64,000 bases of DNA from Chloroflexota bacterium (GTDB lineage: Bacteria > Chloroflexota > Dehalococcoidia > Lucifugimonadales > UBA2985): assembly GCA_027622595.1 (NCBI GenBank), contig JAQBZZ010000001.1:8181-72180 (forward strand). Reading direction: 5' to 3'. Positions 1-64,000 of this stretch are shown here, piece by piece. The notes under the pieces were generated by a model. The model ran no database searches. It had not been told where the DNA came from and worked only from the letters and a program-made list of their open reading frames with translations. The translations under genes were made by a program, and so were the position numbers. The stretch's first letter is position 1. The number at the start of each line of letters is the position of its first letter.

Positions 1-363
1 CTCCCAGTCCACAGGCAACCCAAGAGCTGCAAGTTTGTCGACCATCTCCCGCGCCCGGCCCACCCTGCCGTCACGGAACTCCCTCAGAGTCCGCTGGAAG
101 TCGGCGTCCGAGTAATCGATGAAGTAGCCAAGGACGTGTATCTCGTTGCCAGGTATATCGGTGCTCAGCTCTATACCTGGGATTATGGAAAGTTGAGGGA
201 ACCTCTTCGCCACCTCAAAGACCACGGCAAGCCCTTCCGTGGAGTCGTGGTCGGTTATGGCCACCACTTGCAGGCCTCTTTCAGCAACCAGTTCAACCAT
301 CTGCGTCGGTGTCAAACGGCCATCCGAACAGGTCGTGTGCAGGTGAAGGTCTACCTTGGTCAT
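1..363 (-). CDS. PHP-domain metal-dependent phosphoesterase (TrpH/YciV-like), N-terminal part only; the gene runs off the window edge
   Basis: My own translation of the minus strand from the ATG at 363-361 gives MTKVDLHLHTTCSDGRLTPTQMVELVAERGLQVVAITDHDS..., a PHP-type HxH and DH start. It is open to position 1. It is absent from the ORF track because no stop lies in the window. Confidence 0.75.
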   Translation of the reverse strand, partial: MTKVDLHLHTTCSDGRLTPTQMVELVAERGLQVVAITDHDSTEGLAVVFEVAKRFPQLSIIPGIELSTDIPGNEIHVLGYFIDYSDADFQRTLREFRDGRVGRAREMVDKLAALGLPVDWE

Positions 364-365
364 GT

Positions 366-1133
366 CTATTCCACCTCTCTATCCACACGAACAATCTGGC
401 TGGCCCTGCCCGTAGCTTCGTCTATGTCCACCATTACGGAGCCGAACGTGACCGCCCCGCTGGCCACCGCGAGTCTCCGTGGGGTCTGGTTGAGGAAACG
501 TTCAAGCACGTCCTCTATGGTACTGCCTATGACGGAGTGCCACGGCCCCACCATTCCAAGGTCGCTCACGTAGCCAGTCCCCTTGAGTAGGAGACTCGTA
601 TCCACAGTCCCAACGTGAGTGTGAGTCCCGACAAGTGCGCTGACCCGGCCGTCCAGGTACCAGCCCATCGCCACCTTCTCCGACGTGGCCTCGGCATGAA
701 AGTCCACCAGGATCATTCGGTGGCTATCACCCAACTCCGCTAGCAGTGCGTCCATAGCGCGGAAGGGATCATCGTAGTTGCCCACAAACACCCGGCCTAT
801 CAGACTGACCACCACGACTCCCTTCACCTCGACATACCCCTTTCCGGGCGTCGTCGAAGGATAGTTCAGGGGTCTAAGTATGGGCAGTCCCGTGTCCAGG
901 TGAGGAATTATCTCCTTCTGGTCCCAGATATGGTTCCCGGAGGTGATGACGTCCACGCCGGAGTCAAACAACTCCTGCGCAGTATCCAGCGTAAGACCAA
1001 AGCCAGCGGCCGCGTTCTCACCGTTGGCCACCACAAGGTCTATACCGTACTCATCGCGTAGGCCAGGAAGCAAGGACTCTACAGCCCTCCTTCCAGGCCT
1101 ACCGATTACATCACCAATCATCAAGACCCGCAA
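366..1133 (-). CDS. ymdB: YmdB-family metallophosphoesterase (2',3'-cyclic-nucleotide 2'-phosphodiesterase-like)
   Basis: Track ORF 366..1148. Motifs GDVIGRPGR, NGENAAAGFG, GNHIWD and HAEATSEK are present. It lies directly downstream of rny, as in the Bacillus rny-ymdB pair. I set the start to TTG 1133 (GGGAGA about 8 nt upstream, giving MRVLMIGD); 1148 is the longest alternative. Confidence 0.85.
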   Translation of the reverse strand: MRVLMIGDVIGRPGRRAVESLLPGLRDEYGIDLVVANGENAAAGFGLTLDTAQELFDSGVDVITSGNHIWDQKEIIPHLDTGLPILRPLNYPSTTPGKGYVEVKGVVVVSLIGRVFVGNYDDPFRAMDALLAELGDSHRMILVDFHAEATSEKVAMGWYLDGRVSALVGTHTHVGTVDTSLLLKGTGYVSDLGMVGPWHSVIGSTIEDVLERFLNQTPRRLAVASGAVTFGSVMVDIDEATGRASQIVRVDREVE

Positions 1134-1237
1134 ATCACCGTCTCCCAACGTGTGGCCTATGCAGTCAGGCCACTACAACGCGTTCCAGCGCCTGTATGTT
1201 TCCGCAAACTCTGAAAAACGTTGTTTCCAGTGATCTC

Positions 1238-2764
1238 CTAGCGGGCGAACTCCACCGACCGGGTCTCACGGATTACCGTGACCTTGATCAGGCCAGGGTA
1301 TACCAGAGTCTCCTCAATCTTCTTTACCACGTCCCTTGCCAGCTTGGAGGACGTCACATCGTCAACCTGATCGGACTTGACCAGAATACGCACCTCCCGG
1401 CCGGCCTGAATGGCGTAGCACTTGTCCACACCGGGGAAGCTCAGCGCCACCTCTTCCAGTGCCTCCAGTCGCTTGGCGTAGTGCTCCAAGCTGTCTCTGC
1501 GAGACCCTGGGCGGGCAGCACTGATGGCGTCCGCGGCAGCCACTATGAAAGCCTCCACCGACCCGCGTTCCTCGTCGTGGTGCTCCATGATGGCCCGCTC
1601 TATCTCAGGCGCTATTCCATACCTGCGGGCCACCTCAGCGCCGATCTCTGCATGGGTCCCCTCCACCTCATGGGTCAGGGCTTTGCCGATGTCGTGCAGC
1701 AACCCTCCGACCTTGGCCACCTCTACGTTTGCGCCTATCTCCGCGGCAATCATGCCAGACAGGATGGATACCTGCACGCTGTGCTGAAGGATATTCTCCC
1801 CGTAGCTGTAGCGGTACTTCAGCCGGCCAAACAGCCGGACCAGCTCCGGGTTCAGGCCTCGCACCTTTGCATCGAAAACGGCCTTCTCGCCCTCCTCCCG
1901 GATGTTCTCCTCGACCTCCAGGCGGGTCTTCTCCACCACCTCTTCTATCCGGGCCGGGTGCACCCTGCCGTCTGAAATGAGCTTGGTGATAGCCAGTCGT
2001 GCCACCTCCCGCCGCACAGGGTCAAAGCAGGAAATGGTAACGGCCTCAGGGGTATCATCTATGATGAGGTCGACCCCCGTCGCGGCCTCGATCGCGCGAA
2101 TGTTCCGTCCCTCGCGCCCTATGAGACGACCCTTCATCTCATCGTTGGGAAGTGGGATTACCTTAACCGTGTGCTCAGAGACTACGTCGGAAGCTAAACG
2201 ATGGATGGACAGAGTCAGCACCTTGCGGGCATTCTGGTCCGCGTCTTCCCTGGCAAGCTGCTCAACATCCCTATAGCGGCGGGCCACCTCGTACTGAATC
2301 TCGTCTTCGGCCTTCTTCATGAGAATGTCCTTGGCGTCGTTGACAGAGAGGGCCGAGAGGTCCTCAAGGACCGCCAACTCCTGGCTTTTCATCGCCTCAA
2401 GCTGAGCGTGCCCTTCCTCCAACGCCTTCTCCCTGATTGCCTGGCTCTTTTCCCTTGTGTCCAGGTTATCCGAGCGCCGTTCTATGTTCTCCTCACGATT
2501 GGCCAACCTCCGCTCCTGGCTCTGCAACTCCGAGCGCCGTTCCCTCAGGTCCGCCTCCGCCGAGGTGCGCATACTCAACGCCTCTTCCTTGGCCTCCAAG
2601 AGAGCCCTCTTCCGCTGTTCCTCAGCCTCCGCCACTATGCGAGAGGCTTCCTCTCCCGCATTCTTCACCCGTTTACCAAATATGCTAGCTCTGAAAAAGA
2701 ACCCGGTTGCTCCCCCTATTCCTAGGGCGACCAGGACGGCGAGGACAATTATCAATGCATCCAC
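1238..2764 (-). CDS. rny: Ribonuclease Y
   Basis: 508 aa with an N-terminal TM helix, a coiled-coil, a KH domain ([12 protein letters not shown]) and an HD domain (LLHDIGKA). GTG start with AAGGAGGG upstream. Confidence 0.95.
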
Positions 2765-2926
2765 TGTCCTTCACCCTCCTTTCTATCCAGGCTAATCAGC
2801 CCGGAAAATCCGTGCCCTCTCTTGCATCAAGGGCATCGTTTGATGTTAATGCCAGACACGAGGAGTGTCAAGGACGACCAGGCCTTTACGCGGCCCTTCC
2901 AGCACCCGCTTTCAGCATCCACACCA

Positions 2927-3117
2927 CTCATGGTGAGCTTATCGAAGGGCGTGAGCAGAAAATAAACTTGTCATTCTGAACGCAGTGAAGAATCTAAGAC
3001 ATTTGCCGCATACAACATACGCTTCAGATGCTTCGCCGAGTTTATCATGAGCGGAGCCGAAGGTCTCAGCATGACATCCCACTCTCCGCTCATGGTGAGC
3101 CTGCCGAAGCGCGTGAG
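2927..3117. repeat. Copy (a) of the dispersed modular intergenic repeat family
   Basis: Contains GTCATTCTGAACGCAGTGAAGAATCTAAGAC...GCCGCATACAACATAC...CTCATGGTGAGCCTGCCGAA. The first 51 nt from 2970 match the copy at 5610 in 48 of 51 positions (hand count). Confidence 0.8.
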
Positions 3118-3124
3118 ATGGCCC

Positions 3125-3484
3125 TTAAGTCTCGTTCTCCCCCACAAAACATTCGGAGCAGCGGCACAGCTTTCTCAGCAGGTCAAATGGGTAGATACCG
3201 GAATCGTGGGTATCGCTCCACAGAAACTGCACGGCGTACCGCCCTATCTGCATCCAGTCTATTGCCTGAACATCCTCCCTCACATCCTCCTCCGCCACCC
3301 TACGCCGACCCGTCATCTCCTCAACGCACCCGGCGCAGCAGCAATGGCCTCTCAGATACCTGTGGGGATAATAGCCGGAATGTCCATCGTCCCACAGAAT
3401 GTGGACTCCATCATCCTCTAGATTCACCTCATTAACTGCCAATACTTTTCCCCCTTTTTGTAATCCCCCCACCCCACTCAACAC
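3125..3484 (-). CDS. DUF971 family protein (gamma-butyrobetaine hydroxylase-like N-terminal domain)
   Basis: 119 aa. The pattern HILWDDGHSGYYPHRYLRGHCCCAGC...YAVQFLWSDTHDSGIYPFDLLR is typical of DUF971. GTG start. Confidence 0.7.
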   Translation of the reverse strand: MLSGVGGLQKGGKVLAVNEVNLEDDGVHILWDDGHSGYYPHRYLRGHCCCAGCVEEMTGRRRVAEEDVREDVQAIDWMQIGRYAVQFLWSDTHDSGIYPFDLLRKLCRCSECFVGENET

Positions 3485-3608
3485 TAATCGCCAGCTGATG
3501 ATGAGACCCTCGGCTCCGCTCAGGACATGCTTGTCAAATGACTAGCGGGGAAAATCCCACTTGCCAGACCAGAATAGCAGCTTATTATGGGTGCAGGGCG
3601 TGCCCTGG

Positions 3609-3953
3609 CTACCCCATGACACTCAGGCGACCGCCCCCCAACACATGCAGGTGTAAATGAGGGACCTCCTGCCCTGAGTCCGACCCCTGGTTGATCACCA
3701 GCCGGTATCCCGATTCCGCCAGACCCTCGCGCTGGGCCATCTCCCTTGCCACAAGAACCATATGCCCCAGCAAAGCCTCCCTGTCTTGGTTAAAAGACGT
3801 GAGGTACGTCACATGCTCAGAGGGAATCACCAGGAGATGGGTGGGTGCCTTGGGGTTGATGTCCCGTATCACAAAGGCCAGGTCGTCGCTGTACAGAAGC
3901 TCGCCGGGTATCTCCCCCAGTCCGATTTTGCAAAAGACGCAGTCCTCAGCCAT
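3609..3953 (-). CDS. HIT family (histidine triad) nucleotide hydrolase
   Basis: CVFCKI start and the HLHLHVLGG histidine triad. I set the start to ATG 3953 (MAEDCVFCKI). The longer track start at 3986 lies inside a repeat element. Confidence 0.85.
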   Translation of the reverse strand: MAEDCVFCKIGLGEIPGELLYSDDLAFVIRDINPKAPTHLLVIPSEHVTYLTSFNQDREALLGHMVLVAREMAQREGLAESGYRLVINQGSDSGQEVPHLHLHVLGGGRLSVMG

Positions 3954-3980
3954 ATCTTGTGTGTGCCCTTCCTGCCCACC

Positions 3981-4036
3981 GCGCATGGTGAACCCGTCAA
4001 AGCATCGTCGTTACGAGCGAGTCCCCGAGCGCAGCA
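3981..4036. repeat. Copy (b) of the modular repeat family (short)
   Basis: GCATCGTCGTTACGAGCGAGTCCCCGAGCGCAGC closely matches the spacer GCATCGTCGTTGCGAGCGAGTTCCCGAGCAGC at 5766-5797. Confidence 0.6.
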
Positions 4037-4061
4037 ACCTAGTGGGGTGGCTGAGCCTCTA

Positions 4062-4298
4062 CTACACGCTCATCGACAGATAGGTCGTCGTCCGCTGTAT
4101 CCCGCTGATGGTGTGGATGCCCCCCGTCACCAACTCCCCGATGCTGTTCAGGTTTTCCGCCTCAATCACAGCCACAATGTCGTACTCCCCAGTCACAGCG
4201 TCGGCTTCCTTGACCCCTTCCATCTGTTGAAGGACCCTGAGCACATCCTTGGTCTTACCAACCGCCGTCTCGATTAACACATAAGCCTTTGTCGCCAC
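4062..4298 (-). CDS. Stand-alone Lrp/AsnC-type ligand-binding (RAM) domain protein
   Basis: 78 aa. AYVLIETAVGKTKDVLRVLQQMEGVKEADAVTGEYDIVAVIEAENLNSIGELV matches the AsnC_trans_reg domain pattern. No HTH domain is present. Confidence 0.7.
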   Translation of the reverse strand: MATKAYVLIETAVGKTKDVLRVLQQMEGVKEADAVTGEYDIVAVIEAENLNSIGELVTGGIHTISGIQRTTTYLSMSV

Positions 4299-4500
4299 GA
4301 TGCTGCCTCCTTACCGTTCCAGGTGCTGCTTCATTCAAAGCCAGCCCCCACCAGAAGAGAGACTCCTCCACCGACTACGACCATTCTAGAGTTAGCCCAT
4401 ACCAGTGTCAATTGCGGCGAAACTTTGTGTAAGTGCGACTTGCAGTCGCGGCACACACATGCCGGTACAATCTTCCGGTTGAAATAAAAGGAGGCGATGA

Positions 4501-4731
4501 ATGCTCGACAGACAGGTTGTTCAAGAGTTCTTGGAGTCCCAGATGGAGGATATTGGTCTGACAGTCCCAGCGGACATTGACCAGGCGGCATTTGTCGAAG
4601 TCTTTTGCCAGTATACGGAGGACGATTACTACGAATGGCTAAAGGACAACTTCAAGTCCTTCTTCGATGAGGTGGATTGGGAGTGGGTCAGGGAAAAGGT
4701 TCGTTCAGTTGGAAATCAGGAAACCACGTAG
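4501..4731 (+). CDS. Hypothetical small acidic protein
   Basis: 76-aa ORF with a strong SD (AAAGGAGG) 7 nt upstream of the ATG. I recognised no domain. Confidence 0.5.
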   Translation: MLDRQVVQEFLESQMEDIGLTVPADIDQAAFVEVFCQYTEDDYYEWLKDNFKSFFDEVDWEWVREKVRSVGNQETT

Positions 4732-4795
4732 CCTGATGGTACATTAGCTCGAAGTAATTTAGACAAATTATAAAGCGGGTGCTTTTCCTCAAGAT

Positions 4796-5161
4796 TTAGC
4801 GTGAAAGCCGATATGAAACATCTACGAGTAAATTGACTACCTCATTTACTTGCTGTGTGTTATCGAGAAACATTCGTGCCTGGAATTGGCGGCCAAATCC
4901 ACCAGTCGTCGGACTTCTTAGCTCAATACCTGAAGCAGAGTAATCACTAAGTTCCTCTGGCTCCCCCAGAAACCAAACTTCTATACGATTCATTCGTTTC
5001 CTATGATTTACGTATGCAAATCGCCTTTTGCCTTCCTCGAAAAAACCGCACCATCTTTCTGATTGGGATGTTCTTAAACTCGGAATCCTCCTTGCCAATA
5101 CAGAGAGGAGGGCGTCGCAAAGTTCCTGGCTTTCGGAACAGCTTTGATCGTGGTCTGACAT
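4796..5161 (-). CDS. Hypothetical protein, possibly DUF5655-like
   Basis: 121-aa ORF in a lower-GC stretch. The tail RFAYVNHRKRMNRIEVWF...GGFGRQFQARMFLDNTQQVNEVVNLLVDVSYRL resembles DUF5655-type domains. The assignment is weak. Confidence 0.45.
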   Translation of the reverse strand: MSDHDQSCSESQELCDALLSVLARRIPSLRTSQSERWCGFFEEGKRRFAYVNHRKRMNRIEVWFLGEPEELSDYSASGIELRSPTTGGFGRQFQARMFLDNTQQVNEVVNLLVDVSYRLSR

Positions 5162-5245
5162 ACAACCTTCTAAGTCGAGAACTTCACCATAGCCTACTGC
5201 GCGCCCATTACCGCGTCAACAGGGTATCTCCCACTTACAAAAAAC

Positions 5246-5614
5246 TCACAAGAAAACCGGCCTCGGCGGCGGCCATATACCCTCAAAGCTGCATTTGAAC
5301 CCTGAACTGTGGGCATCGAAAACCACGGGCGTGAGTATCTTTGCAGTAGCGCCGTCTTCACACTCGACCCGCAGACCGCTCTTCTCAATCGATGGGAAAT
5401 CAAAATCAAAGGGAGTACCTGCAATGGGTATAAACTCCCCCTTCCAACTCTTCATACCGCTATCGGTGACAGTCACCCACCCGAGCATACGGCATCTCCC
5501 GACCGCATTGCCGTCCCTGTCCTTTATGGTGATGTTTTCGTCGTATGCGAGCATGGTGGCACCTATTGTATCATCCGACTCCATCCAGTCGAATGAAACG
5601 GGGTACATTGTCAT
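5246..5614 (-). CDS. Hypothetical protein
   Basis: 122-aa ORF with no recognisable domain. Its ATG (5614-5612) lies inside the terminal GTCATTCTGA of the repeat element at 5610. Confidence 0.4.
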   Translation of the reverse strand: MTMYPVSFDWMESDDTIGATMLAYDENITIKDRDGNAVGRCRMLGWVTVTDSGMKSWKGEFIPIAGTPFDFDFPSIEKSGLRVECEDGATAKILTPVVFDAHSSGFKCSFEGIWPPPRPVFL

Positions 5615-5895
5615 TCTGAACGCAATGAAGAATCTAAGACCTGTGCCGCATACAACATACCTCCCGGTGCTTCGCGGAGTTTATCCTGAGCGTAGTCGAA
5701 GGGCGCAGCATGACAACCTTCCGCTCATGGTGAGCCTGTCGAACCATCATCCTGAGCCTGTCGGAGCATCGTCGTTGCGAGCGAGTTCCCGAGCAGCCTG
5801 TCCTGAGCGTAGTCGAAGGGCTCAGCATGCCAACCTTCCGCTCATGGTGAGCCTGTCGAACCATCATCCTGAGCTTGTCGAAGGACAGGAGCGGA
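5610..5895. repeat. Copy (c) of the modular repeat family, a composite with an internal 74-bp direct repeat
   Basis: It starts like the copy at 2970. It then carries two 74-bp units (5684-5757 and 5801-5874) identical in 72 of 74 positions, with a period of 117 bp. Confidence 0.85.
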
Positions 5896-5921
5896 GTGGT
5901 ATTGTGAGTATCCTCTAATAC

Positions 5922-6590
5922 CTACACCGACGCCAGCCGTTCCTTCAATAAACGAATCGCGGCCTCTATCCCATCGGGGTGATCGAAGACCGCTGAGCCT
6001 GCCACCACCACCTGTGCGCCTGCCCTGGCGACCATCGGCGCGGTCTCGGCGTTTATGCCTCCGTCCACCTCAAGCTCCGCCTGGATTCCTATTTCGTCCA
6101 TGAATCGACGCACACGGGCGATCTTCTGCGGGCTTTCCGGGATGAATTTCTGCCCGGGAAGTCCCGGGTTCACCGTCATCACAAGCACCTGGTCCAGCCA
6201 TTGGAGAGTCTCTTCTATGGCCATCAACGACGTGCCGGGGTTTATGGCCACACTGGCCTTGGCCCCGTGCTCCTTTATCTGGGCGATGGTCCAGTGAAGC
6301 TGGGTGCACGCCTCTGCATGGACTGTGATGATGTCCGCGCCCGCGTCCAGGAAGGAGGCGATATGACGCTCTGGCTGCTCAACCATCATGTGCACGTCCA
6401 AAGGCAGATGAGTCCACTTCTTGATGGCTTCCACGGTACGGGGCCCCCATGTGAGGGCGGGCACAAAGTGGCCGTCCATGATGTCAACGTGGATGAGGTC
6501 GGCGCCGGCCCTGGTTATCTCCGCAACATGTTCCCCAAGGCGCGCGAAGTCCGCCGACAGTATCGATGGTGCCAGCTTGATGGTGCTCAT
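5922..6590 (-). CDS. rpe: Ribulose-phosphate 3-epimerase
   Basis: MSTIKLAPSILSADFARLGEH...DIMDGHFVP...HMMV...VNPGLPGQKF...VDGGIN. I set the start to ATG 6590, which forms an ATGA overlap with the upstream gene's stop. The track's 267-aa version adds a non-homologous Arg/Pro-rich N-terminus. Confidence 0.92.
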   Translation of the reverse strand: MSTIKLAPSILSADFARLGEHVAEITRAGADLIHVDIMDGHFVPALTWGPRTVEAIKKWTHLPLDVHMMVEQPERHIASFLDAGADIITVHAEACTQLHWTIAQIKEHGAKASVAINPGTSLMAIEETLQWLDQVLVMTVNPGLPGQKFIPESPQKIARVRRFMDEIGIQAELEVDGGINAETAPMVARAGAQVVVAGSAVFDHPDGIEAAIRLLKERLASV

Positions 6591-7594
6591 TCCTGCCCCC
6601 ATGCCTTGGGGTCGAGGGCATGAAGTAGGCGTTCGAAAGCGGCCTTGTATTTTGCCTCGTCCTGCCAGTCTGAGAAGTCGAGGACGTGGGTCGCCAGCAC
6701 ATCTGCTTTCTGCTCGTGCTGCCACTCATTCAGGACGTAGTCATCCAAGCGAATGGGGACAAGCACGTTTTCATTCAGCAAATCTGGCGTCTGTCCGCGC
6801 GTCTCAGCCTGCTTCTTACGCCGTACGTTTGTGGCTTTCAGGAATGCTTCCTTCTGGAGCGCCCGCTCAATCTCTCTCGGCACACCGTCTCTTTCCAGAG
6901 AGTTTTGTGAACATATAGTCAACATCTTGTCGTCGTCCTTAATAGGGCGGCCAATCTTAGCCCACACCTTTCTGCCTGTCACCATGTCCTGATCGTATAT
7001 CCAGCAGGGCATGCCGGTGGCCTCCAAGTCCTTGTGCAGGCGTGCGGCGAACTCTTCATCTATGGAGGAATAGCTCATGAAGCAGCGGTAGTATTTGTTC
7101 TCACCATTTGGCCTTGGCACCAGTGAGTCCAGAATACTCTTGGGGACTGCGGCGGCGATCAGGAAGACCTTTGGGATATCTCCCTTCGAGTTGATTATGG
7201 TATCGATATCGATGTTGCTCGGGCTTTTATGCACCACCGACGTCTGGCCCTGGCACTGGTCGAGGTTGCAGTTGATGAGGGTTGTTGACCCGCATACTGC
7301 TCCGGTGAAGTTGGCGCCATAGAGGTTGGCACCGGACAGATCAGCCTTGGACAGGTTGGCCTCGGCGAGGTTGGTTGCCAGGAGGTTGGCGCCGGATAGG
7401 TCTGCCTCGTAGAGGTTGGCACCGGACAGATCGGCGTTGGAGAGGTCTGCCCCTGCAAGGTTGGTTGCCAGGAGGTTGGTGTTGAGCAGGTTGGCTCCAG
7501 AGAGGTCGAGGCGTTCGCCTGGGGGCAGGCCACGCCACTGGGCTATGGCTTTCCTGCCCTCTCTTAACAGTCGGACATGTTCTGGATTTGCCAT
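6587..7594 (-). CDS. Pentapeptide-repeat protein fused to a C-terminal TIR domain
   Basis: 335 aa. The N-terminal third is a run of A(D/N)LxX units (ANLLNTNLLATNLAGADLSNADLSGANLYEADLSGANL...). The C-terminal part, YRCFMSYSSIDEEFAARLHKDLEATGMPCWIYDQDMVTGRKVW...MLTICSQNSLERDGVPREIERAL, follows the TIR_2 pattern. Confidence 0.75.
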   Translation of the reverse strand: MANPEHVRLLREGRKAIAQWRGLPPGERLDLSGANLLNTNLLATNLAGADLSNADLSGANLYEADLSGANLLATNLAEANLSKADLSGANLYGANFTGAVCGSTTLINCNLDQCQGQTSVVHKSPSNIDIDTIINSKGDIPKVFLIAAAVPKSILDSLVPRPNGENKYYRCFMSYSSIDEEFAARLHKDLEATGMPCWIYDQDMVTGRKVWAKIGRPIKDDDKMLTICSQNSLERDGVPREIERALQKEAFLKATNVRRKKQAETRGQTPDLLNENVLVPIRLDDYVLNEWQHEQKADVLATHVLDFSDWQDEAKYKAAFERLLHALDPKAWGQE

Positions 7595-7649
7595 TGCTCT
7601 CTTCCTACGCCACTCGTCTAGTGTCCTGAGTCACAAAAAGGGCGCAAAT

Positions 7650-7745
7650 GTCATTGCAAGGAGGCGACAGCCGACGAAGCAATCTGGAGGTGGGCACCCC
7701 GCAGCCAGATTGCCACGGCCCTCCTTCGTCGGGCCTCGCAATGAC
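7650..7745. repeat. Palindromic repeat element (d), a GTCATTGC...GCAATGAC variant
   Basis: GTCATTGCAAGGAGGCGACAGCCGACGAAGCAATCTGG...CCAGATTGCC...CCTCGCAATGAC. The termini are inverted repeats and the arms are partly complementary. It lies between the argH stop and the TIR gene start. Confidence 0.75.
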
Positions 7746-7783
7746 AGAGGCACCCCCTTTTCAACAAATCTCTGTTCACCACA

Positions 7784-9139
7784 CTAGCCACCAAACTCCC
7801 ACTCCAGCAGGCGATGTGCCTCTTTCATCGCCTCCTCAACCCGCCGCGGGCTGGTGCCTCCCGGCACGTCGCGGCTGGCGATGGAGGACTCCACGCTGAT
7901 GGCATATATATCCTCATCAAAGCGAGGCGAGAGTTTTTTGTAATCTTCCAGACTCAACTCCGCCAGACCCTTACCCTGGGAAGCGGCATGACGTACCAAC
8001 TCAGCGACGATGCCATGTGCGCTGCGGAAGGACTCGCCCTTGCTCACAAGGTAATCGGCAAGGTCGGTTGCCAAAATGTTGCTGTCCCGGGCGGCCTCAC
8101 GGGCGCGCTCGACGTTGACCGTCAGGGTGCTCATCATGCCTGCAAACACCTCCAGGGTGCTCAGAAGAGTATCCACAGTGTCGAAGAAACCCTCTTTGTC
8201 TTCCTGTAGGTCCCGGTTGTAGGTGAGGGGCAGGCCCTTGAGCAGTGTGAGGATGCCGACCAGGTGGCCGTATACCCGGCCTGTCTTGCCGCGGGCCAGC
8301 TCGGCGAAGTCCGGGTTGCGCTTCTGGGGCATTATGCTGCTGCCGGTGGTGTATGAGTCGTCCAGTCGGATGAAGCCGAACTCCTGCGACGACCACAGCA
8401 CCGTCTCATCTGCCAGACGTGAGAGGTGCATCATGCAGACGGCCGCCGCGGCGTGATACTCCACCAGGAAGTCCCTGTCGGCGACGGCGTCCATGCTGTT
8501 CTTGCTTATCCCGCCGAACCCCAGTTCTCGGGCGACGAACTCGCGGTCTATGGGGTAGGGAACACCCGCCAGAGCGCCGCTGCCAAGGGGAAGGACATTG
8601 ACTCGATGCAGGCAGTCCTGGAACCGCTCCCGGTCTCGCTGAAGCATGTGGAAGTAGGCCAGCAGATGATGGGAGAGAAGGACGGGTTGGGCCCTTTGCA
8701 GATGGGTGTAGCCAGGGATGACCACTCCTGGATTAACCTCGGCGGTGGCGAGGAGGGCTGACTGGAGTGCCTTGATGTTTTTCTGGGTGTCCCCTATGGC
8801 CTCCTTGCAGTAGAGCCGCATATCGGTGGCTACCTGGTCGTTGCGGGAACGGCCCGTGTGGAGCTTCCCGGCCACATCTCCTATCTTCTCGAAGAGACGG
8901 GCCTCGATGTTCATATGGAGGTCTTCCAACTCGTCTTTCCAGGGAAAGGAGCCATCTTCTATCTCCTGTCGGATGCTGCTCAGGCCCATGCCAATGCTCT
9001 CGGCTTCCCTGTCCGTAATGATGCCCTGTTTCGCCAGCATACGGACATGTGCTATCGACCCGGCCACGTCCTGTCTGTACAGGCGTCGGTCATAGTGTAT
9101 GGAGGCGGTGTATTTTGTAATCTTCTTTTCCTGGGACAT
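7784..9139 (-). CDS. argH: Argininosuccinate lyase
   Basis: 451 aa. TGRSRNDQV, GYTHLQRAQP and GSSIMPQKRNPD are fumarate-lyase/ASL signatures. Confidence 0.95.
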   Translation of the reverse strand: MSQEKKITKYTASIHYDRRLYRQDVAGSIAHVRMLAKQGIITDREAESIGMGLSSIRQEIEDGSFPWKDELEDLHMNIEARLFEKIGDVAGKLHTGRSRNDQVATDMRLYCKEAIGDTQKNIKALQSALLATAEVNPGVVIPGYTHLQRAQPVLLSHHLLAYFHMLQRDRERFQDCLHRVNVLPLGSGALAGVPYPIDREFVARELGFGGISKNSMDAVADRDFLVEYHAAAAVCMMHLSRLADETVLWSSQEFGFIRLDDSYTTGSSIMPQKRNPDFAELARGKTGRVYGHLVGILTLLKGLPLTYNRDLQEDKEGFFDTVDTLLSTLEVFAGMMSTLTVNVERAREAARDSNILATDLADYLVSKGESFRSAHGIVAELVRHAASQGKGLAELSLEDYKKLSPRFDEDIYAISVESSIASRDVPGGTSPRRVEEAMKEAHRLLEWEFGG

Positions 9140-9188
9140 CAGCTTGTCATATTAGTCTTGGTATGTCCGGGTATCGTTCCTAGCCACC

Positions 9189-10400
9189 CTAATTCAACTC
9201 CGGAAGCTCAAGGGGTTGTACCCTGGCCTGGGTGCGGCCTGCCAGTCCGTATATGTGGATGAACCCCTCCGACGCGCGATGGTCGAAGCTGTCTCCTTTA
9301 TCGTAGGTAGCTAGGTCGTGCTGGTAAAGGGAGAATGGTGATGTCCTGCCGACCACGGTGCAGCTCCCCTTGAAAAGCTTCACACGGATAGTGCCTGTGA
9401 CGTAATGCTGGGTGCTCTTCACGTAGGCATCCAGGTCCTGGTGGAAGCCCGTGTACCACAGCCCGTTGTACACATGCTCGGCGTACTCCTGGGATACCTT
9501 TTCTTTGAGTCGAAGCTGGTCTCTGCTCAGGGTGATGCTCTCCAGCGCCCTGTGGGCCGCGTGGAGCACAGTAGCGGCGGGGGCCTCGTACACCTCCCGC
9601 GACTTTATCCCCACCAGACGGTCTTCCAGGTGGTCCACCCGTCCCACGCCGTGCTCTCCTGCAACGTCGTTGATGTGCTGGATCAGGTCGACGCCGTTCA
9701 TGTCATCGCCGTTCAGTGCCACGGGCAGCCCCCGATTAAAAGACACCTCCATGTACAGGGGAGTCTGGGGCGTATTCTCAAGAGACCTGGTCAGGGAGTA
9801 GGCCTCCTCCGGCGGTTCCTGCCAGGGGTCTTCCAGTGTCCCCGCCTCAATGCTGCGTCCCCACAGGTTCTCGTCTATGGAGAAAGGGCTGCGTTGCCCA
9901 AGGTCAAGTGGCACGTTTCGGCTCTTGCCGTATTGGATCTCCTCGTCCCTGGTCATGTTCCACTCCCTCGCTGGGGCGATGATGCGAAGCGATGGGTCCA
10001 TGCCTGCAATGCTGAGGTCGAAGCGGACCTGGTCGTTACCCTTGCCGGTGCAGCCGTGAGCCACCGCCTCCGCACCTTCCCTGTGTGCGACCTCCAGCAG
10101 ATAGCGGGCTATCAGTGGACGTCCAAGGGCTGTGCCGAGAGAGTACTGCCCCTGATATATGGCCCCAGCCTGCAAGGCTGGAAAGACGAAGTGTCGTACA
10201 AAGTCTTCCCTACCCTCAACAACAAAGGCCTTGATTGCACCTGCCGCAAGGGCACGCTCCTCTACGTCGCTTCTGCCCTGTCCGCCTCCCAAATTCGCCG
10301 TAAGGGTTATAACCTCGGCGTCGTACCTCTCCTTCAGCCAGGGAATTGCCACCGAGGTATCAAGACCACCGCTATATGCCAGGACTACTTTCATCGCCAC
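9189..10400 (-). CDS. argG: Argininosuccinate synthase
   Basis: 403 aa with AYSGGLDTS, GCTGKGNDQVRF and the full-length ASS pattern. Confidence 0.95.
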   Translation of the reverse strand: MAMKVVLAYSGGLDTSVAIPWLKERYDAEVITLTANLGGGQGRSDVEERALAAGAIKAFVVEGREDFVRHFVFPALQAGAIYQGQYSLGTALGRPLIARYLLEVAHREGAEAVAHGCTGKGNDQVRFDLSIAGMDPSLRIIAPAREWNMTRDEEIQYGKSRNVPLDLGQRSPFSIDENLWGRSIEAGTLEDPWQEPPEEAYSLTRSLENTPQTPLYMEVSFNRGLPVALNGDDMNGVDLIQHINDVAGEHGVGRVDHLEDRLVGIKSREVYEAPAATVLHAAHRALESITLSRDQLRLKEKVSQEYAEHVYNGLWYTGFHQDLDAYVKSTQHYVTGTIRVKLFKGSCTVVGRTSPFSLYQHDLATYDKGDSFDHRASEGFIHIYGLAGRTQARVQPLELPELN

Positions 10401-10420
10401 TCCCCTTCCAGGTGGTTTGG

Positions 10421-11611
10421 TTAGCCAGAAATTAGCTTGATCAACGCCGCTTCCAGTCGCTCCAGTGCCGTATCCACTTCCTGTGTGCTCACGTTCAAGG
10501 GAGGCATGAAGCGGATGGCATTTGGCCGCACGGGGTTGAGGAGCAGTCCCTCTTCATTGCAGAGGGACACCACCTGTCCCGAGATGTCGCTGCTGAACTG
10601 TAGTGCAATGAGAAGTCCCATGCCGCGGACATCGGTGATGATCTCGTAGAGGGACGCAAGAGCGTTTAAGCCATTTCTGAGATGCTGGCCTACGGTTTCG
10701 GCATAGGTTGGAATGTCATTTTCTATCACGTAGTTCACCACCGCGAAGGATGCTGCGCACGTCAGGGCGTTGCCCCCGTATGTGGAGCCGTGGTCTCCGG
10801 GAGCCAGCAGGCAGAACTTCTCCTTGGCCATAAACGCGCCTATGGGGACGCCCCCGCCGAGGCCCTTGGCCAGGGTAATGGCGTCCGGTTCCACCCCAAA
10901 ACGCTGGTAGCCGAACAGGCTGCCAAGCCGACCTATGCCGGTCTGTACCTCATCAAGCACCATCACCAGGCCCTGCTCGTCGCACCACTCCCGCACCTGC
11001 TTCAAGTAGCCTTGAGCGGGAACGTTGACACCACCTTCACCCTGCACTGGCTCCAGCATGACGGCGCAGGTGTTGCTGTTGGTGGCCGCTTTGATGGCCT
11101 CTATGTCATCGTACGGCACATTCACGAAGCCGGGGGCGAGGGGCTTCCACTGCTCCTGATAGTGCGGCTGGCCCGTGGCCGCCGCCATGGTGAGGGTGCG
11201 TCCATGAAAGGAGTTCAACGCCGTGATGATTTCGTAGGCCCCGTTCCGGTGTGTCTTGCCGTACTTGCGGGCCAGCTTGACAACCCCCTCGTTGGCCTCC
11301 GCCCCGCTGTTGCTGAAGAACACCCTATCGAGGCAGCTGTTCTCAACGAGAATCTGGGCAAGCTTGACCTGAGGTATTGTGTAGAACTGGTTGGAGGTCT
11401 GCATCAACGTGCGGGCCTGCTCCTCCACCGCGCGCACAAGGACGGGATGGCAATGTCCAAGGGTGTTGACTGCCCACCCGGCGGTGAAGTCCAAATACTC
11501 CTTGTCATTCTCGTCCCAGACTAGCGTGCCCTCTCCACGCACTATTACGATGGGCTGACGCCGGGCCACCTGCATGTAGTATTTATTTTCCAGATCTGTC
11601 CAGTTGCTCAT
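10421..11611 (-). CDS. argD: Acetylornithine aminotransferase (class III PLP)
   Basis: 396 aa with FSNSGAEANE, DEVQTGIGRLG and TLAKGLGGG (PLP lysine). Its ATG overlaps the UPF0182 stop (ATGA at 11608-11611). Confidence 0.9.
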   Translation of the reverse strand: MSNWTDLENKYYMQVARRQPIVIVRGEGTLVWDENDKEYLDFTAGWAVNTLGHCHPVLVRAVEEQARTLMQTSNQFYTIPQVKLAQILVENSCLDRVFFSNSGAEANEGVVKLARKYGKTHRNGAYEIITALNSFHGRTLTMAAATGQPHYQEQWKPLAPGFVNVPYDDIEAIKAATNSNTCAVMLEPVQGEGGVNVPAQGYLKQVREWCDEQGLVMVLDEVQTGIGRLGSLFGYQRFGVEPDAITLAKGLGGGVPIGAFMAKEKFCLLAPGDHGSTYGGNALTCAASFAVVNYVIENDIPTYAETVGQHLRNGLNALASLYEIITDVRGMGLLIALQFSSDISGQVVSLCNEEGLLLNPVRPNAIRFMPPLNVSTQEVDTALERLEAALIKLISG

Positions 11612-14436
11612 TTTCCTCCTTCGTCAGTGGCTTCAATGGATTTCAGCATATTTTCCAGGGCCTGCTCTAGCTGGTCCACTGTCTGCTGAAGGCCCCCGAT
11701 GGCCTGTTTTACATCTTCGATCTGCTGCTGTGTTACGAGCCCAGTGGGAGGCGTAGTGGCATCCTCACCACCTGAGTCTGCCCGTTTCCCCAACAGAGCG
11801 TTCAGGGCACTCTTGAGATCGTCCCTCATGACAACCCTCTTGGCGTCGGCCACGATGACCTGTTTGAGTTCTGGGAAGGCTATGCTCTCTGACTGAATGT
11901 AAAGGGGCTCCACGTATATCAGGAACCTCTGGCCTTCATGCTCAATTGGCGTAACAAGCAGGTTGCCCCTGATACACCTTGCCCCCCTCTGGCACAGGAG
12001 TGTGAACTCCTTCTTTATGTCGAAGTCCTGGTCGATACGGGCCTCCACCTGCTCAGGGCCGTCCACCTGTGTGCCCCTTGGAAAGAAGAACGCCTTTAGG
12101 CTGCCATACTGGGCGCGGTCGTTGTCCATGCGGGCGGCCAGCCAAGCCACCTGGTTGGGCTTGTTCAGGGGAGTGAAGGGAAGCATGAGGACGAACTCCT
12201 CTTTCTCCTCTCCTGGGAGCTTCATAATGACGTGGTATGGCTGTATGGGCTGCACCGTCTCGAAGAATAGCTCCTGGGGTATGCTCCAGGGGTCTTCTTT
12301 GCGATAGAAGTCGGTGGTGTCTCGCATGTGGTAGAGGAGGTACTTTTCAGCCTGGATTGAGAAGAAGTCCCGTGGGTAGCGAATGTGGGACAGGAGGGCC
12401 TCCGGCATCTCTTCCTGTGGCTTAAAGAGGTGGGGGAACATCTTGGCATAGGTCTGGATTAGAGCGTCTTCTTCGTCAAAGATGTAGAAGTCCACCTCTC
12501 CGGTGTACGCGTCAACTACTGCCTTTACGCTGTTGCGAATGTAGTTGAAATCGTTGTCGTAGGGGTCGGAGTACGGATAGTGGTCTGTGACGGTATACGC
12601 ATCTAGAATCCACCATAGCTTGCCTTCAGCCACCACCATGTACGGGTCCGAGTCAAGTCGTAGAAACGGCGTGATCTGTTTCACCCTGTCCTGGACAAGA
12701 CGCCGATACTGGATTCTGCTCTCAGGGGCTATAGCGCCGCTTATGAGCACGTTTATGTCTGAGAACTCCAAGGCGTAGGCAAGGCGACGTATTATGGAGC
12801 TAAGCTGCACCCCTCCGTTGCCGTCATACACGTAATCCGTGCTCGCAGCTGCGTTTGCATCAATGGCAGGGAAATCAAACTCGGTCTCTCTGGAGTTGAC
12901 TATGACGTAGTTTGCACTGTTCTCTCCGTAGTAGATTTGAGGCACGGTCACCTCTGGGACCTTTCCAACCAGCGACTCTTTCCCTGCCTTTGGCGGAATG
13001 TCTTTGATGAAGAATTCGGGTCTACCTTCGGCGGTGAACTCCGTTGTCGGACTCATGGCCACCCCGAAGCCGTGAGTGTACTGGAGACGGCTATTGACCC
13101 AGGACTGGGACTCTTCTGGCAGGTCCTCCGGGAACAGCTCACGGGCTCCCAGCACAACCTGCCGTATGGTGCCATCGATTTCGTAACGGTCTATGTCCAC
13201 GCCTATAAACCGGTAGTAAGCCCTGAAGAACTGAATCTGGTTGTATATGCTCCTGAGAGGACGGCGGTCCCACAGGCGAACGTTATCAATAGTCCCTGGA
13301 TTGGCGGCCACCGTTTCGGCGGTCAGGGGTGCAAGCTCACCGGCCTGGTCTCCCGTCGCTATCGTAGCCAGATCGTAGTCCTCCTCAACAATGCGGTCAA
13401 GGGCAAAACCCTGCCGTGTGAACTCAAGGTTGCGGGGAATATAGACCCGCTCCTTGTCCAGCTCGTTGGGAGCTACCTGGAAGCGCTGCACAAGCGAGGG
13501 GTAGACGGCCCCCACTATGATGGCCGCCGCTATCCACAATCCAAGGCCGCCCACCACTATTCTTGGAGAGCGGAAATAGGCGTTGGCCAAAAGAAGGAGC
13601 CCTATTGCGCCACATATTGCAATGAGAATATACAGGGCGGGTAGGCGGGCGTTCAGGTCGGTGTAGGCGGCTCCGAAGATAGCACCGCTGAAGGAAAACA
13701 GCAGCTCGTATCTGTCGATCCAGTAGCTCCAGGTGATTAGCAGGAGCAGCAGTCCCAATAGGACTGAGGCATGGCTTATCAGAGGTGCAGTGATGGCCTG
13801 AGCAAGGTTTATGCCTCTCATGCTGATGTTGATTAGGTATATGAAACTCGTGACGAACATGGCTGTAATGATGGTGCCAAGCAACCAGCCCTGCACCAGG
13901 TTCAACATAGGCAGCGTGAACACGTAGAAAGACACGTCCTTGTGAAAGACCGGGTCCTCTGTGTTGAACGGGACATCGCTGATGAACCGAAGTAACGTCT
14001 CCCACTGGCCGCTTATTACGGAACCGAAGATGATGGCCAGCGTGAATATACTTAACCACATACCCCATACAAAGAGGCGGTTCAGCATGTCGTAGATATG
14101 GGGTGCCAGGAGCATTCCCGACTCACCCCTGGAGTTTCGATAGGCGAACACCGCGTTGGGTGTGACGATGGCCGCAAAGGTCAAGGCTCCGGCGAAGAAG
14201 AGCGCCACCCTGGTCGCCAGAATCTTCACGTATACGCCAAGGTAGTCCAGGGCGTCGAACCAGAGCCAGTTGGTATATACCTGTCTCAGTACATTGAGAA
14301 GTATGAGGAGGAGTATCAAGCCAAAAACGATCACACCCCACTTCAGCAGTGGGCCGGGATCAAAAGGTGTGACCGGCCTTTCGCCCTCTCCGTTTGGGAA
14401 TGGCGACCAGTCCGGGTCGCCGCGGAAGCTAAACAT
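11608..14436 (-). CDS. UPF0182 family large membrane protein (unknown function)
   Basis: 942 aa with about 7 N-terminal TM helices and then a large soluble region. YHVIMKLPGEEKEEFVLMLPFTP, GNLLVTPIE and LIYVEPLYIQS are typical of UPF0182. It overlaps argB (8 nt) and argD (4 nt). Confidence 0.85.
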   Translation of the reverse strand: MFSFRGDPDWSPFPNGEGERPVTPFDPGPLLKWGVIVFGLILLLILLNVLRQVYTNWLWFDALDYLGVYVKILATRVALFFAGALTFAAIVTPNAVFAYRNSRGESGMLLAPHIYDMLNRLFVWGMWLSIFTLAIIFGSVISGQWETLLRFISDVPFNTEDPVFHKDVSFYVFTLPMLNLVQGWLLGTIITAMFVTSFIYLINISMRGINLAQAITAPLISHASVLLGLLLLLITWSYWIDRYELLFSFSGAIFGAAYTDLNARLPALYILIAICGAIGLLLLANAYFRSPRIVVGGLGLWIAAAIIVGAVYPSLVQRFQVAPNELDKERVYIPRNLEFTRQGFALDRIVEEDYDLATIATGDQAGELAPLTAETVAANPGTIDNVRLWDRRPLRSIYNQIQFFRAYYRFIGVDIDRYEIDGTIRQVVLGARELFPEDLPEESQSWVNSRLQYTHGFGVAMSPTTEFTAEGRPEFFIKDIPPKAGKESLVGKVPEVTVPQIYYGENSANYVIVNSRETEFDFPAIDANAAASTDYVYDGNGGVQLSSIIRRLAYALEFSDINVLISGAIAPESRIQYRRLVQDRVKQITPFLRLDSDPYMVVAEGKLWWILDAYTVTDHYPYSDPYDNDFNYIRNSVKAVVDAYTGEVDFYIFDEEDALIQTYAKMFPHLFKPQEEMPEALLSHIRYPRDFFSIQAEKYLLYHMRDTTDFYRKEDPWSIPQELFFETVQPIQPYHVIMKLPGEEKEEFVLMLPFTPLNKPNQVAWLAARMDNDRAQYGSLKAFFFPRGTQVDGPEQVEARIDQDFDIKKEFTLLCQRGARCIRGNLLVTPIEHEGQRFLIYVEPLYIQSESIAFPELKQVIVADAKRVVMRDDLKSALNALLGKRADSGGEDATTPPTGLVTQQQIEDVKQAIGGLQQTVDQLEQALENMLKSIEATDEGGK

Positions 14437-15253
14437 CGTCCTGGTCTATCCTGGTGCCGGAGGGATGTCCCTCTACAAAGTCCAGAAGAGCCCTGCTCCT
14501 CCTGCCATCCAATATCTGGGCTACTCTAACCCTTTCCAGCGCACGCAGGCAAGCCTCCACCTTGGGAACCATCCCCCCTGCAATGGTGCCTGAGCGCATT
14601 AAATCGGCAACCTGGGCAGCGGTGAGCCTCCCTACAACGTTGCGATTCGAGTCCATTACCCCTTCCACATCGGTGAGGAAGACCATTGACTCTGCTCCCA
14701 GTTCACGGGCTATCTCCCCCGCGGCCGTATCCCCGTTGACGTTCAACAGAGCACCGCTGTGTTCCGAGGAGTCGATGGCGTGGATGGCCACAGGCGCTAT
14801 TACCGGGATGTACCCTCCGGCCAGGGTCTGATGGATGGGAGCGGGGTCTACACGTATAATCCGACCCACGAAGCCAAGCTCAGGGTCCAGGATTTCTGCC
14901 TGAAGCATTCCACCGTCAACGCCGCTCATGCCAAGGGCTTTCCCGCCGAGTCTTTGAATGGAGGCCACCAGGTTCTTGTTCACCAGGCCGCCCAGTATAG
15001 CCGCCACAATCTCCATGCTGGGAGCATCTGTTACCCTGAGGCCATTTACGAAGTTGGCTATTATCCCCTGTTTCTCCATCCACTGAGAGATCACCTGTCC
15101 GCCGCCATGAATCACAACGGGAATGGTACCCTGCCGCTGTAGATCGACCAGGTCATGAAGGGTCGTGTCCTGACTGCTCAGAACGCTTCCCCCTATCTTG
15201 ACCACCAGGGTAGGGTGGAGAGGCGAATCAGGAGACAAGCTTGTTCCTTCCAT
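14429..15253 (-). CDS. argB: Acetylglutamate kinase
   Basis: 274 aa. VVKIGGS, VIHGGG and NVNGDTAAGEIA are amino-acid kinase/NAGK motifs. Confidence 0.93.
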   Translation of the reverse strand: MEGTSLSPDSPLHPTLVVKIGGSVLSSQDTTLHDLVDLQRQGTIPVVIHGGGQVISQWMEKQGIIANFVNGLRVTDAPSMEIVAAILGGLVNKNLVASIQRLGGKALGMSGVDGGMLQAEILDPELGFVGRIIRVDPAPIHQTLAGGYIPVIAPVAIHAIDSSEHSGALLNVNGDTAAGEIARELGAESMVFLTDVEGVMDSNRNVVGRLTAAQVADLMRSGTIAGGMVPKVEACLRALERVRVAQILDGRRSRALLDFVEGHPSGTRIDQDDV

Positions 15254-15302
15254 TTAGGGCTATTTAGGGGTTTCCCAGCTATCGCTACGCAGCCGTCACC
15301 GA

Positions 15303-16520
15303 TTATGTGGTGTAGGCGCTGTTGAAGGTGACGTACTCTTCGCTGAGATCGCAGCCCCAGGCGGTGGCAGAGGCGTTGCCCAGGTTCAGATCAAGGCGCA
15401 GGCTGATCTCCGGGCCGCTCATGGTAAGGACTACCGCGTCTTTGAAGTACGGTATGGGACGACCGTCTTCCATAATACACACGTCACTGATGTAGAGAGC
15501 TACGCGACTCTCATCCAGTTCAGCGCCACTGTATCCAAGTGCAACCATAATTCGACCCCAGTTGGGGTCTGCTCCGTGAATCGCAGCCTTGACCAGGGTC
15601 GAGGAGACCACGGCCCGCGCGGCGATTCTGGCATCGCTCTCACTAAGAGCGCCGTCCACAGTGACCTGTACCAGTTTGGACGCCCCTTCGCCGTCTCTGG
15701 CTATCTCCCTTGCCAGGGCGATGCATACCTCGTCAAGCGCCTGTCGAAATGCTTCCGCAGACGGACTGCCCGATGTGATGGCATCGCCTCCGGCGGCCCC
15801 GTTTGCCAGGATGATAACGCTGTCACTGGTGCTGGTATCACCGTCAACGGAGATCATATTGAAGGATGAGTCAACCGACTTGGAGAGGGCCTCTTGAAGG
15901 AACTGTTGCTCCACTGGGGCATCGGTGGCCAGGAAAGCCAGCATGGTTGCCATGTTGGGATGGACCATACCTGACCCCTTGGCAATCCCTCCCAGCACAT
16001 AGCTCTTCCCTCCGGCATGGAAGGAAACAGCAAACTCTTTATCTGTGGTGTCTGTGGTCCGAATGGCCCGTCCCAGATCATGGCCGCCATCCGCGGTCAA
16101 CTGTACCTTAGCCACTCCTGCGCGGATCAGAGCCATCGGCAGCTCCACTCCTATCAGCCCGGTGCTGCAGGCGAGGACCAGCTCAGGGTCAAGGTCAAGG
16201 TGCTTTGCTGCCAGGTCGGCCATCTCCAGGGCGTCAGTCATTCCCTGCTCACCCACGCAAGCATTGGCTATCCCGCTGTTGATGACGACTGCCTGCGCGC
16301 GTCCCGAAGTCACCCTCCGTTGGTTCATGACAACGGAGGGTGACTTTATCTTATTGGTGGTGAAGGTTCCCGCCACCGTGCAGGGCACCTCGGAAGAAAC
16401 TATGCCAAGGTCGAGCTTGTCCTCAGTGTAAGTCCTGATGCCTGAATAGGTGGCTCCCGCCAGGAATCCCTTCGGAGAAGTTATAGTGCCCTTTTCCAAC
16501 CACTTCAACTCTACGCTCAT
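15303..16520 (-). CDS. argJ: Bifunctional glutamate N-acetyltransferase / amino-acid acetyltransferase
   Basis: 405 aa with the autoprocessing site region HPNMATMLAFLATDA and the full-length ArgJ pattern. Confidence 0.93.
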   Translation of the reverse strand: MSVELKWLEKGTITSPKGFLAGATYSGIRTYTEDKLDLGIVSSEVPCTVAGTFTTNKIKSPSVVMNQRRVTSGRAQAVVINSGIANACVGEQGMTDALEMADLAAKHLDLDPELVLACSTGLIGVELPMALIRAGVAKVQLTADGGHDLGRAIRTTDTTDKEFAVSFHAGGKSYVLGGIAKGSGMVHPNMATMLAFLATDAPVEQQFLQEALSKSVDSSFNMISVDGDTSTSDSVIILANGAAGGDAITSGSPSAEAFRQALDEVCIALAREIARDGEGASKLVQVTVDGALSESDARIAARAVVSSTLVKAAIHGADPNWGRIMVALGYSGAELDESRVALYISDVCIMEDGRPIPYFKDAVVLTMSGPEISLRLDLNLGNASATAWGCDLSEEYVTFNSAYTT

Positions 16521-16686
16521 ATTAAAAACCCCTCAGACTAACCCCAGACAGGCTGCATTCACATGGTCTGTAACGGCTGCAAGTATAACATTTACCGAGT
16601 CACAGCAAAAGGGGTGGACAGGGCACAGACAGCCTCAATTAAGAGTATAATGTTGCTTCATTTCTTGGAAATGATGTGAAGTAAAT

Positions 16687-17178
16687 ATGACCCTTTCTAG
16701 ACTGCGTCCTTTGGACGTGAAGTTCCTCTTCAATGACAGAGCATACAAGCTGGGTGAGACCATAAACGTTATGTTGGAGCTGGGTGCCAGGGGTGAAGTC
16801 GAGGTGAGGGAGGCTCGTTTGGACCTTGTGTGCGATGAGCATTACGTCGAGAGCTACACCGTGAACGTGCCGGTAGGGCCGAGGGCAGACGCCGGGGCAC
16901 CGCCCGGATTGGGCGGCTTGTATAGCTCTGCAACGGTTCCCAAGGAGGTGCATAAGGACATCAAGGAGAGCTACGTCCACAGCGGTGAGGTGTTCCTCAC
17001 CAACTCATGGCTTCGTTCCAGTGCCGTAAACCAGTATAGCGTCAGGCTGAGCATCGGGACGGAGCGTCCTCCCCATGCGAGTATTGCCACCGTGAAGTGG
17101 AGGCTGGAACTGGTGGTGGATGTAGCTCGGGCACGGGACGTCAGGGCGCGGCATAAGGTGAACGTACTTCTCTCCTGA
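16687..17178 (+). CDS. Hypothetical protein, possibly an arrestin/Spo0M-like beta-sandwich
   Basis: 163-aa ORF with alternating beta-strand-like segments (ETINVMLELGARGEVEVREARLDLVCDEHY...VKWRLELVVDV). TATAAT at 16646-16651 lies about 35 nt upstream. The fold guess is weak. Confidence 0.45.
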   Translation: MTLSRLRPLDVKFLFNDRAYKLGETINVMLELGARGEVEVREARLDLVCDEHYVESYTVNVPVGPRADAGAPPGLGGLYSSATVPKEVHKDIKESYVHSGEVFLTNSWLRSSAVNQYSVRLSIGTERPPHASIATVKWRLELVVDVARARDVRARHKVNVLLS

Positions 17179-17286
17179 GGCACCAGCGAAAGGGCGTGAG
17201 TCCTTACACCTTCTGTGACTAGCACCTTGCGGAATCTCCCTTAAGGTACTACAATTGAGTTGGAGTCAAGGGGTAAGGAGGCGAAG

Positions 17287-17373
17287 ATGGTTCTTAGCTA
17301 CGTGTTGAACCACAGATGGCACTTCCCTTTATTGCGCCTTGCTGACTGGGCGGTTGTGGATAGAAGAATCTAG
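17287..17373 (+). CDS. Candidate 28-codon mini-ORF (MVLSYVLNHRWHFPLLRLADWAVVDRRI)
   Basis: It is too short for the ORF track. AAGGAGG at 17275-17281 lies 5 nt before the ATG at 17287. A second mini-ORF starts immediately at 17374. No homology was recognised. Confidence 0.25.
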   Translation: MVLSYVLNHRWHFPLLRLADWAVVDRRI

Positions 17374-17530
17374 ATGAGGTGGATGACAAGGTCAGTGAGG
17401 CAATCCAACGGGGTTCTTGGCCCTGCATTTTTAGGCTTTCGCTAGTTTTTTAAAGCGGAGCCATCCGGTCTAGATGACCGGTCAAGCCGGGGCCCGGAGC
17501 TCCAGCAATATTCCTCTCATGTAAACGTTA

Positions 17531-17562
17531 AGAGTGCCCGATGCATCTGCATCGGGCACTCT
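17531..17562. terminator. Intrinsic-terminator-like hairpin between convergent transcription units
   Basis: AGAGTGCCCGATGC-ATCT-GCATCGGGCACTCT is a perfect 14-bp stem. It is followed on the plus strand by TCTTTGTGG. It sits 42 nt beyond the stop of the minus-strand gene 17604..18395. Confidence 0.6.
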
Positions 17563-17603
17563 TCTTTGTGGCGCGATAACGCTGGAGGCTAACGCCAGAG
17601 GAA

Positions 17604-18395
17604 TTATTGAAACGGCCCAATCTGGATATCCGCAGGAAGCATCTGGTACTCTATCACCCTCCGCTCCTCAACCAAAGTTCTCTTACCTTCCTCACTCAAT
17701 TCCCACAGGCTGCTCCACCGGATGAGTGGGGTAATCTCCACAAACTCAATGCGGTTCACCATCTCCTGGCTAACGGTGGATGCATATACGGGAGTACCAA
17801 TGTATTCCAGACCTTCCGGGGAAAACTCCTTTGTGGTCGCGTACTGGTTCTCTAAGATTACACTTCGTTCCCCGTTCAGTTCCCCTCGCTCTATGTATGT
17901 CCAGCCGTTATCCAGGTACCGTTCATGCAAACCCCAAATGCCCTCTACCCACGTTGTGAGACTGTCCGCACCAGTTTCAGCCGTCATCTCCTTTCCTGTC
18001 GGGATCCAGGTGGAAACCCAACGCCCTCCTTCCCATTTTGATACGGTCAACAGCTCTCCCTGGAGGGTGCGGGAGACGCCTATTTGAAAGGACGTGTTGC
18101 CGTTGGCATCCGCACCCATCCACGCCTCTCCTAGCTTGTGTTCAGGGCCCACCCACGCTGCGTCTGGATTGCTTATTCGGGAGGAATCGAATTTCTTGTA
18201 GTTCTTAGACCTACGATAGAGTATTTTGCCCTCCACAAGTTGGTCCAGGACCATTTGTTTTTCTTGCTGCATGCGGTCCAGGATTTCACCCTCGGAGGGC
18301 GTGTCATCACGGAAAGCAGAGGTGAATACTAACCCAAGAATGATAATGCCTGCCATTATCATCAACTCCAGCATGTATTCCTTGACCTTAGTCAT
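17604..18395 (-). CDS. Membrane-anchored hypothetical protein
   Basis: 263 aa with a single N-terminal TM helix (LMIMAGIIILGLVF) and a Trp/Gly-rich soluble domain. Its ATG overlaps the pncB stop (ATGA at 18392-18395). Confidence 0.55.
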   Translation of the reverse strand: MTKVKEYMLELMIMAGIIILGLVFTSAFRDDTPSEGEILDRMQQEKQMVLDQLVEGKILYRRSKNYKKFDSSRISNPDAAWVGPEHKLGEAWMGADANGNTSFQIGVSRTLQGELLTVSKWEGGRWVSTWIPTGKEMTAETGADSLTTWVEGIWGLHERYLDNGWTYIERGELNGERSVILENQYATTKEFSPEGLEYIGTPVYASTVSQEMVNRIEFVEITPLIRWSSLWELSEEGKRTLVEERRVIEYQMLPADIQIGPFQ

Positions 18396-19774
18396 GCTAT
18401 CTCCGTTTCTTCCGCCTCTCTCTCCAGAGTCTTCTGAAGCCTCCGAAGATTCCGGCTTAGCCTCACCGGGTACTTGTTTGCTTTCTTCAAGCCCTTGAAG
18501 CGGTCATCCAGGGCAACAAAATCCCTCTGGAAGCGCCCCCTCAGTTCGTCCAGGGAAGGCAACGGTCTTATCAAACCACCTTCCTCCATGAAAATTTCCA
18601 AAAGAGCCTCCGCTCCGGGCTCTGGAAGAGGCTCGTCGGCCAGACCTATTACGTCGCCTCGAAGCCGTTGCTCGGAGTCCCGTAGCCGGAACACCTGCTT
18701 CTCGTCGGCCAGTGAGACCTTCCCTGTGCTGAGTTTGAGGACGGGCCGTCCGTCGTACCGCACCAGCTTGTAAGCCATGTCCAGCCAGGGGGCATCTCCC
18801 GAGACGCCCATACGAGTGCCAACTCCAAAGCCATCTATGGGAGCGCCCGCCTGCACCAGCCTCTCAACCTCGAACTCGTCAAGCCCTCCGCTGACCAGGA
18901 TGAGCACGTAGTTCAGCCCAGCTTCATCCAGCGTCTGCCGCACACGACGGCTCAGTTCCAAGAGGTCGCCGCTGTCCAGGCGCACCCCTCGCAGCCTGTG
19001 TCCCTGCGTCTCCATCTCATTGGCAACCACGGCGGCCTTGGTTACTCCAGCGATAGTATCGTAGGTGTCCAGGAGAAATACGGAGGTCTCAGGGAAGCTC
19101 TTGGCAAAGGCCCTGAAGGACTCTATCTCACGCTCAAAGCTGGTAACGTAGGCGTGGGCCATTGTTCCCGATACCGGTATCCCGTACGTCTTCCCGGCCA
19201 GGACGTTGCTGGTGGACTGGAAGCCGACCATGTAGCTGGACCGGGCCGCCTTCATGCCGGCGTCTACGCCGTGCGTACGCCTCAGAGAGAAGTCCACGAC
19301 GGCCCGACCTTGGGCCGCCCAAAAACATCGCGATGCCTTGGTGGCAATGACGCTCTGAAGGTTGATCTGGTTGATTGCCAGCGTCTCCACTATCTGAGCT
19401 TCGATGATGGGGGCTGTGATCTCCAGGACAGGCTCATCGTAGAAGTAGATTCTTCCCTCCGGGATGGCCCGAGCTTTCCCCGTGAATCTGAGATCCTTCA
19501 AATAATCCAGGAAATCATCGGCGAATATACCTGTGGAGTGCAGGTAGTCGATGGCGTCCGGTGAAACGGAGAACTCTTCCAGGTAGTGCAGGACATCCTC
19601 CAGGCCTGCGGCGACCAGATAGGGCCTGTTGACCCTGGACTGACGCACGAAGAGGCTGAAGGTGGCCGACGCAAACATCCGCTGCTGAAGGTAGCTCTGG
19701 GCCATCGTCAGCTCATAGAGGTCGGTGAATAGAGCAGTTTCTTCGATGGAGAGTGCACCGGGCTTCTTGCTCAT
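18392..19774 (-). CDS. pncB: Nicotinate phosphoribosyltransferase
   Basis: 460 aa. LFTDLYELTMAQSY, GTMAHAYV and GVRLDSGD follow the NAPRTase family pattern. Confidence 0.9.
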   Translation of the reverse strand: MSKKPGALSIEETALFTDLYELTMAQSYLQQRMFASATFSLFVRQSRVNRPYLVAAGLEDVLHYLEEFSVSPDAIDYLHSTGIFADDFLDYLKDLRFTGKARAIPEGRIYFYDEPVLEITAPIIEAQIVETLAINQINLQSVIATKASRCFWAAQGRAVVDFSLRRTHGVDAGMKAARSSYMVGFQSTSNVLAGKTYGIPVSGTMAHAYVTSFEREIESFRAFAKSFPETSVFLLDTYDTIAGVTKAAVVANEMETQGHRLRGVRLDSGDLLELSRRVRQTLDEAGLNYVLILVSGGLDEFEVERLVQAGAPIDGFGVGTRMGVSGDAPWLDMAYKLVRYDGRPVLKLSTGKVSLADEKQVFRLRDSEQRLRGDVIGLADEPLPEPGAEALLEIFMEEGGLIRPLPSLDELRGRFQRDFVALDDRFKGLKKANKYPVRLSRNLRRLQKTLEREAEETEIA

Positions 19775-20070
19775 CTGCCTACTTTCTCTTTGTCACAACT
19801 CAGGGTCCCAACTTAGGGGTTTTGACACTCGACCCGGGTATGTCCTAAGTTTACGGACATGGGTTGTATCCGTCAAAGGCTGCTTAGCACATATGCTTGC
19901 CCTGGAACACGACGTAAAGACCTCCCGCGACACCCTCTTCTATAGTAGAATCCCATCAGGAATAATTGTCGATATACAGGCCGCTCCGGCCAGTATATCC
20001 AATGCAGTGCTTAAATGCACTTGTAAACACTTAGCATTACATATCTTGTAAATACCATATTTAGGAAAAA

Positions 20071-22239
20071 TTGATACCACTTAAGCTATCGTTAAAAAAC
20101 TTCCTCTCGTACCGGGACAGCGCGCCCGTCCTTGACCTGGAGGGAGTGCACGTCGCCTGTCTGTGCGGCGACAACGGCCACGGCAAATCGGCCCTTCTGG
20201 ACGCCATAACCTGGGCACTCTGGGGCACCGCCCGCGCCAGGGTGCAGGAGGAACTGGTCTATCAGGGCGAGAGCGAGATGCGCGTTGACCTGGAGTTCCA
20301 GGCCGGCGATGGCCGGTACAGAGTGGCAAGGAGGTTTGCTCGTGCCTCCCGCGGTCGCCAGGGAACAACGTTCCTTGAGCTTTTTCACTCCTCGGAGGAC
20401 GGATTCCAGCCCATCACAGGCAACTCCGTGAGGGAGACCGAGGCAAAGATCCGCTCCCTGCTCCGCATGGACTACGACACATTCGTCAACAGCGCCTTCA
20501 TCCTCCAGGGACGGGCCGATATGTTCACCACCAGCACGCCGTCCAAGCGCAAGGAGCTTCTTGGCGAGGTGCTCAACCTGTCCTGGTACGAGCGTCTGGC
20601 TGAAAGGGCAAGGGCACAGGCCAGGGGGGAAGACGCCTCGATACGTCTGTTGGGCGCCGAGATAAGCAGCATCGATAGCGAGTTGTCTCGCAAAGAGGAG
20701 TACCAGGCTCGTCTGGATACCATAGCTGGAGAACTGACCGCCCTGGACACCGATGTGAAGGGCCGCGAGGCAAGGCTGGATGGCCTTCAGGGAGAAATCC
20801 AACGACTTCAAGGCCTTCAGCAGGAGCTAGGGGGACTGGAGCGGGAGGAAAAACGCGTCCTGGAGGAAACTACGGGTCGAGAGTCGCGGGTGGGACAGCA
20901 AAGAAAACGCATTGGGGAACTTCATGCCGACGCAGAACGCCTGCCAAAGATGGAAGCCGATCTTGCCAAGGTTCGTATCTCCCTGGAGCAGATGGCTGTT
21001 CCGTCCCCGGAACTGGAACAGCAGAGGCGTCACGTCCATGACCTCCAATCGCAGGCGCTCCATCTCAAAGAGGTCAACGTTGCTTTGAAAGCGGAGATGG
21101 ACGACCTTCGAGTGAAGGTGGATTTGCTCCATGAGGCGAGCGGCAGGCCGGATGGAATCGGGGCCAGTTGTCCTCTGTGCGGCGAAGACCTTGGAGAAGA
21201 GGGGTGTGAGCGTCTCGCCGCCAGCTACGAGGCCCAGGGAAGACAGAAGGCCGGCAGCCATCGTGAGAACGAAGCGTCCGTCCGTCAGATGGAGTCGGAG
21301 AGAGCCGGACTGGAGATGGAAGTCGCGAAGAGAGAAGTCGAGTCGCTAAACGCCCGTCAGAAAGAGGAGAATCGTCGAGATACTCTTTTCAAAGCTGTAG
21401 AAAGAGCCGGTGCTGCAATCGATATGGTCGCCCAGCTAACCGTCGGGCTGGAATCTGAGGAGGCGCTGTTACATGCAAACCACCAGCGGTTGCAGGAAGT
21501 GCAGCAGGCCATGCCTCTCCTGAAAGAGGTACTCGTCTCGCTGTCGGGCGTTCTGGATGCTCAAAACGAGGAGAAGTCGCAACTGGCAGCTCTTAGGACA
21601 CACCAGCAGAAACTCATTGAAGACCGGGGTGTGATACAGGCTCACCTTGAGCGGTGCCGTGAACTTGAGCTTCGGCGCGTGGAAAAGGTCGAAGCCCATG
21701 GCGTAGCTTCACATCAGAAGGGGGTGTTCGATCAGCTATCCGGCGCTTTTGGAAAGGGTGGAATACAGGCTCTTTTGATCGAGCAAGCCCTTCCTGAGCT
21801 GGAAGACCAGGCCAACGACATTCTGGGCCGCGTCACCGATCACCGCATGAACCTGAAGCTGGAGACACAGCGGGAGAGGCGTGGGGGCGGGGATCCCAGG
21901 GAGACCCTCGACATCAAAATTTCCGATGAGCTTGGCACACGCAGCTATGAGACGTACAGTGGCGGCGAGGCCTTCCGCATCAACTTCGCCCTGCGCATCG
22001 CCCTCTCCAAGCTCCTTGCACACCGCTCCGGCGCTCCCCTACCAACCCTTTTCATCGACGAAGGGTTCGGCACCCAGGATGCCTCCGGCCTGGAGAGGCT
22101 GGTGCAGGTCATCAATGCTATCCAGGACGACTTCCAGAGGATCATCGTCATCACCCACATCGAAGAACTGAAAGAGGCCTTCCCTGTGCGCATCGAGGTC
22201 ACAAAGACCAACGAAGGCTCCACCTTCACCATGACCTAG
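20071..22239 (+). CDS. SbcC/Rad50-like SMC-family ATPase (short form, no adjacent SbcD)
   Basis: 722 aa with a TTG start. It has a Walker A (CGDNGHGKSALLDAITWALWG), a long coiled-coil with a CPLCG zinc hook, the signature YSGGEAFRINFALRIALS and a Walker B (LFIDEGFGTQD). Confidence 0.85.
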   Translation: MIPLKLSLKNFLSYRDSAPVLDLEGVHVACLCGDNGHGKSALLDAITWALWGTARARVQEELVYQGESEMRVDLEFQAGDGRYRVARRFARASRGRQGTTFLELFHSSEDGFQPITGNSVRETEAKIRSLLRMDYDTFVNSAFILQGRADMFTTSTPSKRKELLGEVLNLSWYERLAERARAQARGEDASIRLLGAEISSIDSELSRKEEYQARLDTIAGELTALDTDVKGREARLDGLQGEIQRLQGLQQELGGLEREEKRVLEETTGRESRVGQQRKRIGELHADAERLPKMEADLAKVRISLEQMAVPSPELEQQRRHVHDLQSQALHLKEVNVALKAEMDDLRVKVDLLHEASGRPDGIGASCPLCGEDLGEEGCERLAASYEAQGRQKAGSHRENEASVRQMESERAGLEMEVAKREVESLNARQKEENRRDTLFKAVERAGAAIDMVAQLTVGLESEEALLHANHQRLQEVQQAMPLLKEVLVSLSGVLDAQNEEKSQLAALRTHQQKLIEDRGVIQAHLERCRELELRRVEKVEAHGVASHQKGVFDQLSGAFGKGGIQALLIEQALPELEDQANDILGRVTDHRMNLKLETQRERRGGGDPRETLDIKISDELGTRSYETYSGGEAFRINFALRIALSKLLAHRSGAPLPTLFIDEGFGTQDASGLERLVQVINAIQDDFQRIIVITHIEELKEAFPVRIEVTKTNEGSTFTMT

Positions 22240-22272
22240 CAGCCGTAAGGCCATTCTCCGCTCACATTACTA

Positions 22273-23610
22273 TCAAGGCTGCGAAGTGCCAGGGGTGCCC
22301 TCTTGCGGACTTGCCATGAGGTTTTGGTCTGGCCCAGCAGGCACTATCGGCACCTGCGGACGCCGCGCTATGAAGAGAGCCACTGCACCCAGTGCAAGGA
22401 ACAGGGATACCGACTGGAGCCCAAGGCGATAGCTATCGAAGCTGTCGACCATCCATCCTACGAAGATCGGGCCAAGGACTGCGCCCGGCAGGTCTACGAA
22501 CTGTAGCAGGCCGCTGATGGTCCCGAAGTTACGTCGTCCATAGAAATGTGCCACAAGGGCCTGCCGTAGAGCAGCCGACCCGCCGTAAGCCGGACCGAGC
22601 ACTATTATATAGAGCGGAGCCCATTCGAGACCGGGAATGAGAGACATGATGAGGACGCCCAGCCCTTGAAGAAGCAGCGTTATGCCGAGCAGAACACGTA
22701 TGTTTACCAAGTCTCCTATCCACCCGAAGACAATGCGTCCCGGGACTGATAGCAAGAGCGTTAACGACGCTATGCTGGCTGCCTTCACGGAGCTTGCCTC
22801 CATCTCCTCAATGAGGAATGGAATGTGATACACAGCGACGACGGTGACGGTCACAGACCAGCTGGCAAAGGCCACGGCGACAAGCCAGAAGGAGAGTGAC
22901 CTCAATGCCTGACGCGGCGTAAGCTCAATCTCCAGAGGCTCCTGCTTCCCTGGTGTTGCCGTTGCATTGGCGACGACCGGCGTTGGCGCTCCGTCGGGGT
23001 TGAGGCCGCGTTGCTCCGGGCGATGGTGCACCAATGACACCAGCGGAAGCCCGATCAACCAGTAGGCGAGCGCGGCGACGACGGCACTTGTCCTCCAGCC
23101 GTAGTTCTCGGTGAGCCAGGCCACCATGAAGACGGCGCTGCCTCCAAGGCCGATGCCAGCAAGCAAGATCCCCATCGCCCTGGCCCTCTTGCGGATGAAC
23201 CAGTTGGCTACGGCAATGTTGATTGGGCGGCCGCCACCGAAGCTGGACGCAGCGCTGATGAGAATGAATACTAGGTAGAGCATCCACAGCTTTGTGATGA
23301 GGCTCAGGAGAATAAAACACACGCCCATGGTGGTGATGCCGAAGTACATCAGACGCCGCGGGCCGTACCTATCGATGAGCCATCCGGCCAGAGGAGCTAT
23401 GAGGCCGCCTTGCAGCCTCGCCAGGCCGATGACGCCGCCAAGCGCCGCCCGGCTGGAGCCAAGCTCATTCAGCAGCGGGACGTAGTAGACACCAAACCCG
23501 TAGGTATAGAAAGCGCCGTTGAGGATGGCAATCGTGATGCCGACGGCTACTATCCACCACCCGTAGAAGACTCGCCGTACCCCGGGAATGTTTGAGACCA
23601 ACGTCTCCAT
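22273..23610 (-). CDS. MFS transporter
   Basis: 445 aa with about 12 predicted TM helices and the GWLIDRYGPRR loop motif. Confidence 0.85.
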   Translation of the reverse strand: METLVSNIPGVRRVFYGWWIVAVGITIAILNGAFYTYGFGVYYVPLLNELGSSRAALGGVIGLARLQGGLIAPLAGWLIDRYGPRRLMYFGITTMGVCFILLSLITKLWMLYLVFILISAASSFGGGRPINIAVANWFIRKRARAMGILLAGIGLGGSAVFMVAWLTENYGWRTSAVVAALAYWLIGLPLVSLVHHRPEQRGLNPDGAPTPVVANATATPGKQEPLEIELTPRQALRSLSFWLVAVAFASWSVTVTVVAVYHIPFLIEEMEASSVKAASIASLTLLLSVPGRIVFGWIGDLVNIRVLLGITLLLQGLGVLIMSLIPGLEWAPLYIIVLGPAYGGSAALRQALVAHFYGRRNFGTISGLLQFVDLPGAVLGPIFVGWMVDSFDSYRLGLQSVSLFLALGAVALFIARRPQVPIVPAGPDQNLMASPQEGTPGTSQP

Positions 23611-23965
23611 TTTACTACCTCATGACCCAAGATTGAGACATGCCCTCAGATGAGAGGCTTATCCCGCCAGTCTCCTGGTCTGATGAAACTAACAACTGTG
23701 TGTGACGTAGAACCGCTCAGTTCAAGCCTATGATTACCGGGTTTACAGATAATTCCAATTTCGGCTGGCCTGAGTGTTCGTGTAACAGCCGGAACGAGAT
23801 GGCGCAATGATAAACTGGCCTTTTCACAGCGTCAATCCCCTGTATCCAGCATAAGTTACGATTTCAGCAGCGAAACACCAATCTAGCCCCTATTCTTCGT
23901 TATCAACAACATCAAAGCCACCAGGACTACCGGAGGCTCCACCCTCACGATTACTTGGGCGGGTG

Positions 23966-24430
23966 TTAAAACCCCTCCACTCGCACCTGTGGCGCTCGCT
24001 CCTTCAGCACGCGCAGGAACTCCTGGCGGTCCCGTGGGCTTATGACCACACGTCGCATCCATCCTGTTGGGCGTGTCTCAATGATGATGTTGTCTCTGGA
24101 GAACGCCAGCCTCAGCCGCGGTTCCCGAAACGAGGACACCTGCGCCCACAATCCTCCCTTGCGCACAAGCACCAGCTTCTCCAATGGATAAGTGAGGCGC
24201 AGAGGCCCAAAGACGATTCTCAGTTTCGACTCTTCCACCAGATACCGGCTGCCAAAGAGAATCCAGAAACTCAGAAGGCCAAGGACAATTATCACAAGGA
24301 AGGCCCAGAAGCCTCCCTCAGGGTCCAGCAGCGTCATCACCGCGGTAATGCCGAGCACTCCGAAGATCAGGGTCGGGAGCCACCAGTCCATCTTGAGTCG
24401 GAAGGTGATAGTGAACATAGCGAATAACAC
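23966..24430 (-). CDS. Membrane protein with a bacterial PH-like domain
   Basis: 154 aa with two N-terminal TM helices followed by a segment resembling bPH/YdbS-type domains (SRYLVEESKLRIVFGPLRLTYPLEKL...IIIETRP...VVISPRDRQEFL). The start is uncertain (GTG 24430 or ATG 24418). Confidence 0.5.
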   Translation of the reverse strand: MLFAMFTITFRLKMDWWLPTLIFGVLGITAVMTLLDPEGGFWAFLVIIVLGLLSFWILFGSRYLVEESKLRIVFGPLRLTYPLEKLVLVRKGGLWAQVSSFREPRLRLAFSRDNIIIETRPTGWMRRVVISPRDRQEFLRVLKERAPQVRVEGF

Positions 24431-24571
24431 CTCAATTTAACTGTACACAGATATTTTATCAGAACTGACGTGGGCGCGGGGTTTGTCCTGCCACACACGT
24501 TGCTATTAGTAGAGTACGTTCAGGCGAGTACAACGCTGGTAAAAAGTGGGTGCAGGGCACGCCCTGCTTCG

Positions 24572-24600
24572 TTGACAGCCATCCAGCCCCTTGCTATATT
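24572..24600 (+). promoter_or_regulatory. Sigma70-type promoter candidate for hpt-ade-HAD
   Basis: TTGACA (24572-24577), a 17-nt spacer, then TATATT (24595-24600). The hpt ATG is at 24616, so the leader would be very short. Confidence 0.5.
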
Positions 24601-24615
24601 CGCGTGTGGGAGCAA

Positions 24616-25164
24616 ATGACCTCTTCTTTTGAAAAAACCTCGCAGGTACTCATATCCAGGGAGCAGATAGCGGAGGCCGTTAAGCGCATGGCCCACCAGA
24701 TAGAAATAGACTATCCCACGGAGATGCCCCTGCTGGTGGGCGTTCTCAAAGGCTCCTTTATCTTCCTGGCCGACCTTGTACGGCAGATGCAGCGTCCCGT
24801 GGAGCTGGACTTCCTTCGCCTCTCCAGCTATGGAAATGATACTAGATCGTCCGGCAGGGTACGGCTTCGCATGGGTGTCACCAGCCTCGTTAAAGGGAGA
24901 GACGTGCTTGTGGTGGAGGATGTAGTTGACACCGGACTCACCACCTCCTACGCCGCTAAGTATCTGAAGCGAAAGGGCGCTTCCTCCGTAAAGCTCTGCA
25001 CGCTGCTGGACAAGCCATCTCGCAGGCATGTGCCCATGGCACCGGACTACGTGGGGTTCACTGTGCCCAACCAGTTCATCGTGGGTTATGGTCTGGACTT
25101 CAACGAGCAGTACCGCCATCTACCCGACATCTGCATCCTTACAGGAGGTAACCATGAGCCTTAA
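24616..25164 (+). CDS. hpt: Hypoxanthine(-guanine) phosphoribosyltransferase
   Basis: VLVVEDVVDTGLT (PRPP-binding) and VGYGLDFNEQYR. I set the start to ATG 24616. The track's upstream extension is non-homologous. Confidence 0.92.
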   Translation: MTSSFEKTSQVLISREQIAEAVKRMAHQIEIDYPTEMPLLVGVLKGSFIFLADLVRQMQRPVELDFLRLSSYGNDTRSSGRVRLRMGVTSLVKGRDVLVVEDVVDTGLTTSYAAKYLKRKGASSVKLCTLLDKPSRRHVPMAPDYVGFTVPNQFIVGYGLDFNEQYRHLPDICILTGGNHEP

Positions 25165-26863
25165 GGGACTCATAGAGGTGGCTCGCGGAGACGCCAGAGC
25201 CGACCTGATATTTTCCAACGCCCGAATCGTCAACACCTTCACAGGTGAGATCGAGGAGAGCAGCGTGGCCGTGTACAAGGACCGTGTGGCCGGTATCGGC
25301 GATTACAGCGACGCGCGTCGTGTCATTGACCTTGGCGGCAAATTTCTGGCACCGGGCTTCATAGACGGCCACTTTCACCTTGAGAGCACCTACCTCCACG
25401 TTGACCAGTTTGCCAGGGCGGTGGTTCCAAGGGGCACCCTTGCCGCGGTGACCGACCTCCACGAAGTGACCAACGTGGCCGGCCTGGAGGGCATGCGGTA
25501 CATCATGGACTGCGCCCGCAGAGTGCCCGTCGACCTCTTCTTCATGGCCCCGTCCTGCGTCCCATCTACCTCCATGGAGACATCCGGGGCCACTCTGGAA
25601 CCCAGCGACATCCGCAAGGCCCTGCGATGGAAGCGAGTCCTTGGCCTGGGGGAGCTGATGAATTTTCCAGGAGTCATCAATGCCGATCCTCACGTCCTTG
25701 AGAAGGTACAGGCAGCCCGCGGACGCCCCAAAGACGGCCACGCCCCCCGTGTGCGCGGCAAGGCGCTCAACGCGTACCTATCGCCCATCATCGGCTCCGA
25801 CCACGAGTCCACCGAGTACGAAGAGGGCCTTGAGAAGCTGCGCCGAGGCATGCGGCTCATGATAAGAGAAGGCTCTGCGGAGAAAAACCTGGAGGAAATG
25901 CTGCCCCTTGTCAACGACGGCAACTACCACCGGTGCATGCTCGTGGTCGATGACCGTAGCGCTCTCGACATTCTGGAGGAGGGCGACGTTGATGCTGTGG
26001 TGCGCAAGGCCATTCGCCTCGGCCTCAATCCGGTCAGGGCTATCCAGATGGCATCCCTCAACGTGGCAGAATACTTCCACCTGGAGGGCCTTGGCGGCAT
26101 AGCCCCGGGCTACTACGCCAACATGCTGGTCATCGGCGACCTGAATGCCCTGGACATCCAGCAGGTGTACTATCGGGGACGCCTGGTGGCCCAGGACGGA
26201 AAGTCCTCATTCACCTCAACTATGCCCGCAAACCAGGCTATAACCCGCACCATGCGGGTCAAACCCTTTACCACGGCGAACCTGGCCCTAGCCGCAGGGG
26301 CCGCCGACACCTTTCCGGTGATCGAGATTGTGCCTGGGCAGATCGTGACCCGCAGGCTTGACGAGCGTCCCAGTCGCAGCAATGGCACAATAGTCGCCGA
26401 CCCCGCTAAGGACATGCTCAAGCTGGTGGTAGTGGAGCGGCACCACTCCACGGGCAACATCGGCATAGGGCTGGTCAAGGGCTTTGGCCTGAAGAAGGGG
26501 GCCATAGCCACCTCCGTTGCCCACGACTCCCATAACATCGTCGCGGCCGGGGTATCCGATGACGACATTTACGCGGCCATCAAAGAAGTCGAGGGCAACC
26601 AGGGTGGGCTGGCCGTGGCAGCCGATGGTAAAGTCCTGGCCTCGTTGCCCCTGCCAATCGCCGGACTCCTTTCACAGGAGCCCCTGGAGACGGTGGCTGC
26701 GAAGATAAAGGAGTTGGAGCGTCTGGCGGTGGAACTGGGATGCAAGGTTCCCTCACCCTTCTCCATCCTCTCCTTCCTGGCTCTGCCGGTCATACCTGAG
26801 CTGAAGCTGACGGACATGGGCCTTGTGGACGTTATGGCGGCCAAGCTTCTGGAGATGGTATAA
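25154..26863 (+). CDS. ade: Adenine deaminase
   Basis: PGFIDGHFHLES, SDHES and the full-length adenine deaminase pattern. The ATG at 25154 is preceded by AGGAGG and overlaps the hpt end by 11 nt. Confidence 0.9.
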   Translation: MSLKGLIEVARGDARADLIFSNARIVNTFTGEIEESSVAVYKDRVAGIGDYSDARRVIDLGGKFLAPGFIDGHFHLESTYLHVDQFARAVVPRGTLAAVTDLHEVTNVAGLEGMRYIMDCARRVPVDLFFMAPSCVPSTSMETSGATLEPSDIRKALRWKRVLGLGELMNFPGVINADPHVLEKVQAARGRPKDGHAPRVRGKALNAYLSPIIGSDHESTEYEEGLEKLRRGMRLMIREGSAEKNLEEMLPLVNDGNYHRCMLVVDDRSALDILEEGDVDAVVRKAIRLGLNPVRAIQMASLNVAEYFHLEGLGGIAPGYYANMLVIGDLNALDIQQVYYRGRLVAQDGKSSFTSTMPANQAITRTMRVKPFTTANLALAAGAADTFPVIEIVPGQIVTRRLDERPSRSNGTIVADPAKDMLKLVVVERHHSTGNIGIGLVKGFGLKKGAIATSVAHDSHNIVAAGVSDDDIYAAIKEVEGNQGGLAVAADGKVLASLPLPIAGLLSQEPLETVAAKIKELERLAVELGCKVPSPFSILSFLALPVIPELKLTDMGLVDVMAAKLLEMV

Positions 26864-26868
26864 GCACA

Positions 26869-27621
26869 ATGACCACCATCGAAGCCGTCACATTCGATCT
26901 GTGGCAGACCCTCATCCTGGACGACCGTGAGCTGGGCAGGGCCAGAACGCGGCGCCGCCTGGATGGGGCGCTTGAAGCCCTCACAGACGCGGGCTATGAC
27001 TTCTCCTTTGAGCAATTGCAGGAGGCCTACCGCAGTTGTTTCAGGACATGTCGCGTCATTCACTCCGAGGAGAAGGACGTTACCTTCGATGAGCAGGTGG
27101 GCATGTTCATCAACAACATAGATGAAGACCTGTCACTGCGGTTGGACAGTCAGGTGGTGGAACGCATCACCTACTGGTACGCGGAGGCGTTCTTCGAATT
27201 TCCTCCTCCCGTTGCACCTGAGGCATACAAGGTGCTGGAAGAGGTGAGGAGAATGGGATACCGCGTTGGCCTGATCTCCAATACGGGCATGACTCCAGGC
27301 AGGCTGTTCCGCAGATACCTGGACCAGCACGACCTCCTGGACTTCTTCCATGTCCTCACCTTCTCCGATGAGGTGAAGCTATGCAAGCCTTCGACGGAGA
27401 TGTTCCACCTCACCCTTCAGGAACTGGGCACGACTCCGGACAGGGCGGTCCACCTGGGAGACCACATCCAGAACGACGTTTTAGGGGCCAACCGTGCCGG
27501 CATGAAGAGCGTGCTCCTTGGCACAGCCGAAGGCCAGGAGAAGGTGGCCGACCCTCATCTGCAAGTCCTGAACCTTGGCGAGTTTCCTAAGGCCCTGGAG
27601 CAATCGCCTCTGCTCACGTGA
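26869..27621 (+). CDS. HAD superfamily hydrolase
   Basis: 250 aa with motif I FDLWQTL, motif II ISNT and motif IV GDHIQNDVLGA. The substrate is unknown. Confidence 0.8.
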   Translation: MTTIEAVTFDLWQTLILDDRELGRARTRRRLDGALEALTDAGYDFSFEQLQEAYRSCFRTCRVIHSEEKDVTFDEQVGMFINNIDEDLSLRLDSQVVERITYWYAEAFFEFPPPVAPEAYKVLEEVRRMGYRVGLISNTGMTPGRLFRRYLDQHDLLDFFHVLTFSDEVKLCKPSTEMFHLTLQELGTTPDRAVHLGDHIQNDVLGANRAGMKSVLLGTAEGQEKVADPHLQVLNLGEFPKALEQSPLLT

Positions 27622-28147
27622 GGGGGGTGCAGTGGCGAAGCCTTTTTTGTCCTGAGGGTTTTGGGAAGTGATGATCACCACTTCCCCTTCTCCTTGGTGC
27701 CTGTTGTGTCATAGCAACCTCAATTGGCCAGCGCATTCATTCCCTTTTTACAGTATTATCGGCAGTCCGTTTACTTGCATCCTGGTTTATGTCGAGATGG
27801 TATACTTTCCGCCAGAGAATTCTGTTAGATGAGGTGGAATCATGGCATTAAGTGAAGCCAACCTTGAAGCATTAAAGGCAGCCGTCTTATTTCCCGAACC
27901 TTTCAATCATCATCCTTTGGACTGGAACCGCTATTATAAGTTCATAGTCTCCATGTAGCGCCTAGGCGACCAGAGACCACCTGAGGGAGACGTGAAACAG
28001 GCGCTCGATGGGATGTTCCACTCTAGTAGCTCTTTGCCGTCCGATTTGACGATTGTCTACACTCATGGCGTTACTGTTCTCGACGTCTACGAGGGGTCTC
28101 TGTATTCATAGCCCTAACCTGACCATATTTCCGCTTTTGCCGTATTA

Positions 28148-29317
28148 TTGGGAGTCTTGTTAAGGTGGCCTTGTCGTATCAAGCTTCGAGACTGCCAGGT
28201 TGAGGCAAGAAACCTCAACGTTCTGTATAGTAAGATCACTTTGCCTAAACTAAAGCCCGACGAGAAGCAGCTATCCTCCATCTCACCTAAGCCCATAGAG
28301 TGGGTCCAAGGGCATCTCAGGCTCCTTGACCAGACCCTGCTGCCTTGGGAGGAGGTTGTCATGGATATAAGGACGCCCCAGGAAACCACCAGCGCCATAC
28401 GTGAGATGCGTGTCAGGGGAGCGCCTGCCATAGGGGTGACTGCCGCCTACGGGATGGCGCTTGCAGCAGCCCTTATGAAAGGCAAGGACAAAAAAACCAC
28501 CCTGGACGGACTGCGGGTGGCCTCTCAGGAGTTGGCCGCGTCAAGGCCAACAGCCGTCAACCTGCGGTGGGCGTTGGACAGGATGATGGCTCTCGCTGAG
28601 AGAGTACCAGAGAACGACGACATGGAAGCCGCGCTATCGGCAGAAGCCCAGGAGATTCACCATGAGACCAGGGAGTCCGACCTGAGAATGGCCGAGCTTG
28701 GAGCCTCGCTCATTCCGTCCGGTTCCACCGTATTGACCCACTGCAACACCGGCGCCCTTGCCACCGGCGGATATGGCACTGCCCTTGGCGTAATTCATAG
28801 GGCATGGGAGGACGGCAGGGTAAAGGACGTGATTGCCACCGAGACAAGGCCCTGGCTCCAGGGCGCGCGGCTCACAACCTGGGAACTGGCCCACATGGGC
28901 ATTCCCGCGACCCTGATAGTCGATTCCGCCGCCGGATACCTGATGAGCAAGGGCAAGATACAGTGCGCCATCGTTGGAGCCGACAGGATTGCTGCCAACG
29001 GCGACGTGGCAAACAAGATAGGCACCTGCTCCCTGGCCATCCTGGCCCACGAGCACGGCATACCGTTTTACATCGCTGCCCCATTCAGTACCGTCGACAT
29101 GAGCATAGCCTCCGGGGACGAAATCCCGATAGAGGAGCGCCCCGCGGAAGAGGTAACGCGGATTAGAGGGACACAGACCGCCCTGGAAGGCACACCCGTC
29201 CTGAACCTTGCCTTCGATTTGACGCTCAGCAAGTACATCACCGCAATCATCACGGACAGGGGCATCGCGGAAGCTCCGTATAAAGAATCGCTGAGGAAGC
29301 TGGCCGACAATGCCTGA
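28148..29317 (+). CDS. mtnA: Methylthioribose-1-phosphate isomerase
   Basis: LLDQTLLPWEE, VRGAPAIGV and GADRIAANGDVANKIGT. The start is uncertain. The track uses TTG 28148, and the homologous part begins near IEWVQGHL. Confidence 0.88.
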   Translation: MGVLLRWPCRIKLRDCQVEARNLNVLYSKITLPKLKPDEKQLSSISPKPIEWVQGHLRLLDQTLLPWEEVVMDIRTPQETTSAIREMRVRGAPAIGVTAAYGMALAAALMKGKDKKTTLDGLRVASQELAASRPTAVNLRWALDRMMALAERVPENDDMEAALSAEAQEIHHETRESDLRMAELGASLIPSGSTVLTHCNTGALATGGYGTALGVIHRAWEDGRVKDVIATETRPWLQGARLTTWELAHMGIPATLIVDSAAGYLMSKGKIQCAIVGADRIAANGDVANKIGTCSLAILAHEHGIPFYIAAPFSTVDMSIASGDEIPIEERPAEEVTRIRGTQTALEGTPVLNLAFDLTLSKYITAIITDRGIAEAPYKESLRKLADNA

Positions 29318-30173
29318 AGCCCGTATCGGGGTCATAGGCGGCACCGGCCTCTATCAGATGGACGGCCTCCAAAACACGGAGGAGGTTTTCCCAGATACCC
29401 CCTTTGGCAAGCCAAGCGATGCCATCGTCACCGGAACCCTCGATGGCGTAGGCGTGGCCTTTCTACCCCGCCACGGCAGGGGGCACCGCTTCTCACCATC
29501 GGAGATACCCGCCAGGGCCAACATATACGCACTCAAAGCCCTTGGCGTACAGAGGATAATATCTGTGAGCGCGGTGGGCAGCCTCAGAGAGGAGATACGC
29601 CCACTGGACATGGTAATACCTGACCAGATTATCGACAGGACCAAGGGCCGGGTGAGCACCTTCTTCGGCAATGGTATCGTGGCCCACGTCGGCTTTGCCG
29701 AACCTTTCTGTCCATATATGACAGAGGCACTTCACCAGGGTGCGGAGAAGATGGGAGCCAGGGTTCATCCCAAAGGGACGTACGTTGTCATGGAAGGCCC
29801 ACAGTTCTCCACCAAGGCTGAGTCACACCTGTACCGATCCTGGGGCGCAGACGTCATCGGCATGACCGCCCTGCCTGAGGCCAAACTCGCCAGGGAAGCG
29901 GAGATATGCTACTCTATGCTGGCGTGCTCAACAGACTACGACTGCTGGCATGAGAGCGAGACCCCGGTCACCGTGGAGATGGTGGTGGCAAATCTGAATA
30001 AGAACACCGCACTCTCCAAATCCATACTTGGAGATGTTATCCCAAGGTTGTCCGAAGAGCGGAGTTGTCCATGTGGTTCCGCCCTTGGGAACACCATCAT
30101 AACCGCCAGGGAAGCGATTCCGACGGAAGCCCGGGAGCGTCTCGCTCTGTTGGTAGACAGGTATTTAAAATAG
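29310..30173 (+). CDS. mtnP: S-methyl-5'-thioadenosine phosphorylase
   Basis: IGVIGGTGLY, FLPRHGRGH, GPQFSTKAES and GMTALPEAKLARE. It overlaps mtnA by 8 nt. Confidence 0.92.
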   Translation: MPEARIGVIGGTGLYQMDGLQNTEEVFPDTPFGKPSDAIVTGTLDGVGVAFLPRHGRGHRFSPSEIPARANIYALKALGVQRIISVSAVGSLREEIRPLDMVIPDQIIDRTKGRVSTFFGNGIVAHVGFAEPFCPYMTEALHQGAEKMGARVHPKGTYVVMEGPQFSTKAESHLYRSWGADVIGMTALPEAKLAREAEICYSMLACSTDYDCWHESETPVTVEMVVANLNKNTALSKSILGDVIPRLSEERSCPCGSALGNTIITAREAIPTEARERLALLVDRYLK

Positions 30174-30244
30174 CGTGCCCATATACTTATTTCAAGCTAT
30201 GGAATAAGTGCCGAAATAATTGAGACACTTGGAGGTTCATTGGT

Positions 30245-30589
30245 ATGCCAAGACAGGATTCGGGAGAACCATACCTGCGTGTAAGCCTGGAAGAGGCCAA
30301 GGATATGCTGGACAAAGGCACTGCCGTTGTTATAGACGTGCGCCAGCCCGATGAGTGGGCATCCGGCCACGTGGCGGGGGCAATGCACATCCCCGTCGAC
30401 GATGTCCTAGCCCGCATCGACGAGTTGCCCGCGGACAAAGACTTGCTTTTCATATGCGCCATGGGCGTACGAAGCGGTCTGGCATGTGAGATGGCGGCGG
30501 CCATGAACCTTGACACGGCCCGCCTTTTCAACATAGAGGCCGGCACTCCAGCCTGGATACAGGGAAACTACCCAACCGAGAAGGGTTAG
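30245..30589 (+). CDS. Single-domain rhodanese (sulfurtransferase)
   Basis: 114 aa with DVRQPDEWASGHVAGAMHIP and the active-site loop CAMGVRS. Confidence 0.85.
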   Translation: MPRQDSGEPYLRVSLEEAKDMLDKGTAVVIDVRQPDEWASGHVAGAMHIPVDDVLARIDELPADKDLLFICAMGVRSGLACEMAAAMNLDTARLFNIEAGTPAWIQGNYPTEKG

Positions 30590-30603
30590 GGCGCACCCGT
30601 ATG

Positions 30604-30742
30604 CCTCGACAGGCTCACCACGAGTGGAGGAAAAGTTCCGCTCGCCAGGCCAGTGCAAAAGCAGCTTATTGTGAGTGCAGAGCCTGTCCTGAGCCTGCCG
30701 AAGGAGCGTGCCCTGCCCGTTCATCCTGAGCTTGTCGAAATC
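30604..30742. repeat. Copy (e) of the modular repeat family
   Basis: CCTCGACAGGCTCACCACGAG is the inverted form of the CTCATGGTGAGCCTGTCGAA module. It also contains GTCCTGAGCCTGCCGAAGGAG and CATCCTGAGCTTGTCGAA modules. Confidence 0.7.
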
Positions 30743-30978
30743 TGAACACGGTAGGCGATAGCCTAGCGTCCGGAATTAAGCAAATTACTGAGACTGCGTA
30801 GTGGGCTGCATTTAATCTGACGTCGAAATTGTCAGGTTGGCTTTGATGCGAACGATTCAATCAACACGGCCACTAGCGTTTCGTTCAATTGTGATATTAT
30901 GGTGTCGAACCAATATCAGTAGCGATTCTAGCGTGTGTATCAGGTCTTAGAACACGAAGCTAATGTTAGGAGGTAGCA

Positions 30979-31428
30979 ATGTCAAGTCTGATTAACATAT
31001 ACAAAGTCCATGTCAATGCCGATCCTGAGAAGGTATTCAGCTATGTCGCAGATTTGACCCTTCACGGCGAGTGGTCGGATAATTTAACGGTTAGATCGGT
31101 GTCCGAGGGACCAATCGGAATAGGTAGCCAGTATCATTGAACAGGTCGCATGATGGGGAAGCTGGTTGAGAATGATGTTCGGGTTGTGGAATGCCAATCT
31201 CCGAGTCGCCTGTGCTTCACCGCCAGCGATGGAAAGCAAGAATTCCTCCAGGAGTTCACATTCAGATCGGATAATGGCGGTACCTCGCTGGAGCGCAGGG
31301 TGTCCGCCGAGATGAATCCGATTATGGTCCTACTTCTAAAGTTGGTGCTCGGCCCATTGGTTGCAAATCCTTCTATGAATAAGTCTCTTGGCAATCTAAA
31401 AGCGAAGCTCGAGAGCCAAGGGTCCTAG
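30979..31428 (+). pseudogene. SRPBCC (START/polyketide-cyclase-like) family gene interrupted by one in-frame TGA
   Basis: The ATG at 30979 follows AGGAGG. MSSLINIYKVHVNADPEKVFSYVADLTLHGEWSDNL...GSQYH is followed by TGA (31138-31140). The same frame then continues TGRMMGKLVENDVRVVECQSPSRLCFTASDG... to 31428. The track reports only the 92-aa tail, 31150..31428. Confidence 0.6.
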
Positions 31429-31570
31429 AGCTCATGAATCTCATTCCTTAGTTTTCAAGCATGGACCAATTGGGGCTGGCAGTCTCAGGATGGTCTCAAT
31501 GTATGGCACAATATCAAGCAAGCTTGTCGAAGGACGTGAGCGGAGAACGCATGGGTTTCTGTATCAATAG

Positions 31571-32569
31571 ATGAACAAAGAAGAAAACATCCTTAAGGAC
31601 GTCGTCGGCATCGGCAATGCGATGGTGGACATCCTGGCTCCCGCCGACGAGGCGTTCCTGGCAAAGCACAACATGCCCAAAGGGGGGATGACCCTGGTGG
31701 AGTCTCCCCAGGCCGCCGTCATCTACGAGGCGATGGGTCCCGGAGTGGAGATGTCGGGCGGCTCCGTTGGAAACACAATGGCGGGGCTGGCCTCCCTTGG
31801 CGGCACCGGGTCATACATCGGCAAGGTGCATAACGACCAGTTGGGCGGGATATTCCATCACGACCTGGAGTCCCTTGGCATCACCTTCCGCACCGCGCCC
31901 GCCCTCGACAGCTCGCCGACGGCGCGCTGCCTGGTCATCGTCACTCCAGACGGACAACGCTCCATGGCCACCTACCTTGGTGCATGCGTGGAGCTTGGCC
32001 CTGAAGACGTAGGTGCAGATACCATCCGGAACCACAGGGTGACGTATCTGGAGGGCTATCTATGGGACGCCCCGCTCGCAAAGGAAGCCATGCTCAAGGC
32101 GGCAAAGCTGGCCCACGATGCCGGACGCCAGGTGGCCCTGACCCTCTCCGACCCCTTCTGCGTAGACCGCCATCGCGAGTCGTTTAGAGACCTCATCCTG
32201 AACCATGTCGACATTCTCTTTGCCAACGAACAGGAGATTATCTCGCTGTACCGGGAAGAGAACGTTCATGCCGCACTGGAACGCGGGCGTGGCGATTGCA
32301 ACCTGGTGGCGGTCACCCGCAGCGCGGAGGGGTCGCTCATCGCCACGAGTGACATGGTGCACCAGGTCAACGCCGTGTCGGTGGAGCGTGTTGTGGACAC
32401 CACGGGAGCCGGAGACCTGTACGCAGCGGGGTTTCTCTTCGGCATCACCCACGGTTACGATATCGCAACCAGCGGCCGCATCGGCGCCATTGCTGCTGGA
32501 GAAATCATCAGCCACGTCGGCGCGAGGCCGGAGGCAGACCTGCAAGAGCTGGTGCGACGCACCCTGTAG
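31571..32569 (+). CDS. PfkB-family adenosine kinase
   Basis: 332 aa with the GIGNAMVD start and DTTGAGDLYAAGFLFG (PfkB signature 2). It sits next to ahcY. Confidence 0.8.
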   Translation: MNKEENILKDVVGIGNAMVDILAPADEAFLAKHNMPKGGMTLVESPQAAVIYEAMGPGVEMSGGSVGNTMAGLASLGGTGSYIGKVHNDQLGGIFHHDLESLGITFRTAPALDSSPTARCLVIVTPDGQRSMATYLGACVELGPEDVGADTIRNHRVTYLEGYLWDAPLAKEAMLKAAKLAHDAGRQVALTLSDPFCVDRHRESFRDLILNHVDILFANEQEIISLYREENVHAALERGRGDCNLVAVTRSAEGSLIATSDMVHQVNAVSVERVVDTTGAGDLYAAGFLFGITHGYDIATSGRIGAIAAGEIISHVGARPEADLQELVRRTL

Positions 32570-32714
32570 GAGTGGTTGAACGGTGGACAGGCCAGCACAA
32601 TATCAACTATGCTGCACGCGCTGAGAAACAGAGGGTGCGGTTGCGCGCTTTGCCCCACGAAAAATGACAAAAAAGGTTTAAGCCCTTTTATTTTGTAAGG
32701 AGGGTAGCTAGAGG

Positions 32715-33983
32715 ATGGTAACCAAAGTCGAAGGAGATGTGAAAGACCCAGATCTGGCCAGCCAGGGAGTTCTGCGTATCGAATGGGCTGCCAGGGAGAT
32801 GAAGGTTCTGCGTCTCATAAGGGAGCGCTTCATCAAAGAGAAGCCCCTTCAGGGTGTACGGTTATCTGCATGCCTCCACGTAACCACGGAGACGGCCAAT
32901 CTGGCAATCACCCTCAGGGATGGCGGGGCCAGTGTGGCACTCTGCGCCAGCAATCCATTGAGCACCCAGGACGATGTGGCCGCCGCGCTGGTGAGCGAGT
33001 ACGGAATACCGACCTTCGCTATCCACGGAGAGGACAACGCCACCTACTACAAGCATATTCATTCCACCCTTGATCATGCGCCCCACTACACTATGGACGA
33101 CGGCGCAGACCTGGTGACGGTTCTCCACAAAGAACGAACAGACCTCCTGCCCGGCGTTAGGGGCGGGACCGAGGAGACAACTACAGGCGTCATACGTTTG
33201 AGGAGCATGGCCCAGGAGGGCAAGCTTCAGTATCCCATCATCGCCATCAACGACGCGGACACCAAGCACCTGTTCGATAACCGCTACGGGACTGGACAGA
33301 GCACCCTGGATGGCATCACTCGCGCCACCAACGTGCTCTGGGCCGGGAAGAACGTGGTGGTCTGCGGGTACGGCTGGTGTGGTCGGGGCATTGCATCGAG
33401 GGCTCGCGGCATGGGATCACACGTCATCGTAACCGAGGTGGATGCCATCAGGGCCCTGGAGGCCGTCATGGACGGCTACCAGGTCATGCCGATTCTGGAG
33501 GCATCTCAAATAGGTGACATCTTTATTACCGCCACCGGAGACGTCAAGGTCATAGACGGCCCCAGCCTGGATTGTATGAAGGATGGTGCTATTCTGGCCA
33601 ACAGCGGCCACTTTAACTCCGAGATAAACATACCTTACCTGGAGTCCGTGTCGACGGGCAAGCGACATGTCCGCCCCTCTGTTGAGGAGTACACCATCAA
33701 GGACGGTCGAATGCTGTACCTACTGGCAGAAGGACGCCTCATCAATCTAGCCGCTGCCGAAGGCCATCCCTCCAGTGTGATGGACATGAGCTTTGCCAAC
33801 CAAGCCCTCTCTATAGAGCATTTGGTTGGCCTTAAGGATGAGTTGAAACGCGACGTTCACATTGTGCCTACGGAGATAGACAAGACGGTGGCCCAGCTCA
33901 AGCTCAGCTCCCTGGGTATTGCTATGGACTCCCTCACTGAGGAGCAGAAAAAGTACCTGGAGAGCTGGGAAGAGGGCACGTAA
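32715..33983 (+). CDS. ahcY: Adenosylhomocysteinase
   Basis: 422 aa with [26 protein letters not shown] (NAD fold) and GHFNSEI. Confidence 0.95.
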
Positions 33984-33995
33984 GAATCTTTCGCA

Positions 33996-34022
33996 CTATG
34001 TCCGCCCAAGGTGCGGACATAG
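33996..34022 (+). terminator. Hairpin after ahcY (terminator-like, no U-tract)
   Basis: CTATGTCCGC-CCAAGGT-GCGGACATAG is a 10-bp stem that starts 13 nt after the ahcY stop. The tail is not T-rich. Confidence 0.35.
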
Positions 34023-34150
34023 GAGATGACAGTTATCGTGCTGAGCAAAGGAAAAGAAGTTCCATAAATCTATGAGGTATATTCTGATGTATATGGCTTA
34101 GGATAATAGCCACAGCACTGAATCCAAGTAGACTATCTAGGAGGAAAAAA

Positions 34151-35401
34151 ATGGGTTTTGCATTCACAGATTCACCATCTTATCTGTATACCTCTGAATC
34201 GGTAACAGAGGGCCATCCAGACAAGCTGTGCGACCAGATATCGGACGCCATCCTGGATGCCATCCTGGCCAAAGACCCGCAGGCCAGGGTCGCCTGCGAA
34301 ACATGTGTTACCAACGGACTGGTAGTGGTGATGGGCGAGATCACCACCAACAGCTACGTTGATGTCTCAAACGTCATACGCGAGACCATACACGGCGCAG
34401 GCTACAACAACCCCGACTTCGGCTTCGATTCCAAGAGTTGTGGTGTGATTGTGTCTCTACAGGAGCAGTCCAAGGACATCGCACTGGGTGTTGACTCTTC
34501 CCAGGAGGCCAAGGAGAAGGGCTCACGTTACACGAACGATGACCCCGACAAGATAGGCGCCGGTGACCAGGGCATGGTGGTGGGCTTTGCCTGCAACGAG
34601 ACCTCCGAGCTGATGCCACTGTCGATAGACCTCTCCCACAAGCTGTGCCAGCGTCTGGCCTACGTCCGCAAAGAGGGTATCATTCCGTACCTCAGGCCGG
34701 ACGGCAAGGCCCAGGTCACCGTGGAATACGCATACGGCGTGCCAAAGAGAATAGAGGCGGTGGTGGTAAGCACCCAGCACTCGCCAGAGGTATCCCAGGA
34801 GGTTATCGAGCGGGATATCACCTCCCTTGTCATAAATGAGGTGGTGCCCAAAGGCCTGTGGGACAACAACACAAAGGTCTTTATCAACCCCACAGGAAGG
34901 TTTGTCGTTGGCGGGCCGGTGGCCGATACCGGCCTCACAGGACGCAAGATACTTGTGGATACCTACGGAGGAGTAGCGCGTCACGGCGGTGGAGCATTCT
35001 CCGGCAAGGACCCAACCAAAATAGACCGTTCGGCGGCCTACATGGCACGTTATGCGGCCAAGAACATCGTTGCCGCCGGCCTATCCGACAGGTTGGAGAT
35101 ACAAGTCTCCTATGCCATAGGCAAGGCACACCCTATCTCCATATCTGTGGAGACATTCGGTACCGGACGGGTGGAAGACAGCACCATAATCGAGCTTCTA
35201 CACAAGCACTTCGACTTCCGCCCTGCTGCCATCATCAACAACCTGAACCTTCGACAGCCCATTTACAAGCGGTCGGCCGCCTACGGCCACTTCGGAAGGG
35301 AAGATGTGCAGTTTCCCTGGGAGCGCACCGACAAGGCGGAAATCCTCAGAGCAGAGGCTGGCCTCAGGGTGGTAAGGAAAAAAGGACAGGCCACGGCCTG
35401 A
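34151..35401 (+). CDS. metK: S-adenosylmethionine synthetase
   Basis: 416 aa with [23 protein letters not shown] and [19 protein letters not shown]. Confidence 0.96.
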
Positions 35402-35417
35402 GCGCGAGGTCCACAAA

Positions 35418-36521
35418 ATGAAGGCCGTTATCCTGGCCGGCGGGGAGGGCACCCGCCTGCGTCCCCTGACCTGCAACATACCGAAGCCAATGGTGCCCAT
35501 TCTCAACAGGCCCTTCATGGAGCACATGCTGGGCCACCTTCGGGGCCACGGAGTCGACTCCGCAGTCCTCACCGTCTGCTATCTTCCCGATATAATCGAG
35601 GCCCATTTCGGACGTGGAGAGAGCATAGGCATGGGCCTCTCTTACGTGCTTGAGGAGATGCCCCTTGGAACAGCGGGGGCTGTCAAGAATGTGGAGAAGG
35701 AACTGAACCAGACGTTCTTCGTCCTCAACGGTGATATCTTCACCGACCTTGACCTGGGAGCTATGGTTCGATTTCATCGAGAGGAGAAAGCCCAGGTCAC
35801 TCTTTTCCTCACACCTGTGGAAGATCCATCGGCCTTCGGAGTCGTGGAAACCGATTCTACAGGTCGGGTCCTACGTTTCCTGGAGAAGCCTGCCCCTGGT
35901 GAAACGACGAGCAACTGGATCAACGGGGGTATATATATCATGGAGCCTCAGGTGCTGGCCCACGCTCCATCCGGCGAGCCCTACTCGTTCGAGCGAGGCC
36001 TCTTTCCCAAGCTCCTTGAGATGGGCATACCTGTGTATGGATACCAGGCTCGCCCATACTGGATGGACCTCGGTACTCCGGCCAGTTATTTGCGAGTACA
36101 TCATGACCTCCTCACGACAACCTCAACCGACCATTGGACAGAGGCCAGCAGCGCAAGTCATGAACACAGTTCAATACATCCCTCGGCCAGGGTGTTGGGG
36201 CCTGTCCTACTGGGAAAGGGTTGCTCCATAGGGCCTGGAGCTCTTGTTCAAGGGCCGTCTGTACTGGGGGCCGGATGTGTAGTTGGCAAGGAAGCCACCA
36301 TACAGGGTTCCATCCTGTGGCAGAATGTGATGGTGGAGAGTGGAGCGGCACTGGAGGGATGTATCGTTGGTGACGGCGCGCGCATCGGTGAGGGAGCGAG
36401 GGTGGGCGAACGTTGCATCCTGGGTGACAATGTTGTTTTGGGCAAAGGTAACCGCATGGAGCGCGGCATGGTCATGTGGCCCGGCAAGTCCATGGAACCG
36501 GAAGCAGTCTCCTTTCATTAG
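35418..36521 (+). CDS. Sugar-1-phosphate nucleotidyltransferase (mannose-1-phosphate guanylyltransferase-like) with a C-terminal left-handed beta-helix
   Basis: MKAVILAGGEGTRLRPLTCNIPKPMVPI and hexapeptide repeats in the last ~100 aa. It is followed by PMM and PGI/PMI genes. Confidence 0.85.
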   Translation: MKAVILAGGEGTRLRPLTCNIPKPMVPILNRPFMEHMLGHLRGHGVDSAVLTVCYLPDIIEAHFGRGESIGMGLSYVLEEMPLGTAGAVKNVEKELNQTFFVLNGDIFTDLDLGAMVRFHREEKAQVTLFLTPVEDPSAFGVVETDSTGRVLRFLEKPAPGETTSNWINGGIYIMEPQVLAHAPSGEPYSFERGLFPKLLEMGIPVYGYQARPYWMDLGTPASYLRVHHDLLTTTSTDHWTEASSASHEHSSIHPSARVLGPVLLGKGCSIGPGALVQGPSVLGAGCVVGKEATIQGSILWQNVMVESGAALEGCIVGDGARIGEGARVGERCILGDNVVLGKGNRMERGMVMWPGKSMEPEAVSFH

Positions 36522-36553
36522 TCCGTAAGCTTTTAGTACATTCTTGTGGCAAT

Positions 36554-37975
36554 ATGACCATAAAATTCGGTACCGACGGCTGGCGTGGCATAATCGCCGA
36601 GGACTTCACCTTCGATAACGTGCGGTACTGCGCCCAGGGAGTGAGCAGCTATCTGCTGGAACTGGGACTGGCCCAGCGCGGGCTGGTGGTTGGCTACGAT
36701 ACCCGTTTCGCATCCGAGGACTTCGCCCTGGCGGTCGCAGAAGTGGCCGCTGCGAACGGGATCACCACCTACCTCTGTGACAAGGCCGCGCCTACTCCTG
36801 TACTCAGCTATAACGTACTCCATCACCAGGCTGGCGGCGGTGCCATGATCACCGCAAGCCATAATCCTGCCAGGTGGAACGGCTTCAAGTACAAGCCCGA
36901 ATATGCGGGGAGCGCTTCCCCCGAGATTGTGGCTGCTCTGGAGAAGCACATAGCGGCCGTCCTGACCGACAAAGCGGTCAAGTCCACTTCCTGGGCCAAT
37001 GCCCTTGAGCGTGGCATTGGAAAGTCCATAGACCCGGCGTCGCCATACCTGGAGCACATGGCCAGAATGGTGGACTTACAGGGAATAAAGGCCGCCAGCC
37101 TCAACGTGGTTGTTGATCCCATGTACGGTGCAGGCGCAGGATATCTTCCATCGCTGCTGAGCGGTGGAAACATCCAAGTGCATGAGATACACGGAGAAAG
37201 GAACCCCATCTTTCCAGGCATGGGCCAGCCAGAGCCGGTGGCTCATAACCTGGTTGACCTGTCCCGCGCAGTCCTTAAGCAGAACGCCGACGCGGGGCTG
37301 GCACTGGATGCCGATGCCGACCGCTTTGGCCTGGTGGACGAAAAGGGCAACTTCATCACCCCTCTTCAAGTCTTTGCCCTTCTGGCCCTGTACCTGCTGG
37401 AGACAAAGGGAGAGCGGGGCGCACTGGTTAAATCTCTGACGGCCACCAGCATGATCTTTCGACTTGGCGAGCTTTTCAACGTTCCGGTACACGAGACCCC
37501 CGTCGGGTTCAAGTACATAGGCACCATAATGACCAGTGAAAATGCCCTTATCGGTGGAGAAGAGAGCGGCGGTTTCGGCTTTCGAGGACACATCCCGGAG
37601 CGTGACGGCGTCCTCAGCGCTCTCTTTCTGCTGGATATGATGGTCAAGACCGGCAAAAGGCCATCAGAGCTTGTGGAGTACCTGTACAGCCGTGTTGGCC
37701 CCCACCATTACCGTAGAGACGACGTCACATTCGACTCCGAAAAACGGAGTATCCTGGAGAAACGCCTACAGGAGGCCAGGCCAGACACCATAGGCGGCAT
37801 AAAGGTGGTCCGTCACGATAATGTGGATGGGACTCGCTTCACCCTGGAGGACGGGTCCTGGGCCATCGTCCGCTTCTCTGGGACTGAACCACTGCTGCGC
37901 ATCTATGCCGAGGGGAAAACCCCCGATAGGGTGGATGTTCTCATAGCTGAAACGCGGAATCTGGTGGGGGTCTGA
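36554..37975 (+). CDS. Phosphomannomutase/phosphoglucomutase
   Basis: The start is FGTDGWRG, the phosphoserine loop is TASHNPARWNG, and DADADR is the Mg site. I set the start to ATG 36554. Confidence 0.9.
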   Translation: MTIKFGTDGWRGIIAEDFTFDNVRYCAQGVSSYLLELGLAQRGLVVGYDTRFASEDFALAVAEVAAANGITTYLCDKAAPTPVLSYNVLHHQAGGGAMITASHNPARWNGFKYKPEYAGSASPEIVAALEKHIAAVLTDKAVKSTSWANALERGIGKSIDPASPYLEHMARMVDLQGIKAASLNVVVDPMYGAGAGYLPSLLSGGNIQVHEIHGERNPIFPGMGQPEPVAHNLVDLSRAVLKQNADAGLALDADADRFGLVDEKGNFITPLQVFALLALYLLETKGERGALVKSLTATSMIFRLGELFNVPVHETPVGFKYIGTIMTSENALIGGEESGGFGFRGHIPERDGVLSALFLLDMMVKTGKRPSELVEYLYSRVGPHHYRRDDVTFDSEKRSILEKRLQEARPDTIGGIKVVRHDNVDGTRFTLEDGSWAIVRFSGTEPLLRIYAEGKTPDRVDVLIAETRNLVGV

Positions 37976-39054
37976 TGGTCAACGACGCTGCGTCCTTCCT
38001 GGACAATCCGGAAACACATGAAAGCCTGGACATCACTGGATTCCGGGACCGCATAGGAGACCTTCCCCATCAATGCCTTCGTGCCTGGGAGCAGGGGCTG
38101 AAATTCAGCCTACCCGACGACTACCGCAACGTGCGTAACGTGGTGGTGACCGGTATGGGAGGCTCGGCCATTGGGGGAGAGCTATTGGGAGACCTGATTT
38201 CCAAAGACGGGTCGCCCCTGGTGACCGTGTGCAGGGACTACCACCTGCCGCCATACCTTGGATCGGACTCCCTGGTCATCGCCTCCAGCTACTCAGGGAA
38301 CACCGAGGAGACCATCGCCGCATTTCATGATGCCATTCAACGAGGGGCAAAAGTAGTTGCTGTAACCACCGGAGGCCAACTGCTCAAACTGGCCCACGAG
38401 GAAGGCGTGCCTGTATTCCAAATCGACTACGTGGGAGAACCAAGGGCGGCCCTTGGCTACAGCTTCCTTGTCCCTCTGGCCATTCTGCAAAACCTGCGGC
38501 TGATTGCCGACAGCGATGAGGCTGTACTGGAGGCAGCGGAGGTACTGCTCTCTCTGAGCCATAGACTGAAGCCAAAGATACCCACCCAGGACAATCCGGC
38601 CAAGGAACTGGCTATATCCCTCCACGGAAAGCTTATAGTGATCTACGGAGGCGGAATGCTTTCCGGGGTGGCCCGTAGGTGGAAGACCCAGTTCAACGAG
38701 AATGCCAAGACCTGGGCCTTTGTGGAACTCCTGCCGGAAGCGGGCCATAATGCCATCGCCGGACTTCAATGGCCGAAGCCGATTGGCAAGAAGGCGTGCG
38801 GGGTGCTGTTGAATACCTGGAGTCTCCATCCCCGTATCAAGCTGAGATACCAGATGATAGAGGAGCTTCTGGGCAAGGCTGGCGTGGAGTGCCGTACGGT
38901 GGATGGAGTGGGGAAAAGTACCCTGGCACAGATGCTCAGCTCCGTTCTGTTCGGAGACTACACCAGCTATTACCTGGCACTGCTGAATGGAGAGGACCCC
39001 TCTCCGGTATCGCCGTTGGACTACCTTAAGAGTAGGCTGAAGGACTTGCAGTAG
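37975..39054 (+). CDS. Bifunctional phosphoglucose/phosphomannose isomerase (SIS domains)
   Basis: 359 aa with GMGGSAIGG, SYSGNTEET and C-terminal EDPSPV, typical of the PGI/PMI family. The start overlaps the PMM stop (TGATG). Confidence 0.85.
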   Translation: MVNDAASFLDNPETHESLDITGFRDRIGDLPHQCLRAWEQGLKFSLPDDYRNVRNVVVTGMGGSAIGGELLGDLISKDGSPLVTVCRDYHLPPYLGSDSLVIASSYSGNTEETIAAFHDAIQRGAKVVAVTTGGQLLKLAHEEGVPVFQIDYVGEPRAALGYSFLVPLAILQNLRLIADSDEAVLEAAEVLLSLSHRLKPKIPTQDNPAKELAISLHGKLIVIYGGGMLSGVARRWKTQFNENAKTWAFVELLPEAGHNAIAGLQWPKPIGKKACGVLLNTWSLHPRIKLRYQMIEELLGKAGVECRTVDGVGKSTLAQMLSSVLFGDYTSYYLALLNGEDPSPVSPLDYLKSRLKDLQ

Positions 39055-39228
39055 AGCAATCTGTGGCAATACCTATCTGTTAGGGTAGTTCCTTCTCTCA
39101 GAACGAAAAGTGGGGACAGCAGAGGGGCCCGCCCTGCCTTGGAGAAAACCCTACTTTACCTTACAATAAGCTCAAAGGAAGGTAATATTCCCTTAAGTCA
39201 TGTACATCAAGGATGATATGGCCCTAAT

Positions 39229-39344
39229 GTCATTCTGAGCGAAGCGAAGAATCTAAAACCCTCGCTTAGACACGGCACTTCGCCTTAGATTCTTCGGTCG
39301 CGGAGTTTACCCTGAGTCTGGCGAACGGGCTCCCTCAGAATGAC
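39229..39344. repeat. Copy (f) of the modular repeat family, a complete nested hairpin element
   Basis: GTCATTCTGAG...CTCAGAATGAC is an 11-bp terminal inverted repeat. A second internal inverted pair reads GAAGAATCTAA...TTAGATTCTTC. It lies 48 nt upstream of ffh. Confidence 0.85.
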
Positions 39345-39391
39345 ATGGGTGGATGTAGTGTTCTGAGGGGATAGTCGCATAAAGGAAACCT

Positions 39392-40723
39392 ATGTTCGAA
39401 TCCCTATCTGAAAAGCTAACCGCCGTCTTCAGCCGCCTCTCCGGTAAAGGCCGTCTCACCGAGAAAGAGGTGGATGAAGGTCTCAGGGAAGTACGTTTGG
39501 CACTGCTGGAGGCCGACGTCAACTTCCGCGTAGCACGTGACTTCGTTCAAAAAGTTCGCGAAAGAGCCGTTGGCAGTCAGGTGCTTGAAAGTCTTAGTCC
39601 CGGCCAGCAGATAGTGAAGATAGTCAACGAGGAGCTTATCGTCATATTGGGCGGTGAGTCCTCCAAGCTGGTCGGTTCTGACCACTCCCCCTCGGTATTG
39701 ATGCTGGCGGGCCTTCAGGGGTCTGGTAAGACGACCACCGCCGCCAAGCTGGCCCTTCATCTCAAACGCGACGGCCACAAGGTTCTGCTGGTGGCCGCAG
39801 ACCTTCGTCGTCTGGCTGCGGTGGAGCAGTTGGAGACTTTGGGCCGTCAGCTTGACGTGCCCGTGTACAGCGAGGCATCCGACTCCAGCGCTCTGAATGT
39901 GTGCCGCCGGGGGGTGCAGAAGGCAAAGGACATCGGAGCCGCGTGGGTCATCCTGGACACCGGGGGGCGGCTCCACATAGACGACGAGATGATGGAGGAG
40001 CTTGAGGAGATAAAGAAGGCCACGTCGCCCTCGGAACTTCTACTGGTTGTAGACTCCATGACGGGCCAGGATGCCGTCAACTCCGCCCAGAGCTTCAATG
40101 AGAGAATAGGTCTGACCGGCCTGATCATGAGTAAAATGGACGGCGATGCCCGTGGAGGTGCGGCCCTCTCCATAACTCAGGTCACAGGGCTGCCCGTAAA
40201 ATTCATTGGCACCGGAGAAAGGGCCGAAGCGCTGGAGGCTTTCCATCCGGACCGCCTCGCATCCCGTATTCTTGGCATGGGTGACATCCTCACCCTTGTG
40301 GAAAGGGCGCAGGAGAACATGGACCAGGAGCGCGCCAAGGAGATGGAGCGCAAGATACGCAGTGCAACATTCAATCTTGAGGACTTCCTTGAGCAGCTTC
40401 ACCAGATAAAGCGCATGGGGCCGCTCAGCCAGGTGTTGGAGATGATACCCGGCTTCTCTTCGCTGTCCAAACGGATGTCGCCGGAAGACCTGGATGGAGA
40501 CCACATGAAATCCCTGGAGGCCATAGTCTACTCCATGACTCCAAAGGAGCGCCGCAACCCGGACATCCTCAACGGCAGCCGGCGACGTCGCATCGCCAGT
40601 GGCAGCGGTACCACGCCCCAGCAGGTGAACCAGCTGCTCAATCAGTTCCGCCAGATGCAGAAGATGATGAAGCAGATGTCCTCCGGCAAAATGCCGCGGG
40701 GGATCAGGAGCATGTTCGGATAG
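39392..40723 (+). CDS. ffh: Signal recognition particle protein Ffh
   Basis: 443 aa with GLQGSGKTTT, DTGGRLH and a Met-rich M domain (FRQMQKMMKQM). Confidence 0.96.
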   Translation: MFESLSEKLTAVFSRLSGKGRLTEKEVDEGLREVRLALLEADVNFRVARDFVQKVRERAVGSQVLESLSPGQQIVKIVNEELIVILGGESSKLVGSDHSPSVLMLAGLQGSGKTTTAAKLALHLKRDGHKVLLVAADLRRLAAVEQLETLGRQLDVPVYSEASDSSALNVCRRGVQKAKDIGAAWVILDTGGRLHIDDEMMEELEEIKKATSPSELLLVVDSMTGQDAVNSAQSFNERIGLTGLIMSKMDGDARGGAALSITQVTGLPVKFIGTGERAEALEAFHPDRLASRILGMGDILTLVERAQENMDQERAKEMERKIRSATFNLEDFLEQLHQIKRMGPLSQVLEMIPGFSSLSKRMSPEDLDGDHMKSLEAIVYSMTPKERRNPDILNGSRRRRIASGSGTTPQQVNQLLNQFRQMQKMMKQMSSGKMPRGIRSMFG

Positions 40724-40735
40724 AGCCTCACCACG

Positions 40736-40790
40736 AACTCTTCGTCGCGGAATTTACCCTGAGTTCATCTAATGGGCTCCTCAGAATGAC
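40736..40790. repeat. Copy (g) of the modular repeat family (right-half element)
   Basis: TTCGTCGCGGAATTTACCCTGAGTTCATCTAATGGGCTCCTCAGAATGAC matches the copy at 47246-47295 in 47 of 50 positions. Confidence 0.85.
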
Positions 40791-40989
40791 GTTTTGGGTA
40801 AGGCACCAAGCTGCCCTGGTTTTGCAGGATAATCGTAATCAGGCAGGCCTTATCGGCATAATTCTGTAGCATAGGAAACCGCACGGGTGCCGAAGCTTGA
40901 CCCACCACACACCGCTGCTTATAATGCGCGCAGCGTGCGGCGGAGGCTCTTACCTGGAGGTTATTTCTCAGATATCAGGAGGAAAGGCC

Positions 40990-43659
40990 ATGATTCAGGT
41001 ACAAGCGGAGGCCGGTGCTAAACCTCAGGCGCTGTCCGGGATACGAGTGTTGGATTTCACGTGGGTACGGGCTGGCCCCTGGGCCGTGCGCTGGTTGGGC
41101 TCGCTGGGTGCTCAGGTCATAAAGGTAGAATGGCCCCTGCGTGAGATTGGCCGGACCTTTCTGATTCAGCCGGGTCAGCAGCCCAACTTCAATGCATCCG
41201 GCAACTTCAACGACACCAACGCCAACAAGCTCAGCCTGACCTTGAATGTGCGCACCACCAAGGGCAGGGACCTCATCAAGCACCTCATCTCCATCTCCGA
41301 CGTTGTAATCGAGAACTACAGCTCACGGGTCATGCATGACTGGGGTCTTGGCTACGAAGAGCTCTGCAAGCTGCGTCCGGATATCGTCTACGTCTCACTG
41401 GCCGGGTTCGGCCACACGGGGCGTCACCACCACTACACCACATGGGGCCCCTCCGCTCAGGCCCTCTCCGGCATGACTCACCTCTCGGGACTGCCTGGCG
41501 AACCACCAGCGGGCTGGGGATGGTCATATCTGGACGATACCGGCGGCATGTATGGGACCATGTCTGTTCTCACCGCCCTTCAACATCGCGCTATGACAGG
41601 CCAGGGACAGCACGTTGACCTCTCCCAGATGACAATGGGTATCACCCTCAACGGCTCCTCTCTCCTGGATGCCACCGTCAACGGCCGCCCATCCCGACGG
41701 GAAGGATATCCACCCGGCAACCGCGCCCATTGGCCCGGCACACCCTTGATCGATAACTACCGCGGGCCAACCGTCGCGCCGCACAACACCTACCGAACCA
41801 GTGGTGACGGCTACAACGACTGGTGCGTCATCGTCTGCCACTCGGACCAGGAGTGGCAGCGCCTGGTGGATGTCATGGGCTCCCCCGGTTGGGCCACCGC
41901 GCCCAAGTTTGCCACCCAGGCAGGGCGTCTTGAGCACCAGGAAGAGCTGGATAAGGGCATTGGTGAGTGGGCTCAAACCCTGGAGAAGTACGAGATTATG
42001 GAGAAGTGTCAGGCCTCAGGGGTGCGTGCTATGCCCGTCCAGAGCAACGAGGACAGGGTGGAGCACGACGTACAGCTTCGACACAGGGGCATGTACCTGG
42101 AGATGGATCACGCGGAGCTTGGAGTCAGGAAGCTTCAGAACGCCCCGTTTAAAATGTCCGAGAGTCCTGCGGTGAACACTCTATCCGGCCCCCTGATAGG
42201 AGAGCACAACCAGCAAATACTCGAAGGGCTGCTTGGCCTGAGCCACGAAGAGTTCATAGAAGGCTTCGAGGACGAGACCTTCTGGCCCAAGAGCCTGAAC
42301 CGCTACCCCTATATGGACGAGATGCTACAAAATGGCCCAATTGGCAATGGTGCAGACCACCTCATGCTTCCCGGTCACGAGGCTCTGTCCCAATTTGAAA
42401 AAATATCTGAAACGCCGACAAACACCGGCCCCCTGGCTGGCATACGGGTGCTGGAGTTGGCCGATGAGAAAGGCCAGTGGTGTGGGAAGCTCATGGCCGA
42501 CCTTGGCGCCGACGTCATCAAGATAGAGCCCCCTACTGGCGAAGCCACCCGCTCCGTAGGCCCATTCTTGGATGATGTGCCTCACCAGGAGCGCAGCTTG
42601 TCGTTCTGGCACTACAATACTTCTAAAAGAGGGATAACGCTTAGCCTGGAGACTGAGGACGGGCGAAGGCTGTTCAAACAGATGGCGGAGAAGGCCGACG
42701 TAATCCTGGAGACCTTCAAGCCCGGCTATATGGCCTCTCTGGGGCTGGGGCATGACGAGCTTAAGAAAAACAACCCTGGCCTGATAACGTGCTCGTTGAC
42801 ACCCTTCGGGCAGACTGGGCCTTGGAAAGACTATCTGGACAGCGACCTGCTTCAACTGGCTGCTGGGGGTCAGATGGGCTGCTGTGGCTATGATGAAGAG
42901 GACGTACCGGGTGCGCCGCCCATCGCACCAGGCGGTGGACAGGCATGGCACATGGCGGGTCACTACGCCTACATCGCCATTACCGCTGCCCTGATTCATC
43001 GTGCAGCCACTGGCAAGGGGCAGTCCATCGACACCTCCGTGCACGACGCGTGCGCTCTCACTACTGAAATGCACATATCTACCTGGATATACGACGGCAA
43101 GGTGCCACTCCGCCATACAGGGCGACATGCCTCACCAGCCGTAAGCCCCAAGCTACAGCACCTGTGCAGCGACGGCCGTTACCTGATAACCGCCGCCCTG
43201 CGGCTTGCCCCAAGGCAACTGAGGATTGTGGCAGAATGGATGGACGGCTACGGCATGGCAGACGACCTCATGGATGAGAAATTTCAGGACGGAGCGGTGA
43301 TCCAGGCGAACATGCCCCACATCGTCGAAGCAATAACCAGATTTGTCACCAGCCGCACGTCAGAGGAGATATACAACGGAGCGCAGGAGCGCGGGTTTCC
43401 CTGGGGTACCATCCGCGCCCCCGACGACCTGCTCGACGACGGCCACCTTCAGGACAGGGGCTTCTGGGTCAACGTGGAGCACCCGGAGCTTGGGCGTAGC
43501 TTCACATATCCGGGGACGTACGCCATATACGGAAAATCTCCCTGGAACCTCTCACGAAGGGCTCCATTAATCGGCGAGCACAACCGGGAGGTGCTTGGCG
43601 GAGAGTTGGGGCTGACTTCGGCTGAACTGGCCGCCCTGGCTGATCAAGGCGTGGTTTAG
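40990..43659 (+). CDS. Tandem fusion of two family III (CaiB/BaiF) CoA-transferase modules
   Basis: 889 aa from ATG 40990 (GGAGGAAAGG upstream). Module 1 starts IRVLDFTWVRAGPWA...GAQVIKVE. Module 2 starts IRVLELADEKGQWCG...GADVIKIE. Each module ends with a G(Q/E)HN-type motif. Confidence 0.85.
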   Translation: MIQVQAEAGAKPQALSGIRVLDFTWVRAGPWAVRWLGSLGAQVIKVEWPLREIGRTFLIQPGQQPNFNASGNFNDTNANKLSLTLNVRTTKGRDLIKHLISISDVVIENYSSRVMHDWGLGYEELCKLRPDIVYVSLAGFGHTGRHHHYTTWGPSAQALSGMTHLSGLPGEPPAGWGWSYLDDTGGMYGTMSVLTALQHRAMTGQGQHVDLSQMTMGITLNGSSLLDATVNGRPSRREGYPPGNRAHWPGTPLIDNYRGPTVAPHNTYRTSGDGYNDWCVIVCHSDQEWQRLVDVMGSPGWATAPKFATQAGRLEHQEELDKGIGEWAQTLEKYEIMEKCQASGVRAMPVQSNEDRVEHDVQLRHRGMYLEMDHAELGVRKLQNAPFKMSESPAVNTLSGPLIGEHNQQILEGLLGLSHEEFIEGFEDETFWPKSLNRYPYMDEMLQNGPIGNGADHLMLPGHEALSQFEKISETPTNTGPLAGIRVLELADEKGQWCGKLMADLGADVIKIEPPTGEATRSVGPFLDDVPHQERSLSFWHYNTSKRGITLSLETEDGRRLFKQMAEKADVILETFKPGYMASLGLGHDELKKNNPGLITCSLTPFGQTGPWKDYLDSDLLQLAAGGQMGCCGYDEEDVPGAPPIAPGGGQAWHMAGHYAYIAITAALIHRAATGKGQSIDTSVHDACALTTEMHISTWIYDGKVPLRHTGRHASPAVSPKLQHLCSDGRYLITAALRLAPRQLRIVAEWMDGYGMADDLMDEKFQDGAVIQANMPHIVEAITRFVTSRTSEEIYNGAQERGFPWGTIRAPDDLLDDGHLQDRGFWVNVEHPELGRSFTYPGTYAIYGKSPWNLSRRAPLIGEHNREVLGGELGLTSAELAALADQGVV

Positions 43660-43699
43660 CACATGGGCATCGGCTACGCGTTTCAGCATGACTGAAGAG

Positions 43700-44527
43700 T
43701 CAGTTCTTCAATAGCATCCCGGGCTGACACTGGCGGCAGTAGTTGGTGAGCCTGTGGTTCGCGCCGATGGTGGTAATGTTTCCGCCGCAGTTGGGGCACG
43801 GTGATCCCCCTTTGCCGTGCACTGCAAGGAAGTCCCTGACCTTCAGATGTATATCGTCGCCTGTGCGCTCCCGCAGGACGGCGATGGCGTGGTGCAGCAC
43901 GTTGGGAATTGCCAGGTGCAAACTGCCAAGTTCCTCTTCGGAGAGGGCAGAGCGCTTCTTGAACGGGAAGATACCGGCTGCAAAGAGGACCTCGTCCGCG
44001 TAGGCATTGCCGATGCCGGCGAGAAACTGCCCCCGGGCGAGCACCCCTTTGATCTCCCCTTGAAAACGGCGCAGTCCCTGTTTGAACTCTGGAAACGCAG
44101 GGTACTGGTCAAGGACATCCGGCCCCTGTTCGCCAAGGCGTGGCACCTCTTCCAGTTGCGAGGACTCAATGTAGTAGGCCATGCCCATCTGGGTCTCGTC
44201 CAGGTACCGCAGCTCCTTCCCGTTGGACAATGACAGTCGAAAGGATGTCCTCTTGACCAGCCGTGTAGACGGCGGGCAGAGCTGGATTGCCCCGGTGAGC
44301 ATTGGGTTCACCAACAGCATTCGCTCTGCCGAGAGTTCCATGAGGAGGAATTTGCCCCTGCGGCTGAAGCCAAGGAAGGAGCGTCCAGCTACGTCCTGGA
44401 CAAAATCGATGGGAGTAAGGACACGCAACTCAAGAGGTTTTAACACTTGGGCCTGCTCGACAAGCAGACCCTTGGCCCGTTGGTTTAGGAAGTCCTTTAT
44501 GACCTCCAGGTCGGGGGCTTCAGGCAT
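43700..44527 (-). CDS. mutM: Formamidopyrimidine-DNA glycosylase (Fpg/Nei family)
   Basis: MPEAPDLE N-terminus (catalytic Pro2/Glu3), H2TH region and a C-terminal zinc finger CPNCGG...CRQCQ. Confidence 0.9.
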   Translation of the reverse strand: MPEAPDLEVIKDFLNQRAKGLLVEQAQVLKPLELRVLTPIDFVQDVAGRSFLGFSRRGKFLLMELSAERMLLVNPMLTGAIQLCPPSTRLVKRTSFRLSLSNGKELRYLDETQMGMAYYIESSQLEEVPRLGEQGPDVLDQYPAFPEFKQGLRRFQGEIKGVLARGQFLAGIGNAYADEVLFAAGIFPFKKRSALSEEELGSLHLAIPNVLHHAIAVLRERTGDDIHLKVRDFLAVHGKGGSPCPNCGGNITTIGANHRLTNYCRQCQPGMLLKN

Positions 44528-44554
44528 TGTCCAGTTCCAAATTCCGTCTACGTC

Positions 44555-45388
44555 CTAGCTCTTTGGCAATACCAGGTATACAAAGCTAACTATGTCATCG
44601 AAACCACCACGAGCATGATAAGAACGAGGAGACCGTAGGAAAATCTTGACCTCCATACTGGCTCCTATATCTTGTTCACCGACTTGCCACCTTAAGGTCG
44701 TGTCTTTGGTATATTCGACTATCGTATGAAAACTGGGCCATATTTGCAGCTGCGATTCGCAGGTATCTCCCCTTGGGTCCCACGCCTTTACAACAAATGT
44801 GACTTCATCACCTGGGCGCAATACCCTGCCTGTATTAATATAGCTTTCGGAACTTGTGGCCAAATTGCCTAAACTATCTTTTACGTATTCGATTCGGGGG
44901 AAATACTCATCAGAAGGAGTTTTTTGGCTACGGTAGAACGTGATCTTGCTTCTTATCTCTCCACTTATCCCGCTAATCAACTCTGCCTGATAAGGGAATA
45001 GCTCTCTTCTGTGTGCGTCCGGGTTGCGGAAGTCCTCCAGCTTATCAAGATAGACTTCCATAGTCTTCCAGTCCCCAAAGCATGGCTCAAACAGTTGCCA
45101 GTTCTTTTTAAGAATGGTTGGGATATCATAGAAATCGGCGTAGTAGAGGAGGCGTTCCTCCACTCCACTTCCCCGGAGACGTCTTCGCTCTTCTTCCCTT
45201 CGCTCATTCCACCTGTCAACACGTTCTGGTGTAACCCCACACTTAGCTACCCAGGAATCCCCGAATTGTTCTCGCAGTACTTCTTCAATGAAGTCACGGA
45301 GTACATTCTCTACGGACTTTAGGGCATCATTAGCGTCTGTCACAGTAGCTCGCAATCCCAGCCCATCTCTATTTAACCAAGGGAGCAC
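44555..45388 (-). CDS. Swt1-like HEPN domain protein with an uncharacterised beta-rich C-terminal domain
   Basis: 277 aa. It has an N-terminal helical domain with LEDFRNPDAHRRE (an Rx4H HEPN motif in RNxxxH form). The gene is visibly lower in GC than its flanks: sampled lines gave 43-47% against about 62% in mutM. Confidence 0.6.
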   Translation of the reverse strand: MLPWLNRDGLGLRATVTDANDALKSVENVLRDFIEEVLREQFGDSWVAKCGVTPERVDRWNERREEERRRLRGSGVEERLLYYADFYDIPTILKKNWQLFEPCFGDWKTMEVYLDKLEDFRNPDAHRRELFPYQAELISGISGEIRSKITFYRSQKTPSDEYFPRIEYVKDSLGNLATSSESYINTGRVLRPGDEVTFVVKAWDPRGDTCESQLQIWPSFHTIVEYTKDTTLRWQVGEQDIGASMEVKIFLRSPRSYHARGGFDDIVSFVYLVLPKS

Positions 45389-45448
45389 GGCCTTTGCAAA
45401 AGCCTTTCGTGTGCATGCTGCGTAAAAATGCGGCGGAGGAGCCGCGAC

Positions 45449-46342
45449 TCAGTTCTGGCTGAACTGGTCACCCAGCTGGTCAAGGAAGTCCTGCACCTCT
45501 GTGGAGAGTTCCGGGTCCTCCTCATCTCTGTCCTCCTCCATCCTCTTGACCCTTTCCTCGTACTGGCGTTCCAGTTGCTCCACAAGGCCCCTTACCTCCG
45601 GGTTGCGGTTCATGGCTGAGGATATTTCCTCATTCTGCTGACTGGCCCGCATCTTGACCCTCTCCAGGTCCATGTCAAAGCCGTACAGCTGGCACAGCAG
45701 TTCCAGCAGGCGTAGACGGCCGGCGTGGTCCACATCCATCTGTGCATACTGGGGTAGGTGGGCTATCAGTCCCATTGTCTCAATACCCAGCTTTGCCGCT
45801 TCCTGCGAAATCAGGGAGGCGATGCTGGTTGGCCCCTCATAGCTGCTGGAATGTACGCCGAAGCTCTTCACACGCTTCAGAGTCTCTTCCCCGGTGGCTG
45901 ACCCGGTTACAAGTATTGGCCGCGTATGTGGTACCAGGTCATACATGGCTCCAAGAAGACAGTACCGTGTGACTCCAAACTTCTCAAGGAGCTTCGTGAT
46001 GGATTGAACGTAGGCTTCACCGTTCAGGTGGGGTTCCAGCAGATGTAGGAATATAAAATCGTTGTCCCCCGGCCCACGGGCGTAGCTGACGTTTACGGTG
46101 GGCACAGTCACCTGACGCTGCCCTTCAATGGTGTGGATGGTGGGACGATACCGGGTGAAATCGAAGAAGATTCCCGGCCTTGCGATCTTGGCCATGTCCT
46201 GAGCCTGGAAGTGGCGCTCCAGGCTGCGGAATGTGAGTCTGCCAACGCTTCCAACGTCCACCCAGGGGCGGAGAGTGGCGATGGCATGGGGGCTCCTCAA
46301 TTCCGGTATGGGTTCTTCTATCTCAAAGGCTCCGAATTTCAT
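45449..46342 (-). CDS. PAC2 family protein (proteasome assembly chaperone 2-like)
   Basis: 297 aa. The overall pattern (LRSPHAIATLRPWVDVGSVG..., HLLEPHLNGEAY, an acidic C-terminal tail) resembles actinobacterial PAC2/DUF75 proteins. Confidence 0.65.
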   Translation of the reverse strand: MKFGAFEIEEPIPELRSPHAIATLRPWVDVGSVGRLTFRSLERHFQAQDMAKIARPGIFFDFTRYRPTIHTIEGQRQVTVPTVNVSYARGPGDNDFIFLHLLEPHLNGEAYVQSITKLLEKFGVTRYCLLGAMYDLVPHTRPILVTGSATGEETLKRVKSFGVHSSSYEGPTSIASLISQEAAKLGIETMGLIAHLPQYAQMDVDHAGRLRLLELLCQLYGFDMDLERVKMRASQQNEEISSAMNRNPEVRGLVEQLERQYEERVKRMEEDRDEEDPELSTEVQDFLDQLGDQFSQN

Positions 46343-46434
46343 GGATACATGTTACCACAGCATGCATGTGTGTTGCAGTCGTGTATGTTTTTCTCAGGGG
46401 AAGGGTCCAATGCTGCCTGCGTCGCATAATACAC

Positions 46435-46461
46435 GAGCGCCTCCCATTATGGGAGGCGCTC
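46435..46461 (-). terminator. Terminator-like hairpin downstream of sodN
   Basis: GAGCGCCTCCC-ATTAT-GGGAGGCGCTC is a perfect 11-bp GC-rich stem about 50 nt after the sodN stop. Confidence 0.55.
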
Positions 46462-46511
46462 GCAAGTTGGCATTGTTACGGCACTCAGGAGAGTCCCTTT
46501 CAATTCGGAAA

Positions 46512-47009
46512 CTAGGCCCCGAAGCGTACGTCGGCCACGGTATCCTTCCAGGGGGTGTTCTTGGTGGCCCAGAAAATCTCTGCCACCTTGTCCACAGTAG
46601 CCACAAGGTCCTTGGAGGCATCCAGGTCGACCCTCTGCTTGTTTGCGCCGCAGAGCTTGGCAGCCTTCCAGAAGGTATCGTGGAGGTCAGGGTACTTCTC
46701 TACGTGCTCAGGCCTGAAGTAGTCGCCCCACAGAATCGAGAGCTCCTTCTTGCAAGTCTGGGCATGCTCCTCTTTGACCGCTACGTACCGACCCAGCGTG
46801 TTCTCGTATGTGGTCCAGGCATCGGCGCTATCGTCGGCACCGGGCTTCTGCAGAGCCTGGATTCGCATGACCATCTTCTGAACAGTCTGGGCTGCTATCT
46901 TAGCTGTGATAGGATCGTAGATTCCGCAGGGAATATCGCAGTGGGCGTAACCCTTTTCAGATGGGAGTGCCTTAACAATTGCGCTGACAGCCTGCCTGAG
47001 TATAGACAT
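46512..47009 (-). CDS. sodN: Nickel superoxide dismutase precursor
   Basis: A propeptide MSILRQAVSAIVKALPSEKGYA is followed by the Ni-hook HCDIPCGIYDP. Confidence 0.93.
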   Translation of the reverse strand: MSILRQAVSAIVKALPSEKGYAHCDIPCGIYDPITAKIAAQTVQKMVMRIQALQKPGADDSADAWTTYENTLGRYVAVKEEHAQTCKKELSILWGDYFRPEHVEKYPDLHDTFWKAAKLCGANKQRVDLDASKDLVATVDKVAEIFWATKNTPWKDTVADVRFGA

Positions 47010-47167
47010 GAGTACCTCCTAGCAAAAATGGTTTTTGAGTAACTTATAGTTTAAAGCAATGAGTCCATGCTGCCAAGGGGCATGGTAAATCTCGTACGGT
47101 CCCATGTGCCGTCAGGTCTGGTATCATTGGGAGGTTGAGCCTTGCCCAAAAAGTCGAGACTTACCAT

Positions 47168-47296
47168 GTCACCCTGAGCCGAAGGCGGACGAAGGGTCTG
47201 GGGTAGCGGGGTTATCTTGAACACGTTGAAACCCCATCCCAGATTCTTCGTCGCGGAATTTACCCTGAGTTCATCGAATGGGCTCCTCAGAACAAC
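47168..47296. repeat. Copy (h) of the modular repeat family, in the sodN/sodX divergent region
   Basis: GTCACCCTGAGCCGAAGGCGGACGAAGGGTC...AGATTCTTCGTCGCGGAATTTACCCTGAGTTCATCGAATGGGCTCCTCAGAACAAC. Confidence 0.8.
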
Positions 47297-47317
47297 ATTT
47301 TAGGCAAGACCGGGAAA

Positions 47318-47821
47318 TTGGCAGGATTCACGAAGCTTAGGGGGATACCTTTGCGCGGGATGCTGGGGTTGCCATATAAGTTGGCTGTCTTTGTCACCTC
47401 CATCCGAGTGACGGTCACAGGCTGTAGCATGTATCCAACACTGGTCTCCGGAGAGGACGTGCTCTTCAACCGCATGGCCTACATACGGCGCAGCCCTAAA
47501 AGGGGCGACGTTGTACTCGCACGCGGACTCTTGGAGGGGAGAAGGGCAGTGATTAAGCGGATTGCCGGGGTTCCAGGCGACACCGTAAAGCTCAACGAGG
47601 GAGTGTTGACGGTTAACGACACACCCATCCAGGAATCGTCCTCCCAAGAGGGGGAGGGTGTGTGGACGCTCAAGCAAGACGAGTTCTTTCTCCTTGGCGA
47701 TTCGATGGATACCAGCACAGACAGCCGTTCCTTGGGCCCCGTCTCGCAAAAGGCAATAAAGGCCAGGGCATGGCTGGTCTGCTGGCCCCTCAGCCAATGG
47801 AGGCATTTGCATGAGGAGTAG
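47318..47821 (+). CDS. sodX: S26-family signal-peptidase-like NiSOD maturation protease
   Basis: GCSMYPTL (catalytic Ser), IKRIAGVPGD (Lys) and GDSMDTSTDSR. It is divergent from sodN. The start is uncertain (TTG 47318 or ATG 47360). Confidence 0.8.
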   Translation: MAGFTKLRGIPLRGMLGLPYKLAVFVTSIRVTVTGCSMYPTLVSGEDVLFNRMAYIRRSPKRGDVVLARGLLEGRRAVIKRIAGVPGDTVKLNEGVLTVNDTPIQESSSQEGEGVWTLKQDEFFLLGDSMDTSTDSRSLGPVSQKAIKARAWLVCWPLSQWRHLHEE

Positions 47822-47990
47822 TGGACAGCATGCCAGGGGTAATCCAGGGGAGGTTGCTAGCAGGGGCTATAATGATCGGGGTTATGGGAACTGGTATAGT
47901 CAATAAATCTACGAGCGTCGCCAGGTTCCAGACCACGACGGGACTGCCAATACCGCCGTTCACTACCCTATGGTAAGCGAGTAGAATAAA

Positions 47991-48707
47991 ATGCCTGAGT
48001 TTGACGAAAAAGTATCCATAGTCGTACCCACCTACAACGAGAGGGATAATGTCCAGACCCTTTGCGAGGGACTTCGTGAAGTCCTGGAGTCCAGGTGGGA
48101 CTACGAGATCATCATAGTCGATGACAATAGTCCCGATGGCACCCACGAGGTCGTACGTCAACTGGGTGCGGAAGATACCCGGATAAAGCTGATACAACGG
48201 TCTGGAAAGCTGGGGCTGGGGAGCGCTGTGACTACGGGCTTTGCACAGGCTACTGGCGATTACTGGGTCATGATGGATGCCGACCTGTCACACCGTCCCG
48301 AAGATCTCTCTAATCTCCTAATCACCCTCTCCGATGCCGACATCGTAATTGGCTCGCGGTACGTGCGAGGCGGTGGAGTGCTCAACTGGCCGCTACGGAG
48401 GAGGATCGTCAGCCGCGGTGCGTCGGCGTTAGGTCGCGTCATTGTGGGCCTGCCGACACGTGACCTGACCTCCGGATTCGGCGCCTTTCGGCGAAGTCAC
48501 ATGGAGGCATTGCTTCCCTCGTTGAGCCCCAAGGGGTTCAAGCTGCTCCTGGAAATTCTGGGCAAGAGCGGCGATGCGCGGGTGAAAGAGACTCCCATTA
48601 CCTTTGTTGACCGCCAGCATGGCAAGTCAAAAGCCTCCGCTGGGGAAGCGCTGCTGTTTCTACGCCTCTGTTTTGAGCTGCGCGGTCAGCGACGCGCGGG
48701 AGTGTGA
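47991..48707 (+). CDS. GT2 polyprenol/dolichol-phosphate mannosyltransferase-like glycosyltransferase
   Basis: 238 aa with VSIVVPTYNERDN, IIVDDNSPDGT, MDADLSH and GSRY. This is the Dpm1/Ppm1 pattern. Confidence 0.85.
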   Translation: MPEFDEKVSIVVPTYNERDNVQTLCEGLREVLESRWDYEIIIVDDNSPDGTHEVVRQLGAEDTRIKLIQRSGKLGLGSAVTTGFAQATGDYWVMMDADLSHRPEDLSNLLITLSDADIVIGSRYVRGGGVLNWPLRRRIVSRGASALGRVIVGLPTRDLTSGFGAFRRSHMEALLPSLSPKGFKLLLEILGKSGDARVKETPITFVDRQHGKSKASAGEALLFLRLCFELRGQRRAGV

Positions 48708-48738
48708 GCAGCTAACTCAAGAATTCCCGCACGGGAGA

Positions 48739-48775
48739 AAGAGGTGGTGTCACCTTTCAGGTGACACCACCTCTT
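48739..48775. terminator. Perfect 17-bp hairpin between convergent genes (no U-tract)
   Basis: AAGAGGTGGTGTCACCT-TTC-AGGTGACACCACCTCTT lies between the GT2 stop (48707) and the glnB stop (48826). Confidence 0.45.
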
Positions 48776-48825
48776 ATCATCACTACACTCCTAATCGGCG
48801 TCCTGACAGGACTCTGCCAGTCAGC

Positions 48826-49179
48826 CTAAATTGCGATTGCGCCCCGCTCGCCGCTGCTCACTCTCACTACTTCGGACACCGGTGATACGAAGATTTTCCC
48901 ATCGCCGATATTCCCGCCGCCAGGGCTTCTGGCCGCTTCAAGGATGGCATCGATCACCTTTTCCAGCAGTTCATCTGGAATTACGGTGGTTATCAGGGTC
49001 TTGGGAACTGAGGACCTCACGGCCGTCTGTCCACCCCTGCCCACAAATACCTCAACCCCTCCCTGGCGGCCTTGGCCTGTGATATTCGTATAGTGGTAAC
49101 CTGTACACCCAACAGCGTCCAGAGCTGGTGTCACCTGACTTATCCGCTCCGGTCTGATAATTGCTTCAACCTTTAGCAT
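48826..49179 (-). CDS. glnB: P-II family nitrogen regulatory protein
   Basis: MLKVEAIIRP..., GQGRQGG (T-loop base) and GDGKIFV. I set the start to ATG 49179 (GAAGGAGG 5 nt upstream). It lies downstream of amt. Confidence 0.88.
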   Translation of the reverse strand: MLKVEAIIRPERISQVTPALDAVGCTGYHYTNITGQGRQGGVEVFVGRGGQTAVRSSVPKTLITTVIPDELLEKVIDAILEAARSPGGGNIGDGKIFVSPVSEVVRVSSGERGAIAI

Positions 49180-49267
49180 GATAACCTCCTTCAATCAACC
49201 CGCTTACTTCGGATGTTTTCCCTGAACATACCATTGTATTCAAGACACTGACGAAGCGATTGCCTTC

Positions 49268-50479
49268 CTAATCTGCGCCGTCTCTGATATATGCTCTTTC
49301 TCCATGAGCCACTATGTCAAGTCCCTCATCCTCTTCCCGCTCGGAAACGCGTAACCCAAGGCCAGGAATAACGTCTAGGACTTTCAGAAGTAACAAACTG
49401 ACCACCAGACTGTATCCAAAGGTTGCTCCTACAGCTACTACCTGGGTACCAAGCTGCCCCCAGTTACCGTCTATGGCTCCTACGGCGTCAGGTCCACCCA
49501 CGGCTGATATAGCAAAGATGCCAGTGGCCAGGGCACCCCAGATTCCACCGACACCATGGACGGAGAAAACATCAAGTGCGTCGTCCAGTTTGGTCTTGTT
49601 GCGCAGTAACACGGCAAAATAACACAACATGCCAGCTCCAAATCCAATAGCTATGGCTCCCATCACCCCTACATAACCAGATGCAGGTGTGATCGCAACA
49701 AGTCCGGCCACGGCACCAGTGGCTACACCAACTGCGCTCATCTTTCCCGTCTGGAACTGGGACAGAAGACCCCATGTCAGTGCGGCGGCGGCGGCGGCGG
49801 TGTTGGTAACAAGGAACGCGTTGACTGCCTGACCGTTCGCTGCCAGTCCTGATCCAGCGTTAAACCCAAACCAACCGAACCAGAGGAGTCCTGCACCAAG
49901 GACCACGTAGGGCACGTTATGAGGCTCCAGCCCAGGATTGCGCCTCCTGCCAACGAGCAGAGCTGCAGCAACAGCCGCTACCCCTGCGTTGATGTGGACA
50001 ACCGTTCCACCGGCGAAGTCCAGAGTTCCTGCATCGAACAGCCAGCCGTTAGCTCCCCAGACCCAATGGGCCACGGGAGCGTACACGAAGGTTATCCACA
50101 GCACCAGGAAAACCAGATAGGTGGTGAACTTGAAACGCTCCACAAAAGCTCCAGTAATCAGAGCGGGGGTTATGATGGCAAACATCATCTGGAACACAAC
50201 GAAGAGTAGATCCATCCCATCTCCGTCGTTGATGTCTATTCCAGAGAGGCCAACCAATGAAAAATCCCCAATGAAGCGTCCGCCCTCTCCAAATGCCAGG
50301 CTGTAGCCCCAGAGCACCCAGACAAGGCTGACCACTGCCATAGAAATGAAACTGTACATTATGGTGCTAACAACGTTCTTGGCACGCACAAGGCCTCCGT
50401 AGAAGAAGGCCAGGCCAGGCGTCATCAGCAGCACCAGTGCCGAAGCAGTGAGCATCCACGCGAGATTGCCTGTATCCAT
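49268..50479 (-). CDS. amt: Ammonium transporter
   Basis: About 11 TM helices, DFAGGTVVHINAG, FGWFGFNAGS and VHGVGGIWG. I prefer the ATG at 50479 (GGGGGA upstream). The track starts one codon earlier, at a TTG. Confidence 0.93.
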   Translation of the reverse strand: MDTGNLAWMLTASALVLLMTPGLAFFYGGLVRAKNVVSTIMYSFISMAVVSLVWVLWGYSLAFGEGGRFIGDFSLVGLSGIDINDGDGMDLLFVVFQMMFAIITPALITGAFVERFKFTTYLVFLVLWITFVYAPVAHWVWGANGWLFDAGTLDFAGGTVVHINAGVAAVAAALLVGRRRNPGLEPHNVPYVVLGAGLLWFGWFGFNAGSGLAANGQAVNAFLVTNTAAAAAALTWGLLSQFQTGKMSAVGVATGAVAGLVAITPASGYVGVMGAIAIGFGAGMLCYFAVLLRNKTKLDDALDVFSVHGVGGIWGALATGIFAISAVGGPDAVGAIDGNWGQLGTQVVAVGATFGYSLVVSLLLLKVLDVIPGLGLRVSEREEDEGLDIVAHGERAYIRDGAD

Positions 50480-50539
50480 CAATTCCCCCTTTATGCAAGA
50501 TATACAATAGCAATCTTGGAGCCTGCGTGTTCCGATGGC

Positions 50540-50566
50540 GTTACACTTCCGTTACAATTGTGTTAC
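50540..50566. promoter_or_regulatory. Three direct GTTAC repeats at 11-bp spacing upstream of amt (candidate GlnR-like response-regulator site)
   Basis: GTTAC-ACTTCC-GTTAC-AATTGT-GTTAC at 50540, 50551 and 50562, which is 61-87 nt upstream of the amt ATG. Confidence 0.45.
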
Positions 50567-50834
50567 ACGTATATTGACCATACCTGACATTGACAGACGA
50601 AGTGAGGGAGGCTGATTCTCACGTGACAGCTTGGCTGACATAGCCTCGGCTTGGGGATGACTGGCTAACCACACCTTGTCCGAAATAGCACATTGATCGA
50701 ACATAAGCCTTCTAGAAACTTTGTGAAGTATTGAACACCATCACTCACTGTGATAGACTCCACGTTCTGGCATGGGCTTATGGGTTTCATCTGCAAGCGC
50801 CCTATATTTAGATCCATGCTACAGAGGAGGACAC

Positions 50835-51302
50835 GTGAAGAAGATTTGGGTCTTATCTATCGCCTTGATGATCACGGCCATAATTGGCGCAGCATGTAGT
50901 GGGGATGCCGCTACACCAACTAGACCACCAACCGCCACATCACCCGCTCCCACTGCCACGTCGCCCGCTATGGTGGAAGCCACTGCCACAGCACCCGCGA
51001 CGGTGGACGACGATCACGATGACGTCGCGATTGGCCAGGGTCTGTATACGTCACTGGGATGTCTAGCATGCCATAGCATTGACGGCAGTGCAATCGTCGG
51101 CCCAAGCTGGAAGGGTCTGTACGGGTCAATCAGGCCGCTGGCAGACGGCACTTCCGTCACAGCTGACGACGTTTACATCAAAGAGTCCATCACGAACCCG
51201 GCTGCCAAGGTAGCCGAGGGGTTCCCGCCCATCATGCCACCATTCACTCTCACTGACGACGATCTACACGCGATTGTTGCTTACATCGAATCGTTGAAGT
51301 AA
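50835..51302 (+). CDS. Lipoprotein-anchored class I c-type cytochrome
   Basis: GTG 50835 follows AGAGGAGG. It has a signal peptide plus lipobox (IIGAAC), a Pro/Thr/Ala-rich linker, the heme site CLACH, and a distal Met in IMPPF. Confidence 0.8.
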   Translation: MKKIWVLSIALMITAIIGAACSGDAATPTRPPTATSPAPTATSPAMVEATATAPATVDDDHDDVAIGQGLYTSLGCLACHSIDGSAIVGPSWKGLYGSIRPLADGTSVTADDVYIKESITNPAAKVAEGFPPIMPPFTLTDDDLHAIVAYIESLK

Positions 51303-51323
51303 GCCCACATCGCATCTAGCGTT

Positions 51324-51364
51324 AGGGACGGGGAGTCAAGCCGTGCTGCCAACTCCCCGTCCCT
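51324..51364. terminator. Hairpin between convergent cytochrome c and larB
   Basis: AGGGACGGGGAGT-(15-nt loop)-ACTCCCCGTCCCT is followed by GGTCTTTT on the plus strand. Confidence 0.5.
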
Positions 51365-51370
51365 GGTCTT

Positions 51371-52108
51371 TTAGTCCCTCGAAGTGCCTGAGCCAGTCAG
51401 ATTGATGGTCCCGGCCATATACCCGGCACCAAACCCATTATCTATATTCACCACAGCTATTCCTGGGCTACACCCGTTGAGCATGGCCAGCAGGGCCGCA
51501 AGCCCCTGAAAGCTGGCGCCGTAGCCCACGCTTGTTGGCACTGCGATAACGGGCGCCGACACCAGTCCGCTGACCAGACTGGGTAATGCACCCTCCATCC
51601 CCGCCACAGCCACAATAACCCTGGCCTTCTGCAACATGGACAGGTGCTCCAGCAACCGGTGCACCCCTGCCACACCAACATCCCACAGTCTCTCCACGCC
51701 ATTTCCCATCAACTCTGCCGTTATGGCTGCCTCCTCCGCCACCGGTAAATCGGCGGTGCCTGCGGCCACAATGAGCACTCCAGGGATCGGAGGAGCCTCT
51801 TCGCCATGCTTCAGCACTATGGTCCTGGCAAGCTCGTTGTATCTGGCTCCCGGCAGCACCTCTTTAATGGCTGCATACGCCTCAGGGCCTGCGCGGGTTA
51901 TGAGCACCTTGGAGGAAGACTTGGTCATGCTCCGGGCGATCTGCGTCAATTGCTCGGGCGTTTTACCGGGAGCGTAAATGACCTCCGGGAAGCCGGTGCG
52001 CAGGTCTCGATGGTGGTCCAGCTTGGCAAAACCCAGGTCTTCATAGGGGAGAATACGCAGTTTATCCAGGGCGCCCTCCACGTCCAACTGGCCGTTCTGC
52101 ACCTGCAA
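51371..52108 (-). CDS. larB: LarB (nickel-pincer cofactor biosynthesis, PurE-like carboxylase/hydrolase)
   Basis: GTADLPVAEEA, AGMEGALPS, PVIAVPTSVGYGA and VVNIDNGFGA. The start is uncertain. TTG 52108 is the first canonical start, but homologous-looking sequence (DREYLKELL) continues upstream. Confidence 0.85.
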   Translation of the reverse strand: MQVQNGQLDVEGALDKLRILPYEDLGFAKLDHHRDLRTGFPEVIYAPGKTPEQLTQIARSMTKSSSKVLITRAGPEAYAAIKEVLPGARYNELARTIVLKHGEEAPPIPGVLIVAAGTADLPVAEEAAITAELMGNGVERLWDVGVAGVHRLLEHLSMLQKARVIVAVAGMEGALPSLVSGLVSAPVIAVPTSVGYGASFQGLAALLAMLNGCSPGIAVVNIDNGFGAGYMAGTINLTGSGTSRD

Positions 52109-52415
52109 AAGAAGTTCCTTCAGATACTCGCGATCTATGTCATGCCTCCTGAATTTTTTTGAAACAGTTTAGAACGATATGTAAAACTGGTACGGAGCGG
52201 TCACTTAACAACTGTGTTGAATAACGTGCCTCTTACCACTGTCCAATTGTAATACGAGAATCATACGGTGAGCGCTATTGCCTTGATTGAGGGAGATCAG
52301 GGACTCGGCTGTGCTGGTTACAGATTACAGACCCGGAGTGTTAAAAGTAAGCGCGGGCTCAGGAATGCTTGGTGCTAGGGTAAGTAATGAGTGGTGGAAA
52401 CCAGGCGTAAATCGC

Positions 52416-53369
52416 CTACGGGGTCTCTTCGACCGGTGCGCTGGGGCCTTCCAGGTAGCGGAACAGATCGCTACCCGCGGACATGACCACCGTGGTGCCT
52501 TCCTTGAGGAAGTTGCCGTAGGCCTCAAGGCTGCGCCTGAAGGCGAAGAACTCCGGATCCTGTTCCAGGGCCTCAGCCAGAACCAGGATGGCCTCGGCCT
52601 CGCCCTCACCCCGTAGGATATTGGCGTCCCGTTCGGCATTTGCCTTGATAATCCTCACCTGCCTGTCTACATCAGCAGTGATGGTGAGGTACTGCTCTTC
52701 ACCCTCGGCCCGGAGTCGCTGTGCCTGGACGGAGCGCTCCGACCTCATACGCTCGAATACGCTGCTCTCCGCGGCGGTGGGGAAATCAGCCGCCTTTATA
52801 CGCACGTCTACTATACTGACACCGAATTGCTGCTCCGTGTCCCTCTTGACACGGTCAAGGACCAGTTGCATCATCGCCTCACGAGCGAAAGCACCTTGAC
52901 TATCTACCCTGGGCCTGACGATGATAGTGCCATCCGGCTGGGTAACGGGGTCACCACCGATGATGTCTCTACGATCTCTCAATCCAACCTGAGTACGGAG
53001 GGCCCCTATGGCCAGGTTTCCAATGCGCAAACCGGCGGTTGTCTCATCCCTCAGGTTCTGCAGGAAGACTAGAGGTTTATCAATTCTATAGCGAATGTAT
53101 GCGTCAATCCCCAGGAACTGGCTGTCCTTATCAGGCATGCTGGCCGTGGCTACATCTATGCGTAACAACCGGTTGTCGAAGCGGGTCACGGCCTCTATTG
53201 GGGATTTAAACTTCAATCCAGGGCTGGTTTCCGCTTTCTGTACCTCACCGAACCTGGTGATTACCGCGAACTCGGTCTGGTCCAAGGCATAAAACACCCC
53301 GAATCCGGCAACCTGGGCCAAGAAGACCACCAGTAACAGAACTCCTAGGACTATCCCAACTATCCTCAT
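52416..53369 (-). CDS. hflC: HflC (SPFH/band-7 protease modulator)
   Basis: 317 aa with an N-terminal TM helix, an SPFH domain and a coiled-coil. It is paired with hflK. Confidence 0.88.
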   Translation of the reverse strand: MRIVGIVLGVLLLVVFLAQVAGFGVFYALDQTEFAVITRFGEVQKAETSPGLKFKSPIEAVTRFDNRLLRIDVATASMPDKDSQFLGIDAYIRYRIDKPLVFLQNLRDETTAGLRIGNLAIGALRTQVGLRDRRDIIGGDPVTQPDGTIIVRPRVDSQGAFAREAMMQLVLDRVKRDTEQQFGVSIVDVRIKAADFPTAAESSVFERMRSERSVQAQRLRAEGEEQYLTITADVDRQVRIIKANAERDANILRGEGEAEAILVLAEALEQDPEFFAFRRSLEAYGNFLKEGTTVVMSAGSDLFRYLEGPSAPVEETP

Positions 53370-54433
53370 TAGTTCGCTCCTCCATTGTCCGTGAGCGGGA
53401 GGAACTGTAGCAGGTTATTGCTGCTGTCCTGGTTCAGGATGAATATAGTAATGCCTGGGAGTATCGTCTCCATAGCTTCCAGGTACATTCGCTGGCGTGT
53501 GACCTCCTGAGACTTCTGGTACTCCTCCAGTACGGATGTGAAGCGGTCAGCCTCACCAGTGGCTCTGGCTATCTGCTCCACCTTGAAAGCTCCGGCGCTC
53601 TGGACAGTCTGCTGCGCAAAGCCTTCGGCCCTGGGGAGTTGGTCCTGTTCGTAAGCCTTGGCCTCGTTGATGCGGCTCTCCTTGTCCACCCGGGCATTGA
53701 CCACGTCGTCGAACGCGGCTCTGACCTGGTCGGGAGGGCGCACCGTCTGTAGTGCTACGTTCAATATCTGAATCCCGGCCTGGTATTCGTCAAGCACTTG
53801 CTGAATCAGCAGTCCGGTGGCGCTCTGTACCTCTTCCCTCCTGATCACAAGCACATCATCTATGCTGCGCTGGCCCACCACCTGACGCAGAGCCGCCTCA
53901 GTCACGTCCTTCAGGGTACGCCCCTCGGGGTTCCCCAACCCTACTCCCCGTAGAACCTCACCCGGGTCGTCCACACGGAACAGGAAATTCTCAAGATCCG
54001 CGATACGATACTGGACCACCATCTGCACGTTTACGATGTTAAGGTCGCCAGTGATCATCAGGGCTTCGCCCTCCTGGTCACTAACTACCCCGGTAGCTGT
54101 CGTGAAGAACCCCAACTCCATGTTCCGGGTTACCTCGACATCAACAATAGTTCTTTTTCCAATGGGAGGTGGGAAGTACCAGTGCAGGCCAGGGGCCTCA
54201 ATTGTCTGAAATGCGCCAAAAAGCTGAAGCGCTGCCCTCTCGCGGGGTCCTACAATGTAGACACCGCTGCCCAGCCAGAGGATGGCTGCCAGGGCCAGCA
54301 GGCCCAGGATCATCAGCTTGACTCCGCCTCCACCCAGCTTCTGAAGCACGCCGTTGATGCCCGCGCCTATACCGCGGAGTACCTCCTCTAGCTGTACTTC
54401 AGGCCTTTGACGCTGTCCACCGGGTTCAAACAT
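53369..54433 (-). CDS. hflK: HflK (SPFH/band-7 protease modulator)
   Basis: 354 aa with a TM helix then an SPFH domain (GLHWYFPPPIG..., TGDLNIVNV). It lies directly upstream of hflC. Confidence 0.88.
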   Translation of the reverse strand: MFEPGGQRQRPEVQLEEVLRGIGAGINGVLQKLGGGGVKLMILGLLALAAILWLGSGVYIVGPRERAALQLFGAFQTIEAPGLHWYFPPPIGKRTIVDVEVTRNMELGFFTTATGVVSDQEGEALMITGDLNIVNVQMVVQYRIADLENFLFRVDDPGEVLRGVGLGNPEGRTLKDVTEAALRQVVGQRSIDDVLVIRREEVQSATGLLIQQVLDEYQAGIQILNVALQTVRPPDQVRAAFDDVVNARVDKESRINEAKAYEQDQLPRAEGFAQQTVQSAGAFKVEQIARATGEADRFTSVLEEYQKSQEVTRQRMYLEAMETILPGITIFILNQDSSNNLLQFLPLTDNGGAN

Positions 54434-54574
54434 ACTGTTTCTGTGTAGCCTTTCTCAAATCAACGTGGCTGCGTCATATCTTCGCAACCACAACGCTTTC
54501 AACCTTACCACATATTCCGAAAATAGCAATACCTGACGGGCCGCCTGAAAGCCGACCATGTTTGAATGTAGGTT

Positions 54575-55891
54575 TTATGACCCGCCGGCGGGCTCGGCGA
54601 CTGTCTGAAGGTAGCTTGGGGCATAGAGCTTGCTCCTGCTCCTATCCAGGGAGCGGAAGACCCTCAGGTAGTCCTTCATATACCGGGTTATCAGGAAGTT
54701 GCGTCGGACGTGCTCTCTTCCCTGTTTGCCCAGTTGTTCTGCTCTCTCTGGGTTCTGGAGCAGGTGAAGCATCCACTTGGCACATTCCTCAGGGCTATTC
54801 ACCAGGTAACCCGTCTTTCCGTGAATGACCTGGAGGGGGATGCCTCCTGCCTTGCCTCCGACAACGGGACGTCCCTTCCACAGAGCCTCGGTTACCGCAA
54901 GGCCAAACCCCTCTCGTATGGACTTCTGGACCACCACCTGGGCCGCGGTCTGGAAGGCGTTTACCTCTAGGTCGCCGATGCCGTTCAGTACGTTTGGCAG
55001 AATGTGGACATCTGGGTCTCCACCAGCTGCCTCAAGCGCCTGTTCATAATAAGACCATCCCTCCGGGTCGTCATTGGCAATGGCCACCAGGAATGCCAGC
55101 TGCACGCCGGGGACAAGGTGTTTTATCTGGAAGTATGCCTGTATCACCCCTATTGGGTCTTTCCAGGCATCCATTCTGGAGGCCTTCACCACCAACGGCC
55201 GTTCCGGGTCCACATTGAAGCGAGCCAGCACTTGCCGGATATCCTCGTTGGAAATGGGCACGTTCTTCTCGCTCAACGGGTCTATGGCCGGGGGAATCAC
55301 CCATATCCGCGGGCCTGTCAGGTCTCTCTTGACGAACTGTTTCAAGGTGAACACGGCCGCTTCATAGGGTTTCAGGTATGGTCTCAGGTTGTTCCAGGCT
55401 TCGGGTTGGGCATCTGTGGAATCTATGTGGCACCGCCAGACCCAGCGGGTGTTCTTGGTGTTTATCCCTAATTCCTGAAGGTAGTGCAGCAGCCCAGCGG
55501 GTTGAGGGTCATGCACAACCACATAGTCGTACTGGCCCTCAAAGAGCTCCGCGTTGAGGCGGTTGTATTTCCTCCATATCTCCCACATCTCCGGTTTTCA
55601 GGATATTTGCATTCCCTGGAGGCTGTTATGGAGCGCCTTGGAGACCTGGTAGAACTCATCGGCCCCGTGCATCACCTGCCACTCGGCATTGAGGCCAGCG
55701 TCGTTCATGAGGGGGACTATGGAGTTGAGGAGTTCAGCGACACCACCGCCGAAGGCAGTGGCGTTTAGGTGTAGGACTCTGGCGCCCTTGAATGGCTCCG
55801 ACAGCCTGTGTATCTCATCAGTCTGTTCGTTTCCGATGATGGATCGATAGTCCTCAATGGACTTTTGTCCCGTAGCAACTGGGGTCAGCAT
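54575..55891 (-). pseudogene. TreT-like GT4 glycosyltransferase (trehalose synthase family) interrupted by one in-frame TGA
   Basis: The track splits it into 55598..55891 (HLNATAFGGGVAELL...HNSLQGMQIS) and 54575..55588 (MWEIWRKYNRLN...VHDPQP...WRCHID...REGFGLAVTEALWKGRPVV). Both parts are in the same frame, separated by TGA 55598-55600 plus 3 codons. Confidence 0.7.
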
Positions 55892-56464
55892 CGTGACTCC
55901 CTCCTAAATATGACCGCATTCCTTTGGGGAACCAGTCTTTCATTCTCTGAATCTGGTAGTCGATGTATTTGATATATTATTTGCCATCCTTAGACGTCAG
56001 ACGTCACCTGGCAACCCTTAATATCTAAACTGTATCGTCTCACAAATGCCTGGGGGAACGGGTAATTAGTACCAGTGTAGGTGAGAAATACATCTGATGT
56101 AATGCTCCTCCCAAATCAGACATAAATAATCCCGCGTCCCAAATTGAGACCCGGGCGTGAAACTCTGTTGCACTATCTCTGCGGATCACCAATTCCCAGC
56201 ATCGTAAACAAGCATAACCGTGAGATGCTAAATCCCTGCCTAAGCTTTTGTCAATAGTTTACCAATAATGGGCACACATGACGACTGCATCCCTCGCTTC
56301 AGGTATGTGGTGATGTTATCATGACAATTCTCCTTTACACTTGGAGTTGCAAAGGGCATCGTCATGAAGAATCGTCGACTCAACCATATCAACACACCTC
56401 ACCTCACGTGCCAGCTGTGCAGGACGATTCTGCCTGCGCAGCCCTACTCTAAAGGAGCCACGCC

Positions 56465-57259
56465 GTGATACCCCTCTCAGACCCGGACGTTCAACGCCAC
56501 AGTCAGCCTTATGTGACCATGGGAATCATCGCCATTAACGCGGTGGTCTTCCTGTACGAGTTGACCCTGGGCGATTTCGGACAGACCAGGTTCTACTACG
56601 AATGGGGCCTCATCCCCGCCAAGCTCACCCAGGGCCTGAGCGAGTTTGGTCAGTATTGTGATGGACAAATCGTCCGTACAGCTTTCGGTAATCTTGTATG
56701 CCAGGGCACAATAGTTAACATGGAAGCCCCAAATCCAGCCTGGGTCACCGTATTCACCGCCATGTTCATCCACGGCGGCTTAATGCACTTTGCAGGAAAC
56801 ATGCTCTACCTGTGGGTCTTCGGCGACAACATCGAGGACAGACTGGGCCACGGGAAGTACCTGGCCTTCTACCTGACCTGTGGAGTAGCCGCCACATGGG
56901 CACAGGTGGCTATCAACACCGACAGTCCGGTTCCCACCATCGGGGCCAGCGGGGCCATTGCGGGCGTCCTGGGAGCGTATCTATTGCTATTCCCGTACAA
57001 CCGGATAAACACCCTCGTCATCATGTACTTCATCATGGTAATAAGGGTGCCTGCCCTGTTCCTGCTGGGGTTCTGGTTCTTCTTGCAGAACTTCTTCCAG
57101 GGCTTGTGGTCACTGGGATCGACAGGTGGCGGCGTTGCCTACTGGGCGCACATAGGGGGATTTGCATCTGGAATACTAGTCATAGCCCTGTATCTCAAGG
57201 TCACCGGCCAGCCTGTGTGGCCCAACGCCCGGCGTTTCCCCTGGCGATGGTCAAGGTAG
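56465..57259 (+). CDS. Rhomboid family intramembrane serine protease
   Basis: HGGLMHFAGNM, GASGAIAGVLGAY (catalytic Ser) and WAHIGGF (His). GTG start with AAGGAG 8 nt upstream. Confidence 0.88.
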   Translation: MIPLSDPDVQRHSQPYVTMGIIAINAVVFLYELTLGDFGQTRFYYEWGLIPAKLTQGLSEFGQYCDGQIVRTAFGNLVCQGTIVNMEAPNPAWVTVFTAMFIHGGLMHFAGNMLYLWVFGDNIEDRLGHGKYLAFYLTCGVAATWAQVAINTDSPVPTIGASGAIAGVLGAYLLLFPYNRINTLVIMYFIMVIRVPALFLLGFWFFLQNFFQGLWSLGSTGGGVAYWAHIGGFASGILVIALYLKVTGQPVWPNARRFPWRWSR

Positions 57260-57271
57260 CAGATCTGAAGG

Positions 57272-57946
57272 CTACAAGGCCGACAAGAATACGAAGAGCC
57301 ACAAGAATACGAAGAGCCAGTACATAAGCCCCAGAAATATGATGGCCCTCTCCCCAGCCCCGATCGGCGCATTCTGAAGAGATGGCCCACGAGACCTTTT
57401 CCAGTAGGCATTGAGGGTGCTTTGAGCCAGGATCATTGTGGTAGTGATCAGTGAAAACCGGATCAGGTTGAGGACTAACAAGCCTGTGAGGTCCTGTAGA
57501 CTCCTTGAGACAAAGCCAAGCACTACGTAGAGACCTACCAGCACCACTGCAAAGGCTGGTGTAAGGGATATCTCTATCTCGGCTCTCAGCGCCAGATTCT
57601 GAATTACCCCCACATGCTTATGAAGGCGGAACAGCCCATAAACGGGGACAAGCATGGTGAAGGCATGAGCCACTGGATAGTGGACATCTCTGGTCTCAGC
57701 TTGCAGCTGCCTCCATGTAATGTACAGCCAGTACAGAAAATACAGCCCGGATGTCACCACCGATAACACCACGATGCGAGATTGACTGATGAGCACGGCT
57801 TCATTGGCAATGCCCTCAGCAGTTTGAGGGACGCCTGGAAATTGCTCAGTCTGCGTCTCTGCAAAGCTCTGAACCCCGCAGTCGGAGCAGAAATTAGCGT
57901 GGGCTGGATTCAACCTGCCGCACTTGGTACAAACCTTCTCAGCCAT
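57272..57946 (-). CDS. Zinc-ribbon membrane protein (DUF4234-like)
   Basis: N-terminal CTKCG...CSDCG zinc ribbon followed by 4-5 TM helices. Confidence 0.6.
   Translation of the reverse strand: MAEKVCTKCGRLNPAHANFCSDCGVQSFAETQTEQFPGVPQTAEGIANEAVLISQSRIVVLSVVTSGLYFLYWLYITWRQLQAETRDVHYPVAHAFTMLVPVYGLFRLHKHVGVIQNLALRAEIEISLTPAFAVVLVGLYVVLGFVSRSLQDLTGLLVLNLIRFSLITTTMILAQSTLNAYWKRSRGPSLQNAPIGAGERAIIFLGLMYWLFVFLWLFVFLSAL
57283..57318. repeat. Perfect 18-bp tandem duplication inside the 3' end of a CDS
   Basis: ACAAGAATACGAAGAGCC occurs twice (57283-57300 and 57301-57318). It encodes the duplicated WLFVFL in the C-terminal TM segment. Confidence 0.9.
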
Positions 57947-58031
57947 AGTGGGTCTCCAGCGTTTCTACCCTATTGCACATGAATGCTGTGGACATGGTCA
58001 GGAGGGCATTTCTTGAATAAGTACAAAAGAC

Positions 58032-58754
58032 TCAGGATTCAAAACCCGGGCCCTTCTCCTTGAGGCTGATGAACCCGTTCTGGGCCACTACCAGGTGGTC
58101 CAGAACTTCGATGTCCAGAAGCCTGCCGGCTTCTACAAGCTGCTCGGTAACCCGTACGTCCTCTTCGCTCGGCGTGGGGTCGCCAGATGGGTGGTTGTGC
58201 ACAACGATTACCGCGGGGGCGTTGGAACGCACCGCGTCGCGAAAGACCTCACCTGCCCGGACGACGGCGGAATTCACGTTACCTCGGTACACCTCCGGGA
58301 TTGCCAGCACCTGGTTTCTGGTGTTGAGCAGCACCACTCGCAGGTGCTCCTGATCCAGGAATGCCATTTCCCCCTGCAGGAGGTTTGCAACGTCCTGAGG
58401 AGAGTGAATGGTTACCCGTTCATTCTCCTGGAGCGATAGAAGGCGTCGGCCCAACTCGAAGGCTGCCTTCAGCTGAGATGTCTTGGCCTCGCCAAAGCCG
58501 TGAATGCGTTGCAACTCATCGTAGCTGGCCTTTGCCAGCCCTGCCAGCCCACCGAACTGCGACAGCAGCCGAGCGCTCAGGCTGAGGACGCTCTCGGAAG
58601 ATGTGCCGGTGCGCAGTATGATAGCCAGGAGTTCCGCGTTGCTCAGGTACGACGGCCCATAGTTACGAAGCCGCTCACGTGGCCGCTCCGCCGCAGGGAG
58701 GTCACGGATCATCACATAGTACTCGGGTGGGCTCTTGCCAGCGGTCATTCTCAT
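58032..58754 (-). CDS. radC: RadC-like JAB/MPN domain protein
   Basis: ERPRERL, a HhH region and the JAMM motif [14 protein letters not shown]. An alternative start is ATG 58712 ([13 protein letters not shown]). Confidence 0.88.
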
Positions 58755-58946
58755 AAACCGCCGTAACTATGACGGATAAACCGGCCCATCCTGACTGGCA
58801 CCCTGTGTTTCCTCATCTTGCATCTCAAAGCAATTGGAGCAGACGTTCCTATCCCTGCGACGGCTCATGGCCCGTGTCTAAGGCTCCTTAATAGGGCCAG
58901 GGGCCTCTTATATCAATACGAAAGAACCTCGCTGAATGCGGAGATG

Positions 58947-59327
58947 CTACTGTACTGAGACCACAGCGCCGGCTGCCTCCAGCTTCTCCTTGATCTTCTC
59001 GGCCTCTTCCCTGGGGATTCCCTCTTTTACGGTCTGAGGAGCGCCCTCAACCAGGTCCTTGGCCTCTTTGAGACCCAAGGTAGTGACCTCTCGTACGCCC
59101 TTTATGACGTTTATCTTGTTCGGGCCGATTTCCTTTAGGACAACATCAAACTCGGTCTTCTCTTCTGCATCAGCCGCTGCAACCGCTGCTCCGGCGGCTG
59201 GGGCAGCCGCCATCGCCACTGGTGCCGCAGCGCTAACGCCGAACTCAGTCTCCAGCATTTTTACAAGCTCCGCCAGGTCCAGCACAGACATTCCTTTAAC
59301 GGCTTCTAGTACCTCATCCTTTGTCAT
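58947..59327 (-). CDS. rplL: 50S ribosomal protein L7/L12
   Basis: [31 protein letters not shown]...KVGVIKGVRE-like...[10 protein letters not shown] set the start to ATG 59327 (GAGGAAGG upstream). Confidence 0.95.
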
Positions 59328-59361
59328 TTTCTTTCCTTCCTCAAATGTAATCGATCGTCGG

Positions 59362-60006
59362 TTAGGGATTCTCTTGTGCATCGGCTTCTGCCACAGTCTC
59401 AACCGCTGCTTCTGGCTCAGGCGCTGCTTCTGCCGTCTCTATAGAAGCCTCGGTCGTCTGGAGAGAGCCTTCCCCGGGCTGGCTCTGACCCTGGCGCTGG
59501 TCTGCTGCACGCTGTAGAACAGTAACCAGGCCCCTTAGAGGCGCACTGAGTACGTATACCAGCCCTGTTATGGGCGCCTGCAGTTGCCCTAACAATCTGG
59601 CTATCAACTGGTCCTTTGGAGGTAGCGAAGCCAGGTTGATAACCTGGGCCGCAGTGAGGATGTTGCCATCCATCATCGCTCCCTGGATAACCAGTGGCAT
59701 CCGGGTAGTGGTTATGTACTCGTTAATTCCTTTGGCAACGGCAACTACGTCCCCATAGCCAAAGGCCAGTGCTGAGGGCCCCTGTAGGACGCTGTCCATA
59801 CCCTCCTTGCCAAGTTCACTGGCAGCCCGCAGAGTTAGGGTATTCTTAATCACCCTGTACTCCACTCCTTGCCCCCTTAGTCGTTCCCTCAAGTCCGTCA
59901 TATTAGCGGCGGACATACCCTGATATCCGGTGGCGACGGCAATCGTGCACCGGCCCAGTCTATCCTTTATTTCCTCTACCTGGCTTTCCTTCTTTGGAGT
60001 AGGCAT
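59362..60006 (-). CDS. rplJ: 50S ribosomal protein L10 with an acidic C-terminal extension
   Basis: The start is [17 protein letters not shown] at ATG 60006. The L10 core is followed by about 45 extra residues ([43 protein letters not shown]). Confidence 0.92.
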
Positions 60007-60159
60007 AACGCTCCTCTTAACAATTAAGGCTCCTCGAGTCAGAACATCGGGGAGCCCCACTTACATGGTAACCTTGAGTAATCCCTCACATTCTGCCTCG
60101 GCGGGATGGGTACATCCATTAAGGCTCAGTGGCCTCCCGCTTTCTCTGGCAATACCTGA
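60007..60159 (-). promoter_or_regulatory. Possible L10 leader (autoregulatory 5' UTR of rplJL)
   Basis: The 153-nt non-coding gap between rplA and rplJ is where L10(L12)4-binding leaders sit in many bacteria. I did not verify the structure. Confidence 0.3.
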
Positions 60160-60870
60160 TTAGTTGCTCATTGTTAGCATCCTGGAAACATCTAGCTTAA
60201 TGCTGGGTCCCATGGTAGTGGTGAGGTACGCAGTTCTTATGAACTGACCCTTCACCGCCGATGGACGCGCCTTTATCACCGTATCTAGCAAAGCATTCAT
60301 ATTCTCCAAGAGCTTCTCAGCATCAAAACTCACCTTCCCCAGAGGGACGTGAATTATGGCCGTACGGTCCAAGCGGAACTCTATCCGTCCCTGCTTGGCC
60401 TCATTAATCGCTCTTGCAAAGTCCTGGGGCTGCACCACGGTGCCTGCCCTTGGATTGGGCATCAACCCCCGTCGGCCAAGCACTCGACCCAAACGACCGA
60501 CCTTTCCCATCAAATCAGGAGTGGCTATTGCCACGTCGAAATCCACCCACCCCTCTTCGACCTTCTTCACCAGATCATCGTCTCCAACATAGTCGGCCCC
60601 GGCCTGGCGAGCGGCGGTGGCGGCTTCGCCGGCGGCGAAGACCAGCACCCGGACCTGCTTGCCAAGGCCATGGGGCAAGAGCACAACCCCTCGCACCAGT
60701 TGGTCTGCATGTCTGGGGTCCGAGCTGGTGCGCATGTGAAGCTCCACCGTCTCATCGAACTTGGCCTTGGCCGTCTCCTTGGCCAGGGTTAGCGCCTCAA
60801 TTGGCGAGTAGCTTTTGTCGTGTTCTACCGCCTTGGCTGCATCCTGGTACTGTTTTCCGTGTTTTACCAT
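60160..60870 (-). CDS. rplA: 50S ribosomal protein L1
   Basis: 236 aa with the full-length L1 pattern ([10 protein letters not shown]..., [13 protein letters not shown]). Confidence 0.96.
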
Positions 60871-60892
60871 GAGTTGCTATATCCCCTTATTC

Positions 60893-61318
60893 CTATTCCG
60901 TTACCTGAACGCCCATGCTCTTGGCCGTCCCTTCGATTATCTTCACAGCCGCCTCTATGTCCGGGGCATTCAGATCAGCCAGTTTCAACTGAGCTATCTC
61001 CCGTACTGCAGCTCTCGACACGCTGCCGACGGACTTGGTACGAGCGGAAGCACTCCCCTTTGTAATCCCCGCGGACCTGCGTATCAGGTCGGATGCCGGA
61101 GGCGTCTTCGCGACGAAGGTGAATGACCTGTCTTCGTATATGGTGATATGCACGGGGACAATGGTACCCTCTTTGCTAAAAGTCTGCTCATTGTACTCCT
61201 TAACAAAGGCCATGATGTTAACACCGTGCTGACCAAGCGCTGGGCCAACCGGGGGCGCGGGAGTCGCCTTACCTGCAGACAACTGAAGCTTGACTATGGC
61301 CCGTACCTTCTTAGCCAT
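60893..61318 (-). CDS. rplK: 50S ribosomal protein L11
   Basis: 141 aa with [29 protein letters not shown]. Confidence 0.97.
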
Positions 61319-61327
61319 TCATATCTC

Positions 61328-61888
61328 CTAAAGTTTCTCCACCTGGAGAAAGTCCAATTCAACAGGTGTCTCTCTGCCAAAGAAAGAGACAAGAACACTA
61401 ACTTTACCACGATCGGACATGACCTGGTCCACAACACCAATGAAGTCGGTAAATGGACCGTCAGTAATTCGCACGCTCTGACCCAAAGTAAAGCCCACTC
61501 TCACCCTGGGAGCCTCGGACTCCATCTGCTTGAGAATTCGCTCCACTTCCCGTTCCTCCAGCGGCACGGGTTTTGGTCTCCGCTCCTTCTCATCCTCTGC
61601 CGATACAAATCCGGTAACTCCTGGAGTGTTCCGCACCACGTGCCAGCTATCGTCATCCATGTCCATCTGTATCAAGATGTACCCGGGGAATACCTTCCGC
61701 CTCACTGACCTCCGCCTTCCTTCCTTGATCTCTATCTCTTCCTCCGTAGGCACCACCACCTGGAAAATCTTGTCATGGATATCCATAGAGGCAACACGCT
61801 GGTCGAGGTTTTTCTTCACCCGTTCCTCCTGCCCAGAGTAGGTATGGATAATATACCAGCGCGCTTCTTGTTCGTTTATCGTACTCAT
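61328..61888 (-). CDS. nusG: Transcription termination/antitermination factor NusG
   Basis: 186 aa with WYIIHTYSGQEERV (NGN domain) and a C-terminal KOW (VRITDGPFTDFIGVV). Confidence 0.95.
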   Translation of the reverse strand: MSTINEQEARWYIIHTYSGQEERVKKNLDQRVASMDIHDKIFQVVVPTEEEIEIKEGRRRSVRRKVFPGYILIQMDMDDDSWHVVRNTPGVTGFVSAEDEKERRPKPVPLEEREVERILKQMESEAPRVRVGFTLGQSVRITDGPFTDFIGVVDQVMSDRGKVSVLVSFFGRETPVELDFLQVEKL

Positions 61889-61917
61889 ATGTGTTCCATA
61901 AAAACGGACGTCCAGTC

Positions 61918-62157
61918 CTACCCCACCAAAAACCTGAACATCCGGCCAAAGGCCAGATCAACTACTACCAGTAGCACTCCGACGAATGTCGAGATAACTA
62001 TAACGAGGATTGTAAGGCGCGTGGCCTGCTCTCTGCTTGGCCACACCACCCTCCTCAGCTCCGCAATCGTCTCGCGGAAGAACTGGAACCCAAGTCCTCG
62101 TCGAGCAGGTTCGGAGCCCGCCGACCGCGGCGTTCGTTTAGCCGGAGATCTGGCCAC
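61918..62157 (-). CDS. secE: Preprotein translocase subunit SecE
   Basis: 79 aa with FFRETIAELRRVVWPSREQ followed by a single TM helix. It holds the conserved position before nusG. Confidence 0.9.
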   Translation of the reverse strand: MARSPAKRTPRSAGSEPARRGLGFQFFRETIAELRRVVWPSREQATRLTILVIVISTFVGVLLVVVDLAFGRMFRFLVG

Positions 62158-62163
62158 TGCTAT

Positions 62164-62334
62164 CTACCTTATCTCTCTGTGCGCAACGTGCTGGCGGCAG
62201 CGAGGGCAATACTTGGTGAGTTCCATGCGTTGCGGGTCGCTACGCTGATTCTTCACCGTAGTATAGTTTCTCTCCCGACAGTCGCTGCATGCCAGAGTGA
62301 TGATGGGACGTGCCTCTCCTCTTCTTTTAGCCAT
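62164..62334 (-). CDS. rpmG: 50S ribosomal protein L33
   Basis: My own translation gives [56 protein letters not shown] (56 aa, Cys4 form). It is too short for the ORF track. Confidence 0.9.
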
Positions 62335-62343
62335 TTCTCCTCT

Positions 62344-63546
<1,203 letters not shown>

Positions 63547-63571
63547 GCCCAGTTACCTCCTTCATATTGCG

Positions 63572-63646
63572 TGGAGCCCACAACCGGAGTTGAACCGGTG
63601 ACCCCGTTCTTACCAAGAACGTGCTCTACCTCTGAGCTATGTGGGC
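63572..63646 (-). tRNA. tRNA-Thr (anticodon GGU), CCA encoded
   Basis: Hand-folded cloverleaf of GCCCACATAGCTCAGAGGTAGAGCACGTTCTTGGTAAGAACGGGGTCACCGGTTCAACTCCGGTTGTGGGCTCCA. The anticodon loop is TTGGTAA. Confidence 0.9.
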
Positions 63647-63674
63647 AAAAGCTTATTTCCCTTAGTTTTTTCTC

Positions 63675-63762
63675 TGGTGGAGGGGGTAGGATTCGAACCT
63701 ACGAAGCCCTTCCGGGCGCCAGATTTACAGTCTGGTGGTATTAGCCGCTCACCCACCCCTCC
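63675..63762 (-). tRNA. tRNA-Tyr (anticodon GUA), long variable arm, CCA encoded
   Basis: GGAGGGGTGGGTGAGCGGCTAATACCACCAGACTGTAAATCTGG...GTAGGTTCGAATCCTACCCCCTCCACCA. The anticodon loop is CTGTAAA. Confidence 0.9.
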
Positions 63763-63852
63763 GGCACATGTCAAGTCTATCACCCACGGAAAGGGCGTCC
63801 AAGTCCCTTTCCTCCCTCTCAAATCGATATCTCCTCTTTATTATTGCATTAC

Positions 63853-63925
63853 AGCCCGAGAGGGGATTCGAACCCACTAGCCTACCGATTACAAATCGGT
63901 TGCGCTACCCTTGCGCCACTCGGGC
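63853..63925 (-). tRNA. tRNA-Thr (anticodon UGU), no encoded CCA
   Basis: GCCCGAGTGGCGCAAGGGTAGCGCAACCGATTTGTAATCGGTAGGCTAGTGGGTTCGAATCCCCTCTCGGGCT. The anticodon loop is TTTGTAA. My hand fold has one T-stem mismatch. Confidence 0.8.
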
Positions 63926-64000
63926 ATCCTTCCTGGCACACAGAACACAACTTCCCCTTAGGGAAGTTGCCCTAATGATAACACAGTTAGCCATGCCCTT

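Follow-up and report, generated by a model that had tools for sequence, protein, structure and literature searches.

A pentapeptide-repeat–TIR fusion gene between argH and rpe of a Chloroflexota bacterium is an accessory gene and a candidate NAD+-consuming effector

Immunity in bacteria, plants and animals shares the TIR domain as its executioner, and the way in which this domain is switched on differs from system to system. The Chloroflexota DNA analysed here (a stretch of 64,000 nucleotides, hereafter the window) raises the question of what a TIR domain fused to a pentapeptide repeat does between the housekeeping genes argH and rpe, and how such a protein might be controlled. The gene lies on the minus strand (6587..7594) and encodes 335 amino acids followed by a TGA stop. 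The original prediction of a two-domain fusion in one reading frame was borne out by the ORF list and by Pfam, with matches to Pentapeptide (1e−19) and TIR_2 (6.5e−16) on the same 335-aa protein, and an identical protein was called on the ENA contig MEHR18-1 scaffold_441. A Shine-Dalgarno-like sequence, AGGAAGAGAG (7597..7606, minus strand), was located 3 nt upstream of the ATG and is kept in two orthologous loci (L003 and L009). Comparison with the closest orthologue gave a dN/dS of 0.20 overall, 0.10 for the TIR part and 0.30 for the repeat and linker parts, with values of 0.04–0.11 for the flanking genes. A chance ORF could be dismissed because of the overall and TIR values, showing that the gene is real and under purifying selection, while the difference between the parts indicated that selection constrains the enzyme part, with faster change in the putative sensing part.

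Four parts were distinguished in the protein, namely a two-helix cap, 17 pentapeptide units, a helical linker of ~45 aa and the TIR domain, and the AF2 model of the protein had a pLDDT of 88.6. The cap (residues 1–28, MANPEHVRLLREGRKAIAQWR...; 7511..7594, minus strand) was predicted to form two helices ahead of the repeats (residues 4–12 and 14–22, pLDDT ~95), and alignments showed its motif MANPEHxxIxxxGxxAxxxW to be conserved family-wide. The repeat domain (residues 29–120; 7235..7510, minus strand) was delimited by the PF00805 match, a register listing, AF2, Foldseek and phmmer. Here the claim of an uninterrupted pentapeptide run was upheld, as 17 units in perfect 5-residue register occupy residues 29–113, amounting to ~4 coils, and the Pfam Pentapeptide score was 70.1 bits against a cut-off of 20.2. 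A strand recurs every 5 residues in the AF2 model (pLDDT 97–98), as in a right-handed quadrilateral beta-helix, and phmmer and Foldseek matched the domain to solved pentapeptide-repeat proteins at up to 3e−29. Between the repeats and the TIR domain lies the conserved linker (residues 121–165; 7100..7234, minus strand), which serves as the family signature with the consensus VxHxGPSxIGIDTIxxSxGxIPxxFLRGAGVP; residues H122, P125, S126, T132, S136, F144, L145 and P151 are invariant or nearly so, and AF2 predicted three short helices in it (130–135, 142–147 and 152–158).

Might the beta-helix imitate DNA? With a net charge of −7 across its 92 residues (family median −5.3 per 100 aa) the repeat domain is acidic, Qnr, MfpA and AlbG are among its structural matches and share both the right-handed quadrilateral fold and the acidic surface, and the repeats evolve faster than the TIR domain, as would an arms-race surface. 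These features are consistent with the proposal that the beta-helix mimics DNA and lures DNA-binding proteins of invaders (for example anti-restriction proteins, nucleases, polymerases or topoisomerases), whose capture would trigger a TIR NADase. However, the window protein has only its 17 units and ~4 coils, about half the coils of Qnr, MfpA and AlbG, and unlike them it carries a fused enzyme domain and a repeat number that is not conserved. Across the family the units number from 15 to 56 and the net charge runs from −13 to +3 per 100 aa, with no fixed DNA-like geometry kept. The NCBIfam models for Qnr (22.2 bits against 240) and MfpA (27.1 against 360) were likewise far under their cut-offs (range 20–27 against 240–460), and orthologues consisting of the TIR domain persist without any beta-helix. 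Most pentapeptide proteins, moreover, are not known to be DNA mimics, and we judged the decoy reading decidedly improbable.

We next consider the TIR domain itself (residues 166–335; 6590..7099, minus strand), which was recognised by Pfam as well as by family-profile and Foldseek matches. The assignment to TIR_2 (PF13676) held at 59.4 bits against a cut-off of 28 over residues 172–248, and the related PF01582 model fell slightly under its threshold (19.4 against 21.3). The TIR_2 match covers profile positions 2–78 of 122 only, and stops there because a 29-residue insertion lengthens helix alphaC. This basic insertion (residues 249–277, EAFLKATNVRRKKQAETRGQTPDLLNENV; 6764..6850, minus strand) was delimited by alignment and AF2 and is clade-specific, being confined to the Chloroflexota and SAR202 members of alignment A1. 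As full-length Foldseek searches were dominated by the beta-helix and were uninformative on the TIR domain, residues 112–335 were modelled separately; SPARTA TIR-APAZ, MyD88, Cat1, SARM1 and AbTir were among the top matches of this model, with a probability of 1.00. Strands at 171–175, 197–201 (betaB), 223–227 (betaC) and 278–282 with helices in between were predicted, corresponding to a flavodoxin-like fold, so that the expected combination of beta-helix and TIR fold is present in the AF2 model, where Glu241 is predicted to lie within a helix spanning 237–265 (alphaC including part of the insertion).

Whether this domain is likely to be an enzyme turns on its catalytic site. The Glu241 codon (6872..6874, minus strand) lies in the motif VPREIERALQKE, and the residue, which had been proposed to occupy the catalytic position, is invariant in 121/121 homologues and aligned in sequence with the Glu of TIR-STING and with that of AbTir (WTNYELDG), which we take to be the catalytic E208; by this alignment it is a putative catalytic Glu. 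S229 is equally invariant (121/121), and V238, W198, D179, K223, D284 and D306 are each conserved in >90% of homologues. The BB loop is not missing: residues 202–217 (6944..6991, minus strand) form a low-pLDDT loop between betaB and betaC, and Gly207 within it is found in ≥90% of homologues; in NAD+-cleaving TIRs a loop of this kind, with its Gly, contributes to a composite active site when the domains self-associate. Searched against PDB sequences, the family profile matched AbTir (E 1.7e−10, Glu aligned), TIR-STING, Cat1 and TIR-APAZ, and its alignment displays the AbTir and TIR-STING sequences at the Trp/Glu region. AbTir, SARM1, plant TIRs and TIR-STING share a conserved Trp at position −4 relative to the Glu. 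In the window protein this Trp, expected from the SxW..xE motif of NAD+-cleaving TIRs, is missing and Gly237 stands at position −4; family-wide the position is P, G or A in 93 of the 121 homologues and Trp in 25.

The loss of this Trp in 96/121 homologues, and the presence of TLR and MyD88 TIRs among the best sequence and fold matches, would fit a catalytically inactive TIR that acts as an interaction or scaffold module like the TLR/MyD88 adaptors, with the beta-helix as a second interaction surface. TLR and MyD88 TIRs also carry the Glu, yet are not known to be NADases. Against this, the Glu, the ICS-motif Ser and the BB-loop Gly vary little or not at all between phyla, beyond what a scaffold needs, a sister subgroup inside the family retains the canonical SxWVxxE motif, and no conserved interaction partner is encoded nearby. 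We regard an inactive scaffold as quite unlikely.

Single-polypeptide NADases of the AbTir/TirS/BtpA type offer the closest parallel in layout, as they share with the window protein a C-terminal TIR, a Glu at the catalytic position in alphaC and, at the N-terminus, a non-catalytic module through which the protein could self-associate. The N-terminus of the AbTir type is an oligomerising coiled coil, whereas that of the window protein is a pentapeptide beta-helix with the family linker, and unlike the AbTir type the window protein lacks the Trp at −4, carries the 29-residue alphaC insertion and has no link to pathogenesis. In structure, the TIR model came closest to SPARTA (TIR-APAZ) proteins (8oz6, 8fex and 8qlo; TM ~0.45 on the query), which also gave the best PADLOC matches (Aga_TIR), and a similar logic may apply by analogy, with a TIR inactive until a sensor module causes oligomerisation. 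Unlike SPARTA, the window protein has no APAZ and no Argonaute gene, and its sensor would be a repeat beta-helix rather than a guide RNA/target DNA duplex; the Aga_TIR match covers the TIR-aligned positions 7–85 of 430–443, and no Piwi or Argonaute was found nearby.

Other TIR systems gave a similar picture. Thoeris ThsB shares a TIR with the catalytic Glu and a weak ThsB_TIR similarity (PADLOC E 0.011–0.025), and PF08937 was found in several homologues. Neither the 10 kb on each side of the window gene nor the relatives' 92 neighbours (29 loci, two genes each side) include a ThsA gene (SIR2 or Macro with SLOG), so a purely signal-generating role lacks a receiver at the window gene and in the immediate neighbourhood of its relatives. 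This agrees with the earlier observation of absent partners, as the gene list and Pfam placed no ThsA, SIR2, pAgo or cyclase within 10 kb either side. For CBASS/Pycsar, the SAVED_TIR match was limited to the TIR part (positions 12–93 of 404) and no cyclase was nearby, and the match to PADLOC PDC-S66 was confined to positions 143–214 of 282 (E 4.9e−4; ~145–246 in relatives). The TIR-NLR, TIR-TPR, TIR-LRR and TIR-WD40 conflict proteins share the pairing of an effector TIR with a super-secondary-structure repeat array of variable length; unlike these STAND/NLR-like proteins, the window protein has no NTPase switch, is only 335 aa long and places its repeat ahead of a C-terminal TIR. Surveys from the Aravind laboratory list pentapeptide repeats among such conflict modules (PMC7159879, PMC8195603), and these repeats are present in published conflict systems (PMC7159879, PMC8195603, PMC10853773, PMC13586616). 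The original statement that no named system has this fusion stood, since a full-text literature search returned no description of it and PADLOC gave TIR matches at the domain level only.

The genomic position of the gene suggests a different kind of answer. Upstream, a gene run argJ-argB-UPF0182-argD-argG-argH ends with argH (argininosuccinate lyase, 7784..9139, minus strand; Pfam Lyase_1 and ASL_C2), and the downstream neighbour is rpe (ribulose-phosphate 3-epimerase, 222 aa; 5922..6590, minus strand; Pfam Ribul_P_3_epim). The stop/start overlap with rpe reported in the original prediction is present (ATGA, 6587..6590, minus strand): the minus strand reads ...CAGGAATGAGC, and the TGA at 6589–6587 overlaps the rpe ATG at 6590–6588, an arrangement from which translational coupling to rpe would be expected, as had been proposed. 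The codons before the overlap (TGG GGG CAG GAA) form a Shine-Dalgarno-like stretch for rpe, and the last ~12 codons of the TIR gene remain in one relative (L067) though the rest of the gene is deleted; rpe may thus use these codons as its ribosome-binding site. No terminator-like site was found between argH and rpe.

The gene could encode a housekeeping or regulatory TIR-type NAD+/nucleotide hydrolase or signal generator, tuning NAD+/ADP-ribose pools or dormancy in this Chloroflexota lineage and co-expressed with arginine and pentose-phosphate genes. Its embedding in argJ...argH-gene-rpe, with a gap of 19 bp to argH in relatives, the ATGA overlap and no terminator, would suit such a role, as would the retention of this arrangement in orthologues at 48–94% identity and the absence of the gene from phage and viral collections. 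However, the contents of the argH-rpe slot vary among relatives: some have the complete gene and others only its TIR part, a frameshifted pseudogene or a remnant of 95 aa, and in still others the gene is cleanly deleted. Close relatives whose rpe is intact at 84–88% identity have such an empty or decayed slot. The dN of the gene is 3–4 times that of its neighbours, its linkage to argH and rpe was seen in no other phylum, and the paralogue arrays and truncated copies found elsewhere are ill-suited to core metabolism. We consider a housekeeping role improbable.

The variation of the slot among close relatives indicated that the gene is accessory and not functionally tied to rpe, and the weight initially given to the rpe context has to be withdrawn, as the linkage is limited to one Chloroflexota clade and none of 35+ loci in other phyla shows it. 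On these grounds a functional tie to rpe or argH was rejected; the adjacency to rpe is a lineage-specific accident, and the idea of a functional tie to the pentose-phosphate pathway is corrected accordingly. Horizontal replacement at the locus, suggested by dS above that of the flanks in two comparisons, was also set aside, the NG86 dS being saturated and the ranking of identities following the flanks. The TIR-only orthologues, which correspond to residues 157–335 of the window protein, are under purifying selection (dN/dS 0.19), and their maintenance indicated that the beta-helix is not indispensable; the TIR domain can probably stay silent without it.

The architecture proved far from rare, as the linker profile retrieved 2,572 representative proteins at E ≤ 1e−10 (~2,570 clusters at 50% identity), thousands in all, from Chloroflexota, Acidobacteriota, Nitrospirales, Planctomycetota and Asgard archaea. 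These results define a large family of pentapeptide-repeat–TIR fusions for which the full-text search found no published description. The TIR domain of this family was borne by 44 of the 45 linker-search proteins with ≥120 residues beyond the linker, and the remaining one (P0260) joins the same repeat and linker module to a different C-terminal domain, which by eye resembles a nucleoside 2-deoxyribosyltransferase-like domain. A linker-only search of a 5.8-billion-protein index gave only fragments of ≤100 aa and was uninformative on alternative fusions.

Neighbourhoods were compared in loci found with a scan profile built from 9 sequences. No conserved neighbour emerged across 29 non-syntenic loci, and the candidate of a conserved partner gene was rejected after clustering of the neighbours (four genes per side, 56 loci), in which clusters present in at least 3 loci came only from the syntenic clade or from duplicate contig records. 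The relatives' neighbours are mostly metabolic genes and include matches to Septu PtuA/PtuB, HepT and Cas4. The Asgard copy (L044) is flanked by a TIR-NTPase-LRR protein and a ThsB-like TIR, tandem arrays of 2–3 paralogues occur at three loci (L032, L037 and L060), and in Acidobacteriota VapBC cassettes and IS elements adjoin truncated copies. Together with the turnover at the argH-rpe slot, these observations showed the pattern of gain, duplication, truncation and loss that marks an accessory gene. Searches of phage genomes and IMG/VR viral contigs returned no relatives, and the plasmid search returned a single match, an IS256-disrupted copy. No attC-like signature was recognisable by eye at the 3′ end of the acidobacterial copies in the alignment.

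The toxin-antitoxin and IS surroundings of the truncated acidobacterial copies would suit a TIR NADase used for offence, either as the addiction-module toxin of a mobile element or as an effector against other bacteria, and the secreted pentapeptide effectors PipB, PipB2, SopA and NleL do match at the repeat level. Those matches, however, lie only in generic repeats, far below the family cut-offs; neither a signal peptide or secretion-system marker nor a neighbouring immunity or antitoxin gene was seen in the window or the orthologous loci, and the host lineage is free-living, uncultured Chloroflexota. An offensive function thus appears very improbable.

Our preferred, still tentative reading is that the gene encodes an accessory, cytoplasmic TIR effector that works by itself, consumes NAD+ and is under the control of its beta-helix module, and the gene is probably a conflict or defence gene. 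By analogy with other TIR enzymes, the TIR domain would cleave NAD+ and be active only on TIR self-association, which the beta-helix and linker module may control. The module could bind a trigger, for which an invader protein is the most plausible candidate, or it could be a scaffold on which the protein oligomerises. Once active, the enzyme would use up NAD+ and bring the cell to arrest, in the manner of abortive infection or a stress response, and the position in the arg-rpe transcription unit may simply provide constitutive expression. This reading is favoured by the fold, the conserved residues around Glu241, the selection on the TIR part, the single-gene status, the turnover at the argH-rpe slot, the paralogue arrays and conflict-type neighbours of relatives and the published conflict systems with pentapeptide repeats. 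Against it count the loss of the Trp at −4, the housekeeping surroundings of the gene in the window, which are no defence island, the mostly metabolic neighbours of relatives, the searches of phage and viral sequences that returned no relatives, the single, disrupted plasmid copy, the TIR-only orthologues under purifying selection, and the retention of one chromosomal site while argH diverged to as little as 66% identity, a stability beyond that of typical defence genes. A bolder and rather unlikely version is that the capped beta-helix and linker form a new trigger-sensing or self-assembly module that binds an invader protein, possibly by imitating DNA, leading to TIR oligomerisation and NAD+ depletion. 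If true, the family would be a widespread one-gene immune system of phyla from soil and sea (Acidobacteriota, Chloroflexota, Nitrospirota, Planctomycetota and Asgard archaea) that present defence catalogues miss, and a beta-helix repeat sensor would be an unstudied type of TIR switch. The family lies almost wholly in uncultured environmental phyla, which are unsampled by defence screens based on E. coli or Bacillus, and it provides a ready-made natural series of full-length proteins, TIR-only proteins, a Trp-retaining sister subgroup and orthologues with 15–56 repeats.

The spacer of 189 bp between argH and the TIR gene contains an imperfect long palindrome of nested inverted repeats (7635..7760, no strand assigned). 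The palindromic repeat noticed earlier is therefore real, with an RNA fold of −80.9 kcal/mol (z = −2.7). A role as regulatory RNA or terminator was rejected, as there was no Rfam match and no terminator-like site, and the element is absent in relatives, being missing from L003 and L009. It is a lineage-specific, single-copy insertion of ~170 bp with no other copy in the window, and is probably a MITE/REP-like element; the 19-bp gap between argH and the TIR gene is that of a 94%-identical relative that lacks it.

The pentapeptide-repeat–TIR fusion is encoded by an ORF of 335 residues at 6587..7594 on the minus strand, and its TGA stop shares an ATGA with the start of the next gene on the same strand, rpe, whose product is a ribulose-phosphate 3-epimerase of 222 aa (Pfam Ribul_P_3_epim in an identical public contig). 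Pfam searches assigned the protein to both the Pentapeptide family (70.1 bits vs a cut-off of 20.2) and the TIR_2 family (59.4 bits vs 28), with 17 pentapeptide units in unbroken register at residues 29-113. An AlphaFold2 model built from 121 homologues (mean pLDDT 88.6) starts with a pair of helices at the N-terminus and continues with a beta-helix in which a strand recurs every five residues, three short helices (residues 130-158) and an alpha/beta domain (residues 171-332). Foldseek searches with the whole model retrieved pentapeptide-repeat structures only, and a separate model of residues 112-335 retrieved the TIR domains of SPARTA TIR-APAZ, MyD88, Cat1, SARM1, AbTir and BtpA. The ORF, repeat run, TIR domain and ATGA overlap of the original prediction, together with its expected beta-helix plus TIR fold, were thus borne out.

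Alignment of the 121 homologues revealed only three invariant positions, namely S229, E241 and F144, the last in the conserved helical linker joining the beta-helix to the TIR domain. A profile of the C-terminal part matched the NAD+ hydrolase AbTir (E 1.7e-10) as well as a TIR-STING fusion, Cat1 and TIR-APAZ proteins, and it aligned E241, which had been proposed to occupy the catalytic position of TIR NADases, to the Glu of AbTir 'WTNYELDG', the catalytic E208. In the BB-loop region (residues 202-217), Gly207 is kept in at least 90% of homologues. Judged by its sequence, the TIR domain has the residues expected of an enzyme. The alternative that it serves as a catalytically dead scaffold draws on the position four residues before E241, where the window protein has an atypical Gly and the aligned AbTir and TIR-STING sequences have Trp; this Trp is present in 25 of the 121 homologues. 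The Pfam TIR_2 match ends at profile position 78 of 122 because of a 29-residue basic insertion in helix alphaC, which is limited to Chloroflexota and SAR202 members.

An initial search with the protein gave 3,499 matches, with both domains present in all of the best 120. What best marks out the family is the linker (residues 121-165), whose consensus is VxHxGPSxIGIDTIxxSxGxIPxxFLRGAGVP. A linker-only profile found 4,050 cluster representatives at 50% identity, and 2,572 of these had E<=1e-10. Among the best 150 linker-profile matches, 45 extend at least 120 residues C-terminal of the linker, and 44 of these carry the same TIR domain; the remaining one, P0260, matches the repeat/linker family and has a different C-terminal domain that by eye resembles nucleoside 2-deoxyribosyltransferases. 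Scanning one genome per species identified 51 loci, spread over Chloroflexota (Dehalococcoidia, SAR202), many Acidobacteriota, Nitrospirales, Planctomycetota, deltaproteobacteria and one Promethearchaeota (Asgard) MAG. Database names for these proteins are domain names only, PADLOC models matched the TIR part and never the whole protein, and full-text literature searches found no paper describing the fusion, in line with the original reading, which knew of no named system of this architecture. The architecture can be seen in databases, and the searchable literature gives no sign that it has been analysed or tested. Defining features of Thoeris, SPARTA, CBASS/Pycsar, PDC-S66 and Qnr/MfpA were each looked for and were absent, and the protein therefore belongs to none of these groups. 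In a Pyrinomonadaceae chromosome (L047:5605-6474), the same TIR subfamily lies behind an unrelated 130-residue N-terminal region without a Pfam match, in place of the pentapeptide module.

Compared with the closest orthologue, dN/dS was 0.20 for the whole fusion gene and 0.31, 0.30 and 0.10 for the cap plus repeats, the linker and the TIR domain, respectively, vs 0.04 to 0.11 for four flanking genes; dN relative to the orthologous locus L009 was 0.25 for the fusion gene and 0.06-0.08 for the flanks. On these substitution patterns the gene is functional. Its rate of change is three to four times that of the housekeeping genes around it, and its non-catalytic half is the fastest-evolving portion.

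No gene family recurred beside the fusion outside the syntenic clade. Of 92 neighbours surveyed from 29 loci, seven were TIR proteins, four of which were further fusion copies in tandem arrays of two or three paralogues (L032, L037, L060). Septu PtuA/PtuB, HepT and Cas4 matches occurred at single loci, and the remaining neighbours were mostly metabolic genes. At the Promethearchaeota MAG locus (L044), the fusion lies between an 864-aa TIR-NTPase-LRR protein (1667-4258) and a 137-aa ThsB-like TIR protein (7018-7428), and the three make up a small TIR-rich archaeal island.

About a dozen loci in Acidobacteriota MAGs (L048, L051, L052, L054-L059, L061, L064 and L065) carry 5'-truncated copies of a fusion gene like that of family protein P0079, with 77-93% amino-acid identity to it, several copies per genome, variable breakpoints at residues 192 to 248 and a constant 3' end; their DNA homology ends ~20-40 nt past the stop codon. 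Some adjoin VapBC cassettes and transposases, some have in common conserved upstream blocks in which VapBC-like pairs are encoded, and a transposase follows one copy. At L051:519-4913, a ~186-nt repeat with a hairpin (CCACGGTCAG...CTGACCGTGG) occurs four or five times at intervals of 1.1-1.8 kb that contain small ORFs, and the end of the array adjoins a truncated TIR fragment, a layout that looks like a cassette array, possibly of an integron-like type. The full-length acidobacterial gene in L019, L023 and L027 (about 5900-7000) is a discrete ~1.1 kb unit common to these genomes, running at 78-94% nucleotide identity from ~100 nt 5' of the start to ~20 nt past the stop, with no reported nucleotide homology of at least 120 nt outside it; L023 has an extra copy of the gene's last ~140 nt 1.6 kb downstream (8580-8717). 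The sole plasmid match, on Skermanella rosea plasmid pSR-5 (L087, 1853-5609), has two IS256 transposase genes between a pentapeptide-repeat ORF and a TIR ORF and is read as an IS-disrupted copy. No relatives were found in phage genomes or IMG/VR.

The window gene order argJ-argB-UPF0182-argD-argG-argH-[gene]-rpe places the fusion in a slot that recurs, as argH-[gene]-rpe, in orthologues at 94, 63, 60, 58, 50 and 48% identity with flanking genes 60-98% identical. Neither argH nor rpe lies near the fusion in any of ~35 full-length loci from other lineages, and the linkage is therefore synteny within one clade. In relatives with rpe 84-88% identical, found by scanning for close rpe relatives, the slot has one of four states, which together with the full-length gene form a natural decay series at one chromosomal site: a TIR-only ORF of 178 aa that starts with TTG two codons past the argH stop (L017, L068, L069, L071), a frameshifted TIR-only pseudogene without the REIERAL region (L070), a 95-aa 3' remnant (L066) and absence (L067), where an in-frame deletion fuses the argH end '...EAHRLL' to the gene's final 12 codons, 'TALDTKPWGPE*', with the ATGA left in place. 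The last codons are retained in every state, presumably because the ribosome-binding stretch of rpe and its start lie there; rpe would thus need the gene's tail for translation initiation and not its product. Thus the ATGA overlap underlying the proposed coupling is real, but the striking link to rpe is incidental, given its one-clade synteny and a slot empty or decayed in close rpe relatives. Between two TIR-only lineages dN/dS was 0.19 and the Glu was kept, and therefore the TIR domain alone is still selected for.

The fusion is a single polypeptide with no partner gene, accessory population behaviour and a fast-evolving repeat module of variable length. The activity of TIR enzymes in general depends on self-association, and we tentatively propose, as a reading whose chances fall a little short of even, that the TIR domain would cleave NAD+ upon self-association, with the beta-helix and linker controlling this step, whether as the part that binds a trigger or as a scaffold. 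The outcome would be NAD+ depletion, which is likelier than signalling because no receiver such as ThsA is encoded. In this the protein would most resemble the AbTir type of bacterial TIR NADase, in which an N-terminal module serves assembly, and also TIR effectors fused to repeat sensors. The version first put forward, in which the beta-helix is a DNA-mimic decoy, is possible but has weak support: the window protein's helix makes only about four coils, the family conserves neither unit number (15-56) nor charge (-13 to +3 per 100 aa), the models for Qnr and MfpA give no match, and TIR-only orthologues persist. Other readings would make the protein a lineage-specific metabolic or regulatory enzyme, or an offensive toxin. 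The family represents a large, unexplored candidate for a one-gene effector with a built-in natural deletion series.

The palindrome noted 5' of the fusion gene is real (7635-7760) and belongs to a single-copy insertion of ~170 bp, missing in the 94%-identical relative, where 19 bp separate argH from the fusion gene. Elsewhere in the arginine run, two relatives have a small gene for a retropepsin-like aspartyl protease (Asp_protease_2) inserted between argG and argH (L007:5466-5840 and L008:5897-6403), making this gap a second variable slot. A 942-aa UPF0182 membrane protein gene (11608-14436, minus strand) sits between argB and argD, and is kept in L001, L003-L005 and L007-L009 and missing in L010/L011. 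Downstream of rpe, a repeated intergenic element (5621-5921) has further copies at 2981-3108, 3989-4030, 30681-30739 and 31521-31545 and probably represents a genomic element of REP/MITE type; it holds two tandem 83-nt copies (5684-5766 and 5801-5883, 95% identical), whose read-through in a spurious ORF gives '...MMVRQAHHERKV...'.

Follow-up and report, generated by a model that had tools for sequence, protein, structure and literature searches.

The locus analysed here raises the question of why a gene for a small HEPN protein, unlike its surroundings in base composition, should lie between mutM and a PAC2-family gene in a bacterium of the Chloroflexota, and what its product might do there. 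Within the window, the whole stretch of 64,000 nucleotides under study, the maximal HEPN open reading frame occupies 44555-45388 on the minus strand, with 277 codons and a GTG start. This is exactly where an earlier note, made from the sequence alone, had placed it, and the distances given there, 27 nt to mutM and 60 nt to PAC2, are correct for this maximal frame. Translation probably begins with the GTG at 45343 (V16 in the 277-residue numbering), because a database gene call of 262 aa (P0002) is identical over its length (100%), all homologues start at the equivalent position in the alignment, and in the orthologue on contig L086, from a sister lineage, an in-frame stop lies three codons ahead of the corresponding GTG, which is itself conserved. 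The most likely coding sequence is hence 44555..45343 (minus strand, TAG at 44555-44557), it encodes 262 aa, and the gap to PAC2 becomes 105 nt. The 15-codon extension of the maximal frame (45344..45388, minus strand) has no counterpart in homologues. At the DNA level L086 is homologous from about 45377 onwards, and its upstream stop closes the frame; the extension is probably an untranslated 5' leader or promoter region.

Both flanking genes are native and lie on the minus strand. The formamidopyrimidine-DNA glycosylase gene mutM (43700..44527; Pfam Fapy_DNA_glyco, H2TH and zf-FPG) is separated from the HEPN stop codon by a 27-nt spacer without a terminator (44528..44554), and the two genes are likely to be co-transcribed, as judged from this arrangement. 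The PAC2 gene (45449..46342; Pfam PAC2, 9e-38) is kept in 12 of the 12 relatives searched, with 64-83% identity within the family. Directly 3' of the PAC2 stop, and upstream of the HEPN gene, sits a terminator-like hairpin, GCGGC-TCCTCC-GCCGC followed by ATTTTT (45430..45445, minus strand), which was recognised by a consensus scan only and suggests that PAC2 transcription does not read through into the HEPN gene. The HEPN gene itself has a weak ribosome-binding site. The junction running from the end of PAC2 through HEPN to mutM is also present on L086 and L087, which are independent contigs from other sequencing runs, and the locus is therefore not an assembly artefact.

The low GC content that had been suspected from sampled lines of the gene held on calculation. 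The HEPN gene has a GC content of 47.1%, compared with 56.4% for the genome and 56.3% for the window (z = -3.0), and only 0.39% of 834-bp windows of the genome are equally low. Its GC3 is 46.8%, compared with 68.5-72.5% in mutM, PAC2, sodN and the CoA-transferase gene. The value of about 62% GC previously given for mutM was a slight overestimate, the measured figure being 58.6% (GC3 72.5%). A composition of this kind is a family-wide trait, with the GC content of the gene below that of its flanks at 43 of 61 loci.

The N-terminal half of the protein is a Swt1-like HEPN domain (44920..45328, minus strand; residues ~21-156 in the 277-aa numbering), a helical bundle for which AF2 places helices across residues 13-156 with pLDDT mostly >90. 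The Pfam model PF18731 (HEPN_Swt1) matches residues 22-131 with 33.5 bits, against a gathering cut-off of 27.5 (E 5.4e-8), and most homologues have a precomputed match to the same model. The segment DFRNPDAHRRE contains the catalytic Rx4H motif R121-N-P-D-A-H126-R-R128 (RNPDAHRR; 45005..45028, minus strand), located by alignment of homologues, in which R121, H126 and R128 are invariant across 40 diverse sequences with 45-81% identity. The helical half, the HEPN assignment and the R/H motif that the earlier note had put forward are thus all confirmed, the assignment by HMM search and the motif by its conservation, and we infer that the domain is a catalytically competent endoribonuclease.

The C-terminal part, described earlier as beta-rich and without a recognisable family, is all-beta, with nine strands between residues 165 and 273 in the AF2 model, and now has an assigned fold. 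Modelled alone (~115 residues), it reached a pLDDT of 97.0 and a pTM of 0.89, and on this model its fold is that of an Ig-like beta-sandwich (44558..44899, minus strand; residues ~164-277, by AF2 and Foldseek). Nearly all of the top 50 Foldseek matches in the PDB are Ig, FN3, PKD or cadherin-type domains, with probabilities of up to 1.00 and query-normalised TM-scores (TMq) of up to 0.56; these are generic Ig-like matches, and no close solved structure was found among them. In the full-length model the arrangement of the two domains is uncertain (pTM 0.57). No sequence family for the domain was found in Pfam, NCBIfam, PHROGs or PDB sequences: Pfam gave no match to residues 160-277 at E <= 1, there was no specific membership in PKD, Big or He_PIG, and the PDB profile search returned chance matches only. 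Two giant repeat proteins match over residues 20-73 only. The conserved motifs of the module are FPRIE-x3-DSLGN, LRPGD, A-x-DP, RS-x-R-x-YHA, DD and F-x-Y-x-VLP; the A-x-DP-x-G-x-x-L-x-Y motif may resemble He_PIG/cadherin-like repeats, for which a Pfam match is absent.

Variation is distributed unevenly over the protein, which we refer to as HEPN-Ig. Mean column entropy is 1.13 bits in the HEPN domain, 1.94 bits in the Ig-like module and 2.56 bits in residues 206-250 (44639..44773, minus strand), a hypervariable stretch delimited by column entropy and clustered indels that is a candidate specificity surface. Set within the same module are the nearly invariant polar residues D171, D194, D204, R255, H258 and D264/D265. 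These could form a fixed site for a ligand or metal, which would speak against a surface that diversifies for protein recognition. The module, with the same conserved residues, also occurs outside HEPN proteins. In P0146 it follows a genuine TIR domain with 60-74% identity to that of TIR-STAND-TPR proteins, and in P0158, P0170, P0180, P0201, P0217 and P0245 it stands behind transmembrane and helical modules. Because the module is also joined to effectors of other types and is the variable half of the protein, the idea that it regulates the HEPN domain, raised earlier as self-regulation by the C-terminal domain, gains indirect support, and we infer that it may do so.

The lack of a partner gene, previously noted for this locus, extends to the family. 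Across 59 loci no neighbour family recurs except in five mutually syntenic Cryomorphaceae loci, and the immediate neighbours at 39 loci, 150 in all, include no recurrent Pfam family, the maximum being three occurrences of HTH_3. An MNT antitoxin was not found either: the neighbours here are mutM and PAC2, and NTP_transf_2 is not recurrent among the neighbours of the family. The PADLOC search suggested in the earlier note was productive for the HEPN domain, where three PDC-M34B models match residues 17-136 (E 1.6e-16 to 1.7e-5), but it yielded no full-length model and no match in any window neighbour. An antisense reading frame at 45011-45322 (plus strand), considered as a hidden partner, likewise had no PADLOC match and was rejected. 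Most loci, this one included, have housekeeping genes around them and lie outside defence islands. A minority adjoin known defence genes, namely MADS, pAgo with Aga-TIR, type IIG RM, AriA, PsyrA or SIR2_2, or else transposases or tRNA clusters, one copy abutting a cluster of five tRNAs.

HEPN-Ig is a large, horizontally mobile and uncharacterised family encoded by one gene without a partner. It comprises at least 588 clusters from many bacterial phyla and the Methanocellales; query coverage in these is 89-96% and lengths are ~260-275 aa, so that both domains always occur together. With the C-terminal domain alone as the phmmer query, mostly the same HEPN-Ig architecture was recovered. The distribution is very sparse, with 63 matches in 185,579 species genomes, a number that is a lower bound since it comes from a pattern scan. 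The family tree mixes phyla; Scalinduaceae, for example, group with Myxococcota, and Brocadia with Anaerolineaceae. Among the cultured carriers are Piscinibacter caeni, Fodinibius sediminis, Hymenobacter segetis and Pandoraea captiosa. Seven large actinobacterial plasmids carry distant homologues (28-35% identity), and no family member was found among INPHARED phages or IMG/VR contigs. A metagenome scan recovered members of the general clade only (43-58% identity) and did not add to the mutM-linked loci. We found no paper in the literature describing the HEPN plus Ig-like architecture.

Comparison with relatives bears on how the gene came to lie at this site. It is absent from 40 of 40 relatives, so this genome is the only carrier among 41, and in G007 and G008 the site is empty, with mutM directly adjoining PAC2. 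Together with the mixed-phylum tree, this supports the horizontal acquisition proposed in the earlier note. The acquisition is not recent, because the sister lineage has an orthologue at the same site with a dS of 0.55 (L086); recent transfer is ruled out by this orthologue and by the family-wide low GC content. Between the two orthologues dN/dS is 0.20 overall, 0.085 in the HEPN domain and 0.27 in the Ig-like module. Hence, purifying selection acts on the gene, most strongly on the HEPN part. No target-site duplications, terminal inverted repeats or displaced copies of gene ends were found at the insertion borders. A 21-nt imperfect direct repeat (44476-44496 and 45472-45492, 81% identical) was judged to be chance, because it lies inside conserved coding sequence of mutM and PAC2, and an integron attC site has no room in a 3' spacer of only 27 nt.

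The features of HEPN-Ig can be set against several known systems. The Swt1-like HEPN family (PF18731, Abi2/Swt1 clade) is likewise all-helical with an Rx4H motif, and the present protein scores above its threshold. According to the available part of the survey by Anantharaman et al. 2013 (PMC3710099), bacterial Swt1-like members are predicted to be catalytically active, whereas in eukaryotic Swt1 the HEPN dyad is inactive and fused to PIN. The fusions covered in that part of the survey include PIN, AAA+ (DUF499), helicase/REase, TM helices, aegerolysin and others, and an Ig-like C-terminal module is not among them (PMC3710099). The PDC-M34B models of PADLOC, 147-192 positions long, cover the HEPN domain only and leave the Ig-like module outside. 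PDC-M34 appears to be a multi-gene candidate system of which only B-type models match here; we found no publication in the literature describing it, and no full-length PADLOC or defence model exists for HEPN-Ig.

Three recently described systems resemble HEPN-Ig in organisation. HepS ('HEPN Solo'), an abortive-infection protein of the Salmonella Gifsy-1 prophage, has an Rx4-6H motif, is made constitutively and becomes active only on binding a structural protein of the phage (PMC13043305). Like HEPN-Ig it is a single-gene HEPN protein without a partner gene; it differs in being single-domain and sensing through its tetramer, whereas HEPN-Ig has a separate Ig-like module, and in being prophage-encoded, whereas HEPN-Ig was not found on the phages searched. 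Profile searches of PDB sequences detected no similarity between the two. Tha (tail-activated HEPN anti-phage system), which is encoded by S. aureus prophages, has a minor tail protein of the phage as its activator. It is ~300 aa long and consists of a HEPN RNase and one further, uncharacterised region; it defends without an antitoxin and is paired with a prophage-encoded inhibitor, Ith (PMC11087260). The domain order is reversed, with HEPN C-terminal in Tha and N-terminal in HEPN-Ig, and the other half of Tha is predicted to be disordered or unknown, whereas that of HEPN-Ig is an Ig fold. The prokaryotic Schlafen RNase pSlfn5 (RorSlfn5) is a single-gene protein with a C-terminal Ig-like sensor; it forms hexamers, and domain swaps indicate that the Ig-like domain sets trigger specificity (PMC13056530). 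It shares with HEPN-Ig an N-terminal RNase effector, a C-terminal Ig-like beta-sandwich and divergence concentrated in the Ig part. The effectors differ, Schlafen nuclease in one and HEPN in the other, and the Ig-like domains are likened by fold and order. HEPN-Ig thus conforms to the HepS/Tha/pSlfn5 type in having no conserved partner and an accessory domain that is more variable and exchangeable between effectors.

From these lines of evidence, we favour the reading of HEPN-Ig as a single-protein sensor-effector RNase, most likely an anti-phage or stress switch, with a probability of roughly 55%. The gene would have been inserted between the PAC2 terminator and mutM, before the split from the sister lineage, and would head the mutM transcription unit. 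Its product, a self-contained two-domain cytoplasmic protein, would be made constitutively at a low level and in an inactive form. The Ig-like module, through the hypervariable strands 206-250, would bind a trigger, most plausibly a protein of a phage or other invader. Binding may then lift inhibition, or drive HEPN-HEPN pairing that juxtaposes two Rx4H motifs. The active RNase would cut cellular or invader RNA (tRNA, rRNA or mRNA), and this cutting would arrest growth or infection in the style of abortive infection. Counting against this reading are the housekeeping surroundings of most loci, the restriction of the PADLOC match to the HEPN domain, the lack of members among the phages and IMG/VR contigs searched, the synteny in Cryomorphaceae and the nearly invariant polar residues of the Ig-like module.

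A less probable reading, which we regard as unlikely, is that HEPN-Ig is a non-immune cellular RNase for RNA turnover or stress, in which the Ig-like domain serves as a fixed oligomerisation or substrate-docking domain and which is perhaps tied to the mutM operon, for example in oxidative damage. The case for it begins with mutM. The gap between HEPN and mutM, on the same strand, is 27 nt in the window and in L086/L087 and 20 nt in L083; this adjacency makes up three of the six distinct contexts of the window's clade and is shared by three lineages with no more than 52-81% identity between their HEPN proteins. In the window no terminator separates the genes. One ancestral insertion in the clade can explain this linkage, given the tree topology, and mutM is nearby at 0 of ~90 loci outside the clade. 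Moreover, the absence of the gene from all 40 relatives, the mutM-bearing G007 and G008 among them, indicates that it is dispensable and has no coupling to what mutM does. The strong purifying selection, the predominance of housekeeping neighbours and the invariant polar residues of the Ig-like module would suit a cellular role, and because five Cryomorphaceae species share the gene in synteny and with matched GC, a stable cellular role fits as well as defence. Against it stand the extremely sparse distribution with clear inter-phylum transfer, and the re-use of the Ig-like module alongside TIR and membrane modules, which are typical of conflict systems.

We consider it improbable that HEPN-Ig is an addiction toxin of toxin-antitoxin type, selfishly persisting with a cis-encoded antisense or leader RNA, or its own Ig-like domain, as the antidote. 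HEPN domains are described as common toxins of such systems in the available part of the survey (PMC3710099), and the single-gene islet of persistently foreign composition, the plasmid-borne homologues and the retention at the mutM-PAC2 site over a dS of 0.55 would be in keeping with it. Several observations speak against it. The flanking regions contain no conserved non-coding sequence or repeat, the only Rfam hit nearby is a chance one to CcsR1 (17 bits against a cut-off of 65), flanks are wholly different between loci, and intergenic spacers go down to 20-40 nt. In addition, a gene lost as easily as its absence from all 40 relatives indicates is not expected of an effective addiction module.

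That the gene is of foreign origin and tolerated here without function, as a decaying or inactive remnant, is very improbable and largely refuted by the selection analysis, since its atypical codon composition (GC3 47% vs ~70%), GTG start and weak ribosome-binding site are countered by an intact reading frame that retains all invariant family residues, by the dN/dS values against the sister orthologue and by the sharing of the GTG start with L086.

The sensor-effector reading of HEPN-Ig can be extended to its C-terminal half. We propose tentatively, at somewhat below even odds, that the Ig-like module is a portable, dedicated cytoplasmic 'immune receptor' domain of prokaryotes, so far unrecognised, that is plugged onto at least three kinds of effector (HEPN RNase, TIR NADase and membrane-spanning modules), with strands 206-250 setting specificity and the invariant Asp/Arg/His cluster transmitting the signal. 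Partner-less RNases that sense phage proteins (HepS, Tha, Schlafen-Ig) have been characterised only lately. With ~260 aa, high-confidence domain models, an invariant HEPN active site and a re-used Ig-like module, HEPN-Ig makes the idea of a modular sensor testable. For the streamlined genomes of marine Chloroflexota, the locus points to single-gene conflict modules inside housekeeping operons, which island-based defence predictors would miss. Should its function lie outside immunity, the family would nonetheless represent regulated bacterial RNases of a new class. If the immune-receptor reading is true, its clusters, at least 588 in bacteria and archaea, would constitute a new and widespread single-protein defence system, and a compact scaffold for how Ig-type recognition couples to nuclease activation.

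The minus-strand gene between mutM and the PAC2-family gene very probably encodes a HEPN domain joined to a C-terminal Ig-like module. Its maximal open reading frame lies at 44555-45388 (277 codons from a GTG; residue numbers follow this frame) and, as the earlier note described, is wedged on the same strand between mutM (43700-44527, minus strand) and the PAC2-family gene (45449-46342, minus strand), both of which were confirmed with Pfam. Translation probably starts at the GTG at 45343, 45 nt inside the maximal frame, giving 262 aa, because the database gene call has this length, the alignment places the start of all homologues at this position, and the closest orthologue carries an in-frame stop three codons 5' of the equivalent GTG. 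The Swt1-like HEPN domain with an Rx4H-type motif that had been read from the sequence was confirmed: Pfam HEPN_Swt1 (PF18731) matched residues 22-131 with 33.5 bits (curated cut-off 27.5), and R121, H126 and R128 of the motif RNPDAHRR were invariant in an alignment of 40 homologues (45-81% identity). Three models of PDC-M34B, the HEPN component of the PADLOC candidate system PDC-M34, matched the same stretch (best 1.6e-16); these models are HEPN-only and 147-192 positions long. Based on the 40-homologue alignment, AlphaFold2 modelled the full protein (mean pLDDT 88.7) as an N-terminal helical bundle (13-156) and an all-beta C-terminal part (165-273), in good agreement with the helical and beta-rich halves anticipated earlier. 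The low full-protein pTM of 0.57 leaves the relative placement of the two domains uncertain.

Modelled alone, the Ig module reached a pLDDT of 97.0 and a pTM of 0.89, with nine strands. Foldseek matches in the PDB were almost only Ig, FN3, PKD or cadherin-type domains, including FGFR, PECAM-1, RhoGDI, the GH158 C-terminal domain and an archaeal PKD, with query-normalised TM-scores of at most 0.56 and a best E-value of 8e-4; a viral structure library gave an equally generic picture. Neither single-sequence nor profile searches of Pfam, NCBIfam, PHROGs and PDB sequences returned a match, as expected from the claim that the domain belongs to no recognisable family. The generic structural matches and the failed sequence libraries together point to a predicted Ig-like beta-sandwich without a specific known relative. 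Column entropy over all family members averages 1.94 bits for the module and 1.13 bits for the HEPN domain, making the module the more variable half; entropy rises to 2.56 bits within residues 206-250, where the indels are located.

The Ig module also occurs in other architectures. With residues 158-277 as the only query, phmmer yielded 281 matches at E ≤ 1e-3 among 1.84 billion representative proteins, most of them canonical, with the module at ~145-265 of a 260-275-aa protein. In P0146, a 514-aa singleton from a 266-kb contig, it lies at 184-301 (E 4.2e-15) behind an N-terminal domain that shares 60-74% identity with the TIR domains of numerous TIR-STAND-TPR proteins. Six proteins (P0158, P0170, P0180, P0201, P0217 and P0245) begin with transmembrane helices and a helical region that lacks an Rx4H motif, followed by the module (E 1.5e-13 to 2e-8), and P0205 has a membrane anchor followed by two tandem copies. 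The architectures of these eight proteins had no PADLOC match. In P0227, a transmembrane anchor precedes HEPN-Ig. The signature FPRIE..DS.GN, L.PGD, DP.G, R..H, DD and V.Y.V.P is kept in all these non-canonical proteins, which argues that its residues serve the module's own function and not the HEPN active site.

The atypically low GC content suspected from sampled lines was upheld on calculation, with 47.1% for the gene versus a genome-wide 56.4% (1.67 Mb); among genome windows of 834 bp, only 0.39% were equally GC-poor (z = -3.0). Third-codon-position GC was 46.8%, versus 68.5-72.5% in four neighbouring genes. The window's lowest-GC stretch (46.6% over 834 bp from 4601) lies at 4600-5650; it contains two small minus-strand ORFs of 121 aa (4796-5161) and 122 aa (5246-5614) and may be another accessory islet. 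Comparison with related genomes, as the earlier note had suggested, found the HEPN gene in none of 40 relatives, of which 2 share the genus, 22 the family and 16 the order. In genomes G007 and G008, from two other genera of the family, the site is empty and mutM adjoins PAC2, separated from it by 213 and 99 nt; G001, a genome from the window's own genus, has neither the HEPN gene nor mutM, and ffh abuts PAC2. The site 3' of PAC2 is variable among relatives (window 44528-45448 vs loci L086:148-783, L004:1402-1497 and L003:1183-1497).

L086 and L087, metagenomic contigs that come from other runs, both contain an 81% identical orthologue in the order PAC2-end, 163-aa 2Fe-2S/YHS gene, HEPN, 27 nt, mutM, and DNA homology with the window (82.5%) begins 34 nt upstream of the HEPN start. 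For the orthologue pair, dS was 0.55 and dN/dS 0.20 over the whole gene, with dN/dS of 0.085 in the HEPN half and 0.27 in the Ig half; in the same comparison, the first 114 codons of mutM gave a dS of 0.99 and an omega of 0.08. At the sequence level, the shared site and the whole-gene values indicate that the gene is functional and has occupied the PAC2/mutM site since before the two lineages split. A terminator-like hairpin (45445-45430, minus strand) directly follows the PAC2 stop and no terminator was found in the HEPN-mutM interval, which suggests that the insert probably heads the mutM transcription unit. The borders of the gene showed no marking repeats or inverted repeats, and an Rfam scan of the window gave no credible match.

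HEPN lies directly 5' of mutM, on the same strand and with gaps of 20-27 nt, in three lineages (window 43700-45343; L086:818-1975 and L087:810-1862; L083:7001-8634), at HEPN identities of only 52-81%. The order in locus L083 is dnaG-rpoD, HEPN, 20 nt, mutM, with HEPN 52% and mutM 60% identical to the window's. The gene 5' of HEPN differs in each lineage (PAC2, the 2Fe-2S/YHS gene and rpoD, respectively). The family tree contains a seven-member clade branching as (window, L086), then L083, then (L089, L014, L082/L088), with mutM-linked members on both sides of its deepest split; on this topology, one ancestral insertion 5' of mutM plus relocation would be as parsimonious as two independent insertions. 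mutM was nearby in none of ~90 loci outside this clade. A functional tie to mutM is unlikely. The window's own assembly contains a second dnaG-rpoD locus (contig C45, 5374 bp, 771-5372; also C3, 8007-11384). On C45, a partial mutM with 57% identity to the window's copy comes next, with synteny as in L083. This second locus could be paralogous, or could stem from another strain or a contaminant in the MAG, for which 4.9% contamination is stated.

A word-indexed protein search (E ≤ 1e-3) assigned 588 clusters to the HEPN-Ig family. The 120 clusters listed were 246-310 aa long with 89-96% query coverage, so the two domains travel together; a few clusters are named 'Swt1 family HEPN domain-containing protein' by NCBI. 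A pattern scan of one genome per species (185,579 species) confirmed at least 63 loci, in Verrucomicrobiota, Planctomycetota (Brocadia, Scalinduaceae), Pseudomonadota, Bacteroidota, Actinomycetota, Chloroflexota, Cyanobacteriota, Armatimonadota, Gemmatimonadota, Bacillota and others, and in two archaeal Methanocellales. Phyla are intermixed in the maximum-likelihood tree, for example Scalinduaceae with Myxococcota (branch lengths 0.13-0.19) and Brocadia with Anaerolineaceae. Full-length homologues (28-35% identity) were found on seven large actinobacterial plasmids, and searches of 50,697 phage genomes and of IMG/VR recovered no family member. At 43 of 61 loci (L014, L019-L080) the GC content of the gene fell short of that of its flanks by more than 3 points (median difference -6.4, extreme -27.6); hence, the foreign-looking composition is a property of the whole family. 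Together with the 47-48% GC still found in both orthologues at their present divergence, this points to either ongoing transfer or selection for low GC. In five Cryomorphaceae/Flavobacteriales MAGs (L068-L071, L076) the gene is syntenic and matched in GC to its flanks (difference ≤1.5 points), and in the Cryomorphaceae lineage alone it seems to have been inherited vertically over the long term.

The absence of a partner gene, claimed for the window, held family-wide. When ORFs called up to 5 kb from the gene were clustered for 59 loci, no neighbour family was shared by more than two unrelated loci, if the five Cryomorphaceae genomes, which are syntenic with one another, are set aside; the commonest Pfam family among 150 immediate neighbours (two nearest ORFs per side, 39 loci) was HTH_3, with three members. 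The window neighbours had no PADLOC match; matches among the 150 included MADS components, a pAgo with Aga-TIR partner, a type IIG RM enzyme, AriA, PsyrA and SoFic. Single contexts also held transposases and two candidate defence genes, a 1226-aa SIR2_2-domain protein (L088:4034-7714) and an NYN-domain RNase (L085:6282-6938). At L089:37-484, five tRNA genes (Met, Val, Leu, Arg, Val) lie directly 5', with the clade member 40 nt downstream; tRNA gene clusters are classic integration hot spots. A minority of copies adjoin defence or mobile genes, and most, including the window's, lie among housekeeping genes.

An invariant predicted RNase effector, a more variable and portable Ig module, no partner and a sparse horizontal distribution match single-protein defences that were characterised recently. 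Beyond the domain assignment, we infer, with a probability of roughly 55%, a sensor-effector defence protein in which the Ig module would keep the HEPN domain inactive until a trigger binds; binding would then allow a productive HEPN dimer to form and RNA to be cut. The phage J tail-tip protein opens HepS, a solo HEPN anticodon nuclease (PMC13043305), and minor tail proteins switch on the HEPN RNase Tha (PMC11087260). Nearest in layout is pSlfn5, with a Schlafen RNase at its N-terminus and, at its C-terminus, an Ig-like sensor that binds a tail-assembly chaperone; in domain swaps, specificity goes with the sensor (PMC13056530). The HEPN domain family is known and the protein has a generic name at NCBI; in a literature search, no publication came up that reports the HEPN plus Ig-like combination or a test of a family member. 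By analogy, the HEPN-Ig protein would join the single-protein sensor-effector RNases, an assignment unlikely to surprise a specialist, and its family is large, compact and readily testable.
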